From assembly GCF_006345805.1 (NCBI RefSeq), contig NC_043009.1, forward strand, positions 2,914,001 through 2,978,000: a stretch of 64,000 nucleotides of DNA, written 5' to 3'. The stretch comes from Octopus sinensis. Its lineage: Eukaryota. Shown piece by piece: positions 1 through 64,000 of this stretch. A program made the position numbers and the translations under genes. Each line of letters starts with the position of its first letter. Position 1 is the stretch's first letter. Below the pieces are notes generated by a model. That model was not told where the DNA came from and ran no database searches. It worked only from the letters and a program-made list of their open reading frames with translations.

Positions 1-64
1 TATATACATATATATATATATACATATACATATATATATACATATATACATATATATCTGTATA

Positions 65-106
<42 letters not shown>

Positions 107-150
107 ATATATATACCATATATGTATATACACACAGTCATATATGTATG

Positions 151-189
<39 letters not shown>

Positions 190-215
190 TATATATGCAC
201 ACACAACATACATAC

Positions 216-255
<40 letters not shown>

Positions 256-320
256 TATATATATATATATGTGTGTGTATACATATATATATATAGAGAG
301 AGAGATATATAGGTATATAT
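1..320. repeat. (TA)n/(CA)n microsatellite tract
   Basis: Near-continuous TA repeats with CA/TG interruptions. Confidence 0.95.
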
Positions 321-959
321 ACACTTCATTGTGCGTGCACGTTTGATCGAAACTCAGAAATTATGTAGTTTAATGCATTCGTCTCGAATGAGAGGCAAAG
401 CATTTTATAACTTCTGTGTATAAATCATTCTTTCCATGAACATTCCCACTCTGGATGAATTATAATGGCGCATATCACTAATTTCTGCACTTTTATCCTT
501 ATCTATGAGCAAAACGTGTCACTGTTGCATTCTTTTCCGTGTACTGGGATACGAAGCCCAGCGTTGAATAAATGCCAAAAAATTAGGCTCATGTTTAAAT
601 TCATGTCATTTTACAAAACAAACGAAACAGCCGTTAGTTCGTCACATGGTTTGTGAAATAAAACTAACTGGGTCAAAAATCAGCCATTATTATTTGATAA
701 AAATGTGAGAGAGACTGACTGCATTGTGTAAACCTGGTTGATTTGTGTCTGAATGGATTTACGGAGAGACACCCTCGATGAGGATTGGCGTGAGGCCAAA
801 TCACTACTACTAGTAATGTTGATAATGATAAGGCTGATGATGATGATGATGATGATGATAATAATGAAGATGATGATGGTAATGGTGAAAAGGTTTTCGG
901 GGTAGGGACGATGCATACCCTGCGCAGAGACAGGTTTTATCCGACAGTTATAGTGTAGC

Positions 960-1140
960 TGACAACGGTTGGCTTACAAACGTCGTCCCTGTTGTTATCA
1001 GAACGATTTGGTTCAATACCAGGAAGAACCTGGAGAAACCTGAAGAAAACATCTGGAAACTTTGGAAACAACCTACAATCTTAGGACGCATATTGTGTAA
1101 AGTACTGACAGCTTAACGGCGGATGATGTGCGACTTCTTA
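960..1140 (+). mobile_element. 3' end of R4/Dong-like non-LTR retrotransposon (degenerate RLE C-terminus)
   Basis: Frameshifted translation VVPVVI..GSIP...ILGRILCKVLTA* (stop 1114-1116) resembles the R4/Dong C-terminus (VVPVVIGALG...LGTAHILRKVL). It is followed directly by (AAT)n. Confidence 0.6.
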
Positions 1141-1176
1141 AATAATAATAACAACAATAACAATAACAATAACAAC

Positions 1177-1247
<71 letters not shown>
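1141..1247. repeat. (AAT)n microsatellite
   Basis: About 35 AAT/AAC units. Confidence 0.97.
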
Positions 1248-1250
<3 letters not shown>

Positions 1251-1905
1251 TCACCGTTTGATTCCAGCATCGTAATGAAAGAGGACGAAAAACAAAAACA
1301 AAATAAGGCAACCCCTTAAAATTTGAAATAGGAATAATTTGGAACATGAGAAAAGTATAGGGCCTGCCTAAAATACTTTGTGCATTGGGAACAATAAGCA
1401 AATTTATAGACAAATGGCTTCAGGAGATTGGTATAGAATGTCCGGTAGAGCTGCTTCAAAAAGTTTCTCTCTAAGGGACCTGCATAAGGCCTATACCACA
1501 CATTTGCTTCTCAGTTGTTTGACCTTAGTGGCTGATGATATGTGCATCTCTGATCACGGGCAGATGTAGTGGGCGAGCATCGTAGCCATGTGTTGAGAGG
1601 AATTCTTTGGGGTTTGCATAATTCCCCTTTGCTAACATGGGTGTTCCGTTTAATATCCTTAAACAACCCTTATTCAGGGGCCTTTTGAGCGCGATGGGTT
1701 ACTCATAAGAACAATCTAACTGGCCCCACCTGCAGGGACATGCGCTGTTTATCTTGATATGAGATCACCATATCACGCATACATGCTTGCATGCGATGCA
1801 TGTGTCTGCTGTACTGTATCAGACGGATGGTCATGATGGGTATACCGGGATTCGTATATTTTACCCCAATGTCAGTTTGATGGCACGCACTGCTCTCTCA
1901 CTCAC
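1251..1905 (+). mobile_element. 5'-truncated R4/Dong-like LINE: RLE C-terminus plus 3' UTR
   Basis: Translation SPFDSSIVMKEDEK../PLKFEIGIIWNMRKV*GLPKILCALGTISKFIDKWLQEIGIECPVELLQKVSL*GT matches the restriction-like endonuclease end of the R4/Dong clade. (TAA)n flanks both sides. Confidence 0.85.
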
Positions 1906-1912
1906 TAATAAT

Positions 1913-1978
<66 letters not shown>

Positions 1979-1987
1979 ACTGATAAT

Positions 1988-2246
1988 AACATCTTTATAC
2001 AACCCTTATTCAGGGACCATTTGAGCGGGATGGGCTACTCGACCCGATGAAATTCTAATTGGGCCCCACCTGCAAGATCATACGCTGTTTATCTTGATAT
2101 GGGATCACAATGTTCCGCACATATTGTTGTAATGCATGCGCCTGGTGTGCCCTTATCAGACGTGTAGTCATGATGGGTATACTGGGCTTCGTACATTTTA
2201 TCCCAATGTCACTTTGATGGCACGCACTGCTCTCTCACTCACTCAC
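1988..2246 (+). mobile_element. Second, shorter copy of the same R4/Dong-like 3' UTR
   Basis: Aligns to about 1651-1905 (caacccttattcaggg...gcacgcactgctctctcactcac). It ends in (AAT)n at 2247-2307. Confidence 0.85.
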
Positions 2247-2309
<63 letters not shown>

Positions 2310-2781
2310 AGATGATGATAATAATTAAACACAATATCTTCAATCAAAAACATCACGATAGTGGATATTATCCGATGTCTTAATTATACACACCACATAC
2401 TGTGATCAAAGTCGGATAGTCTGGAACCGTGCCAAAGAAAAGGTGATCGGGTTGAATATAAGTGCGCCTATTTTGGAGTTATCAACTTAATTATTCACCC
2501 AGTTTAACCCTGTCGATTGACATTTATATGATTCCGTCGGATATCCATCTTTTTTAAACGTACGGAAGCCACCCTTTTTGTTTTCTTCAAAGAATTCAGT
2601 AAAATATCCGCAGCACGTGTTGTCGAAAAAAAAAAAAATTCTCTGCCAGTTGGTCACCGTTACTGCTCACAACCATTTCGTTTACGTGTCACGAATACAA
2701 CCTTTAAACGGTTTCTTGGCCAGGTAGCCAACGCTTGTGTAATACCCCTAGATATACACTGGATGTATATATATATACATG

Positions 2782-2843
<62 letters not shown>

Positions 2844-4774
2844 ATATATATATGTATACATATATATATACATACACACACGCATACACACACACACACA
2901 CATACATATATATATATAATATATATATATATATATAATATATATCTTCCTATAGAAGGAAATATCTCTGAGAGAATATGTACCTTGATATAAAAATAAA
3001 CGTCAGAATGCTGACGGATGAAAGGTATTAAATCACAGGTATATTTCATCAACAGGTGACTCGGAACTAAACAGGAAACTACAGCCTTTGAAACTTTTCT
3101 GATATTGAATATGCGATAACCCAAATATTACTCAACATAACTACCTATTCAACATGCTAGATATAGTAACCAAGACTCTATGAAGCTGGTGTATAGATTT
3201 CCGAAGGTGCAATACTGCATTCTATGTAGTCATGGAAACACTTAATGTCAAAGATTTCACTAGAAGGCACTTTACTACGCATGTGTTTCATTAGGGCATT
3301 TTTATGAATATAAAAGGACGAGTGTGCCGCCTAATTCCTGAAGCCCGTAACTTTCAACTACCGAACTATTTTGTCAGCAAGTATCATTTCAAGAACCCAA
3401 AATTCAGAAATGTTTTTAGAAGCATAAAGAGCTTAAAATGAATTTCCTGTCCTCATAAAAAATCAATGTGAAGCCGTATCATGGTATTCTTCCACCGAAT
3501 CATTATATACAGAAAATTGTTTTAGATGTGCTTCACTGTTCAAATAATATTATGTTACTAAATATCCAACACGTGAAAAACGCTCTTCTCTCAAGTTGAT
3601 ATTTTTTCTTCTTTTCATTTTCGCCAGATAAATTATTTTTTCTCTTAATTTTATTTTGTATATGTTTCTAAAAATGCATATTTCATTCATTGTCAATTTG
3701 ATGTTCTGTAATACAGGTTTTCATATTTCGATTTTTAATTCTTACTTTCTGTATCTATAAGGCATTGTTCCTAATTTTGATATATATACTGTCGAAATAT
3801 GAAACAGGACTTTATTTCAACAATCTTTGTATCTGAATAATATTTTAGAAGGAAAATATATTACGCAGCTTACCCATATCTCTATGCCTGCCGTTTTAAA
3901 ACTACATTTTCAAAGTCTTCGCATGCAGAATTCTTAACAGCAGTCATAGTTGTAAATCGTAAATTATGTTATCAGAAAGGATACAATGCGAACATAAATT
4001 TTACAAAACTAAATTATGTAAGGTTTTGAATATATTACCACGTAAGCAGTGCTCTTCCAAGTGCCTTTCGGATCAGCGAATTTATAACGAACAGTGCACA
4101 ACTGAAAGTCATTCGGAGAATAAACCTGATGCTAGAAGAACAAAACGTTACAACAAACGCAAGAGCAAAATCAACAAAAGAAACCCACAACTCGAGCCTC
4201 TCAATGGAGCACACTGAAATTCTAACGATCCTGCCACAAAAAGCACAATCGCTTTCCACACCTGTACAATCAAGCAGAGCTACAACGTCTTGGAATAATT
4301 TTACAAAACCAACTTTAAAAGACCAGATTCAGTATAAGGAAACGCACAAAGAGTAAAGTTACTGAAGCAGTAATTCCTTACTAGTAATAGAATAACAACT
4401 ACGGTGTATCTCGCCTTCAACTCTAGTTCACTACAATGGGAGCTCTCAGCTCTCAGCTCACTACAATGGGATGGCTACTATTGCACTGCTTGCCTCTAAT
4501 GCCCAGTCAAAAGCTGTGACATTCACTAGGTTTTAAAATTTTTAGAAATTTGGATTGTCAGTGTTTAGTGTAAATATTGCAACGTTTGAGGTGTACCGTA
4601 TGCACGTAAAAGAAGATTAACAAAAAATTAAACATATCTACCAAAAATATGCTAAATTCACAAATTATGGAATTTAGCAAAACTATGCAATATTCACAAA
4701 TTTTCAAACTGATAAACAAACACTAATGTTATGAAGTAATGTTAAAAACGAACACTAATGTTATAAACTAGATA

Positions 4775-5025
4775 CATTATTTACATTTGACGGATATTTG
4801 TGTCATCTTTTTTGTTGTTAGCACATTGTTTCGGCTGATATACGTTCCAGCCTTCATTATTCCTAAGGAATGCGAACCAAGGTTCGAAATTTCCTCAAGA
4901 CACTTCATGAAGGCTGGAGGGTATATCAGCAGAAACGATATGTTAACAACAAACAAGATGAGGACAAATATCCGTCAAATGTAAATAATGCAGATAATTC
5001 CTCAGCTCTTAAATACAGAACTGCA
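4775..5025 (+). mobile_element. Inverted-repeat copy of hammerhead-bearing element (same family as 26250-26572)
   Basis: Arms 4775-4857 and 4907-4990 are reverse complements. The right arm region has a degenerate HHR: GACAC-TTCATGA-AGGCTG..CAGCA-GAAAC-GAT-ATGTT. Confidence 0.8.
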
Positions 5026-7469
5026 AAATAGATACAATACATTGATATAATTAGATACGATTCTACATTGATACAAATAGATACAATTCTACATTGAATT
5101 ATGATTGTCATTACTATTCAAGACCGTATGTTGCATAGTTTGATCCGAAAGACAGTATTACATTTCATTTTTGCTACATGCATCTTAGAGTGCATGTGGT
5201 CGGAATGTTGTATTCTTCGTAATTTAAAATTCGTTCAATTTACATGACTTTACGAAACGTCTCCAAGTGACTTACAGTATGTACTATGCATACAGAAAAA
5301 CACAAATTCGTGTTTGGAATTAGAAATGCGGCTGAATTTTAAACTCTGGAATAAGGAAGTGAAGTACATCCTCTAAATTGTTTAATCGTAAAAATGGTAA
5401 GAGCTGAAAACTACTAAACCCATTAGCGAGTTTTAAAAAACCTGAAAAAACTGCTTTGTGTTAAAGTTTTCAGCACAGATTATACGGAATTCAAATACAG
5501 TCGAGGCCAGTTTTGAGTTTTATTCCCTCAGGATCGATAAATAGGTCACGTATCCTGTTCTGATGTCAATTTCTTCTCATTCTCTTACTCTTATATTTCG
5601 TCTGCCTCTCGCCCCTGATTCTTTCAGATACGTATCGGCTCTGAACATGTCTGGAGAGAATTGTACCACCTTAGTTCTAAAAAATACCCAACGCACGCTA
5701 TATGTCATATCATAGCACCAACGACTCCACCAACTAGAGCTGAAAGAGAAATGCAAGACAAACGAAGGTGTATGGCATATTGGACACATTACAAAATATC
5801 TATAATTGTTGTGATAACTAGAATGAAATGATGTGACGTCCATAAAATTTCACATGTGCTTGAGAAATAGCATTAATTTTATTTTTCAAATAGTCATGGA
5901 TTTATGAATGAAATAAGGTTCTGAACCAGAGTGCTATATTCTAGACGTGGACATATTGGGAGATATTTACCGCAAAAATAGTTTGGGGAATAAAAATAAA
6001 ATGGTTAATCCGGGAATTGAAACCGAATCTTGGTTTGAGGAATTAGAGTAATATTGAGTAAGCTCTTTGTTTCTCAGAAGCTAAATGATATGATTATTAG
6101 CAATACCGATCAATTTAACACACATAAGCATGCTCGTTCTGTAGACATGTGCTTCCTCCAAATAACTAAGAAGATTTGGGAAGAAGTGAAGTAGATGGGG
6201 AAAATGTAATATCATGAGGAAGAGAAAGAAAACAATAACAAGTGCGAAAACAACAATATCTGTTTTAGTCAGTTTAAGAATTTAATGATCTTTTAAGAAG
6301 AGTTCAATTAAACTATAGCTGTATAGATGATCGATAAGTTAGTTACAATGGATATGTGTGGAGAAAGAATCAAAAGAATATGAAGAATCAGCGAAAAAAG
6401 CACAATAATAAGATGGAGAAAATCAAAAGATAAAAACGGACGAAAAAGAAGGAGAAATGATGGAAATTTCAAAGAAATGAATGGGAGAAAGACAGAAATA
6501 GTTAAGAAAAATGGAGAAGAAAGATGTTAAAGAGAGAAGTGAAGAAAATGTTTTTGCTTAAAGATTGATTTTTGATTATTTTAGTAGAGTCTTAAATCGA
6601 GATTATAACATGTGTCTATGTGTGTGTGTATGAGATTGGGAGAAATAGCGTTAAAGAGAGATAGAGATAATTAAAGGTAGTGATAGAGAGAGAAAGAGCG
6701 TGTGAGAGATTGAAAAAGAAAAGGAAAGCGTGAGAGAATAGAAGAGAGTGAGAAGTCGTAGCTTTTGGTGAAAAATAAAACTATATCCTGCAAATGAAAA
6801 TAAAATAAAGATGAGGCCAGGATGAAATAATGTTTGGCAATACATGTGTTTCTTGAGGCGATTTTTCTGTATAATCAGTGATTATAGAAATAAAAATCAT
6901 TAGAAAAGGAGCGCCGTGAAATCCTGAAGATTTGAAGAGAGAAAATGAGTAACGTTTAAATTCGAAATATAATGAAGATTCAAGCATGAAATAAACAAAA
7001 AAAAATTCGGTCTTAATGAAGCTACTGCTACATATAATAATGTTGGTAATGGGTTGAATGAAGCGAATAGTTGCAGTAGAATTAGTTAGATTAGAAAGAG
7101 CAGTAGGTAGGTCGGACTGTGGGAATTATACTGCCTGTCTAAAAACGAAATGATAGAAGAGGGAAAAATCAAAATCAAAATATGAAAAAAAAGGAAACAA
7201 AATAGAGGAAAATAAAATTATGTTTGCCATTTATATGGAGTATGATACCTTGCAGCAAAATTTTGGTTTGGGGCAACTAATAAATAACCTAGTTCATTTC
7301 CGAAACACACACATACACACACACACACATAAAACACACACACACAGCTACATGCGTGCGCACACACTTACGCATTCTTGAGCTTATGTGTGTATGCATG
7401 CGATTATATGGATATATTTATATATATTTATAATACAAAATTGGACAAGAATGCAAAACATCCGCAAAA

Positions 7470-7725
7470 CATCAGTTAGGTGATAGAAAAATGGGACAAT
7501 AAAACATCCAGATAGACGATGCGAAGAAAACAAGGACGGGTCATTCGAAGTTTTCTTTCCTCAGTCAAGTACCAGATTATCTTCGAAATTTCGGCTGAGT
7601 ATACTTGAGATTGCTCCAATCAGGCCAGCCCCAAGGAAAAGCTAAGCTAAGAGCATTAGATTCCTTGGAAGAAAGCAGCGAATGTATATAAAAACAAGGA
7701 CGGGAAAAAACAAGCAATGTTACAC
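7470..7725. repeat. Probable interspersed repeat, class unresolved
   Basis: Island between microsatellites with an internal direct repeat aaaacaaggacggg (7527-7540, 7691-7704). No coding signal. Confidence 0.4.
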
Positions 7726-7801
7726 AACACACATATATATATATATAATATATATATATATATATGTATGTATATAATATATATATATATATGTATGTAT
7801 G

Positions 7802-7843
<42 letters not shown>

Positions 7844-7868
7844 CATTTATATATATATATAGACATAC

Positions 7869-7913
<45 letters not shown>

Positions 7914-7970
7914 TATATACATATGCAGAAAAATACACACGTATACACAGAGACACGCACTGCCTTTCTT

Positions 7971-8033
<63 letters not shown>

Positions 8034-8540
8034 TATATATACATTCCATACCAATATATTGTTTCATATTGTTTGCCAAATAAATTATATATCAGTGGTC
8101 GAGTGTGTAAAACTGTAAGTATTTACAGCTTGGAGAAGATATTTTAATATTTGATTAATACACTAAAAGCCGTTCTATAAACATTTTTCATTCATTTTGC
8201 CACTAAGTACCTTATCGTGAAGTATCAAAAATCTTGATACACTTTTGTAACTTCGTCACTGACATAATTTCACCTATCAGAATTTTGTTGGTAACAATTA
8301 GTCTCCCAAAATCGACACAGACGAGAAGTGATTATAACTATTATTGCTCCTTCGTAAATGGTTAAGAATGTATTCTATTTACTTACAGAAATTGACTAAC
8401 CGTCGCATTCTAGTGGTGTTATTATTTAAAACAATAAGCCTAAGTGAGTACTTTCGGTTAAACTATGCTGAAATTATCTTCCTTTAACGATAAAGAGTCC
8501 ATCGAATAACATAAAATTACTGTCTCACATACACATAAAC

Positions 8541-8663
8541 GTAGGGCAACGTGAAATGAAGTGCTTTCCTCAAGAACACAACGCAATGCCCGATCTGAGA
8601 ATTGAACACACGATCTCGCAATCGTGAGTGAAACACCGTAGCCACTAAACATGACGCCTTCAC
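8541..8663 (-). mobile_element. tRNA-derived SINE head (third family), diverged
   Basis: Minus strand reads gtgaaggcg..tttagtggct (A-box-like)...gtgttcaattc (B-box-like)...tgtgttcttgaggaaagcacttcatttcac. Confidence 0.65.
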
Positions 8664-8730
8664 CGACACACACACATAATGCACAAATAGGTACATATAT
8701 TTATATAAACACAGCAGTTACCTTAAGATA

Positions 8731-9040
8731 AAAAGGTGTGAAAACACCAGTTCGTTCAGTGTCGCCATCTGTCAGGAAACTCATACATCACTGTCTCGAT
8801 CTCGAGTTTTTTACTCTTGTCTGTGAGATATAACTATGAAAGACAACTCTGAACGACTAAGCGCAAATCAGACAACGCGTGGACTCATTTATATATAAGG
8901 CTACAAGCTTTGCTTAGTTCGTTCAGAATTAACTCTCTTCAGTACATCTCATTGACAAGAGCCAAAAAATTCTAAACATCGATGTATGACATTCCTGACA
9001 TCTGGTGATACTGAACGAACTGGTGTTTTCACACATTTTT
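8731..9040. mobile_element. Palindromic MITE/foldback element
   Basis: gtgtgaaaacaccagttcgttcagt at the left end is the reverse complement of actgaacgaactggtgttttcacac at the right end. Imperfect complementarity continues about 130 bp inward. Confidence 0.85.
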
Positions 9041-9111
9041 TTTTACTATAAAAGAGATTTTTCTCCACGGTATCTGCAGTGCATTTGGCTTTAGCAGTTG
9101 AAATATGTGAC

Positions 9112-9705
9112 GCTAGCCCGCTGGTTTAAATTGATATTAATCAAGTTAATATCAATTTTTTACCTTTCTTATTTAAATTTAAATAACCATGTTCTCTACC
9201 CGGCAGGCTTCGATGCAGAAAGTTATTTCCTGCAGAGTCATTTTCGGCTTTGGCGCGCCAAAACGAAGACATTTGAAATATACCCCCAAATATAATTGAC
9301 AGAACTGCGTGCATGTTCTCTTTCGGGTGGACTTCTCGTGTGCAGTTCTGCAATTAATATTTTCTATGACGATCGTACTGATTTGCGGACATTTACATAC
9401 GTAAATATGTAAATGGTAATAATGAAATCTGGTATGTGACTAAACATTATATTTTGCATCTTTTCATTTGTCTTGCTCGCTTTACGTTCTGGCGTTCGCC
9501 GAATTTTCTTGTGAACAATTTTTTCTTAGTTGGTCAGATCATATGGGGTCTGCATTTAACATATTAGATGGCCACCTTGTGGTCATCCCGCTTATGTGTG
9601 TGTAATATAATTTTTCTGAATCTTCAGATTTTTCAATATGCTAGGCCACTGTTTTAAATTCATATCAATCAAATTAATATCATGTTTTACCCTTATTATT
9701 TAAAT
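9112..9705 (+). mobile_element. Old retrozyme/Penelope pLTR-like element with terminal direct repeats (period about 528 bp)
   Basis: gctagcccgctgg...tacctttcttatttaaat (9112-9178) recurs as gctaggccactg...tacccttattatttaaat (9640-9705). Internal hairpins and a degenerate HHR core (ATGACGA, 9366-9372) occur in the same order as in the 62.5-63.35 kb element. Confidence 0.65.
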
Positions 9706-9727
9706 ATATATATATGTATATTGTGTA

Positions 9728-9785
9728 TTTCTTTAATGGCGGTGCCCCAGCATGGCCGCAGCTTGTGAGCTGAAACTAGATGAAA
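9728..9785 (+). mobile_element. SINE family A 3' tail fragment
   Basis: ggcggtgccccagcatggccgcag..ctgaaacta matches the tails at 24125-24165 and 25045-25090. Confidence 0.7.
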
Positions 9786-9853
9786 ATTTAAAAAATGTAT
9801 ATATATATACATATATATATATATATAATATACATATATACACAAATTCATAC

Positions 9854-9915
<62 letters not shown>

Positions 9916-9928
9916 CGGAGAGAGAGAG

Positions 9929-10500
9929 AGACATGCAGGAAATAAATAGACACCTTTAATTTTCCAACTTTTTGATCTAAGCGTCTTACTGTGTTTTCAG
10001 CGGTGTAGAATTTACAATGTAATTATTCTTTTTCATTCCAGCTGCCATTATATTAAAGATTTTCGAAGTGTAACCATGTACGCTTAAAAAATTCAGCAGA
10101 ACTCTCAGATTTCCAAAGAGGTCATGTTGCTGCGCAATCCGAGGCTGACCTTATCCAGCGAAAAATTGCCGAAAATCTTCAAATTTCACTTGCTACTGTT
10201 AATAGAATTATAGTACAATTCAAAAGCCAAGGAAAAGAATCAACAGATTCTCGTCCCGGCCGATCTGGGCCCTCGAAAAGGAAGCTTCCCTGTTTGAAGG
10301 GAATTGTGGAAAACGAACCCCGTTGGAAGGCTTCTATCATTGCAAAACAGCCAGAATTTAGTCCAGGAACGTGTATTACATATCTGCATAAGCTTGGGTT
10401 TTATGGACGAGCAGCTAGAAAATAACATCTCCTTCAACCAATTAATATCAAATAAAAGATTTTGAAAATTAAAGGTGTTTATTTACTTCCTGCATGTCTG
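9929..10500 (+). mobile_element. Internally deleted Tc1-like transposon retaining both TIRs and the N-terminal HTH region
   Basis: Left TIR agacatgcaggaaataaatagacacctttaatttt matches the reverse complement of 10465-10500, with TA at 10501-10502. 10093-10420 translates SAELSDFQRGHV...IQRKIAENLQISLATVNRIIVQFKSQGKESTDSRPGRS...LHKLGFYGRAARK. The DDE domain is absent. Confidence 0.9.
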
Positions 10501-10837
10501 TATATATACATACATACATACATATATATGGTTTACTAAACAATATATATATATATATATATATATGTATAAATTAAATTCATTGTCTTTTGTTATATTT
10601 GAATTCGAAGCACCGAAATTCAGTACCTGTTATCCAACTCCCTTTCACTTTTACATATTTTACAGACAATATATGCAATTATAAAGACCAACGCGAAAAT
10701 TTATTTTAAGCATATGTATATGTTCATATATATATGTGGTGTGTTTGTGTGTGTGTGTGCGCGCGCGTGAGTGTGTTTGTATTTATACACATATACATAC
10801 ATGCATATATACATACATACATACATACATACATACA

Positions 10838-10869
<32 letters not shown>

Positions 10870-11889
10870 CATACATACACACATATATATATATAGATAA
10901 CTTCATAAGAATTTGGAAAATTTGCCAACAAAAATAACACTTTGTTTTTTTGTTTACGAGTGTAGAATCTCAAAGCAAATAAATCTATCAACAAAAGCTT
11001 GCAAATATTCGGCTAAAAGCACTTTGGATGGAAATGTGCTCCTTATAGCACGCGATACAATATCTTTCATAATCATGAGAGTTCTTCTGCTATTGGAACA
11101 AAGTTATCCTTCAAATTTCCTTTTCCACTTTAGTGTCTTCATTCTTATCTTCAAGCATAGTATTCTTTTAACAGAATAGTATTCTTTTTAGGAACTTTTG
11201 AGGCGAAATGATATTTTAGTTGAACAGTGAATCTTGAAGCAAGTAACGCTAAAATAGCATCTATATAGCATGTGCGCGCGTGTGTCTTTTGCTTGTCAAT
11301 ATATAATAAACTAATGTAACCAGTGACGGCTAAGGCTCATTGAAAATCATTAGAAATATATACAACATCACTTTTAACAGCATAGTGGGTACGAGTTGTC
11401 GCTGACCTAGACACAAAGACATAATGTTAACTGGAGGAACTTAGATACATTGCTTCAGTTGCAGCTCTTAAGGGATTTTCAATTCTGTTGCTCCACCCTG
11501 ATCTATGAACAGTAAACTTAAGCATGGCGGGATTAGAAATTAGAATTTAACATAGGAGATAGAACGTATTCATTTCTCCAACGTAGAAGTAATTCTGCAA
11601 GTGCATGCAGCTTAAAATACTATATAAGCAGCGGATTAGTTCATTGTCTGACTGTGATGAGAATTTTGAACTCCTATCGTGTTTCCACACAGTCATACTC
11701 CGAAACAATGATTTCTTGTGAACTGTTAATTGAACAATGCTTTATCTTGCAAACGATCGAGTGACTCTTTGATATCAGATGGTTTACTAAACAATCAGCA
11801 ATTTTGAAAAATGCAGAGTGTCAGTATCGTTATACACAGTATCGTGATTTTAATAGGCATTCATGTAACTTTAATCATAAACGGCCACT

Positions 11890-11909
11890 ATTATATATAA
11901 TATATATAT

Positions 11910-11962
<53 letters not shown>

Positions 11963-12031
11963 ATAGATGAATATATGTATGTATATATATGTAATTCATG
12001 TATATATACATGAATATATATAGTATATATA

Positions 12032-12100
<69 letters not shown>

Positions 12101-12190
12101 TATATATATATATATATATATAATATTTATATTATAATATAATAATATTATATATATATATATATATAATATATATATATATATAATTTT
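11890..12190. repeat. (TA)n microsatellite
   Basis: About 300 bp of interrupted TA repeats. Confidence 0.95.
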
Positions 12191-12717
12191 GTAGGCGAAT
12201 ACGTAAACACAGATGTATTTGAACAGACACGCTATTAATTATATAGAAATACGTTGAGCATTAAAGAGTCAAGAATTATTATTACTCATCCAAGAACCGA
12301 TAGTTTCAGCATCCTCAAAGGATTACTAACCTACGCATTTGTCATCAAATGCAAAACGCAGATTCCCATACACACATGGTAAAGTGACGTTAAATGATGA
12401 TGATGATGCATATAAAACGACACACGCACACACACACACACACACAACACACACACACACACACACACACACTTATAATATATATATATATATATATATC
12501 CGTATGTGAATCTATAATAAAAATAATAATAATAATAATGATATATATATATATTATATATATGGTCACATAAGCTATGCAAATATAGACCTAGTCACTT
12601 GTCATCAGATGCAACTCAATACCCAATTTTTACCTCACACACACACACACATATATATATACGTATATATGTATGTTTGTAAACGCATATATATGTATAT
12701 TATATATATATATATAT

Positions 12718-12754
<37 letters not shown>

Positions 12755-13412
12755 CATATATATATAGATATATATATGCATGTATGTATGTATGTATGTC
12801 TATATGTATGCATACGCAAATATAAATATTATGATATTAAAATGAATATAATGAACATATGAACGCAATGAGTATATAAGCAATCTATTTGATACAACTT
12901 CTCCTCTCATCGGCATTTAATGATAGATTTCATTAGATTCAATGCGCATTGAAAGTGTCTCTCCTACAAAAGTTACATTCTTTCTCATTTCTAATTTATT
13001 AGAGGTCATGGCAGATACTGTAGCTCTGTGTACTGAACGCGATTTTAATTCCCAGCCAAATCAATCTCATTTCTCTGCCACTAAACACCCTAATGACCGT
13101 AGGGAAATTATCAACGTCACACTTTCCCGTTTCCCCTTGTCTGAAATATAAAGGCATTTGCACTTAATCAAATATAAACTAATACAGCTCCTACCGAAAT
13201 TTAACTTTCAGTTTACTGCTACTCGTAATGACTTTGTGAAAATATATGCAAATCGCAATTCCCTATTTACCTCAGTTATAATTAATAGGGCAAATAAAGC
13301 CTTAACGAAAATGAATATCATTTAATTACAAACACCAGATATGAAGAATGGAAGAGAAATATATGTCTACGTTCTGGCAGTAGTTAAAGCAATAAAAAGG
13401 AATGTATATATG

Positions 13413-13454
<42 letters not shown>

Positions 13455-13529
13455 CATATAAACATACATACACTCAGACTTAACGTCTCTCTCTTTTTCT
13501 CTATCTCCACAACACACACATACACACGC

Positions 13530-13594
<65 letters not shown>

Positions 13595-13624
13595 TTTGTA
13601 TATGCAAGTTTGCGTGTGTATGTA

Positions 13625-14248
13625 CGAGGGAAAGTCAAAAAGTATCCGAACTTTTGCCATAATGTATCTTTATTTTCGTCACACTGTCTTATGTGCATGC
13701 CTGTTTATAGCTGGTACAATTGTGGTCACGTGATCGAAGTTGAAGTTCGATCGCGCCAATTTTGTTTCTGGTTTTACAGTGTAAGTTTGGCCTTTCCACT
13801 AGCGACGTACACCAAAGAATAACAAAGAGCAGTGATCCGATTTCTCTGGTCGGAATATGTGTCAGTTCCTGAAATTTATTGGAGTCCTTTAGCACAACAC
13901 CGGGACCCTGAACCACTGCGTCTAGAGGCCGGACAAGCGCAACACGCGATGAGGGTGCAGGACACCCGTCAAGGTCCACCACAGAAAGCTCGAGAGATTG
14001 TAATGGTAAACCGGTTCACCATTGCCATCTTTCAGATCATAGCTCTTTGTTCGTCTTTGTTGCACATTGCTAGTGGAGCCGCCATGCTTACATTGTAAAG
14101 CTAGAAAGAAAACAAAGGCGTTACCGAGTTCAAACTTCGATCACTTGACACCAATAGTACCAATTATAAGCATACATGCACAGAAGTTATTGTGATAATA
14201 ACAAAGATATGTTATGGCGAAAGTTTAGATAATTTTTGACTCCCCTCG
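13625..14248. mobile_element. Non-autonomous mariner derivative made of two inverted 5' ends
   Basis: Runs TA|cgagggaaagtcaaaaagtatcc ... ataatttttgactcccctcg. Arms of about 215 bp each contain a transposase start (+: AFPLATYTKE*QRAVIRFLWSE; -: MAAPLAMCNKDEQRAMI* from 14085). Confidence 0.85.
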
Positions 14249-14260
14249 TGTGTATATTTG

Positions 14261-14297
<37 letters not shown>

Positions 14298-14348
14298 TAT
14301 ATATATATAATAATTATAAATTATCTATATATATATATAATATATATA

Positions 14349-14414
<66 letters not shown>

Positions 14415-15074
14415 ATATATTATGTATTATTTTAAGTACTTGAGATACATCGATACGAATGATGTAAAAATGTGCTACATACGAAAAACTGTCTCATCCT
14501 GTAAATATGCATATTTCAAATGTGATCTCTATGTATGTGGAAAATAGTAGGTCATCAAATCAGCGTTGAATTTTTTAAAGTGGAAAGCAAAATATGTGCA
14601 GAGAATGAAGCAATAACCGTTATAAAATGAAAAGAAAAATAAACAAAGGAGTAGGTTTATAATTCGCATATAATTAATATGCTTAATATCAATAATCATT
14701 ACAAGCTAACTGGACATAATTATCCCCTGGGGGTAAATGATATAGTTTACTAATTGCATTTTAATTATTTCTGCATATATTGGAATCAACGTTGATTTCG
14801 TTTCGATCTTAAGGATGCATCAAAAAAGAAATTTCACAGTTAATGCCGAAGGAGAGGCGGAAATACATATTTCAGAGTAGCTGCGATGTAGGGGCGGGAA
14901 ATCATCACTTACGTGTTTTGAAATAAATTTATTTAAGCAATGTAAAAATAATTATTCAGTCAACAGAGAGAACGATTAACTGAGATTATGGGAATGCAAT
15001 ATCATTATGCAGGAAACAAGTATTCAGGCCTGAGGGACATAAGACATGGCGGTTAAAAATTATATGTCATAAGT

Positions 15075-15237
15075 AGGCGTAGGAGTGGCTGTGTGGTAAG
15101 TAGCTTGCTAACCAACCACATGGTTCCCGGTTCAGTCCCACTGCATGGTACCTTGGGCAAGTGTCTTCTACTATAGCCTCGGGCCGACCAAACCTTGTGA
15201 GTGGATTTGGTAGAGGGTAACTGAAAGATGCCCATCG

Positions 15238-15274
<37 letters not shown>

Positions 15275-15379
15275 ATGTATGTGTGTTTATAAGTTTATGT
15301 GTCTGTATTTGCCCCCAAAAAAACTTGGCTTGGCAACCGATGCTGGTGTGTTTACGTCTCCGTAACTTAGCGGTTCGAC
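15075..15379 (+). mobile_element. tRNA-derived SINE family A (resembles octopus OR-type SINEs; name unverified), 3'-truncated
   Basis: Head ggcgtaggagtggctgtgtggtaagtagc..ggttcagtccc with an internal (TA)/(TG) tract. Homologous to many copies in the window. Confidence 0.9.
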
Positions 15380-16536
15380 ACGCATAGAGGAGCAGGAAGT
15401 GTTGCGAAGTATGGGTAAGATGTCAGAGGGGGAATGGAAAGTATAGACAGAACCTTTGGGGAGGAGATAGTGGTGAGTGTTTATATTCGATTGTCAGCGT
15501 CTGAATAAGTATATGTGTATGTTTGTGTGTTTGTTTGTGATCAAATAGTGTGCATGTGTAAAGATTATATTTGTAGGCGAAAGCCATCGTTGTCTATGCG
15601 TGTCGTGTGTGCTAATGCGTGTTTCGTGTGTGTATATAGTGTTTTTGTACGTATATTGTGTGCTTCTTTCTGTGTAGGAATGTGCATATATAAATAGCTT
15701 GTTTATCATGTAATATATATATATATATATATGTATCTATCTATCTATAAATATATGTATATATATATACATGCGTGCGTGTGAAAGCTGTGTGCATAAC
15801 TTAATACAATATGGCAGAATTTTTTTAGACACTCACTTTCAATACAGAACGTTTAACCTTGTTCGAAATATGATTATCTGGGGAAACTCTGGAGCATTCA
15901 ATCTTCACCATGCTATCTTTCTTCATATTCAGACGCAAATTTAAAATACAAGTATAACACACCTAATATGGTTTCTTTTAAAAAGGCAGTCATAAAAATA
16001 TATTAATAATTCATTCTGTCATTTAAATAATTATTTGCTACTGAAACCAAAATACAACTCCGAATTCCCAATATATTTTTAAGATCCGTCATACTTTTTA
16101 TTTGTTTCAGAGACACCAACAAAATGAAAGTACTTATAGAGAGATTAGCGTTTTATTTGTCACAATGAGATGTAATAAATTTGTTTTTCGATTATTCTAT
16201 TACTTGTAATCAATTATGCATGAATTATGCATGAAATAATAAGAAAAAACCAACAAAGTAACAGCATTCGATGTTCAGCAAAAGCGATTTGTTTTAACAT
16301 TCCCAAGCGTTTTATTTCTTCTAGTTTGTACTTTTTTTTTCATTCCATTTGGAAAACTGTGTTAATATTAATCTTCAGTGCTGCAAACTGATTGGCAAAG
16401 GTATATATCTTTTTGTAGCGCGGAGGTTGTACAATAACAGGATGGACAATCTACAAAAAAGGGCAGCAGAGATAAACTATGCAATACTACCATAGATGAA
16501 CACCGTAAAAGACTATATAAGCTTATATATGTATAT

Positions 16537-16610
16537 GCACCAGAGTGGCTGAGCAGAAAACTGTTTTCCTCCTAACCACATAGTCCCGGGTATTGATGCA
16601 CAACGTGCAT
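16537..16610 (+). mobile_element. SINE family A head fragment
   Basis: gagtggctg...aaccacatagtcccgggt aligns with the family A head. Confidence 0.55.
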
Positions 16611-16615
16611 CTAGA

Positions 16616-16831
16616 TTTATTTCAGTGATTTGACTGCGGCCATGCTGGAGCAGCGCCTTTAGACGAACAAATCGACTCCAGAACTTATTATTTGTAAGCC
16701 TAGTGCTCATCCTATCGGTCTCTTTTGCTGAACCGCTAGGTTGCAGGGACGTAAACACGCTACAGTTAGTTCTCAACAGATGGTGGCGGGACAAACACAG
16801 CTACACAAACTTATGCACACGCATACACACA

Positions 16832-16870
<39 letters not shown>

Positions 16871-17056
16871 CGCACACACATATATATATATGTATGTATG
16901 CATATACAAGACATGATTCTTTCAGTTTCCCTCTACCAAATTCATTCACAAGGCTTTGGTCGGCCCGATGCTATAGTAGAAGATACTTGCCCAAGGTTCC
17001 ACACAGTGGGACTGAACCTGGAACCATGTGATTGGTAAGCAAACTACTTACCACAC
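16616..17056 (-). mobile_element. SINE family A, near full length
   Basis: Reverse complement of head, body and tail (ttcagtgatttgactgcggccatgctggagc...aactacttaccacac). Confidence 0.9.
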
Positions 17057-17296
17057 CAATTTCTAATTAATAATTCAGAAACAATGGAACAAATGCAATT
17101 AGTTTGCAGAATTGTCGAAACTTCAGCTCATTGGGTGTACGAAGAGTTGAACAGGAGATCTAAATGTAGAAATATAATATAGAAATAAATGTAGAAAGAA
17201 AAGTATAAAAAAAGAAGTGGAATGAATGTCTGAAAATGAAGTTTCCAGCGTGGGTAATGAGACACTGACTTGAAGTGGTTTATTTGAATACATGTA

Positions 17297-17656
17297 TACC
17301 GGCACTTATTTTGTAAGTTTTCTACAAATTCTAACGTTCTCTATTGACGAACCGCTACGTTACATGAGGGTAAATATTACAACATTTGTCATGCATTATG
17401 AAGGAAAGAAAAACACAAACATAATCCCAACTATACAAATATATACACATACGTGTATTTATATCCATATATATATATATATAATATATATATATTTATG
17501 ACGGGCTTCCTCTTAGGTTCCGTCTACCAAATTCATTCTACAGGCATTGGTCGAATCGAGGCAATCGTATATGACCCTTGTCCGAGTTTCACACAGTGGC
17601 AATGTGGCCGGAAACACATATACAAAGCGACCTTTTCACACACTGAGCCATACCTG
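17297..17656 (-). mobile_element. SINE family A, older diverged copy
   Basis: gacgggcttc..gttccgtctaccaaattc...gaaccgctacgttac align with the family A body. Confidence 0.7.
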
Positions 17657-18199
17657 TTTCCATACATTTGTGTACGTCTTTGTATGTATTCTCTTTCTCT
17701 TCACGTAATGAATTGCAATGTTGGTGAATATTATTGGCATTGCCGTTCGGTTTAAACCGAATGACAATTTCACATTTCAAAGTAATATTACGTAATAGTG
17801 CCACATCTAATATAGTTCATCATGCTATGATAAATATATGTCACCTTATAGTAATGTAATTAACTCAAATACTATTATATACACGAATTTTGTGTAACTT
17901 GCCATCGAATACGAATAATAATAGCGGCACACTGATCTGTTATTATGGTATATCCAAAATATATACACACTGCCAAATGTATATATAGATGTTTACACTA
18001 GTCTTCCTCATAATTTTTGCTACCATATACATTGTAGAATGAAAAGAAAATGTCATTAGCTCACCAGTCGCTAATAGACGATTAGTCGTCGAATCATTTA
18101 CATATCACTGGAACTAACTTGATTTCATCCTTGCCGTATGCATATTCATAGAAAACACACACAAACAAACACACACACACAGATATTTATACGTGAACA

Positions 18200-18620
18200 T
18201 TGTTCATAAAGCACGAGATGAAGAATTCAACGGAGAGTGTTAGTTGAAATTCAAAGAAAATTTAGAAATATTAGTAAGAATTATGAATAAAGGTAGGAGT
18301 AACAAGAACTGAGCAGAGGGAGTTCTGAAATGAATGAATGAAATAGAGCGAGATGGAACGATACAGAAGAATGCAGAGAAAAAAGAATGAGCGCTGCTGA
18401 AAGAAGGAAAATTCCAACGAAGATGATAAGCAAGGATAATTGTTGAATTTAGAAGGGGTAAAAAATAGGAAAGGAAAACTTCCCCAACAAAATATGACAG
18501 AAAACAATAGAAAACAATTCTAAGAAAATAATCAAAGGAATATGGTGGAAACCCCAGTATATTAACGAGTGGAATGATGCACAACATGTGCCACGTCCAG
18601 TGTTAGTAGGTTTGAAGAAT
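18200..18620 (+). mobile_element. Possible ancient RTE-like LINE 3' end
   Basis: Purine-rich tract with only faint resemblance to W.GH..RM and EG.R.RGRP motifs. Heavily degraded. Confidence 0.25.
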
Positions 18621-18892
18621 CTAAAATAAAATGTTTAAGTCTATGTTAGGAAAGAAAACGTATATGTTTCCGTTAATACCGTTTGATATTTCCACAAAAG
18701 CAAACTTGAAATCCGTTTTCCATATTCGCGGCGGCTTATTTTTTTCAAATATCTTGAGAAAATTATAGCAACCACCAATTTTGATTTGTCAAAATAGATT
18801 GCGTTGCACTAATTCTAGGCAACGTTTATCTTGGGCCACATTATCCGAAATACGCACAGAAATGAATACGTCGCTCTCACCCCCTGCAATCT

Positions 18893-18946
<54 letters not shown>

Positions 18947-20204
18947 ATATATATACAGAGAGAGAGAGAGAGAGAAAAGTAGCAAGATAGATGCATGAAT
19001 ATTTATTGTACGTATATATATTCATATATAAACTTTTGTGTATCACAATATTTCCTATATTTCCTCTGTACATCACAAACGGTATCACTACTAAGTACAG
19101 TAACAACCAAACTACATTACCGGAAGTAGATTTCATAATCATAGTCTACGTCAAGCTCTGGATTATGCAATTAATTGAATGAATCATGCAATTAATTGTA
19201 CAATCGGCAACTTTTATCAGTCTATCTATCTATCTATCTATCAATCAATCTATCTACATGTATATCTATCTGTGAAACTCTCTCTCTCTCACTCTCTCTA
19301 TATAAATATATATACATACATAAACATACATATATATATATATATCTATATATATATATATATATATATATTGTATTATATATTATATATATTATATATA
19401 AAGACATATGGTCAGTATAGCTCATAATACACAAACACAAACCCACACCCATACACAAGGTTCAGCTAAACGTTATTTTCGAATTTTCCCTGGTGATCTT
19501 GGAAGGCTGTGTGTACCCCATTGTTATATATATATATCATTAGACTGAATACATTTAGGCACATGTTTTTTTACCACTCATTCATTTCCGGATTGTTACA
19601 ACACTGATCATTGGCAACAAGTTACACTAACAGTGAGATTAGACATGCTGAAACTCTATGATATATATATATATATATATATATCATAGAGAAATCTGCA
19701 TAATGTCCTCCTTATTCCTTCGGAATTAGGAATATGTAGCCTTCGAAACATATGTCGAAAATAAAGGAAATTTGTTAACAAGTCGTACAACTCCATTCTT
19801 TCATAAACTTATATATATATATATATATATACATATTAGTTCCTGCGTGAATATGTATGTAGGTGAGTCTGTATTCTGAATGTGTGAGGGTCATTTCTGG
19901 ACGGGAATGACGACGAAAGTGAGACAAAGCGCGTAGGAAAATGGCGAGAAGTATACAACTGCTTGCTAGTACGTAGTTTAGAGTGAAAAGTGAGAGATAG
20001 AAACTAAAATTGCGAGTAAATGAGTGAGGGGGAAGCGTATGAGTGACACAAGACATGAGAAAATCATCGCTATAGTAGGTTTCCTCAATAACGAATAGAT
20101 TCCCATTTAATCATACGAGGTTAAATTGATTTCACCTATTTGCACATTTCTAGTTTCACTTTTTATTCGCCATTTGTACCGAAGCCCCCTTCCCCGCATA
20201 ATAT

Positions 20205-20212
20205 ACGTATAT

Positions 20213-20254
<42 letters not shown>

Positions 20255-20424
20255 TATATATTTATATATATATATATATGTGTGTCTGTGTGTATTTATA
20301 CATTATACAAATATGTATCAGTATAGATATATAGTGTGTATATATATATAAATATGTGTGTCGTGTATGTATATTATATATATATTTATGTATATACATT
20401 ATACATATTGTATCTGTATATATA

Positions 20425-20491
<67 letters not shown>

Positions 20492-20512
20492 TATTATATA
20501 TATATATATATA

Positions 20513-20557
<45 letters not shown>

Positions 20558-20934
20558 TATATATATATATTCAAAAGCACATGCGCACACGCACACCACA
20601 CACACATATATTCATAGTTTTGAATTGATAGTAAAATAGTATTGTTACACAAGGGAATGTAAAAGACTATCATTGCAACAGAACGCCCAACGTAGCAATC
20701 TCCTATAATAGATTCAATAGACGACATTGGAAAATACTGTTAATGGCATCCGACCTTTCAATTAATAGAGTGATTCATATGGTTATAAATGGCAATATTT
20801 AGGCTAACGTAATTTGAAAACAACAACAAAATAAAAAAACATGACTAAAAAAATGAGTAAAAATGAAACCTGAACCGAAAACAGTATTATTATGATTGCT
20901 TCATATTAGTTTTTTTCATTTTCGTTTCCGCTTG

Positions 20935-20967
<33 letters not shown>

Positions 20968-21001
20968 ATATATTATATATATATATACATACGTACATAC
21001 A

Positions 21002-21090
<89 letters not shown>

Positions 21091-21450
21091 ATATATATAT
21101 ATCTATATATACACATATAGATACATATATATATACATATAGAACGTGTATATATATATATATAATATATGTACATATACATATGTATATATATATATAT
21201 AATATATACATATATATTATAAACATATATATATATGTGTATGTATTTATACATGCCATTATGTATATATAGATATACATGCATATACATATACCTATAT
21301 ATATATCGATAGAAACACGACTATATATGTATATATATATTCATATATACATATATGTGTATATATATAAATAAATATATATATATATTATATTAATATA
21401 TGTTGATATATATATATATACATATATATATGTGTGTGTGTGTAAGCATT
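20205..21450. repeat. Compound (TA)n/(CATA)n microsatellite region with a short unique spacer
   Basis: Two long TA-rich tracts at about 20205-20570 and 20935-21450. Confidence 0.9.
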
Positions 21451-22030
21451 TATATATACATATATGCATGCATAGGTATCTATACATATACAAACGCTCA
21501 TAAACATATATTATATATACGAATATATACGCATATGTGTTTGTACATATATTTTAATTATAAATGACAATAGAAACATGCTATAGATGTAAATATGTAC
21601 CTATGCATACTTATGTGTGTGTATAGGAGTATTAGTGCGACTATGAGACTATTTCATTACGATTATCTTTACATGCGTGAAATTACTTGTATGTTAATAT
21701 TTGTCCAGAACACTATGAGTTAAGAAATGTTCATGGAACCACACTGGCAATAACAAAACTTGTAGAATACAGGAAAATACTTCAATAACATAGAAACTAC
21801 AGTCGTAGTTCATCGTTGATTCATCTTTGAAATGATTACACACAGTGCACAGTGACATACAAACTTAGGGATCAGGCATGGGCAACCAATAAAATAGCCG
21901 TACATCACGCCTGGGTCGTGAGGTTTTGTTCTTGATGTGCATAATCGTGTATATATATATATATATATATATATGAGTGTAAAGTCAGCATACACGTATA
22001 CATTACATACACATTTATTATGTATATGTA

Positions 22031-22072
<42 letters not shown>

Positions 22073-22272
22073 TGTATATATATATATATATTATATATAT
22101 ATATATATTATATATATCATACATATATTTATATCAGTGTGTATGTATATATATATATATTATATATATATATTATATATATATATATTGCATGTATATA
22201 TCTATGTATGTATACATACCCAGAGACAAACACACCAACACACACAATATGCACACACATCCACACGCATAT

Positions 22273-23506
22273 AAAGTGTACGTAAGATATTTGAGGACAG
22301 ATTTATGTTTATAAAAGAAACATATATATTATATCAGATAACATTATTTATCAATAAATGCTATCAAGATAGAAATAAACCTTCTTTTCTATAATGTTAA
22401 TCAATAAAGCCACCTTCATCTTCAGCAACTACTTCCATATGAAATTTAAATCATCTACATGCTCGAATCAAGTGGTTCTGTTGCATTTTGGATATTGCTT
22501 TCTCTATGACAGCTTTCAAATAATCTTAGATGTTATGGACGTGTTCATCGACCTCTCTCAACAATACCCCACGTTTGATAGTCCAATGGATTGAAATCTG
22601 GGGATTTAGGAGGCCAACTATTAGGGGTAATGTGATCATGAACATTTTCATCCATCCATTCCTGTGTTACTAGAGCTATGTGTAATAGTGCAGAGTCTTA
22701 CTGAAACACATATGGCCTTCCTTTGCATACACACTCTGTTTACCCTGGGCTTGACAATTATTTCCAGGACTTCAGTGTAAGCGGCATAGTTAATTCAAAC
22801 GCCTTGTGGAAAGAAGTAAGAAGGCATTACATGTCCTTCATTGCTGACAAACCCTAAATCCATGAGTTGCAGGAAATTTTATATGCATAACACTTGGAAC
22901 TTCAGAAGGGTCTGTCCTTCACCATCTGTCATTTACTCTTTTACCTTTTTGAAGTTGATCGAAGTTTTTCTCGCTTGAGAAACACCAAATCAAATCTTGA
23001 GAGCTCGTTAGATCTGATGTAGTAATTTTCTTTTGCTTTTTTCTGACAAATTGACCTTTTCTCATTATATAAGTCTTATATCTGATGTCTTCGTAGACAA
23101 CATTTCTGACTGTTCGTTCTGACACGTAGAGTTCATTTACAACTGATCTCACGATCTTTCTGGTATTGTAATCAACGGGCTGTTGAGCTTGCTGGATCAA
23201 TACGGATGTTCTGATTATTTCAGAGCGTTTAGAATGCTTTTTATGCTTAGATACTGGTGATACGTTTCCATTTTCAGGCTCTAGCGGCTTACAAACATCG
23301 TAGATGAAAGAATATGGGAACTTTTAAAAACCGAGATACTTCTACATCGCTTAGTCTTTATAACCACAATAACAGCATGCCTCTTCATTTCTTGTGTAAG
23401 CTGACGGTCTGCCATTATTATTTTCTGAAATAAAGATTATACAGAGTTAGCAAAAATGCAGCAATAACCCGAAAAAGGTATGTCCTCGAATAATTTACGC
23501 ACCCTC
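22273..23506 (-). mobile_element. Full-length degenerate maT (DD37D) Tc1/mariner transposon; transposase pseudogene 23415-22397
   Basis: Imperfect TIRs (aaagtgtacgtaagatatttgaggaca versus reverse complement gagggtgcgtaaattattcgaggaca). Minus strand reads MADRQLTQEMKRHAV... and GRPYVFQ*DSALLHIALVTQEWMDENVHDHITPNSWPPKSPDFNPLDY, giving 37 residues between the last two catalytic D. It ends EGGFID*. Confidence 0.92.
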
Positions 23507-23662
23507 TATATGTCTCTGTGTGTATGTATACGTACATCTTATGTGTTTGTGGGCATTGTTTTTCCGACAAATACAATGTACTTCCATTTAGTTTCAAACA
23601 TTACGCTATCTGCTGCGACTCAAATTTCATCTGGAAAACAAGAGAAATTAAGATACATCTTC

Positions 23663-24170
23663 GCGCAGGAGTGGGTGTGTGGCAAGTAGATTGCTTACCA
23701 ACCACATCGTTCCGGGTTCAGTCGCACTGAGTGGCACCTTGGGCTACTGTCTTCTACTATAATATCGGGCCGACCAAAGCCTTGTGTGTGGATTTGGTAC
23801 ACGGAAATTGAAAGAAGCCCGTCATATATATGTGTGTGTGTGCGTGTGTATGTGTGTGTGTGTGTGTCGTGTGTGTGTATGTGTGCCTGTGTGTGCGTGT
23901 GCGTGCGTGTGTGTGCGTGTGCGTGTGTGTGCGTGCGTGTGTGTGTGTGTGCGTGTGTGTGCGTGTGTGTGTGTTTGCGTATCTGTGTTTGTCCCCCCAC
24001 CTTCGCTTGACAACTGATGTTGGTATTTTTACGTCCCTGTAACTTAGACGTTCGGCAAAATCTACCGATAGAATAAGTACTTGGCTTACCAAGAATAAGT
24101 CCTGGGGTTGATTCGTTAGACTAAAGGCGGTGTTCCAGCATGGCCGCAGTCAAATGACTGAAAGAAATGA
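23663..24170 (+). mobile_element. SINE family A, full length with expanded internal (TG)/(CG) tract
   Basis: Head, body and tail (ggcggtgttccagcatggccgcagtcaaatgactgaaa) are all present. Confidence 0.92.
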
Positions 24171-24761
24171 AACGATTATGAGGTAATTTCAGAGGACGCA
24201 ATATGCATAGATTACTTATAATGTTTACTTATAAGGACAAATATGATTTTATTTAATACTCATACTTATACAATAGTGCCAGCGGTGTTTTGTCAATTAT
24301 CTCCCGAACGATGAATTTCAAACAGATTACTCGTGGACGTAAATGAAAATTTGGCATATCGTAAAGAACTCAAATTTTGGCAAAAAGCCAGTGAGTTCAG
24401 GGAAGTTGGTATGTTGATTACCAGTCACTGATTCCTATTGTAGATTCTATATACACTGACAAGTTAACTTTACGTTCATCACCCGCGGTGGCGTGAGCCA
24501 TACATATGAGCATTAATTACAATTAGAAACCGCCATGCCACTCTGACACCACTCACTTACGGTGAGCAGGTCAAGATGTAGAAAATGAGCTTATGTCGCT
24601 AAAGTATCTTTGATTCTTATTTCTGCCAATGCTTGTGGTCCCTGGAACCTTCGTCATGTTTTAGTTTTGGTGAATTATTTCCTTTTACGTAATATATTGC
24701 GTCTAGCCACTTTCATTATTTTCACATATGTATGTCTGTGTGTGAGTATATATATATATAT

Positions 24762-25104
24762 ACCTTGGGCGAGTGTCTTTTACAAACAAGCCTTGCGAGT
24801 GGATTTGGTAGGCGGAAGGTGTAAGAAACCCGTCGTATATATGTATATATATATGTATACGTATATGTATTTATATATGTTTGTGTTCGTATACGTTTGT
24901 GCGTCAGTGTTTGTCCTCCCAGCATCGCTTGACAACTGATTCCGGTGTTACGTCCCCATAACTTAAGCGCTTCGGCAATAGAACCGATAGAATAAGTACT
25001 AGGCTTCCAAAGAATAAGTCGTGGGGTCGATTTGCTCGACTGAAGGCAGTGCTCCAGCGTGGTCACAGTCAAATGACTGAAATAAGTAAAAGAGTAAAAG
25101 AGTA
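24762..25104 (+). mobile_element. SINE family A, 5'-truncated
   Basis: accttgggcgagtgtc...gtcaaatgactgaaataagtaaaagagtaaaagag tail. Confidence 0.9.
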
Positions 25105-25123
25105 TATATAACACACACACACA

Positions 25124-25174
<51 letters not shown>

Positions 25175-25684
25175 CTTAAAGAAGAGTGTATAATTGTGAA
25201 AAAAATCACAACTATAACGGAGAGGGTTATAAAGTCTCTCACATGTCTAGAAATACCAGTTAAAACGCTAAATAGCTACTATAAACTCTCATATTATTTC
25301 TCCTGAACTATAAAAGATGTCGGCTAGCCACATGATATAAAGAATTCAAAATTTAAATAAAAATAAAAGGTTTAGTTCACTATTGCAATTTCGATGTTTG
25401 GAAACCGAAACAAAACGGATCCATTCTTCTCTTCGGAACATTTAAGCCCATATAAAAAAAAAACATACATTGGAGCTTACCACGCGTCGTGACCGGCAAG
25501 AATAATGTGTCACCGTCTATTTACACAATTCAGATTCTGAATTCAAACGCCATGTACAGTGTTTATAAGACGAGACCAGTTCAACGAGCCACAGAGAAAA
25601 ACTGGATATGAGTGAACAATAAATAATAAAAGAGGAATGAATGTAAAATTTCATTACGCAGGATATAACATAAACAATTCAAAA

Positions 25685-25905
25685 TTATATTTCGATTTTG
25701 GTTTTAGTCTGCAAGATTCTTTATGTGAGTTAGAGTGTTGAGGCATATTCTGTTGTGTCTGGGGAGAGTCATTTTTAAGGTTGCGAGCCGCAACGAAAAT
25801 TTTAGCAAAACGAAGATAATGAATAAGTGGAAATTTTACCGGTGAGTGTGTTCAATTATAAAGCACAAAAATAAAATGACTCTCCCCAGACACAACAGAA
25901 CACAA
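25685..25905. mobile_element. Inverted-repeat element with partial hammerhead-like motif (Penelope pLTR-like)
   Basis: Perfect 28-bp inverted repeat at 25748-25775 / 25873-25900. GTTGCG-AGC-CGCAAC-GAAA-ATTT at about 25780-25802. Confidence 0.6.
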
Positions 25906-25922
25906 AATTATTTACGAATATG

Positions 25923-26183
25923 TCAGGAGTGGCTGTGTGGTAAGTAGCTTGCTTACCAACCACATGGTTCCGGGTTCAGTCCCACTACGTGGCATCTTGG
26001 GCAAGTGTATTCTACTATAGCCTCGGGCCAACCAAAGCCTTGTGAGTGGATTTGGTAGACGGAAACTGAAAGAAGCCCGTCGTATATATGTATGTATATA
26101 TATATGTGCGTGTGTATGTCTGTGTGTCTGTGTTTGTCCCTCTAGCATTGCTTGACAACCGATGCTGGTGTGTTTACGTCCCC
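25923..26183 (+). mobile_element. SINE family A, 3'-truncated, low divergence
   Basis: caggagtggctgtgtggtaagtagcttgcttacc...tgtttacgtcccc. Confidence 0.92.
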
Positions 26184-26249
26184 AGAAAAGCTGTCGGCGA
26201 GCAACCTGATATTAACATTCAAAAGTTAAATAAAAATAAAAGGTGAGTC

Positions 26250-26425
26250 CATTATTTACCCTGTTACATTTGACGGATGTTTGTCCTTATCTTGTTTGTT
26301 GTTAACACAACGTTTCGGTTGATATACCCTCCAGCCCTCATTAGGTGTCTTGGGGAAATTTCGAACCTGGGTTCTCATCCTAAGGTATTTTTAGATGTTG
26401 TTGTGTTGTTGTTGTTGTTGTTCTT

Positions 26426-26510
<85 letters not shown>

Positions 26511-26572
26511 TCACTGGAACTCGTAATCTTGGCGTTAGTAGCCCTCGCCCTTAACCACTACGCCCTATGCCC
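26250..26572 (-). mobile_element. tRNA-headed element: tRNA-like head, (AAT/AAG/AAC)n, then minimal type I hammerhead motif
   Basis: Minus strand: gggcatagggcgtagtggttaagggcg..gagttccag head, a triplet tract at 26398-26505, then GACAC-CTAATGA-GGGCTG..CAACC-GAAAC-GTT-GTGTT (26349-26304). The 3' part matches 4861-4990. Confidence 0.75.
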
Positions 26573-28328
26573 GTGGGGCATATGTGTGTGAGTAAATGTG
26601 TGATTTGGTTTTGTTTTTTGCCATACACACACATTTTAGCGTTATGGTAACAGAGAATATCCTATTACTTGATACATCTGTTATCGTGTTCATTCGGAGC
26701 ACGGATATTGTGTTTACATGACCTTTGCCCTATGGAAGCTATTTCGAAAGCTTTTGATTTGGACAATCTAGAGGTAATTAGGTTGAAGCCTATAATTAAT
26801 GCTCATATCCATGTATTCCACCGTTTTTTAGTATCCGCCGGATACGTAAAAGAAACTTGAACCGGCTTTTCAGTTTATCTAGCGAGACAAATAAATATAT
26901 CTACCATTGCAACCCTTTTTCTCTCTGTAATAGATGAAAGGTTCTAATTTTTTTCCAACTGAAGAAGGAAGAAAAAAACGCAGTACATAAATTTGAAATG
27001 ATTGATTTATAACAAATGTCAAATATGTAAATATTTCTTGAGATGTTCAAAGTATATAAAAAAAATGGTTTTTCTAACCTGAGTCATATAATCTTTTTTT
27101 GAAGAATTTATGGAGTAATATATAGACAAATAAAAAACGGTAATTTTTTTAAATGTTTCAAAAGTTTTTAGTGTTCCTGTAATAAATTGATGTTATGTGG
27201 CTTTAATTAAACATCAAAAGAAAACCTTATTAGCCCTGACTTTATCTTGTCCATAAAATCGTGTCGGCAGGAAATTATTTGGTGGGTGAAAGTGGGTGCA
27301 AAATCACTAATAATTATGCACACAGATAGAGACAAAAACACAAATATACATACATTAACACAAAACGTACATACACATTCACACACACACAGACACATAT
27401 ACAAATATTTATATACCTATATATAAAATGTACGTACTTTTTCATATATACAAGCATATACATATAGATATATGTGTGTGTAAATGTATATATATATATA
27501 TATATAAGACATAAATACATATACATATATATATAGACAGAGAGAGGGGGGATAAAGGGGGAGGAAGAGAGGCACACGTGAGAGAGAGGGAGGAGAGAGA
27601 TACATCCATAAGTTGTTGAATATATGCGTCACATGAACATTTACATATGACAAAATTTCATATCCGTTACGGATATATCAATACATTCTCGATAATTACA
27701 TACAATCTCTCACACATACACACCGAGGCTAACAAAATATCTCTACATACATACGAATGTGTGTGTGTGTATGTGTGTGTATGCACCAGAGCTTATGTCT
27801 GCTTGTACATAACACTTGATATCTCTGTCTTCTGCATTATGTACCCTCTCCTGCCCTGTAAGAAATATGCACCCAATTTTATAAGCTTAGCACCAAGTGT
27901 ATACGCTTTAACTCATCTGCTACAGCGTAACGCGAGAAGATCAATCATAACCATTATACTTTAGGCGTTGTCAATCAATCTAGCAAACAACCTAGAAAGA
28001 AATGAAGTTCGCACACTTGCACAAAATATAATATTGTAACAATACTATGAGTATTATATTGTGAGACGCAATGAAGGTTTGGTAACTATTGCTTGCGTGT
28101 GAATCGCGGTACGGAGACCAATCCCGAAAACTGTGCCTTGTCCTGGCGTTGGTTAAAGAAAATTAGGATCTTAAGAAAGACCATTGTTTGTATGTATGCA
28201 TGTATGTATGTTCTTATGTATGTATTTATATGTATATTTATGTATGTATGCATGAATGTGTATGTTTGTACATATATATAGTACATAGGTATTTAATACA
28301 CAAACACACACACACATATATGTATACA

Positions 28329-28381
<53 letters not shown>

Positions 28382-28606
28382 ATTATATAATGGCGAGATC
28401 CCTTGTCACAAGAATTGATTACTTCAAAATATCCCTTGAAAAGCTAAGTTTAAATAGCGAAATCGTTGGATATCCTAAATCCATGTAATATCTATATATT
28501 TAAATATTCTTTATAAAAATATATTAATCTATGTGAAACGAAGCCATTTCTCTTCCATATATATATATACTTACATAGATACACACATCTACATATATCT
28601 GTGTGT

Positions 28607-28641
<35 letters not shown>

Positions 28642-29284
28642 ATATATCAGTATATAAATAGATAAGAAAAGTTTATTTTATATATATATATGAACTATTG
28701 CAGAGCACTCTTTTAGAGTATAGATTCTCTTTTATTTTCCTAATCCAGAAACCTTTCATGCGCTGACTAATGCGTATTTGCGTTGGCTTCAGCAGATTTA
28801 TCGTAGGCACATGTGATATTTCAGGATGATAGCATAATCCGCAAATATAAATATCGAAATTAATCATTGATAAATTGACAAATATTTAAAATTCGTTCAT
28901 GTTTTATAGCTTCTGGTGGTCTTCTATTTTGAAGCAAATGTATGAGAAAAGGTGTTAGCTAACATTTCAGGATCTTTACCCAACGGAGTACACTTTCTGT
29001 CTGCCTTCTCTTTCTCATTTTCTCATCGTCTTTCTTATCGTTCAGCGATTACATTGTGAAATATTATCTCGTCATTTCTCAGATGATGACGGAGGATAAC
29101 ATGTGACTTCATGGATATTTGTGCACTATCACTTCAAAAAATCGATTAGTAACCACTGAAACAAAATAATATAAAAGAATAACAGAAAATAATAATTATT
29201 GGGGGGGGGGTGCAACTGACAGAAAGGGCAGAAAATTGGCAGGAAGAGCACCAGTCTAGCAGAAACCTTTTGCACAGAACGGAC

Positions 29285-29590
29285 AAAATGTAAGTGAAAT
29301 ACCCAGCACTTTATGTTCTCAGTTGAAATGCACCTAGTAAACCACTGCCTTTCATCATTTCGGGGCTGACAAAATAAGCCCTGTGTTTTCGCCCTATATT
29401 CGATGGAAAACACTAAAATCCACCGCATAGAAAAAAGGTTCCATTCTTCCAAAACTTGAAAAAAATATGTAATAATAACGATAATTCATTCTTCTTTAGG
29501 CACAAGAGCTGGCATCTAATACATCGACTGGTATTTATTTAGTCGGCCCGAAATTATAAAGGCAAAGTCGACTTTAGCAGAATTCGAGAT
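29285..29590. mobile_element. Two old SINE family B fragments (+ at about 29285-29378, - at about 29495-29590)
   Basis: gttctcagttgaaatg..tgcctttcatcatttcgggg and aaaggcaaagtcgactt match the family B core. Confidence 0.55.
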
Positions 29591-29729
29591 CGCCTTTGCA
29601 TTTCATCTTTTCCATTCTACAATGTAAGCACCACTAAAGCATCTGAGACGATATATACGGCTTCCATCTTACCTTTGAACTGCTGGCACGGTGCCAAAAT
29701 GTCAAAATCCGTTATCATTAGTATTGCTG

Positions 29730-30040
29730 TTGTCATCATTATCATCATTATCATTTTCAACACCACCGCCGCCATCACTACCACCACCACCACCACCACC
29801 ACCACTACCAGCACCACCAGCACCACCAGCACCAGCATCATCACCATCACTAGCACAACCACGACCAGCACCACAACCACAACCAGCACCAGCACCAGCA
29901 CCACCACCACCACCAACACCACAGCCAAACCCACCACGACCACCACCACCATCAACACCACCACTATCATTGTCGTCATCGTCATCATCGTCACCGTCAT
30001 CATCATTATCATCCTCATCATCATCATCATTGCTCCTATT
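29730..30040. repeat. Compound (ACC)n/(AGC)/(ATC)n trinucleotide low-complexity tract
   Basis: Source of the spurious poly-T, poly-P and poly-V ORFs. Confidence 0.93.
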
Positions 30041-30272
30041 ATTATACTTAGAACTTATGTAAATGAAATTGGTAATTGAACGAAAATTTGTAATTTACGA
30101 AATATATGGCCGGTTGTTACACATGAAAGTTCACAATTTCTCATTTATGTTCCGCCTCTTGGATAAAATAAGGGGCCGCATGTGGCATCACTCAGTAATA
30201 TATCAAACATCCATATATTCGCACAGACATAACATGCACTTGACGTCTAAACATGCGCAGAAGCACATGCAT

Positions 30273-30339
<67 letters not shown>

Positions 30340-30442
30340 CTGCATATGTGTTTATATATGCAGATATACGTATATAGGTGCTTTTTATATATAATATATA
30401 TATATATAATATATTATATATATATATATATATACATATATA

Positions 30443-30484
<42 letters not shown>

Positions 30485-30574
30485 CTGTTTATATATATAT
30501 ACATATATATGTCTATCTAACTATATATATATATATATGTTTATATAAATAATATATATCATACTCATGCCTAA

Positions 30575-30628
<54 letters not shown>

Positions 30629-31784
30629 TGGTGGTTATGCTTATGAAGGAGATGCATTGCTATCATATTTCCCTTGCCTACCCCGCATATTATCAATGAC
30701 GCCGCGTGACATTAAATTCCCTCAACCGATATTATTATGTTCGATGTCCTCATGAATATTTAAATTCCAAACTACTCTTTGACGTCACACAACAAATATA
30801 ATAAATAAGGAGCTCAGTGTGAAGTCTAATATTGTTTTCTCTCAGAATTACGTCCCTTTATCAGATCGAGATGCCAGTGTCTTTTGCCGTCAAGTATTAT
30901 TCTGCATCTGAATTTTATGAAATATATTCTTCACCTTTCCTTAAATATTTGATCTTTGCTCAAGCTTGACATTCTTCTCTAATTACATGAAAGTAGATTA
31001 CTCATTGTTTGTTTCCATCATTTCGGTATCGATAAAGTATAACGCAATCAGTCACTAGTATGGTCATATTTCTACGATGTCTGTATAGTAAATAGATCAC
31101 AAATAATAATTTAGACCAGCATTTTTCTCAACCATTTTTCTCAACCCTCAAAACAAGTCAATGTTTAAAACATTCGTATTATATTTTAAGTATAAAATTT
31201 TATTAAGAACTGGATGAAAAATTTGAGTAATCTAGAAGTATCGCACATTTTTGCACATCGATTTTAACGACAAAATCTTATATGGACACGCAAGAGTCAT
31301 ATGGTTTTCAACCACTGATTTAGATTTTAAAATTCTCTGCTCTAGTGAAGTTCACAGGGGATAATTTCTCTCTGATTTCTATTGCATCGGAAACAGTCTA
31401 TAATTTTACCGCATGACGAGCAGTAACTATATTGATAAAAATCTGTGTACTGAAAATGAAAGTTGTTACACTCATCGGGATAGGATGCGCCGCCATCACT
31501 GCTTTCGATATAAATCATTTTAACCGCATTTTGAACAGCATTTTTATGCAACATGTTTTTTTCAATCTACAAAATTTCAGCACATTTTATGACTTGTTAG
31601 TAAATTCCAATAGTATTAAATACTATTGGATTTTACTCATAAGGTATTGGAATCTTACATGTATACCATTCTACCTAAATAATGGATCTACAAATGCAAT
31701 ATCCCTTCATATATCACATCTGTTTTTATTCCTCCACTTCACTCTCTATTTCGTATCATATCTAAATTAACTATTGCTTAAACA

Positions 31785-31830
31785 TCTTCGATGTAGGGAT
31801 GTAATAAATATCCTAGAAACAGCTGTAAGA
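31785..31830 (+). ncRNA. Degenerate minimal type I hammerhead motif
   Basis: tct-TCGATG-TAGGGAT..ATCCTA-GAAAC-AGCT-GTA-aga: stem II, a palindromic stem III (ACAGCTGT) and a GUA triplet. The core is mutated. Confidence 0.5.
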
Positions 31831-32050
31831 CATTCTATTTATAAATGTTCTAAAATCTTGACAGCCTTGTTTTCTTTTATCTCATTCTGAATTTTTTTTT
31901 ATATATACACATGCTGATATATGATCTACGTTAGACACTTTATTCTCATAATAACCGAACCTGGAGTGTAACTATGGTTTATTCATAAGACTTGCTCAGC
32001 ATTACCTAACACCTTTGGGTCCTTACTGACACCATTACCTCTCATATACA

Positions 32051-32116
<66 letters not shown>

Positions 32117-32239
32117 ATATATATATATATACATAAATACATGTTACTATATGAAAAATTTATAACATTCTTCTAACATAACGACTTAAATATATTCTTT
32201 AACCTTATAAAACAAGCCTTCTGTAGTTTTTTCCCACTT

Positions 32240-32247
32240 TTCTATTT

Positions 32248-32286
<39 letters not shown>

Positions 32287-32297
32287 GGAGAGAGAGA

Positions 32298-32331
<34 letters not shown>

Positions 32332-32380
32332 AAAAAAAATATATATATATATACACTACTGTAACTATATAGTTTGCATC

Positions 32381-32423
<43 letters not shown>

Positions 32424-32447
32424 TTCTAGATAGACAAATAGATAGAC

Positions 32448-32499
<52 letters not shown>

Positions 32500-32555
32500 T
32501 GATAGATAGATAGATAGATAGATTGATAGACAGATAGATAGAGAGAGAGAGACTG
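32240..32555. repeat. Compound (CT)/(GA)/(GATA)n microsatellites
   Basis: Direct inspection. Confidence 0.93.
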
Positions 32556-33664
32556 CAGTATGATTATATTGCAAGCAGACAAATTTGGTTTGTCTAATTC
32601 GTCTTAATTCTAATTGTATTCATGTAACTGTGCTATATGCGGTATATATAGAGATGTAATTTTATTATCTAAGAAAGATTATTTAAAAGCATCTAGCTAA
32701 AGGTAAATTTAATATTGTCATCTCATCTATAGTGATAATTCGAGTAAACTATTACTAGCAAAAATAAACTTAGGTTTTCTAGAATGCAATTACATAAATG
32801 AAAGCTGGCATACGTAAACATACTTCAAATAAGTACACTGTTTATAAATCTGATCATTATTATATCTAAAACCGACTATTTATTGATTGTATGAATAATA
32901 TTTATTTTCTATGTGCTATGTGTTTACGTGTTTTGAAAGTAATTGTCCGAAAGGAATATTAAATAGTGCTTATGTCCTATAATATTTTAATTTTCTTAGT
33001 GAGAATGGAAATAAATGTTGAAAGAAGAAAAGAAAATCAAAATATCTGAGTCTGGCATTTGGTATGATCATGCATTTTCAATTAATATGAAAGAAAATTC
33101 GCTGACGTACTGTAAGAAAGAATACATATTTCAGACTGATATATACATTATGTGTAGAATATCTTATGGCTTTTATGTAGGCCAAGGAAAATCAAATCAT
33201 GTTTCGATTATCGGACTGAGAGAGAGGGGGGGGGACAGAGAACAGATAAAGAGAGATAGAAATAGAGAGAGAGAGAGGGAGGGAGAGAAAATATTTTAGA
33301 TTTATGAGTACATAGTGTATCGTCATGAAGTTAAATGTAATTTCCTCGGCAATAATATTCATTTAGTGTTACGATCATAATTTGGAAACTATGAAATATA
33401 TATTCATTCATTGCCTGCGAATAACGCAGAATACGAGCATAGTTAATTCTCTAACTCTCTGATACTGTAGTTTAAGGGAAGGATGGTATATCCACAAGCC
33501 TATACAATATACATTTCTCAACTTTAACCTGGTTCGTATTATATTTGTAATAATACGTAAGGTAACTGAGTATTCTGTACATATGAAGACTCAGAATTCT
33601 CATGCCCTGTTTATGATATAATTATTCCCCTGTCTATGATATAATTATTCCTAAGATTGGGTGT

Positions 33665-33830
33665 TGAAAGAATCGTTACGAGCTAGATGCCTAGCGGTAT
33701 TTCGTCCATTCTTACGTTCTGAGTTGAAATCCGCCGAGGTCAATTTTGTCTCCCATCTTTTCGGGATCGATGAAATAAATACCAGTTGAGTACTGGAACC
33801 GAACATTCTAGTCTTGTGCTAAACATTATT
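33665..33830 (+). mobile_element. SINE family B, older copy
   Basis: tagcggtatttcgtcc..ttacgttctgagttgaaatccgccgaggtcaa..ttcgggatcgatgaaataaataccagttgagtactgg. Confidence 0.75.
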
Positions 33831-34090
33831 ATTAGTCCTTCGTTAACAACTTAGGCAAGTCATCGGTTCTAAATCTAATATGTATGGTTGAGAAAAAATT
33901 AATAATTCAAAACAAGAGCAATGAAACGGATGATTAAATATTACACGAGGTCAACGAGGTATTAAAATATGATGTTATTATTATAAATCTGAATAAGGAA
34001 CATATCAATTTATTTCTATCATTTCAAATTGATTGGAAATAGGTGACAATTTGGTTAGTTGAAATAATATATATATATATATATATATAG

Positions 34091-34142
<52 letters not shown>

Positions 34143-34150
34143 TAAATTAA

Positions 34151-34195
<45 letters not shown>

Positions 34196-34228
34196 GTAGT
34201 CTATAATGTATATATTATATATATATAG

Positions 34229-34275
<47 letters not shown>

Positions 34276-34380
34276 TTTCAAAATTCTATAAATGCTATTC
34301 ATTACTATAAGCTGAGGAATATAACTGAATAATTAAGATATATTGTATCAGTAACCTTTTCAAATTTTTGGGACTTTTAA

Positions 34381-34480
34381 NNNNNNNNNNNNNNNNNNNN
34401 NNNNNNNNNNNNNNNNNNNNNNNNNNNNNNNNNNNNNNNNNNNNNNNNNNNNNNNNNNNNNNNNNNNNNNNNNNNNNNNN
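34381..34480. other. Assembly gap (100 N)
   Basis: Run of N. Confidence 1.
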
Positions 34481-35934
34481 CTGTTTAAAAACAGTGCTTG
34501 GAAGGAAGGTGTGTAGCGTGTGTACCTCGCATTCACCACGATAGAGAGAGCTGAGCAGAGAATTTGACTCAAATTTTGCCAAATGCTTGGCGATATCTGC
34601 TTAGAGGCTTACGTAGGGCTGTAGAAATTGAATGGAGAGAAGCATATGAATGACACACAAATGGTTGAGACCTTTCCAAGATGACTGAAAAATGTCGAGA
34701 GCAGAACTGAGAAAAGTATCGCAGATGTGTGTGCAGCTATGAGAAGAAAAACGTCGAATCACCGTCCGTGGGGTCATCAGAGGATGTGCCGCTTAGTTAC
34801 TGTGAGTTACCAGAGGATATGCATATTAGTTAGGTGAGTAATCAGAGGATGTGTGCAGATTAGTTACCGTCCAGTTCAGTCCATTATTATTGCCGATTTG
34901 TGTCTGAGACTTGTGTCTGCTAAGTTTGTGCCAAAACTGCTTTCAGCTGACCAAAAAGACACTCGGGTTTCAGTTGCACAAGATCTGCTTGAGGGTGTCG
35001 AGAAGGACGAAAACATTTTGAAAATGATTATAATGGGGGTTAAGTCGTGGGTCTATGTCTATGACTCCGAAACCGAAGCCCAGTTTTTTCAGTGGAAGAC
35101 CCCAACCTCTCTGTAACCGAAGAAAGCACGAAAGGAGAAACAATATAAAGAAACTGTTGAGCATTTCCTTCGACTACATTGGTATTGTACATCATTTAAG
35201 GCGGCGATCTGCTGGCAGAAGCGTTAGCACGGCGAAATGCGTAACCGTATTTCGTCTGCCGTTACGTTCTGAGTTCAAATTCCGCCGAGGTCGACTTTGT
35301 CTGTCATATTTTCGTGGTCGATAAATTAAGTACCAGTTACGCACTGTGGTCGATATAATCGACTTGATCCGTTTGTCTGTCCTTGTTTGTCCTCTCTGTT
35401 TTTGGCCCCTTATGGGTTGTAAAGAAATAGGTATTGTTCATCATGAGTATGGTCCATCTGGTCAGACAGTAAACAAAGCGTACTACCTGGACGTCTTGCG
35501 GCATTTACAGGACGCTATTCGTCGGTAAATGCCACAATTGCATGCGTTTGGAGAGTGGCAATTTTACCATGAAAATGCACCTGCCATTTAGCACAGCTTG
35601 TGCAGCGGTTTTTGGCCGAGCAGAGTGTTTCCCAGGTTCGACACCCACCGTATTCCTCAAATCTCGCCCTCCTGCGTCTTTTTCGCCTTTCCAAAAATCA
35701 AACCCGCGTGAAAGAAAATTTTAGGTTGTCGAGGAAATCCAAGTGAATTCGACGAGACAGCTACAGATTATCACCGAAAACGAGTTCCAGGAATGCTTCC
35801 ATCAACAGAAGCAACACTAGACTGAGTGGGTCGCTTTCAAAGGGGGCCACTTTGAGAAGATTAAATGCCAAATTATTACGTATTCGAGCTTTGATCTTAT
35901 AGCACCAGTCTGGATACTTATTGATCAGACCTTG
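34481..35934 (+). mobile_element. Degenerate mariner transposon (left end in the gap), interrupted by a SINE
   Basis: Fragments EQRI*LKFCQMLG, VSAKFVPKLLSADQK, GVKSWVYVYDSETEAQFFQWKTP and FDYIGIVHH|EYGPSGQTVNKAYYLDVLRHLQDAIRR. Right TIR cagtctggatacttattgatcagaccttg|TA. Confidence 0.9.
35196..35429 (+). mobile_element. SINE family B, full length, with 15-bp TSD
   Basis: aaggcggcg..ctggcagaagcgttagcac...gagttcaaatt (B box)...gtaaagaaata. TSD ggtattgtacatcat (35181-35195) / ggtattgttcatcat (35430-35444). Confidence 0.93.
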
Positions 35935-36242
35935 TATATAATGAAGGCCGATATATGCGTTCGCTTTCAGGAATAACATGACGCCAACCATATCCATCTG
36001 TGAGTCTGAAAAGATGAAGCTACAAGCCTTTTAATACGACAATCTGCGTAATGACCTACATTACAATCCCGCAAAGAATGGCTTATCTGTGCTCCATGGT
36101 GCAGATCCTACAGTTTTCTTAATACGAACACCTGTAATCACCTCAAATATATTCTTAATGATGGTGACCAATTCCATTTCTTTGATGTCTTACACAATGA
36201 CAGTGACGATTGACTTTACATACGACGCCGTCTTATGTATAT

Positions 36243-36278
<36 letters not shown>

Positions 36279-36480
36279 GTGTGTGTGTGTGTGTGTGTGT
36301 GTGTGTGGTGTGTTGTGTGTGTGTGTGTGTGCGCATCTATATACCTATAAGTTTTGTGGGTACGCACGTCTATTTGACTGAGTGTCATTGTGTCTGCTTG
36401 TGAGTGTGTGTGTATGTGTGTGCATGAGTGCATGGGATGGGTGAGTATGTGATATTCTGTGAGTATATATCCATAGGATA

Positions 36481-36856
36481 TCTCTCTCTATATAAACGGC
36501 AGTTTGTCTGTGCGTGTTTCTGTGTGTCTGTTTGCTTGTACCTTCACCCTGACCACGGCTTTCAACCGATTCTGATGAAACTTGACACACACATAGCCCA
36601 ATGTCATAATTCAAAACTAACGCAGCGAAAATTTTGAAAAGTTCCCCCAGTTCTGAAAAAAATCGATAAATTCGACATGGGGTCCAGAATCAGAAACACA
36701 AACTGTCTAGGGGACGCAACTCCACCTTTTTTAACTAAAAAAAAAATTTACCATAATTTTTTCCCATTTTTTTGCTATTTTTTGGCTATAACTCTCTAAA
36801 AATGCTTTATAGTTATTTCCCTTACAAACCTGAGCAACGCCGGGCGATACTGCTAG
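36481..36856 (+). mobile_element. Non-autonomous Helitron
   Basis: A|TC start, subterminal GC-rich hairpin cctgagcaacgccggg (36829-36844), CTAG|T end, no TSD. Confidence 0.85.
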
Positions 36857-37876
36857 TATCATATAAACATTGCACATATACTTAAATTTAAAGTGTCCGC
36901 TCAATTTTATATATTTGATGAAGTGTTTTCTCAAGATAAACACTGACTATTCTATCACAAGTGCATTGGTGACAAATACAATATATGTCACAGATCTCTC
37001 TGTGATTTTCTCTGTGAGTATATATGTGAGTTTGTGCTAGAAAAGACCAAGAGAATGTGTATGGAAATGAAACAAAGAACACGATGGAGTGGTAACCTTT
37101 GCAATCATTCTTATTGGCAACGAGACAGGATTTTTGTCACGTACGCGCTACGTATATATATACAATAATTATACGACTATATACGTTGACGGATATTGTT
37201 AGATAAATACTTGAGGACAGGAGAGTAACAGAAATTGCAATATAAACATTTGTTATAGATGCTGTTATAAGACAGAGACCTAAAGAATAAAGTAGAAAAA
37301 AAAAGAAATACTTTAAGTAAGTATGAATAAATCTTAGTAGGTTTATGTCAGATGTATTTTGTGAACATGGATCGTAAATATAGACAGAAAATACATTGAG
37401 AGGAGAAGTTTGACACTTGGCAGGCTTTGTTTAATTTTCTAATATGCCATTCAATTACGATTTTTGAATTATTATTTGAATTTATTTGTATTATTCTTTT
37501 TTTTAAATTGTTCAAATCACACTAGGAAGCCATCGAAAATTTGTCTAGAGATTATAAGAAATAATTACATCTCTCATTCTCTCTTTCTCGCTCTCTCTCT
37601 ATCTCTTTCCCTTTCTCTCTCGAATAATATGTAACACACACACACACACATACACACATATACATATATATAACACACACACACACACGCACACACACAC
37701 ACACACATATATACATATATATATATAATATATATATATATTAGATATATATATATATATATAGATAGATAGAATATATACATATATAAATACAACCACA
37801 GAAGCACACGTACACGCACATAAATACAGACGCACGCACAAACATATATTCAGAAAGTTTAGATTAGATAGATAGC

Positions 37877-37919
<43 letters not shown>

Positions 37920-37935
37920 ATATGTATATATATAT

Positions 37936-37984
<49 letters not shown>

Positions 37985-38559
37985 CCACATATATATGTGT
38001 GTGTGTGTGTTGTCTGTGTGTGTCTCCCGCGTGACTGCGTGTGCGTACGCAACTGTTTGCGTATGTATATACATATGTAATTATATATCTATGCATGATG
38101 ATGTGTGCATGTTTACGTGCTGGTGTGCGCACCTATTAGTATATATTTAATACGTGATATGTATTCATATTAAAATTTTAAAAATAAATAAATAAATGAT
38201 TAGCGCGGTAGGATTCCGCTAAATCTTCACCAATGTAACCAACGGCAGCGAAATATTGGCAGACATTTACCACTTCCACAATCACCATAAACTGTGTAAA
38301 CCAAAATCTATTCTAGAACTTAACAGTAAGCAAATTAATAACACCAATATCGTCACCTTTGTTCGTGTTGCTATTTGCTACGAATTAAAATACAATCATA
38401 CATTTGGCTTCCAGCATGTGACACTCATTTTCTATATGAAATTATTATATGCCTACGTATTGTACATCACACATGCACATACACACACACAGACACACAC
38501 ACATACACACACAAACAGACATACACACACACACATAACAAAATGCACGCACACTTGCG

Positions 38560-38608
<49 letters not shown>

Positions 38609-38609
38609 C

Positions 38610-38700
38610 TTTTAATTGTTTCAATCATTGAACTTCGAGCATTCTGAAGCACTGCTTTGAGAGATTTTGCAGTAGAAATCAACCCAGATCTCATCTACTT
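38610..38700 (-). mobile_element. SINE family A tail, old
   Basis: tgtttcaatcattga..gcattctgaagcactgc aligns loosely with the reverse-complement tail. Confidence 0.45.
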
Positions 38701-39470
38701 TAAGTTCAATTTTAGCCCAATTTTAGCCCATGGAAAGCAATGTCGATGGAAGGTGTTAAATCAATTTCATCGTCTTCAGTGTCTAACTCCTACTCATTTC
38801 ATATCAGCCTTAGAATTTGGGAAGTGAAAAATGCTGTCTGTGACTACGAGATGCAAACCGGAAAGAAGGATACCAGTCACTGATCAAAGATTCACAGTAA
38901 GAAGCCATTAAAACGTATGTCACAGAGAAACACTAGAAAAACAATCAGTCAAACAGCAAGCGCACGTGGAGGAAGAGGGAGAAGGAGAAGGAGAAGAGAA
39001 AAATGTTTTACATATACACTAGAAGAAGCCTCAACGAATGGTAAAAAGACCATAGTCTCTTATATCCCGCTTAACTCAGACATAGATAAAGTTGAATCGG
39101 CAAATGGGTATCAGAGAGTTCAGCGCAAAAGAAATTACAATGCACCTTGCTCAAAATAATAAAAAAGTTCACTACATGTGCTAATATAAGTTTTAAACAA
39201 CTGAAGAAATACTGCAAATGTAAAGGCAGTGTGAGGACAGTAACTCTAACAGGCAATGCACTGTGAGATAATTTGTGCGTATGTGTGTGTGGGGTGGGGT
39301 GCGAATATGTGGATAAATTCTTCACGAAAAATATATATTTTGGTGATAATGTTTCCCAGCATTACTCTATTCCATTGGACGCCACTTTTGAAAAACATAT
39401 TTTGTGGACTATTTTTCTCATAATTGTCATATCCATCTAGCACTAAATTCAAAAGCAAAATTCGTGTATA

Positions 39471-40718
39471 CGAGGGGCGTTCAATAAGTAATGCCCCTGA
39501 CCCACTTCCCATAGCAGTAGAGCAACGACACTTGGCACAGTTATTAGTCTTTTCCTACATAGGAACTACCCAGACTTATGCATTTCTCCCATCGTTTGAT
39601 ACAGCTCTGGAGACCGTTTTTGTAGACCACGACGTGACTTCAGAAATCAAGGCTGCATCATCTGGGAAACGCTTTCCTTTCAAAATCAACTTCATGGCTG
39701 GGAAGAGGTGAAAATCAGAGGGTGCAAGGGGAGGAGTTCATAGTTGCACGCCTGTGCTTCTGATCTGGCGACACGCGAATTGTGGACCGGAGTGTTGTCC
39801 TGCAGGAGGAGGATGCCTTTGCTGATATTGCCCCGCCTCTTGATTTTGATAGCTTCTCTTAATTTCTTCAAAAGTGAAGCATAATAGGCTTCTGTAATTG
39901 TGGTACCCTTTGCCAGGAAATCTGTCATCACTACTCCGTCCTGGTCCCAGAAGACTGTGAGCATAACATTGTCAGCGGAGGGCTGCACCCTTGCCTTCTT
40001 TGGAGGAGGTGAGTCACGGTGCTTTCACTGCATTGACTGGGCTTTGGTCTATGGATCATAGTGATGGACCCAGGTTTTATCCTGTGTGATCAGTCTTTTG
40101 AAAAATTTTGACTCCTCTTCTTGGCACATCTCCAAATTCATCCTCGAGCACTCAACGTGTTCTTGCTTCTGGAAAGGTGTGAGAAACCTGGAAATCCATC
40201 TGGCAGACACCTTTTGCATATGCAAATGGTCATGAATGATAGTTTCCACAGACCCGGTACTAATCTTGACCTTATGGGCTATTTGGCGAATAGTTATGCG
40301 TTGACCTTCCAAAATGGCAGCCTCAACTTGACGGACAGACGTCTCATCAACGGTAGAAGGGGGCGACCAGATCTGGGAGCTGTTTCCACAGAGTTCCGAC
40401 TATGTTTGAATTCACAATGCCAGCGTTTTACAAGGTCATATGATGGGGCATCATCACCATAAGTTACTTTCATTTCATCAAAAGTCTCCCGTGGTGTGCG
40501 TCCTTTCAAATACAAAAACTAGATCACTGCTCGACACTCAACAGGCTCCATTTCACACTTGACTCAGTTCAAACACCTGTAAATCGGAAACCACAATTAG
40601 TTCAGAGCTGTAATTCACCACTTAATCTATAGAGGTATGAATAAGTGCACATGTAAAATTTCAGCGAGATCGAACGACTGCAAGTGGATCAGAGGCATTA
40701 CTTATTGAACGCCCCTCG
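39471..40718 (-). mobile_element. Near full-length mariner (irritans/Hsmar2-like) with disrupted transposase, about 40551-39543
   Basis: TA-flanked TIRs cgaggggcgttcaataagtaatgcc(c/t)ctga(c/t)ccactt. Motifs KVSARWISRFLT, LITQDKTWVHHYDP, VMLTVFWDQDGV, LLQDNTPVH and SDFHLFP, with stops and frameshifts. Confidence 0.95.
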
Positions 40719-41465
40719 TAGATGGTGAATTGTGAGTCAGTCTATAGTACTTTATTATTGATTGGTCTGTGAAGACAGCTTTTCTTTTTCCCCATTGCAG
40801 CTTTGAATATTCTGTCTTACTTAGTCTCCATTTGAGCATTTATCAAATGTTTCTTTAAAATTACTTTCTTAATCACAGAGGTCCTTCTTCAACACTTATA
40901 CACATTAACTGACAGCAACTTAGCGTGGTAATAATTAAAAAGCCAGAAATTTGTGAAGCAATGATTGATGAATTCATTCGAAAAATTTTAGAAAATAAAT
41001 TTCACGTGTTGTCCTCGCCTGATTCCTTGGTTCAAAATGCATAATGATTTATTTTTCTATATATAGTACTAAACTTATATGCATTCATTATATTTAATGA
41101 CTAATAAATACAAGTAAGACATGAAATAGTACCGATACAATATACAGAAAGGCCTATAAAAATCCCCGTGTAAGTCTTGATTTATGTGATCTTGATTTGG
41201 CGATATTACGAGGTAGATTGAGAATCTGGAGGAAAATTCGCTACAACTTCAAGTTTAAGTTATACAGTCCTGTTATTCAACTTAGTACAATCCAACAGAT
41301 TTAGCTGCAATGTTCCAGTTTAACACAAGACAAGTCAAGTAATGCTGTAGAGGTTATATATATATAAGTTCAGTAAAATTTAGATTCAGTTGAATGTGGT
41401 ACTTAAGTTAAAGGCACCAGAATTTGGTGTGGTATTATCCATATAATTCAAAATGGGATTATTAC

Positions 41466-41667
41466 AATCAAAATAAGTAACAAGGATATCCAGATGTAAT
41501 GCAGTACGATCGTTTCATGCGACACCATTTAATTGAACAGTGCAAATATTACATCAGTTTTAAAATATTGCTCTACATTTTAAAACTGATATAATATTTG
41601 CATTGTTCAATTAGATGGAGTCGCATGAAACGATCGTACTACATTACCTCTGTTGCTTATTTTGATT
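41466..41667. mobile_element. Long inverted repeat (Penelope pLTR-like foldback) with hammerhead 3' half
   Basis: 41491-41565 is the near reverse complement of 41578-41652, with an outer extension aatcaaaataag. GAAAC-GATC-GTA at 41627-41638. Confidence 0.75.
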
Positions 41668-42500
41668 ATATATGTATATATATATATAAGAAACACATTA
41701 TTCCAACAGGTGTATGTGAGCAAGCATATAAACACAACTGTAGGCGAGCAGGCATGTAGTCTCACGCATGTATACTTATGCATTTCTGTGCGTGTGAATA
41801 TATATTTAAAAAATAAATCCAAACGTATAAATTCAATATTAGTTTCAGTGAATTAATAAGGTGTCAAAGAGACACCTTTCTATCATTACATAGATATGCT
41901 AAATTGATTATTTCAGGTAAAGTAAATTATCGGCTGGATAGCGAGTCAAGGAAAACGCACAAACACAAAATGTAAAAGAAACAACGATATTCAAACTAAG
42001 AAGACAACAAGACCCAACGTCTTTGATCATATATCTACACAGTCATTTCCTGTGATTGAACCATAAAGAAATTCTATGGTGTTTGATATTCGATTCTTTT
42101 TTCTGAAGGTAAAGAAGCAACATATATAGAATTTTGAAGGAACATCAAATTGGAACTCTAACTATAGAAAGAAAATGAGATACACACATAAAGAAAGGAT
42201 AATAGAAATTCAGTCAAGAAAGGTAAGAGAGAAATCGGAAAATAGGTAATAAGAGCGAGTTAAAAAACTTTGCACTTTCTAAAATTATGTTTCATAGCAC
42301 ATTTTTGATGATGACTACGCTAGCAATTATACCGATAGTATAATCTTGTGAGTTACGACAGAAATGTGTATATATTTTACTTATACCAAATTAATCACAT
42401 TTTTATACATTCGTGCAAACACACAGGTCGTTGTGCACAAGATTTGTTCTACAATGGAAATTTCATGTATTTCTGACTCTCTATCTTTAGTTAGGATGAA

Positions 42501-42721
<221 letters not shown>

Positions 42722-42806
42722 GTCTGATATGTGTGCATGTGTATGAATAAACGTGTGTGTTAAATTATTTAGTAAACGAAAATAACAAGTTGGCCTTAAA
42801 TATCGA

Positions 42807-42880
<74 letters not shown>

Positions 42881-43234
42881 TGTGGTGTGTGTGTTGAAAG
42901 TGACAATTATCAAAGTTATCGTTCTGATAAGACATCTAGTTTTAGGACCCCTCAGGATTACAAGTCAACTTTCGTATGTTTTTATACGTCAAAGGCATAT
43001 CTTTAATGGTATGTGTGCAAAAATATTTCAGATTACGATGGAGATACTTCCATGTAAAGAAATACTTGATAAATTTGTAAATTTGCTTTTCAAAGTGTAT
43101 CTGTTCTCAAAATTTACAACTAAAATTATTTTAAAAACAACATATAAACTTGATAAAAATGCAAAATTACTAAGAAAAGCGACGAAAGGAATAGAATGAA
43201 TATCTGTTAACGACCCCTTCACTTCAGCAGCAGT

Positions 43235-43520
43235 GCATCCATCTATCCACCTACTCACCCATCGATCCATCGATCCATCTATCCATCGATCGATCGATCG
43301 ATCCATTCATCCATTCATCCATCAATCATTCCATGCATTCATCCATCCATCCATCCACCCACCCATCCACCCATCCATCCATCCGTCCATCCATCCATCA
43401 TTCTTCCATCCATTCATCTACCCACCAATCCATCCATCCATTTATCCATCCATCCATCCATCCATCCATCATTCTTCCATCCATTCATTCATCCACCCAC
43501 CCATCCATCCATCCATCCAT
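43235..43520. repeat. (CATC)n microsatellite
   Basis: Direct inspection; explains the HPSI-repeat ORFs. Confidence 0.95.
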
Positions 43521-43617
43521 CACATGTGTGTGTGTATACCCATATATATATATATATATATGAATATACACACACATACACACACACACCTATATATATA
43601 TATATATATATATATAT

Positions 43618-43733
43618 TCTTTTATTTGCTTCAGTCATTCTGACTGCGACGTTGCTGGAGCACCGCCTTTAGTTGAGGAAATCCACCCCAGGACTTATTC
43701 TTAGTACTTATTCTCCCGGTCCCTTTTGCCGAT
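43618..43733 (-). mobile_element. SINE family A 3' part
   Basis: cttcagtcattctgactgcg..gctggagcaccgcctttag..ccccaggacttattct. Confidence 0.85.
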
Positions 43734-43754
43734 ACAGGTATTTGGCAGCGGACA

Positions 43755-43990
43755 CATTTGGCATACCGGATTGAATGCAAAAAATGTAAGAAGGTCTACA
43801 TTGGCAGCACGAATCGAACACTCAACACTCGCATTAAAGAACGCCTCAAAACATGTGCGCCCTCATTTAAAATACACATTGACTAATGTAGAAACATCAA
43901 CCAACATTTTACTGTTACCATTAAAGCGAGTGATAGAAATGTGGGCAATAGTTTCCACCCCTAGATAAATAATAGATAAGAACTCGGCAT
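43755..43990 (+). mobile_element. Penelope-like element GIY-YIG endonuclease remnant
   Basis: From 43761: AYRIECKKCKKVYIGSTNRTLNTRIKERLKT..SFKIHID*C...HP*INNR*EL, the PLE signature Y.I.C..C...YIG.T.R.L..RIKE(H). Confidence 0.85.
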
Positions 43991-44129
43991 ACAGTACTTG
44001 CCATAGAAAGACACACCCACAGACACAGAAACGAATAATTCCATACAAAAGAAGAAAACTGGCTTGCAAAGTACTATATCAGAAATTGACACCATTCACA
44101 AGGAAAGCGAAATAACCATCAAAAACAAT

Positions 44130-44377
44130 TGGAAAAATTTATTAAATTTAAATCTAAATATTATATATATCTGTAAATGTAATATGTGACAATTATTCGG
44201 TAGCCAAGATAAAACGCTGAGTTTCGGATGCCGAGGTGGCCATCGTAAAAATGCTATGAAAAATGACCGTTATACAAAGGGAGATGACTGTTATTCACCG
44301 CTATTTAGATAAATTCCTCTATTTACATAAAATCGAGGTATCTTTCCTTCTTTTGTTATCTTACTGTTTTTACCCAT

Positions 44378-44378
<1 letters not shown>
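44130..44378. mobile_element. Probable Penelope pLTR-like repeat with hammerhead-like 3' half on the minus strand
   Basis: Minus strand catcc-GAAAC-TCAGC-GTT (44230-44213). The plus strand ends ...ttttaccc next to (TA)n. Adjacent to the GIY-YIG remnant. Confidence 0.4.
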
Positions 44379-44421
<43 letters not shown>

Positions 44422-44445
44422 ATATATATAATATATATATATATG

Positions 44446-44477
<32 letters not shown>

Positions 44478-44965
44478 CATGTATGTATGTATATATGTAT
44501 GTATGTAGGCATATATGTATATATGTATGTATGTATGCTTGTATGGACATATCTAATCTAAAAGAAGGGTATAAGTATGAGTTTAGCACATCTTTAGCGA
44601 CTAGTTGCAACTCTTTCTCAACGATTCTCCTTTCACGCCATCGTATAATGTGAAATGCTACGTGGTACTATAATAGTTACAGTTTTAAATTCAGATTCAC
44701 GCTTCATCGGAGTTTCATCAAATGGTGCACTCTTACACCGTGCATCTGCTGCAAACAGGAACAATTGTTACTTGTTATTAAAGAAGTTCCTAACGCATGT
44801 TTTGGCAAAGTGGGGATAGTAGGCCCCTTGTTCGAGGTGTAAGGACGCAGTCGTGTGTCGATAGCCAACTGGAAAAGATATTTTTCAGGAGCTAAAAAGG
44901 TAGTAACATCGTCCTAATCTCTCTCTCCCTCTCCCCCTCTCTCCCCCCTCTATTTCTCTGCGCCT

Positions 44966-45031
<66 letters not shown>

Positions 45032-45833
45032 GCGTGTGCGTGTGTGTGTGTACATTGTACATATGCATATATATACACATATACATATTTCTATATATAT
45101 ATATATATATGTTTACATGTCTGTGTGTGTGAGTGTGTGTTTGTGTGTTTGTGTGCGTGTGTGTGTGTGTGTATGCGTGTGCTAATTTGTAACTTAATAT
45201 AAGAACTTAGAGAACTCTACCGCCCTCACAGTTCTCAATAGTCCAAAGTAAACCACTTCGGAGGAGCGTAATCAGGAGCATCACTGAAACAGAAATGCTA
45301 AACAACCCACTGATGAAATTATTTCATGCGGAGTATATAAACCACAAAAGTCAGGATGTATGAGTGGTGAATATATTCATTTAATCACTTGAATACATTT
45401 ATTTAATCTCAATTATATGTAGTTAATGAGCTGTAACCACTTAGGTTTACAGCCGTTTTGCAGCCTTTTTCTATCACTACTTACATTATGGAGGAGATTA
45501 TGCTGAAAGTGTTGCATTAAAAATTATGCCTACAAAAACAAAGGATCTCTAGAGAGAAAATCGTTGGTGCAACTGTGTTGTTGTGGCGATTGATGAGCGA
45601 CTTTACATGCGCTTACGCTGCATTGAGTTGTGAATATATAACTGCATTTCATAATGGCGAGCATGCATTTTGATATTGGTCCGTAACAATAATATTCTCC
45701 ACACTGTTATACACGAATGATGTAAAATGCTTAAATAAATATATTCACCTCCCGTACCTCCTGATATTTTATGGGTTACATATGTAGGTATATATACACA
45801 TATGTGTGTGTGTTTTTATACGTACATACATAT

Positions 45834-45902
<69 letters not shown>

Positions 45903-47220
45903 CATATATATATGTATGTATATATGGGTACGCATGTATGTATGTACCTATATTTCATATTTATATATACATATATTATATAATATATATGATATATACA
46001 AACATACGAATGAAAATATATACATGATATGGTCAAGTTATTTTCGTGTATGTGTATTGTGCATGCATGTGCAAGCGCGAATCTATCTCTGTGTACGTCT
46101 GTGGGTGAATTTCTGTAAAAACTCTGTCTTAATTATTGTTTAGGGGAACGAATTAACATTATCATTACCAACATTTTTTTGCCATCCTTTTCTTTTCATA
46201 TTCGACGCTTAATGTTTAAAATCATTTGGTTAATATATCCAATATAAATGTGTCCATACACCTATACATACAGGCCCATATAGACGCACATAAATATATG
46301 TATATATACACATAAATAAATGCATACATACATATATATATTTATTCAGATGTAGCTATTTTTATTTATATATGTATATAGGCATAAATATATGCATAGT
46401 TATACATATATATAAAAATATACATATACATATACATATATATATATATATATATTTGTATATATATATATATATACATAAGTATACATACACACACAAA
46501 TACATACGTAAATATACTACATACACGTTTATACATGTGTGATGTATGTGGAGTATGTATAAGAAAGTGCTACAATGTTTTGTGTGTACGTATGTCTTTA
46601 GTTTCTAATACGCCAACCATTATCAGTTAGATATATTAGATTTCTGAATTTCTTACGCTTACACTTGCTATTTTTCTGTCTGTTATGTTTTCTTCTCACT
46701 TTGTCGCATTACCTCATTGATTCATTCTACATTTCTCTATTATTTTCTTCACAAGTTTTTTTCTTTCTCTTTTACCATTTTCTTTTGGTACGTCTTGCAC
46801 TGTCGTTCATTTCTTACTTCTTATTTAACTTTATATCTTTTTTTTTCTTTCTCCTTTTATAACTTTTCTCTTTTTCCTATTCTCCTCTTAAGCCAGCGAT
46901 TAGATGATCAGTTTTATTGCTTTGCTAAATTTCGTACGTGTTTAGTATTCTATATGACTGTTAATCGACTCTCTAGCGCTCTTTGTAATCTTGGTCTCTC
47001 TCAAATGGTGTAGCTATGACTAGCGTCGGTTTCTATATAAAGGAATAGATAGGTAGAGCTGTCATGCTTTGAGAAACCTAAAAGAAAGTTATTAGATGCT
47101 GTTAGTTTTTTTGTACTTTCTTTCTCTACATTCATCTTATTTCCCATCCTTTCTCTCTCCCTACTTACATAATACACATGTACATACACACACCTATATA
47201 TACACACCTATATATACACA

Positions 47221-47293
<73 letters not shown>

Positions 47294-47901
47294 GAGATGG
47301 GCTGTGTGTGTGATTCTGCAAATATATGTGCGCATCTCAATGAATGAATGTGTGTGTATATTTCTGAGTTTCGGTACCTACATATTCGGGATTCATATAC
47401 GGGTACATGTGTATGCATATAACTTCTGCATCAGGTTTAAAAAATTCTGCTGATGATGAATGAATTGTAAAACCACACGCATACAATAAATATCTTTACT
47501 TCCTTCTTGCTGTATATCTCTAATTATTCTAGCTTTACTTTTTCCCTTGCTCTCTCCTTCTCTGTTGCTCCCTCCTTAACTTTTCCTGCCTATATACATA
47601 TATGCGCGCGCACATACATACACACACATATACATATATATGTATGCTTGTGTGTTTATATATATATATATGTGTGTTTGTGTGTGTGTATTAATATATG
47701 ATTGTACATATGTGTGTGTGTGTTTGGGCACGTGTGTGTGTATGGAAGCACCCACTCGACTATCACTGAATACAAAGAGTGTGACGTGTATGAATGATGT
47801 AAAAAAATCACGAGAGTAAGCTATCATATAAAAGCGTATGACATGAGAAATGTCATGCCGGATAAAAACGCATCACACACATATATATATGCATATATAT
47901 A

Positions 47902-47959
<58 letters not shown>

Positions 47960-50174
47960 TGTGTGTGCGTGTGTGTAAGGAGAGAAAGGAAGTAAAAGTA
48001 TAAAAGCAATGAATAAATAAGAATAGTGAGATCTCTCGTAAATAATGTAACCTATGGTATTGAATTCATACTAAATGAGACTGCGAAAGAAATATTGCGC
48101 AAGTGTGGAACATCTATTACGATTACCTTTCTCTGTCGCACACGGACACAGACACACACAAACGCACACACATACACACACACACACACAACACACACAC
48201 ACACACAGGTACACACACACAGAAGCACGCACGTATGTAGATATATGTTTCTCAATCCATATCCTTTCTTGAAGCGTCTAGAAAATTCAACCTTGTGGAC
48301 ATTATTAGGTGGAAAGAAAGTTGTCTTGTAGGTTAAGACAACCTTACCTGTAGATTCACATATAAAATAGTGTGTCGTATATTTTATTCACCATTCTGCT
48401 AATAAACGCTGTCCTCTTTCAAATATTCTCTGGACACAGGCTTTAATGTCTGGTTAAAACAATTTCTGAAATGATATGGTAGCAGTTAAAATGTGTATCT
48501 TCATTATATTTTAGTGCAAATACCGTACTGCATAAGCCATTAATATATATTGTATGCTTATTCTGCAATATGAATCTAAAATTGAATATTTATAACCTTA
48601 TAATACGCTTACACTGCTTTCTGAAATTCTAGAATTAAACAAATCTTATCCATCCATGATAAGGTTCTTAATTTTTGAATTAGATTATACTCTCATTTAT
48701 AGTGCTTCATATCATTAATTTTATATCAATGAAATTTATTCACTTCATATCTTAATTAATTTTTTGTTATAAATTTAATTACTTATGTTCCTCGTAGCTT
48801 CTAAAACACGAAAACATGGTGTTGAGTAGTTTAGTTGTTATATTTTCTGTCTTAGCTCTATCAGTTCGCGTGTTCAATTTCTGGAAGTGAAAATGTGCCG
48901 CTCATGGAGTTCGTGTAGTATTGCTCCGACCGAATCACCTGAGGTGAATACATGCCAAATGCTGTTCCAATATTCACTTCCTTCCGATTGTCTTATCCTA
49001 TAATTTCTGCTTAGTCAATGATACGAACGCGACTACAGAGGAACCTAAAACATTCAGTGTTATCATATTACTTACTGTCAAGGTAATTGCTGTTCCACAG
49101 GATACTCACTTAATTGGATGTCAGAATTTTGATGTTCATTTAATTTGTGAAAATGAAGCTTTCTAAGAAATCTAAGAAACGTTTTTTGTATATCCTTCCA
49201 TGGGATGCCATGGCCATACTTTTGTATGAAAATAAAATGAAGCATTATACGTTTCCCTTTCCAAACCTGCCATACCTCATGCCTCACCAGAGAAATTTCA
49301 CAATAATTATTTCAAGATATATGTAATGACTAATCGTATAATATTCTATAACAGTTAAGCAAAGCTTGTTTTCGTTCATAGAAATATGGCACTGAATAGA
49401 AACCCCAATGTAAAATTTTAATATTTTGCATATATCATTATGTTGCATTCATTTCAAATAGAATATCCCCAACAGTTGAATGTGTAATTCAAACTCAGCA
49501 CATTGTTTGGGAAACGTTATGAAATAACAACAGAATTTAGCAGGCTGTTCAGTTTGATATTTATTTACATTTCTATACTTTTGTAAACAATGCGGTTCTG
49601 GCATCAATGTGTATAGATTTGTCTGCCTAAACGTTCAGTTTCCATTTCTATATTTAAATTAGGTTTAACACGTTAATAATTATGGTGTATAATAGAGAGA
49701 ATGTATATATAAAGACATTGTTGAAACATATTCGTTTTCTTTGTTCCGTTAGGTAATAATTTTATTAGAATCCATTGTTATTCAACTTTATATTTCAGTT
49801 TCATTTTGTCAATTGCAAAATCTTTTGATTATATCAATTAGATATTTTTTTTTCTATTCGAATATACAAATACCTTATTTGGCGATGAATAATATAAATC
49901 TATGCTTTAACATGTTTACTGTTTGTTGTTAGATGACAATTTATAGTGAGTGATGTCGAATGAAACATAATTCAAAAACAATGCGAAAAGAAAAGAAGCC
50001 GGTTCGTTGAAATTTCAGCTTTCTGATTTCAATAATTAATGATGAATTTAGATATTATATTTCCATATACTTTTAAAAAGTTAGAATGTTCGCAGCCTGG
50101 ATGTTTTGACCGTATGCATGCACAATCACGCTTTACCTGGTTCTAAATTGCTTCAACAATCCATCAACTATTAA

Positions 50175-50880
50175 CCCTTTGACAACGGTTGACGCAAATA
50201 TGCGATCACACTTTTGCTTGCCTAACTGCGGTTAACGTAAATATACGACGTAGAGCTACCCTACATCTATCACAGACATTTTAGCGGCTGACGTTAGTTT
50301 ACGTTCGCTATCGTGTATTTTATCTGTTTAGGTGCGTTCGCTCGCCGTCCTGTGCATTATCTCTTTCTATATATATAAACGGCAAAATGCCTGTCTCCGT
50401 GTGTGTATCCTTTATACAATATCCACAATTTTTCAGTTAGAGGGCTCGCACTTTCTATGGTCATTCAAAACCGTCCAGGAGTGGTCGTGCACATTTTTAC
50501 ATTTCCGCAGTCACCCCGCAAAGCCATTTAAAAGTCAATAGAAGTGACTAAATATGCACCATTGGAAAAGTTCCGAACAATTGAAAACATTGATAATACC
50601 TCATTGATCGAAGTGTTAGTACCTAGATGGAAAGTGTTTGGTGTGCAGCACCATCAAAATTCATTACTGCAATTATGTGAAAATGCCGCAAGGGGTGTGA
50701 GGCAAACAAAACATAAGACATGGTTTTGCATATCACTTTGTGTAAGTTCAATCTGCTAAAGTTTTTACATACGCATCGGAAGATCATGTAATCCAAAGCC
50801 TCTCATTTAAAACGAATCATAAAATATTAGTTTCTTCAAGTAAAAAGAAAAACAATCTGAAAATTCTATGAATTAACATA
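50175..50880 (+). mobile_element. Possible degenerate piggyBac-like element hosting a Helitron insertion
   Basis: TTAA|CCCTTT at 50171-50180. The Cys-rich tail QLCENAARGVRQTKHKTWFCISLCVSSIC resembles the piggyBac CRD. No right TIR found. Confidence 0.4.
50360..50550 (+). mobile_element. 5' part of non-autonomous Helitron related to 36481-36856
   Basis: A|TCtctttctatatatataaacggcaaaatgcctgtc resembles A|TCtctctctatataaacggcagtttgtctgt. The 3' end was not found. Confidence 0.6.
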
Positions 50881-51904
50881 AAAATACAAAACTAGAAGAT
50901 AATATCCGGCGTATTGAAGTCGTAGATGAACTAAAAGCTCTAGAATTTATTTGCTGGATAGTATAAACATTCCAGTCAAGTTTCAACGTAGCCTACCAAA
51001 CAAGTAGCAATAAGGAATAAAACATGTTCTCATAAACTCTATATACACAGTAGAAATTATACGAATTGGTATTCCGTTTTATAAAGAGAAACTCGGCAAA
51101 TCCGTTTTCTTAGTCACCATCAAACATCAAAATATCGAGCAATAACATGAAGCATCAAAGATTTAAATTTCTGCCTTCATCTATATTTCATCTGCATTTT
51201 TTTTTAGGTTTTAATTCCTTTGAATGTACTTCCAGTTCTCTTATAATGATAAAAAGTAAAAAGAAAAACAAAAGTTAAAAAGAATAATAAAAAATCAACG
51301 AAAGTAAATACTATCCTCACCATCTTTTTATGCTTAATATTATTTCCTTTTTACCACCCTAAAAGAACATTAGTAACCGAGCATTTCCGCCAGTGCAATT
51401 GGCTTGCTTGCCTTTTATTTCCAGTTTTATTACGTTTCTGCTAAATTCCAGCGAAACTCTAAACTTTGACGACTCTTATTATTCCTTTGGAACTTTGCCT
51501 CAGAACGTTTCATCCTTCATCGTGATTCTCACTAAAAATTACGTTCTGCTATCTCTTATAACTATCGTTGGCTAATTCGTTTAACTTCTCAACATGTTTC
51601 GCTAATGTTTTGTTATGACGCTTTTGGGGAAAGAGATTTCGCTATTCCATGCACACCCCAGCACTGATATTTTTGGCTTTATTTTTGTTTTAATTCTATT
51701 ATTTGTGACCAAATATTTGTTTCAGTTTTACTGTGCTGCGTCTGTATGTTTCATAGTTTTAATGTTTCCTTACTTTGTTTTTAGCTTACATATCCGTTTG
51801 TCCCTTTTATGAAGCCGATATGTATGTATGTATGCATATATATATATGTTTTGATGTACGAATTTATGAACGTTTGTGTCTATCGATATTTGTGTCCACC
51901 AATG

Positions 51905-52040
51905 ATGCATTGGCAGAAATGGTTTGTGGGTCGGGGGTAAGTTGGCCGTGCGTCATTTGTCCAATTTTTCTACTCTGTGTGTTCAAAATAAGCCGAGGTC
52001 GTTTATGCGTTCCATTCTTTCGTGGTCAATCTATAAAAAA
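51905..52040 (+). mobile_element. SINE family B, old copy
   Basis: tggcagaaat...tgttcaaaataagccgaggtcg..cattctttcgtggtc. Confidence 0.6.
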
Positions 52041-52699
52041 TCTTTCCGGTGTTGATCGCCGCTATTATAAAAACGTTATTATAAGAGTTATTAGATGGTA
52101 ATTGATTCGGATCTTAGAATCATGTGTTCAAACTCCAGATAGTCTCCCCGGCATTTGGGCAGGGCACATTAAACTGATAGTGGCCTCAAGTGTCATATCA
52201 AGTGTCTCGTTTATGGGTTCAACGTCTCGGTCTACTTAATATGAGTGGATTGAGACAGAGCTCTTGCTTTGTCACCAATTAATTGAAGAAGCAGTAAAAC
52301 ACAAAAACACAAACATGCATATATGATATACACTTGCACACACGGCTGTGGTGGTCTGAATGATTCACAAAGGGTGTGAAACCGGTACCAGGCACGTTCT
52401 CGGACTATGTGCACCGAATGTCATTACAGAATTGCAAACTCTTGGAGAAGTTGTTATACGTATTTAAATCTAAGGAATTTTGGAATACGTATAAAATCGT
52501 AAGAAATCGTTTATGTTAGTTGGTGCTGTTCCTTCACATCTACCGGATTTTATATTAAACTTTATTCATTCCGGAGCTAATAAATGTGGTTTTAGAAAGG
52601 TTACACAATAAATAAACCACAACATGTATTTTCGGGAACATAGTTTTACATATGATTTTATTACTAATATTAATAGGAGTATTAGGGTAATTGTTCGGA

Positions 52700-53690
52700 A
52701 GAGCTTGGTATTGACTTTCTTTCTGTATTTAGTTACTGTTTCCTAGATGCTTAGTTCAAATCACAGGGAAGACACATTTCTGTTTCAACATTTCGCTGTC
52801 GATAAAATGAAGTCAACTACTGATTTCAAAATGGTGGACTGTATATCTTCCCAAATTTGAAGATCTGCGCATATATTAGAAATCAATATAATTAAAATCA
52901 AACCGACGAGCTGGCAGTATTGGTATCATGCCGAGCAAAATGTGTAATGGTATATCGTCAGTTTTTTTCTTCTGAGTTCAAATTCAACCAAGGTCTGTTT
53001 CAAATTTGATCCCATTGGGATCTATGAAATATGTATCGGGGTCGATAAAATATGTCAACGTGTGAGGCACCAATATTAAGGAAACGGATATATTCGCAAG
53101 CTGGCACTATCGTTAGCATGTCAGACAAAACGCTTAGCGGTATTGCGTGCGGTTTATAAGTTCTGAGTTCAAATGTCACCGGTATTGAATCCCTTTCATC
53201 ACTTCGAGGTTGATAGAATAAATAAGTACCAATTGGGCCGATGTAATTGACTTCTCTTTATCCAGAACATGCTGGTATTGTTAAAAAAAAATTGAAAACA
53301 AAGCGAATAAAACAAAGGCGTCCAGCTGGCAGAATCATAGGTATGCCAGGTAAAATGCTCAGCAGCATTTAACCGCGTTTACGTTCTTAATTCAAATGCC
53401 GCCGACGGCAACGTTGATTTTTATCCCTTTGTGATTGATAAAATATATACGAATTGATCACTGTGGTAGATGTAATCTAGTTGCTCCCTCCCACGAAATT
53501 ACTGGTCTCGTGCCAGTATCTGGAACCAATATTAATAAAAAGAATAATGCAACCGATTATAATTCCCATTTTACCCACTGGATCGATACAAATGAAGTAA
53601 GAATCAATAATTAGGATTAATTATATCAAGTAAAACTCCGGTCAAAATGTGTTGTCCGTTCTCAATGTTACACATAGTTCTTAATAGGAA
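52700..53690 (+). mobile_element. Head-to-tail cluster of about 5 old SINE family B copies
   Basis: Repeated agctggca heads (about 52910, 53099, 53324) and (g)ttcaaat B boxes (about 52754, 52976, 53167, 53390), plus a partial tail at about 53565-53680. Confidence 0.75.
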
Positions 53691-55113
53691 TAGGACTATA
53701 GCACATATTCTACAATTCATCTCATAATAATTAATGCGTTGATATACGATATATTCTTAATTTATTCGAAACAACCAATATTTATGCAAGATTCATTAGA
53801 AGAGTATTAAAGTAAAGCTCTCACTAATTTGAAAAATATCAAAGAATCTGCAGCAGGTCGACATTTAATGTTCCAAATTTTCTCAAGTGCACTAGAAACA
53901 CATCTTGAGAACTGGAACTGATGCTCTTGAGACTGTCTTAGAAATGTCTCAGAATGCCTTTAAAACAAAGTACACATTACTCCACACAGATTGGCATGTG
54001 CATTCATATGCAAGCATTTATGAATATAAATATATAAAAGGAAACAAACACTTTCATACGTCTCAAATAACCATTTAGCAAATACTTCAAAATGTATGTC
54101 CTTTTCAAATACGTACACACATTCAAAAGCACACACACACATATCTGTATGTATTCTTAGATTTATATATATATATATATGCATATACCTAATTACACCC
54201 TCCTCTGCTTATTTGTGAGTGTATTTGTATATATGTATGTTGTTATGCAGATACGAAGGTAGACATCTACGTATACATGCGCCTAAACTATGCTAGCAAA
54301 CATTCATATAAGCATATATATTTATAGACACATAAATGTTTGCAATGCTGTGTGGGGCTATATGTGGATCTGTTCGCATGTATTTCTGTTTACGTAAATT
54401 TGCTTGTGAAATAGAAATATAGGGAAAGGTACAGAGATACTCAATGGAGTTTATTCCAGATCTGTATAGTATAAATTGTTTAAAATCACTTCAAACTCTC
54501 AAATTATCGACTGTCTTAGAGATAGACTACCCTCCATCATCGCTGGACGTGGGTCCCGGTTTGCATTTTTCTGCTTTCCTTTGTAACTTCCTTCAATGTA
54601 TTATTATTAGAAATTATTGTTACAGGTCTTGTATGTTGAATGAGGAGGGAACAGTTCCGGGAATCGACGTTCTGTGACTAGGAAGAACTATAAGTGCAAA
54701 TCATAGGGAGGTGTGGTTACAGATAGAATAACGAGATCGTATCTGACGCGAGCGTCGGAGTGCTCAAGGCCACTCTCCCCATTGGTCAACAGCCATTGCA
54801 TTAGACGTCGAAACGTGAAAGTGGAGACAGCACGACCTAACTGAATTGACTTCATACCAATTATTTGGGTCGCATTCGAATATAATAAAACATTATGTGC
54901 TTAGCTACAGCACCTTTTCATAAGTTGAGGCAGTTGTCTATGAGTTTCTCGCTTGAATTGACCTGGCGGTTGGAGTATTGTTTTACTTCTGAATTCGCCG
55001 TCAGTTCTTATGATGTAGGTATTGTTATACGTGTGAAAAAACACGTGGGAAGCCGACGTTCAATCAATCCTTGTATAAATGTATAACTAAATATAATAAA
55101 TTGAGAAATACCT

Positions 55114-55346
55114 ATTTCTTTACTACCCACAAGGGGCTAAACACAGATGGGACAAAACAAGGGCAGACAAACGGATTAAGTCGATTACATAGACCCCAGT
55201 GCGTAACCGGTACTTAATTTATCGACCCCGAAAGGATTAAAGGCAAAGTCGACCTCGGCGGAATTTGAACTCAGAACGTAAGGGTAGACGAAATACGGCT
55301 ACGCATTTCGCCCGGCGTGCTAACGTTTCTACCAGCTCGCCGCCTT
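55114..55346 (-). mobile_element. SINE family B, full length, young, with perfect 17-bp TSD
   Basis: Reverse complement of the 35196-35429 family. TSD taaattgagaaatacct at 55097-55113 and 55347-55363. Confidence 0.95.
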
Positions 55347-56019
55347 TAAATTGAGAAATACCTTCTTTTCTATTACTCTGTTGGATGGCGTTCGACATTT
55401 TTGTCACAGAATCAGAGAAATATTGGCGGAAGATGGTTGTATTGAATGAGAATAATATCTGGGTTCAAATATTAATGTAAGGTTGAAATATTGTATAACA
55501 AACTTGTGTTGTCTGCAAGTAGATAATTATTGTAAAGACGAAGTTACCTAGAAATTATGATCCTCACTATTCCCGAATTTTCTTGGATTCCGCGTTCATC
55601 GCAAAAGGCTTGATCTCTTTCTCAAATCTGATGTGATATGAGTTTTTCACTATCACCTATGAACGTTTCTTTATCCTTGTAATCCGAGGCCTATATCACT
55701 GCGATAATGAAGATAATTGCATTGGTTTTTGTATTTGCTGATGCGTTCGTAAAGTATTCGCTTGCTCGAGAACTTTGATTCAGAGAACATTTTCCCTTAA
55801 TCCAGAATTAATTGTTTCGACAATATTAAACGACACGATAGAAAGAAGAGCAGAGTCAATACAAACTACTTGTACAGTGGTGAAGATAAGAACGTCATAT
55901 TTGATCATGCGGACCTCAATACATATTTACTAAACAATAAAGTATAGGTTTGCAGCTGTTGCCTGTTTTATAATAGAAGCAATCCGTCGATGATAAACCA
56001 AAATTTAACAACTCCAGTA

Positions 56020-56900
56020 TTGATATAACTTCCCCAAAACAAAGAAATGTATTTTAAAATATGGCAAATATAATGGAAAACATTCGTAAGAGAAGCAACC
56101 GAGGGTGTCTTAACTATAATGTAATGGCTAAAGTTTCGATTATGTCCATATAGTAAAATAACTTAAATTATCATACGTAGTGTTTTAAATAATTTCAACT
56201 AGGTGTGATTTGCGAAACAAACATTTCGTTGCTATTATGTTAAAGTGGGATATATCAAAATTTGTCCAAATGCATTTTTTCAATATTTAGTTTTGTTTGC
56301 AATAGCCGGTTCTTTTGGTAAAACTATCATATCTACAGTTGCTTCAGATGCAAAAAAATAAAAAGAATTCTAAAACTACATTTCGTTACTTACGACGCTT
56401 TTGCATAATAGCAATGATGTGTAAATTCATTCACATGGAGAAAGGACAATGAAGGAAATCACAATAATATTAATGATATGCATTCATGAAGTTAGCTTAT
56501 GTTTTGTACCTGTCGCACTCCCAGATAACCATTGGTAGGTATTTTTCTTAGAAATAAAGAAGTTCTTTTAAAGCATAAATTTTAATTCCACGTTGAGGTC
56601 TGGGGTTCCATCAGGGCTGTCTCTTGGCAAAGAGCCTACTGCATCTAGTCCACACTTGTGTTGGACGGCAGTAAACGGATTTACTAAATTAAATGAAGTG
56701 ATTATGGATATCCTTCTTAACTTTCATTCAGCAGATGGCTTAATAGATATGGGTCATCACTTATGAAACTTGATATAAATTTTACGAAAGGATTTAACAG
56801 TATGTGAAAGAAGTTTTCAAGTCAGGGAGTTTCGCAGGTTGGGACTGCCACAATCATTCTTAATTTGAGATCCTTCAGAAATGTTTATGCAGATTGAATG
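56020..56900 (+). mobile_element. Possible ancient L1/Tx1-like reverse transcriptase remnant
   Basis: Ordered, plausibly spaced degenerate motifs LPQNK..IWQI, NYNVMAKV, SGV(H)QGCLLA and SADG (cf. LPK..NWRPI, DYKILAK, GVRQGCPL, YADD). Requires frameshifts. Confidence 0.35.
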
Positions 56901-57990
56901 TGATTCTTTGTAGGCTCCATTAATTGTTTTATTTTTGTGAATTCTGTGTCAAATAATCAATTTCCTTATTATTTATGCGGGTAGACTACATTTGACAAAC
57001 CAAACGCCATTTAAGAATGAGAATATATTTACCCTCAACAAATACAGGGCGCCAAAACAAGACAAATTCCACTTACTGAATATATGGACATATACGTGAT
57101 CATTAAGCCTCCCTAATTTCCTGTCTTCCCAATCTATCAATGTGCAGACCATATTCCAGATCAAACAAGAATTAATAAGAGGAGTTCGTTTCTTAAAGGA
57201 TATAGACCAATGTTGAACTGTCTCAAAAAAGACATGGGTAATTTGCGAATCAACATCCTATATGAAGTAATTATTGTAGAATATCTACATGTGGTCGTTC
57301 TTAGGAAAAACTAGAATTCATGTAGCAGTTATGTAACTTATTTGCTCCTCAGTATTTGATTTGCCTCACACTGTGTTAATAAAGAAATGATATGTTCAAA
57401 CATGTTCAATAAGAGGAAAGGATCGCTAAAGCATAACATTATTATTCGACAGAATAATAAACAATAATTATCTATAACACTTTCAGGTAAACAAATATTG
57501 TATTACTTATACATTCACCCGTTTGCAACTGTCATGTGACATATTCAAAGTAGATCAACTCTTATGTGAACTTCTGCGACTAACGCATGAATTTCATACA
57601 CGAACATTGCGTCATCAACAGATAGTGTTTTGAGCCACATTAGCACTTTGAAAACAAAGTATTCTTATAAGAATAGCCAGAAAAAAAAACATGTTTTGCG
57701 AGACAGCTCCATGTACTTTACACTTTTAAAAATCTGATACGAAACTGCTAGAGTGCATTCATATATGTTAAAATATAATCACATTCTGATTAACTCAAAT
57801 ATATTCTCTGTGCATTTTCAACTTAATATCTTATGTATATATATATATACAACATATAAACAAGGGCGAAAGAAAAAATGTCTAATGCCAAATATGCCGA
57901 AAATAGACACATTATCCATAACCATATAATGTATCACAATATTCACGTTACTCGAAGAAGGACGACAGAAATTTCTAACAAATTCCGTTA

Positions 57991-58051
57991 TTACCATATC
58001 GGACACGATTTCAGAGTTAGTTCATAAGAACCTTCCCTTCGTCAGTGATAA
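57991..58051 (-). ncRNA. Intact type I hammerhead ribozyme
   Basis: UUAUCA-CUGACGA-AGGG(aaGGUUCuuauGAACUaa)CUCU-GAAA-UCG(UGUC)CGA-U-A|UGGUAA. All three helices pair, the core is canonical, and the AUA triplet predicts a cut between 57997 and 57996. Confidence 0.85.
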
Positions 58052-58299
58052 ATGCGGCAAAGAAATAAATGAAATACTTACTTATACCTATGGAAAAAAG
58101 CGAACAGTAAGTCATGAGCACAACTAAGTACCCCAAATATATCCAAAATAGAAATATATATATATATACATATATATATAAAGAGATAAATATACAAACA
58201 TAAAAATATATTATCTATCTCTATATATATATGTGTGTGTGTATGTGTTTGAGCGTATGTAAATGTAAACATGTATATCTACATACGCACTTTGTATCT

Positions 58300-59475
58300 A
58301 AAGTGACGAATGAAGCATAATTATTTTTATTAACAGACATATTATGATCGATAGCACATTGATAGATGAAAGAAGTCTTATATTTCATTTCATCCTGTTT
58401 TTCATATTGCAGGAAAACAATGGATTACAAGTCGAAGCATCGTGTCTACATTCAGTTCATGACAATGGAGGCCCGTAACGACGGCGTGTAGTACATTAAA
58501 CATCCACAAATAGTTAGAGAGGAGCTGAAGCTTTTTTTACAGAGAAGACATCATTGAAAGGAGTAACTGACACGGTGGGAGAGAAAAGTTTCAGGCGAAA
58601 TTGCAGTGAAGATAAATAACCCGGTGCAAGACTTTCAAATCGAGTTATTGATGCGAATAGCCAACGTGTGACGACCCGATTTGGGTGTTCATATGGCTTA
58701 TAATCTATGATTTTGCTGTACAATAGGACTGTTGGTATAATGCGTCTCGGTGGAAAACGCTGGCTATTTGAAATTGCAGTCTTTGTGGATACTGAGGCAG
58801 ATTTGAAGAACTAAAGTTTAGAAAGATCTTCTGATCTGCTGAAAGCATTTCAAGCAATGAAAACATGTTCGTGTCCGAGCTGAAGGCCAGGCATTCATCA
58901 CAGGTAAGCTCAACAGTCAGCTATCGTCACAAAAGTTCGCGGTGTTTTGGGGAATGCCAAGGGCACCATTCTCTTCGATTTTTTGTAACATGCAACATAT
59001 GAGCAAGAAGCGTTACATTGAGATGCTCAATAAGCCTTATAAAGAGGTAAAGAAGTCATAAGGAAGAAGGGAAATGCCAAGCACTTGAAACATTTCGCAA
59101 GTGAGTTGGAAATATGAGACACGACATCTACTGACTACGAATTATGCATTCCGTTTAACATACAGCCCGGATCTTCGCTCTCAATTATAAATTCGGTTCA
59201 AGGAAGAACACACGCTATTTGGGGACAAGGAATTGATGACACAGGTGGAATGAAAATACTTAGAATGATTGGCACGACAGTCCCAACATAAATCTTTTCA
59301 TAGTAGATTCGAAAGTTGAGTTCAGTAAGGTATAAAGACGTCATTCGAGTTGGAGTCTATGCCTAGCACTAAATGTATAGAAGGGGTTACCCTACTGAGA
59401 CATGAAACTTAAACGTCCTATGACAATTTATAAAAGTCGTGTTCACTGTCTGATTACTTTCGCTTCATCCCCTCT
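58300..59475 (+). mobile_element. Highly degraded mariner transposon
   Basis: Residual motifs VFW..AKGTILFDFL (about 58942-58985), YSPDL (59161-59175) and IRKL..GVY near 59310-59360. Ends approximate. Confidence 0.65.
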
Positions 59476-60294
59476 TTATACGGCTATATAGTGTATAAAC
59501 GCACATACTTGTATATCCTGTGTTACTACCTTATACTCGAGTCTGCAGAAATATAATGGAAACATTAGCATAAATGCGTTATTGAAGTTATACTGAATTA
59601 TTAATAAAACAAAAATTGTCGGGATATCAGTATTTTATTATATTTCGCTTGGTAAGCAGATTGATACGCAAAACTGCTTGAATACGCAAAAATGCTTCGA
59701 TGAACATTAACATAAAATTATAAAATTAAATTACGGAAATGAGCTGTTTTTAATGATATAATGGATAAAATGATTTGCATTTATATGAAATTTATTACAA
59801 TAAAAAAAAATTCTTATAGAAAGTGATTAGCGAGGAAGCTGAAATGATAGAGTCTTAAAGTAACGATATTTCCAGCTAAAGCAAACTTGAAAAGAACTTT
59901 TTAAAGCCAGAAATCAAAGCGTTATGAGTGAAATTTATGATCCGGTTTTACACATAATCCTCAGAATAGTGCTATACGTTTACACCTTGTTTTACCCCTC
60001 ATATTACTAGGTCCATATTACTTACCTATATTTCCTGATCTTGCTGATCTGATACTAAGGTTTTGGTATCACATTTTGTTTTAAACACTGATATGAATAT
60101 TTAAATTTGTACTAATTTAAAGAAGGCTCTATAGACTTTGACTGATGTTGTCAAAGTTTATGCGATAATTTAACTGTATCTGTTTGACAGATACACACAC
60201 ACACACGCACGCACACGCACACACATACACACGCCCGTCCGCACGTACAGAGATACACACCATCCCTCCCATATATATATATATACGCCATGAT

Positions 60295-60463
60295 AGATCG
60301 TTAGTGACTAACCTTTTTTCTATTTTCTTTCCCTGTTTATTTCTATGTTCCTTTCTGTCGAAAAGCGTAGGTGCGAAACGTAAAAGACTTTCTCACTTCC
60401 CGAATGTTAAACTAATGGTTGTGGTTTAACCGTCTTCGTCTTTTGTTTTTTTGTAAATTCTCA

Positions 60464-60465
<2 letters not shown>
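60295..60465 (+). mobile_element. Short repeat with degenerate minimal hammerhead motif
   Basis: cttt-ctgtcgaaaagcgtaggtgc-GAAAC-GTA-aaag (60351-60386): stem I CTTT/AAAG and palindromic ACGT stem III. Confidence 0.45.
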
Positions 60466-60515
<50 letters not shown>

Positions 60516-60529
60516 CAACAACACGACAA

Positions 60530-60727
60530 CACGAACTTTTGTCAGTGAACAGGTCACGGTGTCAAAGCGACGAAAATATTTTGACAAATTAAATTTAAAT
60601 TTTGAAGTGAATCTAACGGTTTTTGTGTGTTTTTAAATGGCTTATAAACACCTTCCACGCTGCAATTGTTTTCGTCCCAGCACACGATCTTAGATCAAGT
60701 CACTCGCTATGCAAGTACATCTCCGTA

Positions 60728-60730
<3 letters not shown>
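60530..60730 (+). mobile_element. Short repeat with variant-core hammerhead-like fold at 60538-60588
   Basis: TTTGTCA-GTGAACA-gGTCAC..GCGAC-GAAA-ATAT-TT-TGACAAA. Flanked by (TA)n. Confidence 0.5.
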
Positions 60731-60785
<55 letters not shown>

Positions 60786-61250
60786 ACTCCTATAATATTC
60801 CTCACAAAAATGAGAGACTTAATTGCGGAATACATTGGAAAATAGGTGAAATGATAGAAGGAAAACACAATATACACATTAAAATATTAACAAGCAACAG
60901 CTCAACTTAAACATTAACATTAACATTTAATAAGGTGACGTGCAACAACTGGCAGTCGTAAGGCAATTTAGTGGAAATATAAGCAAATGTTCGACGAACA
61001 TACGGTAAGGAACACATTAGCCCTATTCATACAAGCTTTTAAGAATGATTCTGCGAAATCCTAAAAAGTTTTAACTATGTATATAGGAAATTTCATATTC
61101 TAATATAGCAGGAAGTAAGCTATATGAGTTATGAAACGTTCCTTACATTGAAATATATCGAAACCGTAGTCATGTCATTCATGAAACACGTATATATAAA
61201 TATTATTTTGTCCCTTATCCTTTATGGGGTTCACTTATTCGAAGCAAATG

Positions 61251-61405
61251 GCTACTTTCAGTTTCCGTCTAACAAATCGCCCTCAATGATTTGGTGTCAA
61301 CTCGAGTCTATAGAAGAAAAAATCTTGGTCAAGTTGCCGGGCTTTAGGAGTGAATCTAGAACCATGTAGCTGCGAAGGAAAATTCATACCATACGACCAC
61401 AGCTG
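61251..61405 (-). mobile_element. SINE family A head, old
   Basis: ctttcagtttccgtctaacaaatc...ctatagaagaa...gaaccatgt. Confidence 0.65.
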
Positions 61406-61478
61406 AATGTCACACACCCACACACACACGTATATAAATATATACATATACATATATAAGTTTATATATATATTATAT

Positions 61479-61510
<32 letters not shown>

Positions 61511-61525
61511 ATATATATATATATA

Positions 61526-62227
61526 GGTGGCACATTCCGGCTGAACCACATGTCTCTGACCCTCATCTACCGAAACCAGGACCGGCCGGACTGCTGACAC
61601 AACGATGATTTCCGGCAATGGCTTGTCCACAAACACCTCCCGTTTACTGTCTTCCGCCTGCCGAGGTTTCTCTCTGTTTGCCCTCACACCTTGCTTCACA
61701 AATGCTGTTTTGCGCAAGCTCAGTTCAGGCACTTGATCCTTTCTTGCAGCTGAAGCAACAACGTTTAGCACTAAATTATGTCTAAATATATATCATTCAG
61801 TCTGGAGTGCCTTGAGGCAAGCTGATAGCATGTGCTTGAGACTACCATACTACACATACAAATCGCACTGTCGACCCTCTTTTGAGATTTGCTGGAGACG
61901 GATGCACATAATACGCAGTCTGAATCAGAGCTTTCAAATACCAAGAAGTCAACTTCCACCGATCAGAGCACTTCCACTCCAGCTTTTCGATATCATCCCA
62001 ATACCAGCTATTAACGCTGCTGTGCTTGTTACACTGCGTGACCCAGAGGCCTCTCATATTCCAGCTACCTTATTTGCTGTCCACGTAGCTTCGGCTGTCT
62101 TGTTCACTTCACTCAGATAAGAACTGCTCTCTCCTAACAAGTCCAACACTAGCCCTGCCGTCTATAATCACCCTACCATCTTCAGCATTCTGGGTCATCT
62201 CATCAAGCCGCTGCATCGCCTCAGTTG
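61526..62227 (-). mobile_element. Fragment of RLE-type non-LTR retrotransposon (HERO-like): zinc knuckle to endonuclease start
   Basis: Minus strand: DGRASVG, LKALIQTAYYVHPSPANL, GSLKHMLSACLKALQTE*YIFRHNLVLNVVA, AFVKQG and LPEIIVVSAVRPVLVSVDEGQRHVVQPE (cf. LPSP.NL, HILS.C..AL..GRY.WRH, RPD). Confidence 0.82.
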
Positions 62228-62237
62228 ATATATATAA

Positions 62238-62300
<63 letters not shown>

Positions 62301-62306
<6 letters not shown>

Positions 62307-62390
62307 GAATAAGGGTAGAAATTGTAATAATCAATTAAAACCAGTGGCCTAGCGTATTAAAGAAATCCGAAGATTAAAATATTTTTACAT
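62301..62390 (-). mobile_element. 3' terminal fragment of the 9.1-9.7 kb element family
   Basis: Reverse complement aatcttcggatttctttaatacgctaggccactggttttaattg..tacccttatt aligns with 9619-9697. Confidence 0.75.
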
Positions 62391-62401
62391 ACATGTATGT
62401 A

Positions 62402-62432
<31 letters not shown>

Positions 62433-62434
<2 letters not shown>

Positions 62435-63352
62435 CACAATCAAGGAATGGCCATAATAGGCCATTCACCCACTAGAAATAACAGCCAAAGCTTCAACCGC
62501 AAAATAACATTAATTCCGCAAACCAGGAGAAAATTAAAAAAACATTTACCCTGTAATTTCTTATACGGGCTTGATTTAATTTAATCAGGTTAGTTTACCA
62601 TTAAACAATAGATGAAACGGTGCATCGTATAAGAAATTACAGGGTAAATGTTTTTTTTTTAATTTTCTCCTGGTTTGCGGAATTAATGTTATTTTGCGGT
62701 TGAAGCTTTGGCTGTTATTTCTAGTGGGTGAATGGCCTATTATGGCCATTCCTTGATTGTGATGTTGAACTTATAAATGGTCTATGACTATTTAATTTTT
62801 TCCCACTAGGCCGCTGGTGGCAAATAAATTCTACGAAATTTTTTGCCACCCTATATTGATTAATTATGAATTTTCTGGTTAATTCCGTAATGGAATCGGC
62901 GGCTTATATTTGCTGCCGATAAATTTGGCGCGAGTGCGATGATTTGAAAGTTTTAGGTCAGATATTGCCGAGGGAAGGATAGAGGTACCTCGTGATAATA
63001 TCTGCTGGGATCTGGCTGTTTCTTACTGACGAATCTATCGGCCTATGGAAAATTGGCTTGATTTAATTTAATCAGGTTAGTTTACCATTAAACAATAGAT
63101 GAAACGGTGCATCGTATAAGAAATTACAGGGTAAATGTTTTTTTTAATTTTCTCCTGGTTTGCGGAATTAATGTTATTTTGCGGTTGAAGCTTTGGCTGT
63201 TATTTCTAGTGGGTGAATGGCCTATTATGGCCATTCCTTGATTGTGATGTTGAACTTATAAATGGTCTATGACTATTTAATTTTTTCCCACTAGGCCGCT
63301 GGTGGCAAATAAATTCTACGAAATTTTTTGCCACCCTATATTGATTAATTAT
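62433..63352 (+). mobile_element. Young non-coding retrozyme/Penelope pLTR-like element (inverted arm plus 1.6 tandem units, period 487 bp)
   Basis: 62568-62867 equals 63055-63352 apart from T-run length. 62433-62567 is the reverse complement of 62626-62763. Contains an intact HHR, has no real ORF, and sits in (TA)n. Confidence 0.88.
63019..63123 (+). ncRNA. Intact type I hammerhead ribozyme with long stem II
   Basis: UUUCUUA(63019-25)-CUGACGA(63026-32)-AUCUAU...AUAGAU(63033-63100)-GAAA-CGG(UGCA)UCG-U-A|UAAGAAA(63117-23). GUA triplet at 63114-63116. Confidence 0.9.
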
Positions 63353-63362
63353 AAAAAACATA

Positions 63363-63393
<31 letters not shown>

Positions 63394-63417
63394 CAGATAC
63401 ATATAGATACATACATG

Positions 63418-63478
<61 letters not shown>

Positions 63479-63527
63479 ATACATGTCTCTGTGTGTGTGT
63501 GGATGTATATATATTCTTTTATTGTTT

Positions 63528-63728
63528 TATTTTTTAGTTATTTGACTGTGGCAATGCTGCAGCACCCCTTTATGCAAAGAAATCAAATCCAGGAATTATA
63601 CTTTGTAAGTCCTGTACTTATTCCATCGGACCCTTTTACTAAACCCGTACGTTATGGGGACGTAAACACACCAAAATCGATTGCCGTGTGAATCGTGGGG
63701 CGCGGGGACAAACACTCACACAAACATA

Positions 63729-63800
<72 letters not shown>

Positions 63801-63959
63801 GTATAAATAAATGCGATGGCGTCTTCAAGTCTCTGTCTACCAAAACCACTCGACCAACAACATAGTAGAAGACACTTGCTCACGGTGCTACGCCGTGGGA
63901 CAGAACCAGGAAGCATGCGGTTGCGTAGCCACCTTCTCACGACGCAACCCATCCTGCGC
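63528..63959 (-). mobile_element. SINE family A, full length, diverged
   Basis: tttgactgtggcaatgctgcagcacc...ggggacgtaaacacacc...agtagaagacacttgc...cctgcgc. Confidence 0.85.
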
Positions 63960-64000
63960 TTATATATATGTATGTATATATATATATATATATATATATA

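Follow-up and report, generated by a model that had tools for sequence, protein, structure and literature searches.

What is a complete hammerhead ribozyme motif doing in a short island of the Octopus sinensis genome: is it a chance likeness, a ribozyme kept by the host, or the mark of a mobile element? The island lies near 58 kb of the window, the whole 64,000-nucleotide stretch analysed here (contig NC_043009.1, positions 2,914,001 to 2,978,000 of the forward strand), and all coordinates are those of the window. The window consists of AT-rich, animal-type DNA with many microsatellites, SINE-like repeats, mariner remnants and a GIY-YIG remnant, repeats which we take to resemble those of octopus genomes. 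Both the letters and a descriptor scan identify minus-strand positions 58051-57991 as a complete type I hammerhead motif with an open stem I and an intact core. The first-pass annotation had described a minus-strand hammerhead here in which all three helices pair, G.U pairs included, and the sequence agrees. The motif is made up as follows, with the basis of each assignment in brackets.

57991-58051, minus strand: type I hammerhead motif (letters, descriptor scan, one-mismatch scan)
58046-58051, minus strand: 5' arm of stem I, pairing with 57996-57991 (letters and descriptor)
58039-58045, minus strand: catalytic core CUGACGA, C3 to A9 (core-motif scan)
58013-58038, minus strand: stem II, with 4 pairs, a 2x2 internal loop, a 5-pair hairpin and a tetraloop
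57998-58012, minus strand: GAAA (58012-58009) and stem III (variant table, folding)
57997/57996, minus strand: predicted scissile bond after AUA (hammerhead numbering)

Stem I (58051-58046 with 57996-57991) has six pairs, two of them G.U; an outer extension by three pairs is possible in the 58-kb copy, and 58055 differs in 58-67% of the depth of the family described below. The inner helix of stem II (58038-58035 with 58016-58013) starts with A10.1-U11.1 and comprises four pairs, one of them G.U, followed by an AA/AA internal loop and a five-pair hairpin (58032-58028 with 58023-58019). Stem II alone folds well, with pair probabilities of 0.93-1.0 in three short folds. Stem III has four pairs, including A15.1-U16.1, and a loop of four nucleotides. 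The cleavage triplet AUA (57999-57997) is of the NUH type that hammerheads require, and hammerhead numbering places the predicted cut directly after it. The internal loop of stem II, the triplet and the position of the predicted cut agree with the first-pass annotation.

One explanation for such a motif would be that AT-rich DNA resembles the hammerhead pattern by accident. A search with the Rfam hammerhead models (Hammerhead_1, HH9, HH10 and others), which the first-pass annotation had proposed, speaks for it: the 58-kb motif goes unmatched at the gathering threshold and at E up to 10, even though the core consensus of the Rfam hammerhead families is the same as in the motif. A second hammerhead, in the 63-kb region of the window, is likewise missed by these models. 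The folding energy is also unexceptional (z -1.43, 18/200 shuffles), a weak score that favours chance. The minimum-energy fold is not the hammerhead, as core positions A6-A9 pair with the 5' strand of stem III, and ViennaRNA assigns the hammerhead monomer fold 0.2-1.3% of the ensemble across the 58-kb copy and its family-base variants. Against an accidental match stands the generic type I descriptor, which matches twice in the 64-kb window (the 58-kb motif and 63026 on the plus strand) and in none of 200 block-wise dinucleotide shuffles of it. Allowing one core mismatch adds one further weak match only, and CUGANGA by itself is not enriched in the window (25 seen against 19.5 expected). Two properties of the family argue in the same direction: less than 0.2% of its depth deviates at the two core positions in the variant table, and a palindromic stem III is common to the family. 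A chance match is therefore extremely improbable, and that reading is close to refuted. Pattern scans farther afield returned 46 loci in metagenomes, all chance matches and none with an upstream CUGANGA, whereas viral contigs gave 0 and 1 matches and prokaryote genomes 28, with a hammerhead fold in 0/29.

The family itself was recovered from the contigs of sequencing runs, part of the stretch being present in 20 of the 24 runs listed; no RNA run is listed as containing it. Four runs (X1, X3, X6 and X8, from four studies) were aligned to 57640-58153 at 80% likeness, and the small-share runs X11-X20 were left out of this analysis. X1, X3 and X6 are DNA-like and come from three studies and three organisms; the flank in X3 has 0 differences from the window and this run may be the same source, so that independent support comes from X1 and X6. 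X8, which is guessed to be RNA, contributed 46 contigs, the longest of them with a damaged core. In the DNA-like runs 2548 (X1), 2367 (X3) and 1644 (X6) contigs aligned, with a modal identity of 90-95%, and the depth, about 50 in the flank, reaches 1e5-7e5 across most of 57874-58153. Over the ribozyme it is 1,984-6,784 times the single-contig flank depth, a ratio that gives an order of magnitude only, as summed depth does not equal copy number. The 58-kb element thus belongs to a high-copy repeat, likely with thousands of copies, and the search for paralogs proposed in the first-pass annotation yields many of them in all three DNA-like runs. No second copy of the element is found in the 64-kb window.

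Variants at the core positions 58041 and 58045 account for 0.08-0.17% of depth among the rows listed for the three DNA-like runs, and 58033, in the internal loop of stem II, varies in 55-58% of family depth. Other changes among the variant rows listed fall in loops (58005, 58033, and 58024 in one loose end) or are one-sided; for example, 58015 turns a G.U pair into G-C in loose ends of a deletion subfamily. No two-sided compensatory change occurs among the 40 of 117 variant rows listed.

Position 58005, in the loop of stem III, separates the 58-kb copy from its relatives. There, 84-90% of family depth carries G and 9-16% a deletion, which add up to 99.6, 99.9 and 99.7% in the three runs, while the U of the 58-kb copy is found in under 0.5%. 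Either G or the deletion makes the stem III strand self-complementary. Consequently, the earlier description of stem III as non-palindromic is true of the 58-kb copy but fails as a family trait, and a monomer-type stem III finds no support for the family, in which 99.6-99.9% of depth has a palindrome-restoring state. The predicted self-duplex of the stem III strand is worth -15.0 kcal/mol with G, -13.9 with the deletion and -6.3 in the 58-kb copy; the monomer hairpin is worth -0.8 to -1.3 kcal/mol. For whole ribozymes, nearest-neighbour estimates of a dimer against two monomers are -12.4 kcal/mol with the family base and -1.4 in the 58-kb copy. By this estimate the family stem III gives cleavage as a dimer an advantage of about 12 kcal/mol. 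The U at 58005 also adds a pair with A6, and the misfold that sequesters the core becomes the minimum-energy structure; its gap to the active fold is 2.9 kcal/mol with U against 1.3 with the family base (61-mer), or 2.9 against 2.5 (76-mer). Since this U is near-private, weakens the predicted dimer and favours the misfold, it more likely reflects decay than innovation.

These data bear on the idea that the host has kept the 58-kb copy to cleave a minus-strand pre-mRNA as a monomeric ribozyme. In favour of it, core and helices have all stayed intact in a copy about 5-10% from its relatives, and its 3' junction is common to the flank contigs of all three organisms. However, one intact core among thousands of such aged copies is expected without selection, and the pairing of the U at 58005 with A6 makes the core-sequestering misfold the minimum-energy structure. 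Crude scans found no host exon either: a Pfam search of 30 of the 149 window ORFs gave transposon remnants only, and an exon scan of the window gave 0 candidates under strict settings and three weak ones under looser settings, none of them near the 58-kb element. Retention by the host is accordingly very improbable. A different role, which we consider a long shot, is that dispersed solitary copies in different host transcripts pair through stem III and cut in trans. If true, this would amount to a genome-wide, concentration-gated RNA cleavage system and, with a cephalopod as host, to a mass ribozyme family not described so far, in a transcriptome that is TE-rich and edited to an unusual degree.

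The ribozyme is one part of a larger unit, whose features are these.

57855-58153, minus strand: single copy of the ~300-bp high-copy repeat (depth jump; one copy in the window)
57832-57849, no strand: (TA)n at the 3' flank, likely insertion target (letters, inverted-repeat comparison)
58154-58232, no strand: (TA)n at the 5' flank, likely insertion target (letters, repeat scan)
57855-57873, minus strand: 3' tail that contains CCCTTGTT and leads into (TA)n (depth drop, joint 58153 to 57872)
58071-58134, minus strand: upstream hairpin of ~22 bp (z -3.6, 0/200 shuffles)

An island of about 300 bp between (TA)n tracts had been reported in the first-pass annotation, and the two tracts do flank it. 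The segments 57832-57849 and 58155-58172 of these tracts form a perfect 18-nt inverted repeat that includes their single G/C interruption. The unit falls in the 150-450 bp range, has a GC content under 50%, lacks an ORF and carries a type I hammerhead. Its self-pairing is not unusual (z -1.38, 19/200 shuffles), as measured on an aged, linear copy. In the upstream hairpin (58134-58071) the family base at 58089, present in 99% of depth, repairs one of two mismatches, and the hairpin contains a donor-like GUAAGU hexamer at 58081-58076. On the long-shot reading given above, the ribozyme of the parent element may lie inside an intron that runs from this conserved GUAAGU donor upstream to an acceptor-like tract beyond 57873. 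Two other candidate features were discarded. A partial tandem inside the copy (20-nt repeat at 245-nt spacing) is not significant (365/2000 shuffles), and a 10-bp hairpin at 57935-57906, a region with z 0.23, is no family feature, as two of its pairs are lost with the majority bases that the listed variant rows give for 57931 and 57914.

At its 3' end the 58-kb copy reads CCCTTGTT (57866-57859), with A in place of G at 57861 in 46-64%, about half, of family depth. The A form agrees with the CCCTTATT termini near 9690 and 62308, which bears out the likeness to the ends of other elements claimed earlier. Many family alignments end at 57872/57873, and the final ~18 nt may accordingly be a tail carried by only part of the copies; depth in X1 is 356k in 57874-57891 against 44k in 57856-57873. 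Three X8 contigs leave at 57873 and continue in the sense of the element with a pyrimidine tract ending in CAG (agreement 0.75). Flank contigs of all three organisms extend 10-23 nt into the 3' end of the element, and the 3' junction is thus shared among them. Beyond the 3' TA tract, at 57750-57830, about 14-28 AT-rich contigs per run align with common differences; these could be noise from low-complexity sequence or belong to a subfamily with a longer tail. At the other end, the true family 5' end may lie ~37 nt farther upstream than the 58-kb copy extends.

Joints within contigs illustrate how family copies are arranged. Six of the 15 joints listed connect opposite strands, with sides of 28-60 nt, and belong to other copies, not to the 58-kb locus. 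They are consistent with a direct copy that a 5'-truncated inverted piece adjoins head to head; in three of them the contact point is 58151-58153, where the aligned stretch ends as well. The back-joints listed mostly run into TA, three of them entering the TA tract, and one X8 contig, 38 letters different, likewise ends in TA at 57832. One head-to-tail joint, from 58153 to 57872, occurs with 37 identical letters in both X3 and X6 and implies a unit of ~319 nt. Its depth (53 and 4.6) is at single-copy level against a family depth of 1e4-7e5; all head-to-tail joints listed are near single-copy depth, and no deep back-joint is among those listed. A tandem array is absent from the 58-kb locus itself. 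For other copies, the contig joints cover arrays of units up to 40 nt longer than the aligned stretch.

Among the other elements in the surroundings is the 63-kb hammerhead. It shares with the 58-kb motif the CUGACGA core followed by A10.1-U11.1 and UA at 16.1-17, and with the 58-kb family a palindromic stem III (self-duplex -17.5 kcal/mol in the 63-kb hammerhead), a 5' piece in inverted orientation and, ahead of (TA)n, an end of the CCCT..ATT type. In contrast, the 63-kb hammerhead has a 55-nt insert in stem II, GUA as triplet and a 487-bp unit that stands in a partial tandem, while the 58-kb element is solitary. The 63-kb element occupies 62435-63355, where the partial tandem (487-bp spacing) is joined by an inverted 5'-truncated piece; this piece starts 4 nt before the predicted cleavage site, as if the ribozyme cut were the 5' end of the template. 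The two elements have no significant alignment (296-438 of 500 shuffles as good; 1757/2000), nor does the 58-kb element align with the end of a Penelope-like element (PLE) remnant at 44 kb (104-138/500 shuffles). The 9.25-9.7-kb element gives no alignment with it either, and kinship with the 63-kb, 9.4-kb or 44-kb ends was rejected. The earlier impression of a family unrelated to the 63-kb ribozyme therefore stands, and with many paralogs and no alignment to the 63-kb unit a second, separate retrozyme- or PLE-type family is upheld.

The 63-kb, 9.4-kb and 62.3-kb pieces are connected to one another via the 9.4-kb element, which aligns with the 63-kb unit (0/500 shuffles global, 11-13/500 local) and with the 62.3-kb piece (0/2000). 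The copies at 9250-9705 (plus strand) and 62300-62385 (minus strand) are older relatives of the 63-kb family with CCCTTATT ends before (TA)n, the former retaining at ~9367 a TGACGA that looks like a decayed core, with a hairpin insert behind it. Of 21 CCCT..TT-type motifs, four have a TA tract within 25 nt, against a background of ~8%, and these four are the element ends. This is suggestive of an end signal shared by the elements of the window, its A form being found in about half of the 58-kb family. The pair of ~255-bp repeats at 1651-1905 and 1987-2242, which are 81% identical and kept apart by a (TAA)n/(ATG)n microsatellite, each start with CCCTTATT. Tc1/mariner transposase remnants are seen at 39695-40518 (minus strand; Pfam Transposase_1, E 1.8e-19) and 10057-10422 (plus strand; HTH matches) and, judged by eye, at 34838-35743 (plus strand), where a SINE-like repeat interrupts. 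Homologs of the window mariners occur across many animals. Positions 34381-34480 are an assembly gap of 100 N.

Taken together, the 58-kb stretch is probably (at a probability of roughly 0.62) a solitary, aged copy of a family that inserts into (TA)n and is predicted to cleave as a dimer of two copies in one tandem transcript through a palindromic stem III, likely a PLE pseudo-LTR or non-autonomous derivative. According to the available text of PMC4209133 and PMC6765202, the hammerheads of PLEs belong to type I, have a palindromic stem III and are assumed to work as dimers; a 5'-inverted arrangement is described for PLEs in that of PMC8557442. In the 58-kb family, the hammerhead with palindromic stem III is present at family level and broken in the 58-kb copy; (TA)n insertion is apparent from both flanks of this copy and the TA-running back-joints; and 5'-truncated inverted copies stand head to head among other family copies. 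The head-to-head inversion joints and (TA)n flanks are hallmarks of PLEs. An RT or endonuclease ORF is absent beside the 58-kb copy, and no run contig was seen to connect the family to one. PLE enzymes were once present in the O. sinensis genome, judging by the remnant at 43755 and its relatives. This 5'-truncated Penelope-like remnant (43755-44376, plus strand) has a broken GIY-YIG region (Pfam GIY-YIG match, E 1.3e-4), contains no intact hammerhead and has a non-coding end with ACCC leading into (TA)n; an RT followed by a C-terminal GIY-YIG is found in five of the seven relatives checked, the long ones among 30 matches.

By analogy with PLEs (PMC4209133, PMC8557442 and PMC6765202, available text), partial tandems of 58-kb-type units would be transcribed by read-through. 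Neighbouring hammerheads would exchange stem III strands and the dimer would cleave itself after AUA, releasing unit-length RNA, which would then be reverse-transcribed and put into (TA)n by a PLE RT and GIY-YIG endonuclease. These enzymes would be supplied in trans or by a parent element. As the 58-kb copy has no nearby partner and carries a near-private loop change whose predicted effect is a weaker dimer and a favoured misfold, it is most likely a weakly active or silent relic.

Animal non-LTR retrozymes offer a related solution. The 58-kb copy would then be a dispersed monomer of a classical retrozyme whose ~320-nt unit stands in tandem arrays elsewhere, with array transcripts cut by successive hammerheads, ligated to circular RNA and copied by PLE enzymes. 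A unit of ~300-320 nt with low GC and helices I and II of 6 and 4 bp fits retrozymes as presented in the available text of PMC7229834. According to this source and 10.64898/2026.07.22.740005, as far as their text is available, non-LTR retrozymes also share with the 58-kb family the non-coding nature of the unit, thousands of copies, a type I hammerhead and the co-occurrence of PLEs. Single units are frequent in retrozyme families, and an origin of retrozymes from pseudo-LTRs has been proposed (10.64898/2026.07.22.740005, available part), so this explanation overlaps with that of a PLE derivative. The head-to-tail joint seen in X3 and X6 suits both. Yet retrozymes have arrays, circular RNA and high self-pairing (same sources), while the 58-kb locus is a monomer without tandem, the only full-unit tandem joint stands at single-copy depth with no deep back-joint among those listed, and the unit is not unusually self-paired. 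A retrozyme is consequently a possible but rather unlikely identity, which differs from the PLE derivative solely in the existence of tandem arrays and circular RNA.

A SINE-like element moved by a LINE instead of a PLE, with the hammerhead trimming its RNA from read-through transcripts, would account for the dispersed high copy number and the simple-repeat 3' flank, and has a precedent in Schistosoma Sm-alpha (PMC6765202, available text). However, a PLE better explains the inversion joints of head-to-head type, the self-complementary stem III and the (TA)n flanks on either side with the shared CCCT(T)ATT-type end, and by eye no tRNA-derived head was noticed in the 58-kb copy. Such an origin is improbable.

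A PLE derivative is thus preferred. In line with the available text on PLE pseudo-LTRs (PMC4209133; PMC8557442), the family is of type I topology with a palindromic stem III, occurs mostly as solitary, dispersed copies and shows both 5'-inverted joints and (TA)n targets. With endonuclease-positive PLEs it further shares a possible 3' tail and the presence of several unrelated families per genome. The likeness does not extend to the minimal PLE consensus (PMC4209133, available text), which has G10.1-C11.1 with an extra base between 9 and 10.1 and a minimal stem III. In the 58-kb motif, A10.1-U11.1 comes right after A9, a 2x2 internal loop divides stem II, and stem III, with four pairs and a loop of four nucleotides, can close as a monomer. 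Ribozyme activity should be assumed with caution, since no more than one of nine tested dimers cleaved in the work available from 10.64898/2026.07.22.740005.

In many animals, mussel among them, PLE pseudo-LTRs and retrozymes are known to contain hammerheads (PMC7229834 and PMC7761336, available text), and this class is so well described that a specialist would not be surprised by the 58-kb family. For Octopus vulgaris, repeat annotation recognized 190 Penelope-like families making up 6.83% of the genome, and the available portion of that source, supplement included, makes no mention of ribozymes (PMC13282606). The literature found on octopus and cephalopod ribozymes does not describe the 58-kb family, which Lunse et al. 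2017 or the supplement of PMC7229834 may cover. The 58-kb hammerhead thus likely represents an uncatalogued, Rfam-invisible family of a well-described class, probably with thousands of copies, and it places two unrelated PLE-type hammerhead families within 5 kb of each other. The family stem III is palindromic yet closable as a monomer, and the 58-kb copy is a natural palindrome-breaking variant of it. This natural pair is suited to testing whether PLE hammerheads require dimerisation and what role they play in retrotransposition.

Follow-up and report, generated by a model that had tools for sequence, protein, structure and literature searches.

A non-coding 487-nt hammerhead family in Octopus sinensis with a Penelope-like integration footprint

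Introduction

What kind of element combines direct repeats, an inverted arm and a type I hammerhead ribozyme at a single locus, and how did it come to be there? The locus lies in a 64,000-nt stretch of the Octopus sinensis genome (contig NC_043009.1, positions 2,914,001–2,978,000), here called the window, in whose coordinates positions are given unless a locus is named. A sequence-only reading had described it as a young retrozyme, predicted to make a circular RNA and to be mobilised in trans by a Penelope RT. For animal retrozymes generally, the route back into the genome is a hypothesis that draws on co-occurrence with Penelope-like elements (PLEs) and on pLTR homology.

Layout of the locus

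The direct repeats (62568–62867 and 63055–63352) are the same except for a T run (10 vs 8), and the inverted arm (62433–62567) is the reverse complement of 62626–62763, with a run of 7. These repeats, the (TA)n flanks and the lack of any credible ORF at the locus were all borne out. The inner end of the short arm lies 4 nt upstream of the cut site and that of the long arm lies within stem II (Table 1).

The hammerhead landmarks, including the 68-nt stem II and the 487-nt spacing of the GUA sites, were found where the reading had placed them. The ribozyme consists of an 8-bp stem I, a CUGACGA core (63026–63032), stem II, GAAA and a 12-nt palindromic stem III. Stem I is formed by 63019–63025 with 63117–63123, and an eighth pair (G-U) extends the helix. 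The two GUA sites, at 63114–63116 and 62627–62629, had been called equivalent. Their positions are correct, but the upstream copy lacks the core, starting only within stem II, and the locus is left with a single complete ribozyme. With just that ribozyme, and with an inverted arm (135 nt) to which RNA just past the first cut site would pair, the locus looks like a product rather than a source of mobilisation.

Table 1. Features of the 487-nt element in the window, and positions of further hammerhead types in other loci
Feature	Position	Strand	Remarks
(AT)n target, left flank	62403..62434	.	TA-rich flanks across family
Short arm, 135 nt	62433..62567	-	outer 3′ end is site A, 134 nt past cut
Long arm, 1.6 monomers	62568..63352	+	outer 3′ end is site B, 238 nt past cut
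Upstream GUA site	62627..62629	+	stem III palindrome and stem I 3′ strand, without catalytic core
Cut-to-cut monomer, 487 nt	62630..63116	+	36.8% GC, non-coding
Complete type I hammerhead	63018..63124	+	predicted cut after 63116
Hairpin directly before site A	63215..63236, also 62730–62751	+	pairs conserved across monomers
104-nt 'tail'	63249..63352	+	between site A (63248) and site B (63352); one arm only
Hairpin directly before site B	63301..63335, also 62816–62850	+	pairs conserved across monomers
(AT)n target, right flank	63360..63481	.	begins after short A run
Further hammerhead types	L175–L181; L160:694; L216:12 and 462; L224:3144; L227:4521 and 4916; L186:2621		

A large and recently active family

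A genome-wide check of copy number and identity had been proposed. A search of the genome (2.72 Gb) returned 1,324 candidates; among the 40 scored there were full units, 94–98% identical and arranged head-to-tail. A 22-mer across the cut site had 2,011 exact matches, while a control had 0. The first 100 of these matches group into 45 places, which suggests about 900 family loci. The junction of site A with (AT)n was matched 1,048 times and that of site B 1,506 times, overlapping duplicates included. As read from the assembly, the element represents a single insertion from a large family of non-coding repeats, whose dispersed arrays lie nearly all in (TA)n. The description of a young, mobile, non-coding hammerhead repeat is supported, and the family is far larger than one locus.

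The loci mapped comprised 39 chosen by score, 40 chosen by position on contig C1 and 20 more from the junction lists; L028, L105 and L106 were left out as copies of one insertion. Insertions repeated with matching flanks were seen in L104, L105 and L106, in L027 and L028, and in L079, and reflect either segmental duplication or assembly redundancy. There are 147 full monomers of about 465–505 nt in 61 loci, and the longest single-arm array has about 8.6 monomers. A tree of 61 monomers contains several subfamilies up to about 10% apart, and the short end branches in each (median 0.0045) indicate that several lineages were recently active. The alignment of monomers took in 55/85 per-locus representatives, mostly gap-free. 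The unit in the window differs by 1.4% from its closest relatives and carries six substitutions that are nearly private to it. In a further subfamily, represented by L235 and related loci, GUC replaces GUA at the cut and stem II has an A-A mismatch at its base.

Conservation and folding of the ribozyme

Each core position except N7 is kept in 257–264 of the 264 complete copies examined, which come from 86 loci. Among these copies, N7 is C in 143, A in 72 and U in 48, and H17 is A or C; both are hammerhead positions known to tolerate change. Across 38 distinct sequences, 98.3% of stem cells pair, and the base pair at the foot of stem II is broken in 10 of the 38. Double-sided changes affect six pairs: three lie in stem I, two in stem II, and the sixth joins the palindrome's two central bases, for which pairing is possible in a duplex but not in a hairpin. 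On the tree, the compensatory changes come down to a few events passed on within clades, and six such pairs were reached by 5/500 shuffles. Conservation over stem III is inflated, as loci were picked by likeness or by an exact motif there.

Stem II had been thought to favour an RNA-level structure on the plus strand, and this is upheld. Its inner hairpin has 18 pairs over 19 positions, four of them G-U, and folds at -22.7 kcal/mol (z -5.7) on the plus strand vs -12.3 kcal/mol (z -2.5) on the minus strand. No Rfam family matched at gathering score anywhere in the 64,000-nt window, probably because stem II is long.

In the minimum-energy fold of the monomer, the core mispairs with the 3′ strand of stem III; the active fold is 2.1 kcal/mol higher, and the predicted probability that stem III forms is low (P 0.04). 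Taken alone, stem III has a predicted energy of -17.5 kcal/mol as a duplex vs -0.2 kcal/mol as a hairpin. In the folded circle of the window's subfamily, stems I and III are both predicted to form rarely. The claim that ligation rebuilds the whole ribozyme is correct by sequence, but in the monomer stem III would seldom form. According to these models, the ribozyme is likely to depend on a dimer and the circle to be protected. Hammerheads acting as dimers are described in amphibian satellites and PLE pLTRs (PMC4209133). As cleavage was reported in only 1/9 dimers of vertebrate retrozymes (bioRxiv 10.64898/2026.07.22.740005), self-cleavage is not to be assumed here.

Outer ends

Numbered from the cut, the outer 3′ ends of the arms fall at 131–139 (site A) or 231–243 (site B), and each site sits right after a conserved hairpin. 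The pairs of both hairpins are retained in 102–108 of 108 monomers, with one U-A/U-G change in the hairpin before site A and no common two-sided change in that before site B. A CCTAT-like short motif before site B in several families was not significant.

A TA-rich flank was found at 69 left and 70 right ends of 76 distinct loci. Two divergent arms with outward 3′ ends are carried by 53 of the 76, and the remaining 23 have a single arm (14 with site B, 9 with site A). The two-armed loci combine site A with site B in 46/53 cases and have one non-canonical end in 7/53; A+A or B+B was found in 0/53. The insertion in the window obeys this rule, with site A on the short arm and site B on the long arm. 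In the junction lists alone, which cover the first 148 Mb of contig C1 (64 A ends and 79 B ends) and partly share loci with the mapped set, 39/39 divergent pairs within 6 kb were A+B. At clean inner junctions, the arms overlap by 1–6 nt in 19/43.

In vitro, the purified PLE protein of the green anole nicks and extends both target strands and prefers AT-rich DNA, and its RT has two internal start sites downstream of the hammerhead, the stretch between them forming the genomic 'tail' (PMC11167929). Insertion was possible without ribozyme cleavage, and the start sites were alike on both strands (PMC11167929). Craig et al. described 5′-truncated inverted PLE copies, a 30–40-bp tail, often at a single end, and (TA)n targets (PMC8557442), and the supplement of that paper lists octopus Naiads with a (TA)n preference. 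Two fixed ends, one per arm, with a 104-nt tail between them are, in terms of the genomic ends, the PLE tail signature, and the link to PLE-type integration is stronger than the locus alone had allowed the earlier reading to show. The strict A+B pairing suggests that two RTs are held at different sites of one RNA; this asymmetry is not established, as the in vitro start sites did not differ between strands.

A second family of non-coding type I hammerhead repeats, its unit 475 nt long, has a copy on the minus strand of the window at 57838–58155. This family has 3,061 candidates and two ends, near cut+150 and cut+235–240, with one end per arm in 9/10 two-armed loci (the query favoured one end). 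It has no significant likeness to the 487-nt family. At least four more hammerhead types were seen in the genome (Table 1). In almost all of these, stem III is self-complementary, and in several, stem II is 39–57 nt long; the repeat period in L178 is 373 nt.

Inner ends and the template

The inner ends are evenly spread round the monomer, with 7/125 within 10 nt of the cut where 5.1 were expected (P 0.25); pieces shorter than 18 nt were left out and a few ends just upstream of the cut were counted as position 1. The cut is crossed at least twice by 52/125 arms. A linear cut monomer is ruled out as the template, because the inner ends do not pile up at the cut, and this even spread points to a circle or an uncut multimer. 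The junction strings derived from the element, a selection-biased set, are perfect in 169/177, and one is without 2 nt at the cut.

The median difference between units is 4.0% from locus to locus and 1.0% inside an arm or from one arm to the other. Among 46 multi-piece loci, a count that leaves out L079, 32 have no variant recurring among units, and five are without any variant. Few recurring variants and low divergence within loci are as expected from one repeated template. In the other 14/46, variants recur in a mosaic, L033 consisting of two alternating haplotypes and L024 of two blocks, and one rolled monomer does not explain these. Both arms stop at one unrolled point in 4/43 two-armed loci (L042, L102, L110 and L113; permutation P 5e-5), which leaves a near-perfect palindrome with 3–34 extra central bases. 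In L042, the stop comes only after a full unit has been passed; an intact circle accounts for this less well than a linear multimer or a fold-back does.

Contigs of three runs guessed to be RNA cover 29, 29 and 28 of the 29 bins, with the unit joint bridged in two; as that joint is identical for circle and tandem, the contigs cannot tell the two apart, nor is transcription or its strand shown thereby. We put the chances that a monomeric circle is the usual template at about even.

Search for a coding partner

The genome holds young coding elements with an RT, a CxxxxCxxC linker and, at the C terminus, GIY-YIG; at least 26 copies among the best-scoring matches are identical over the last 175 residues. 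These elements end in (TA)n, with a tail of about 37 nt in 4/27 ends listed, and are plausible helpers for the 487-nt family. The partner search covered the best-scoring part of about 19,000 PLE candidates. No sequence common to the monomer was found in 50 PLE loci screened, except in one beside a known array, and PLE 3′ regions aligned with the family no better than shuffles did. By scan, no canonical hammerhead belonged to the young coding PLE elements. In a motif search of the genome, a short stem II combined with the same stem III yielded 0 matches; combined with the same stem I, it yielded family copies, chance matches and a third non-coding family.

Linkage to PLE ORFs was a further check that had been proposed, and no examined arm enters such an ORF. 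In 79 + 20 loci, no family arm runs into any ORF and the long arms merely repeat the monomer. PLE fragments near family loci lie beyond the TA flanks, and no monomer frame has any likeness to a PLE ORF. At these loci, the copies were not seen as pLTRs of a coding family. A 3.6-kb gap between copies on contig C1 proved to lie between two separate insertions and to have no ORF, and A-B pairs 1.4–3.9 kb apart turned out to be arrays of greater length that belong to other subfamilies. Another reading, that the window's second hammerhead is a pLTR of the coding PLE in L071, was considered and rejected, the arrangement being a 5.9-kb duplication in which the coding element ends before the hammerhead.

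In L071, a full coding PLE stands between the copies of a 1.65-kb direct duplication (1–1653 and 5934–7591; 99.3%), which contains unrelated repeats and is possibly a large target duplication or a carried flank. Two young coding PLE families (L071:1674–5374; L225; L226) have an extra upstream frame of 480–495 codons that overlaps the RT+GIY-YIG frame, whereas canonical PLEs have a single ORF. A broken PLE-type RT fragment on the minus strand of the window (56502–56872) is 32–55% identical to the L071 protein.

Proposed mechanism and alternatives

We conclude that the element is very probably a non-autonomous PLE-mobilised retrozyme. The explanation as a whole, that of a non-coding 487-nt family copied by PLE RT/GIY-YIG from an RNA that is probably circular, is also likely. 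The part of the earlier reading that stands is a young, non-coding hammerhead repeat, its mobility and its PLE-type integration; no specific mobilising PLE was found.

Arrays with at least two full ribozymes would be transcribed, and cleavage after GUA by neighbouring ribozymes would follow, most probably in a dimer with a swapped 12-bp stem III. A host ligase would close the 487-nt monomer, and the weak monomer fold would protect the circle. A PLE protein dimer would nick both strands of a TA repeat and prime two cDNAs on the same RNA, one at site A and one at site B. Each RT would pass the cut/ligation junction for a variable distance, and the cDNA ends would be joined, often with an overlap of 1–6 nt. 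Only tentatively, and as something short of an even chance, do we propose the most specific version: a PLE dimer on one circular RNA, two hairpin-marked sites 104 nt apart, dual rolling-circle RT from opposite nicks, and several such circular parasites in the genome, with no sequence kinship to the coding PLEs by which they are moved. If this is true, the rule of one site per arm is an in vivo record of an asymmetric two-RT complex and explains PLE tails and inverted ends generally.

The same element and the same PLE machinery could work from an uncut linear multimer transcribed from existing arrays, with circles as a by-product. We consider this unlikely, though the predicted weakness of the monomer fold, the mosaic arrays in 14/46 loci and the arms that stop at one point in 4/43 loci all speak for it, as does the finding that unprocessed RNA was the main in vitro substrate of the anole PLE (PMC11167929). 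A route that is linear only cannot lengthen arrays, yet arms reach 8.6 units; across 46 loci, a variant occurs in the same round of both arms at just one site; and selection on the ribozyme needs a role.

That the copies are truncated pLTRs of an unfound coding PLE, their tandems grown in place by unequal exchange, is improbable. Local amplification is discussed in bioRxiv 10.64898/2026.07.22.740005, where Xenopus retrozymes are related to pLTRs, and the ends and targets here are indeed of PLE type, interspersed haplotypes fit local exchange, and the best-scoring part of the PLE candidates is what the partner search reached. However, no arm enters an ORF in 79 + 20 loci, no monomer frame is PLE-like and both arms are tandems of one haplotype with random inner ends. 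We give hardly any credence to an assembly artefact at the window locus. The copies there do differ in homopolymer length alone, and TA flanks are difficult to assemble, but that tandem and inverted layout, with both of its ends, is repeated at dozens of loci from several subfamilies. In addition, contigs of run X15, possibly the assembly's own sample, hold the tandem joint (22) and the junction of site A with (AT)n (11).

Comparison with known systems

The retrozyme class and its PLE origin are already in print. Judged by sequence, the 487-nt family works like the metazoan non-LTR retrozymes of Cervera and de la Pena (2020; PMC7229834), with every feature that could be looked for here: dispersed tandems of short non-coding units, from dimers to multimers, low GC, one type I hammerhead per unit with an intact core, and no LTR-type terminal repeats. 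A circular template and PLE mobilisation are proposed in that paper too. The units described there are 170–400 nt, as against 487 nt with a 68-nt stem II and a 12-nt palindromic stem III here, and expression and cleavage were demonstrated, whereas the present family is known from sequence and predicted folds. Two-armed insertions, fixed internal ends and (TA)n targets were not found in its main text.

Vertebrate non-LTR retrozymes are argued to be PLE derivatives in bioRxiv 10.64898/2026.07.22.740005. The unit range reported there (51–972 bp) includes 487 nt and, as in the present family, most arrays have no more than 7 units and co-occur with PLEs. The PLE link described there consists of co-occurrence and pLTR homology, while here it is an integration footprint and no homologous pLTR was found among the PLE loci screened. 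A term search of the whole text found no mention of a mollusc, a tail or an initiation site. In the literature searched, we found neither a two-site, one-per-arm footprint in a retrozyme nor a paper on a cephalopod retrozyme; Repbase or Dfam may list the family as an unknown or Penelope repeat.

The features that mark mobilisation by a PLE are present, namely two fixed 3′ ends, a one-sided tail, an inverted arm, partial tandems and a (TA)n target; the mark of an autonomous PLE, an RT + GIY-YIG ORF between pLTRs, is absent at the locus and at the family loci examined. The EN+ PLEs described in PMC11167929 (PAc/Poseidon) and PMC8557442 (Neptune, Naiad and Hydra) likewise have two RT starts downstream of the hammerhead, a tail at one end, a 5′-truncated inverted arm and AT-rich or (TA)n targets. 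Their tail is 30–40 nt vs 104 nt here, and the present family has no ORF, the whole element being a rolling 487-nt unit. Non-coding PLE dependence and multicopy head-to-tail insertions are shared with the non-autonomous MRC1 of Chlamys (PMC8557442), whose type has 3′ sequence in common with an autonomous family; here none was found, and there is a full hammerhead. The hammerheads of amphibian satellites and PLE pLTRs (PMC4209133) share a weak palindromic helix III and predicted dimer action, but their helix III is 1–2 bp and their helix II 4–8 bp, vs the 12-nt palindrome and 68 nt here.

What the octopus family adds to these systems is the footprint of PLE integration itself, found at about a thousand loci, with all ends readable in units that are short and non-coding. 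The family yields exact start sites and a pairing rule for in vitro tests with PLE proteins, as well as a prediction that separates a circle from a multimer. As the footprint ties retrozymes to PLE integration, the question of how they are mobilised becomes directly testable.
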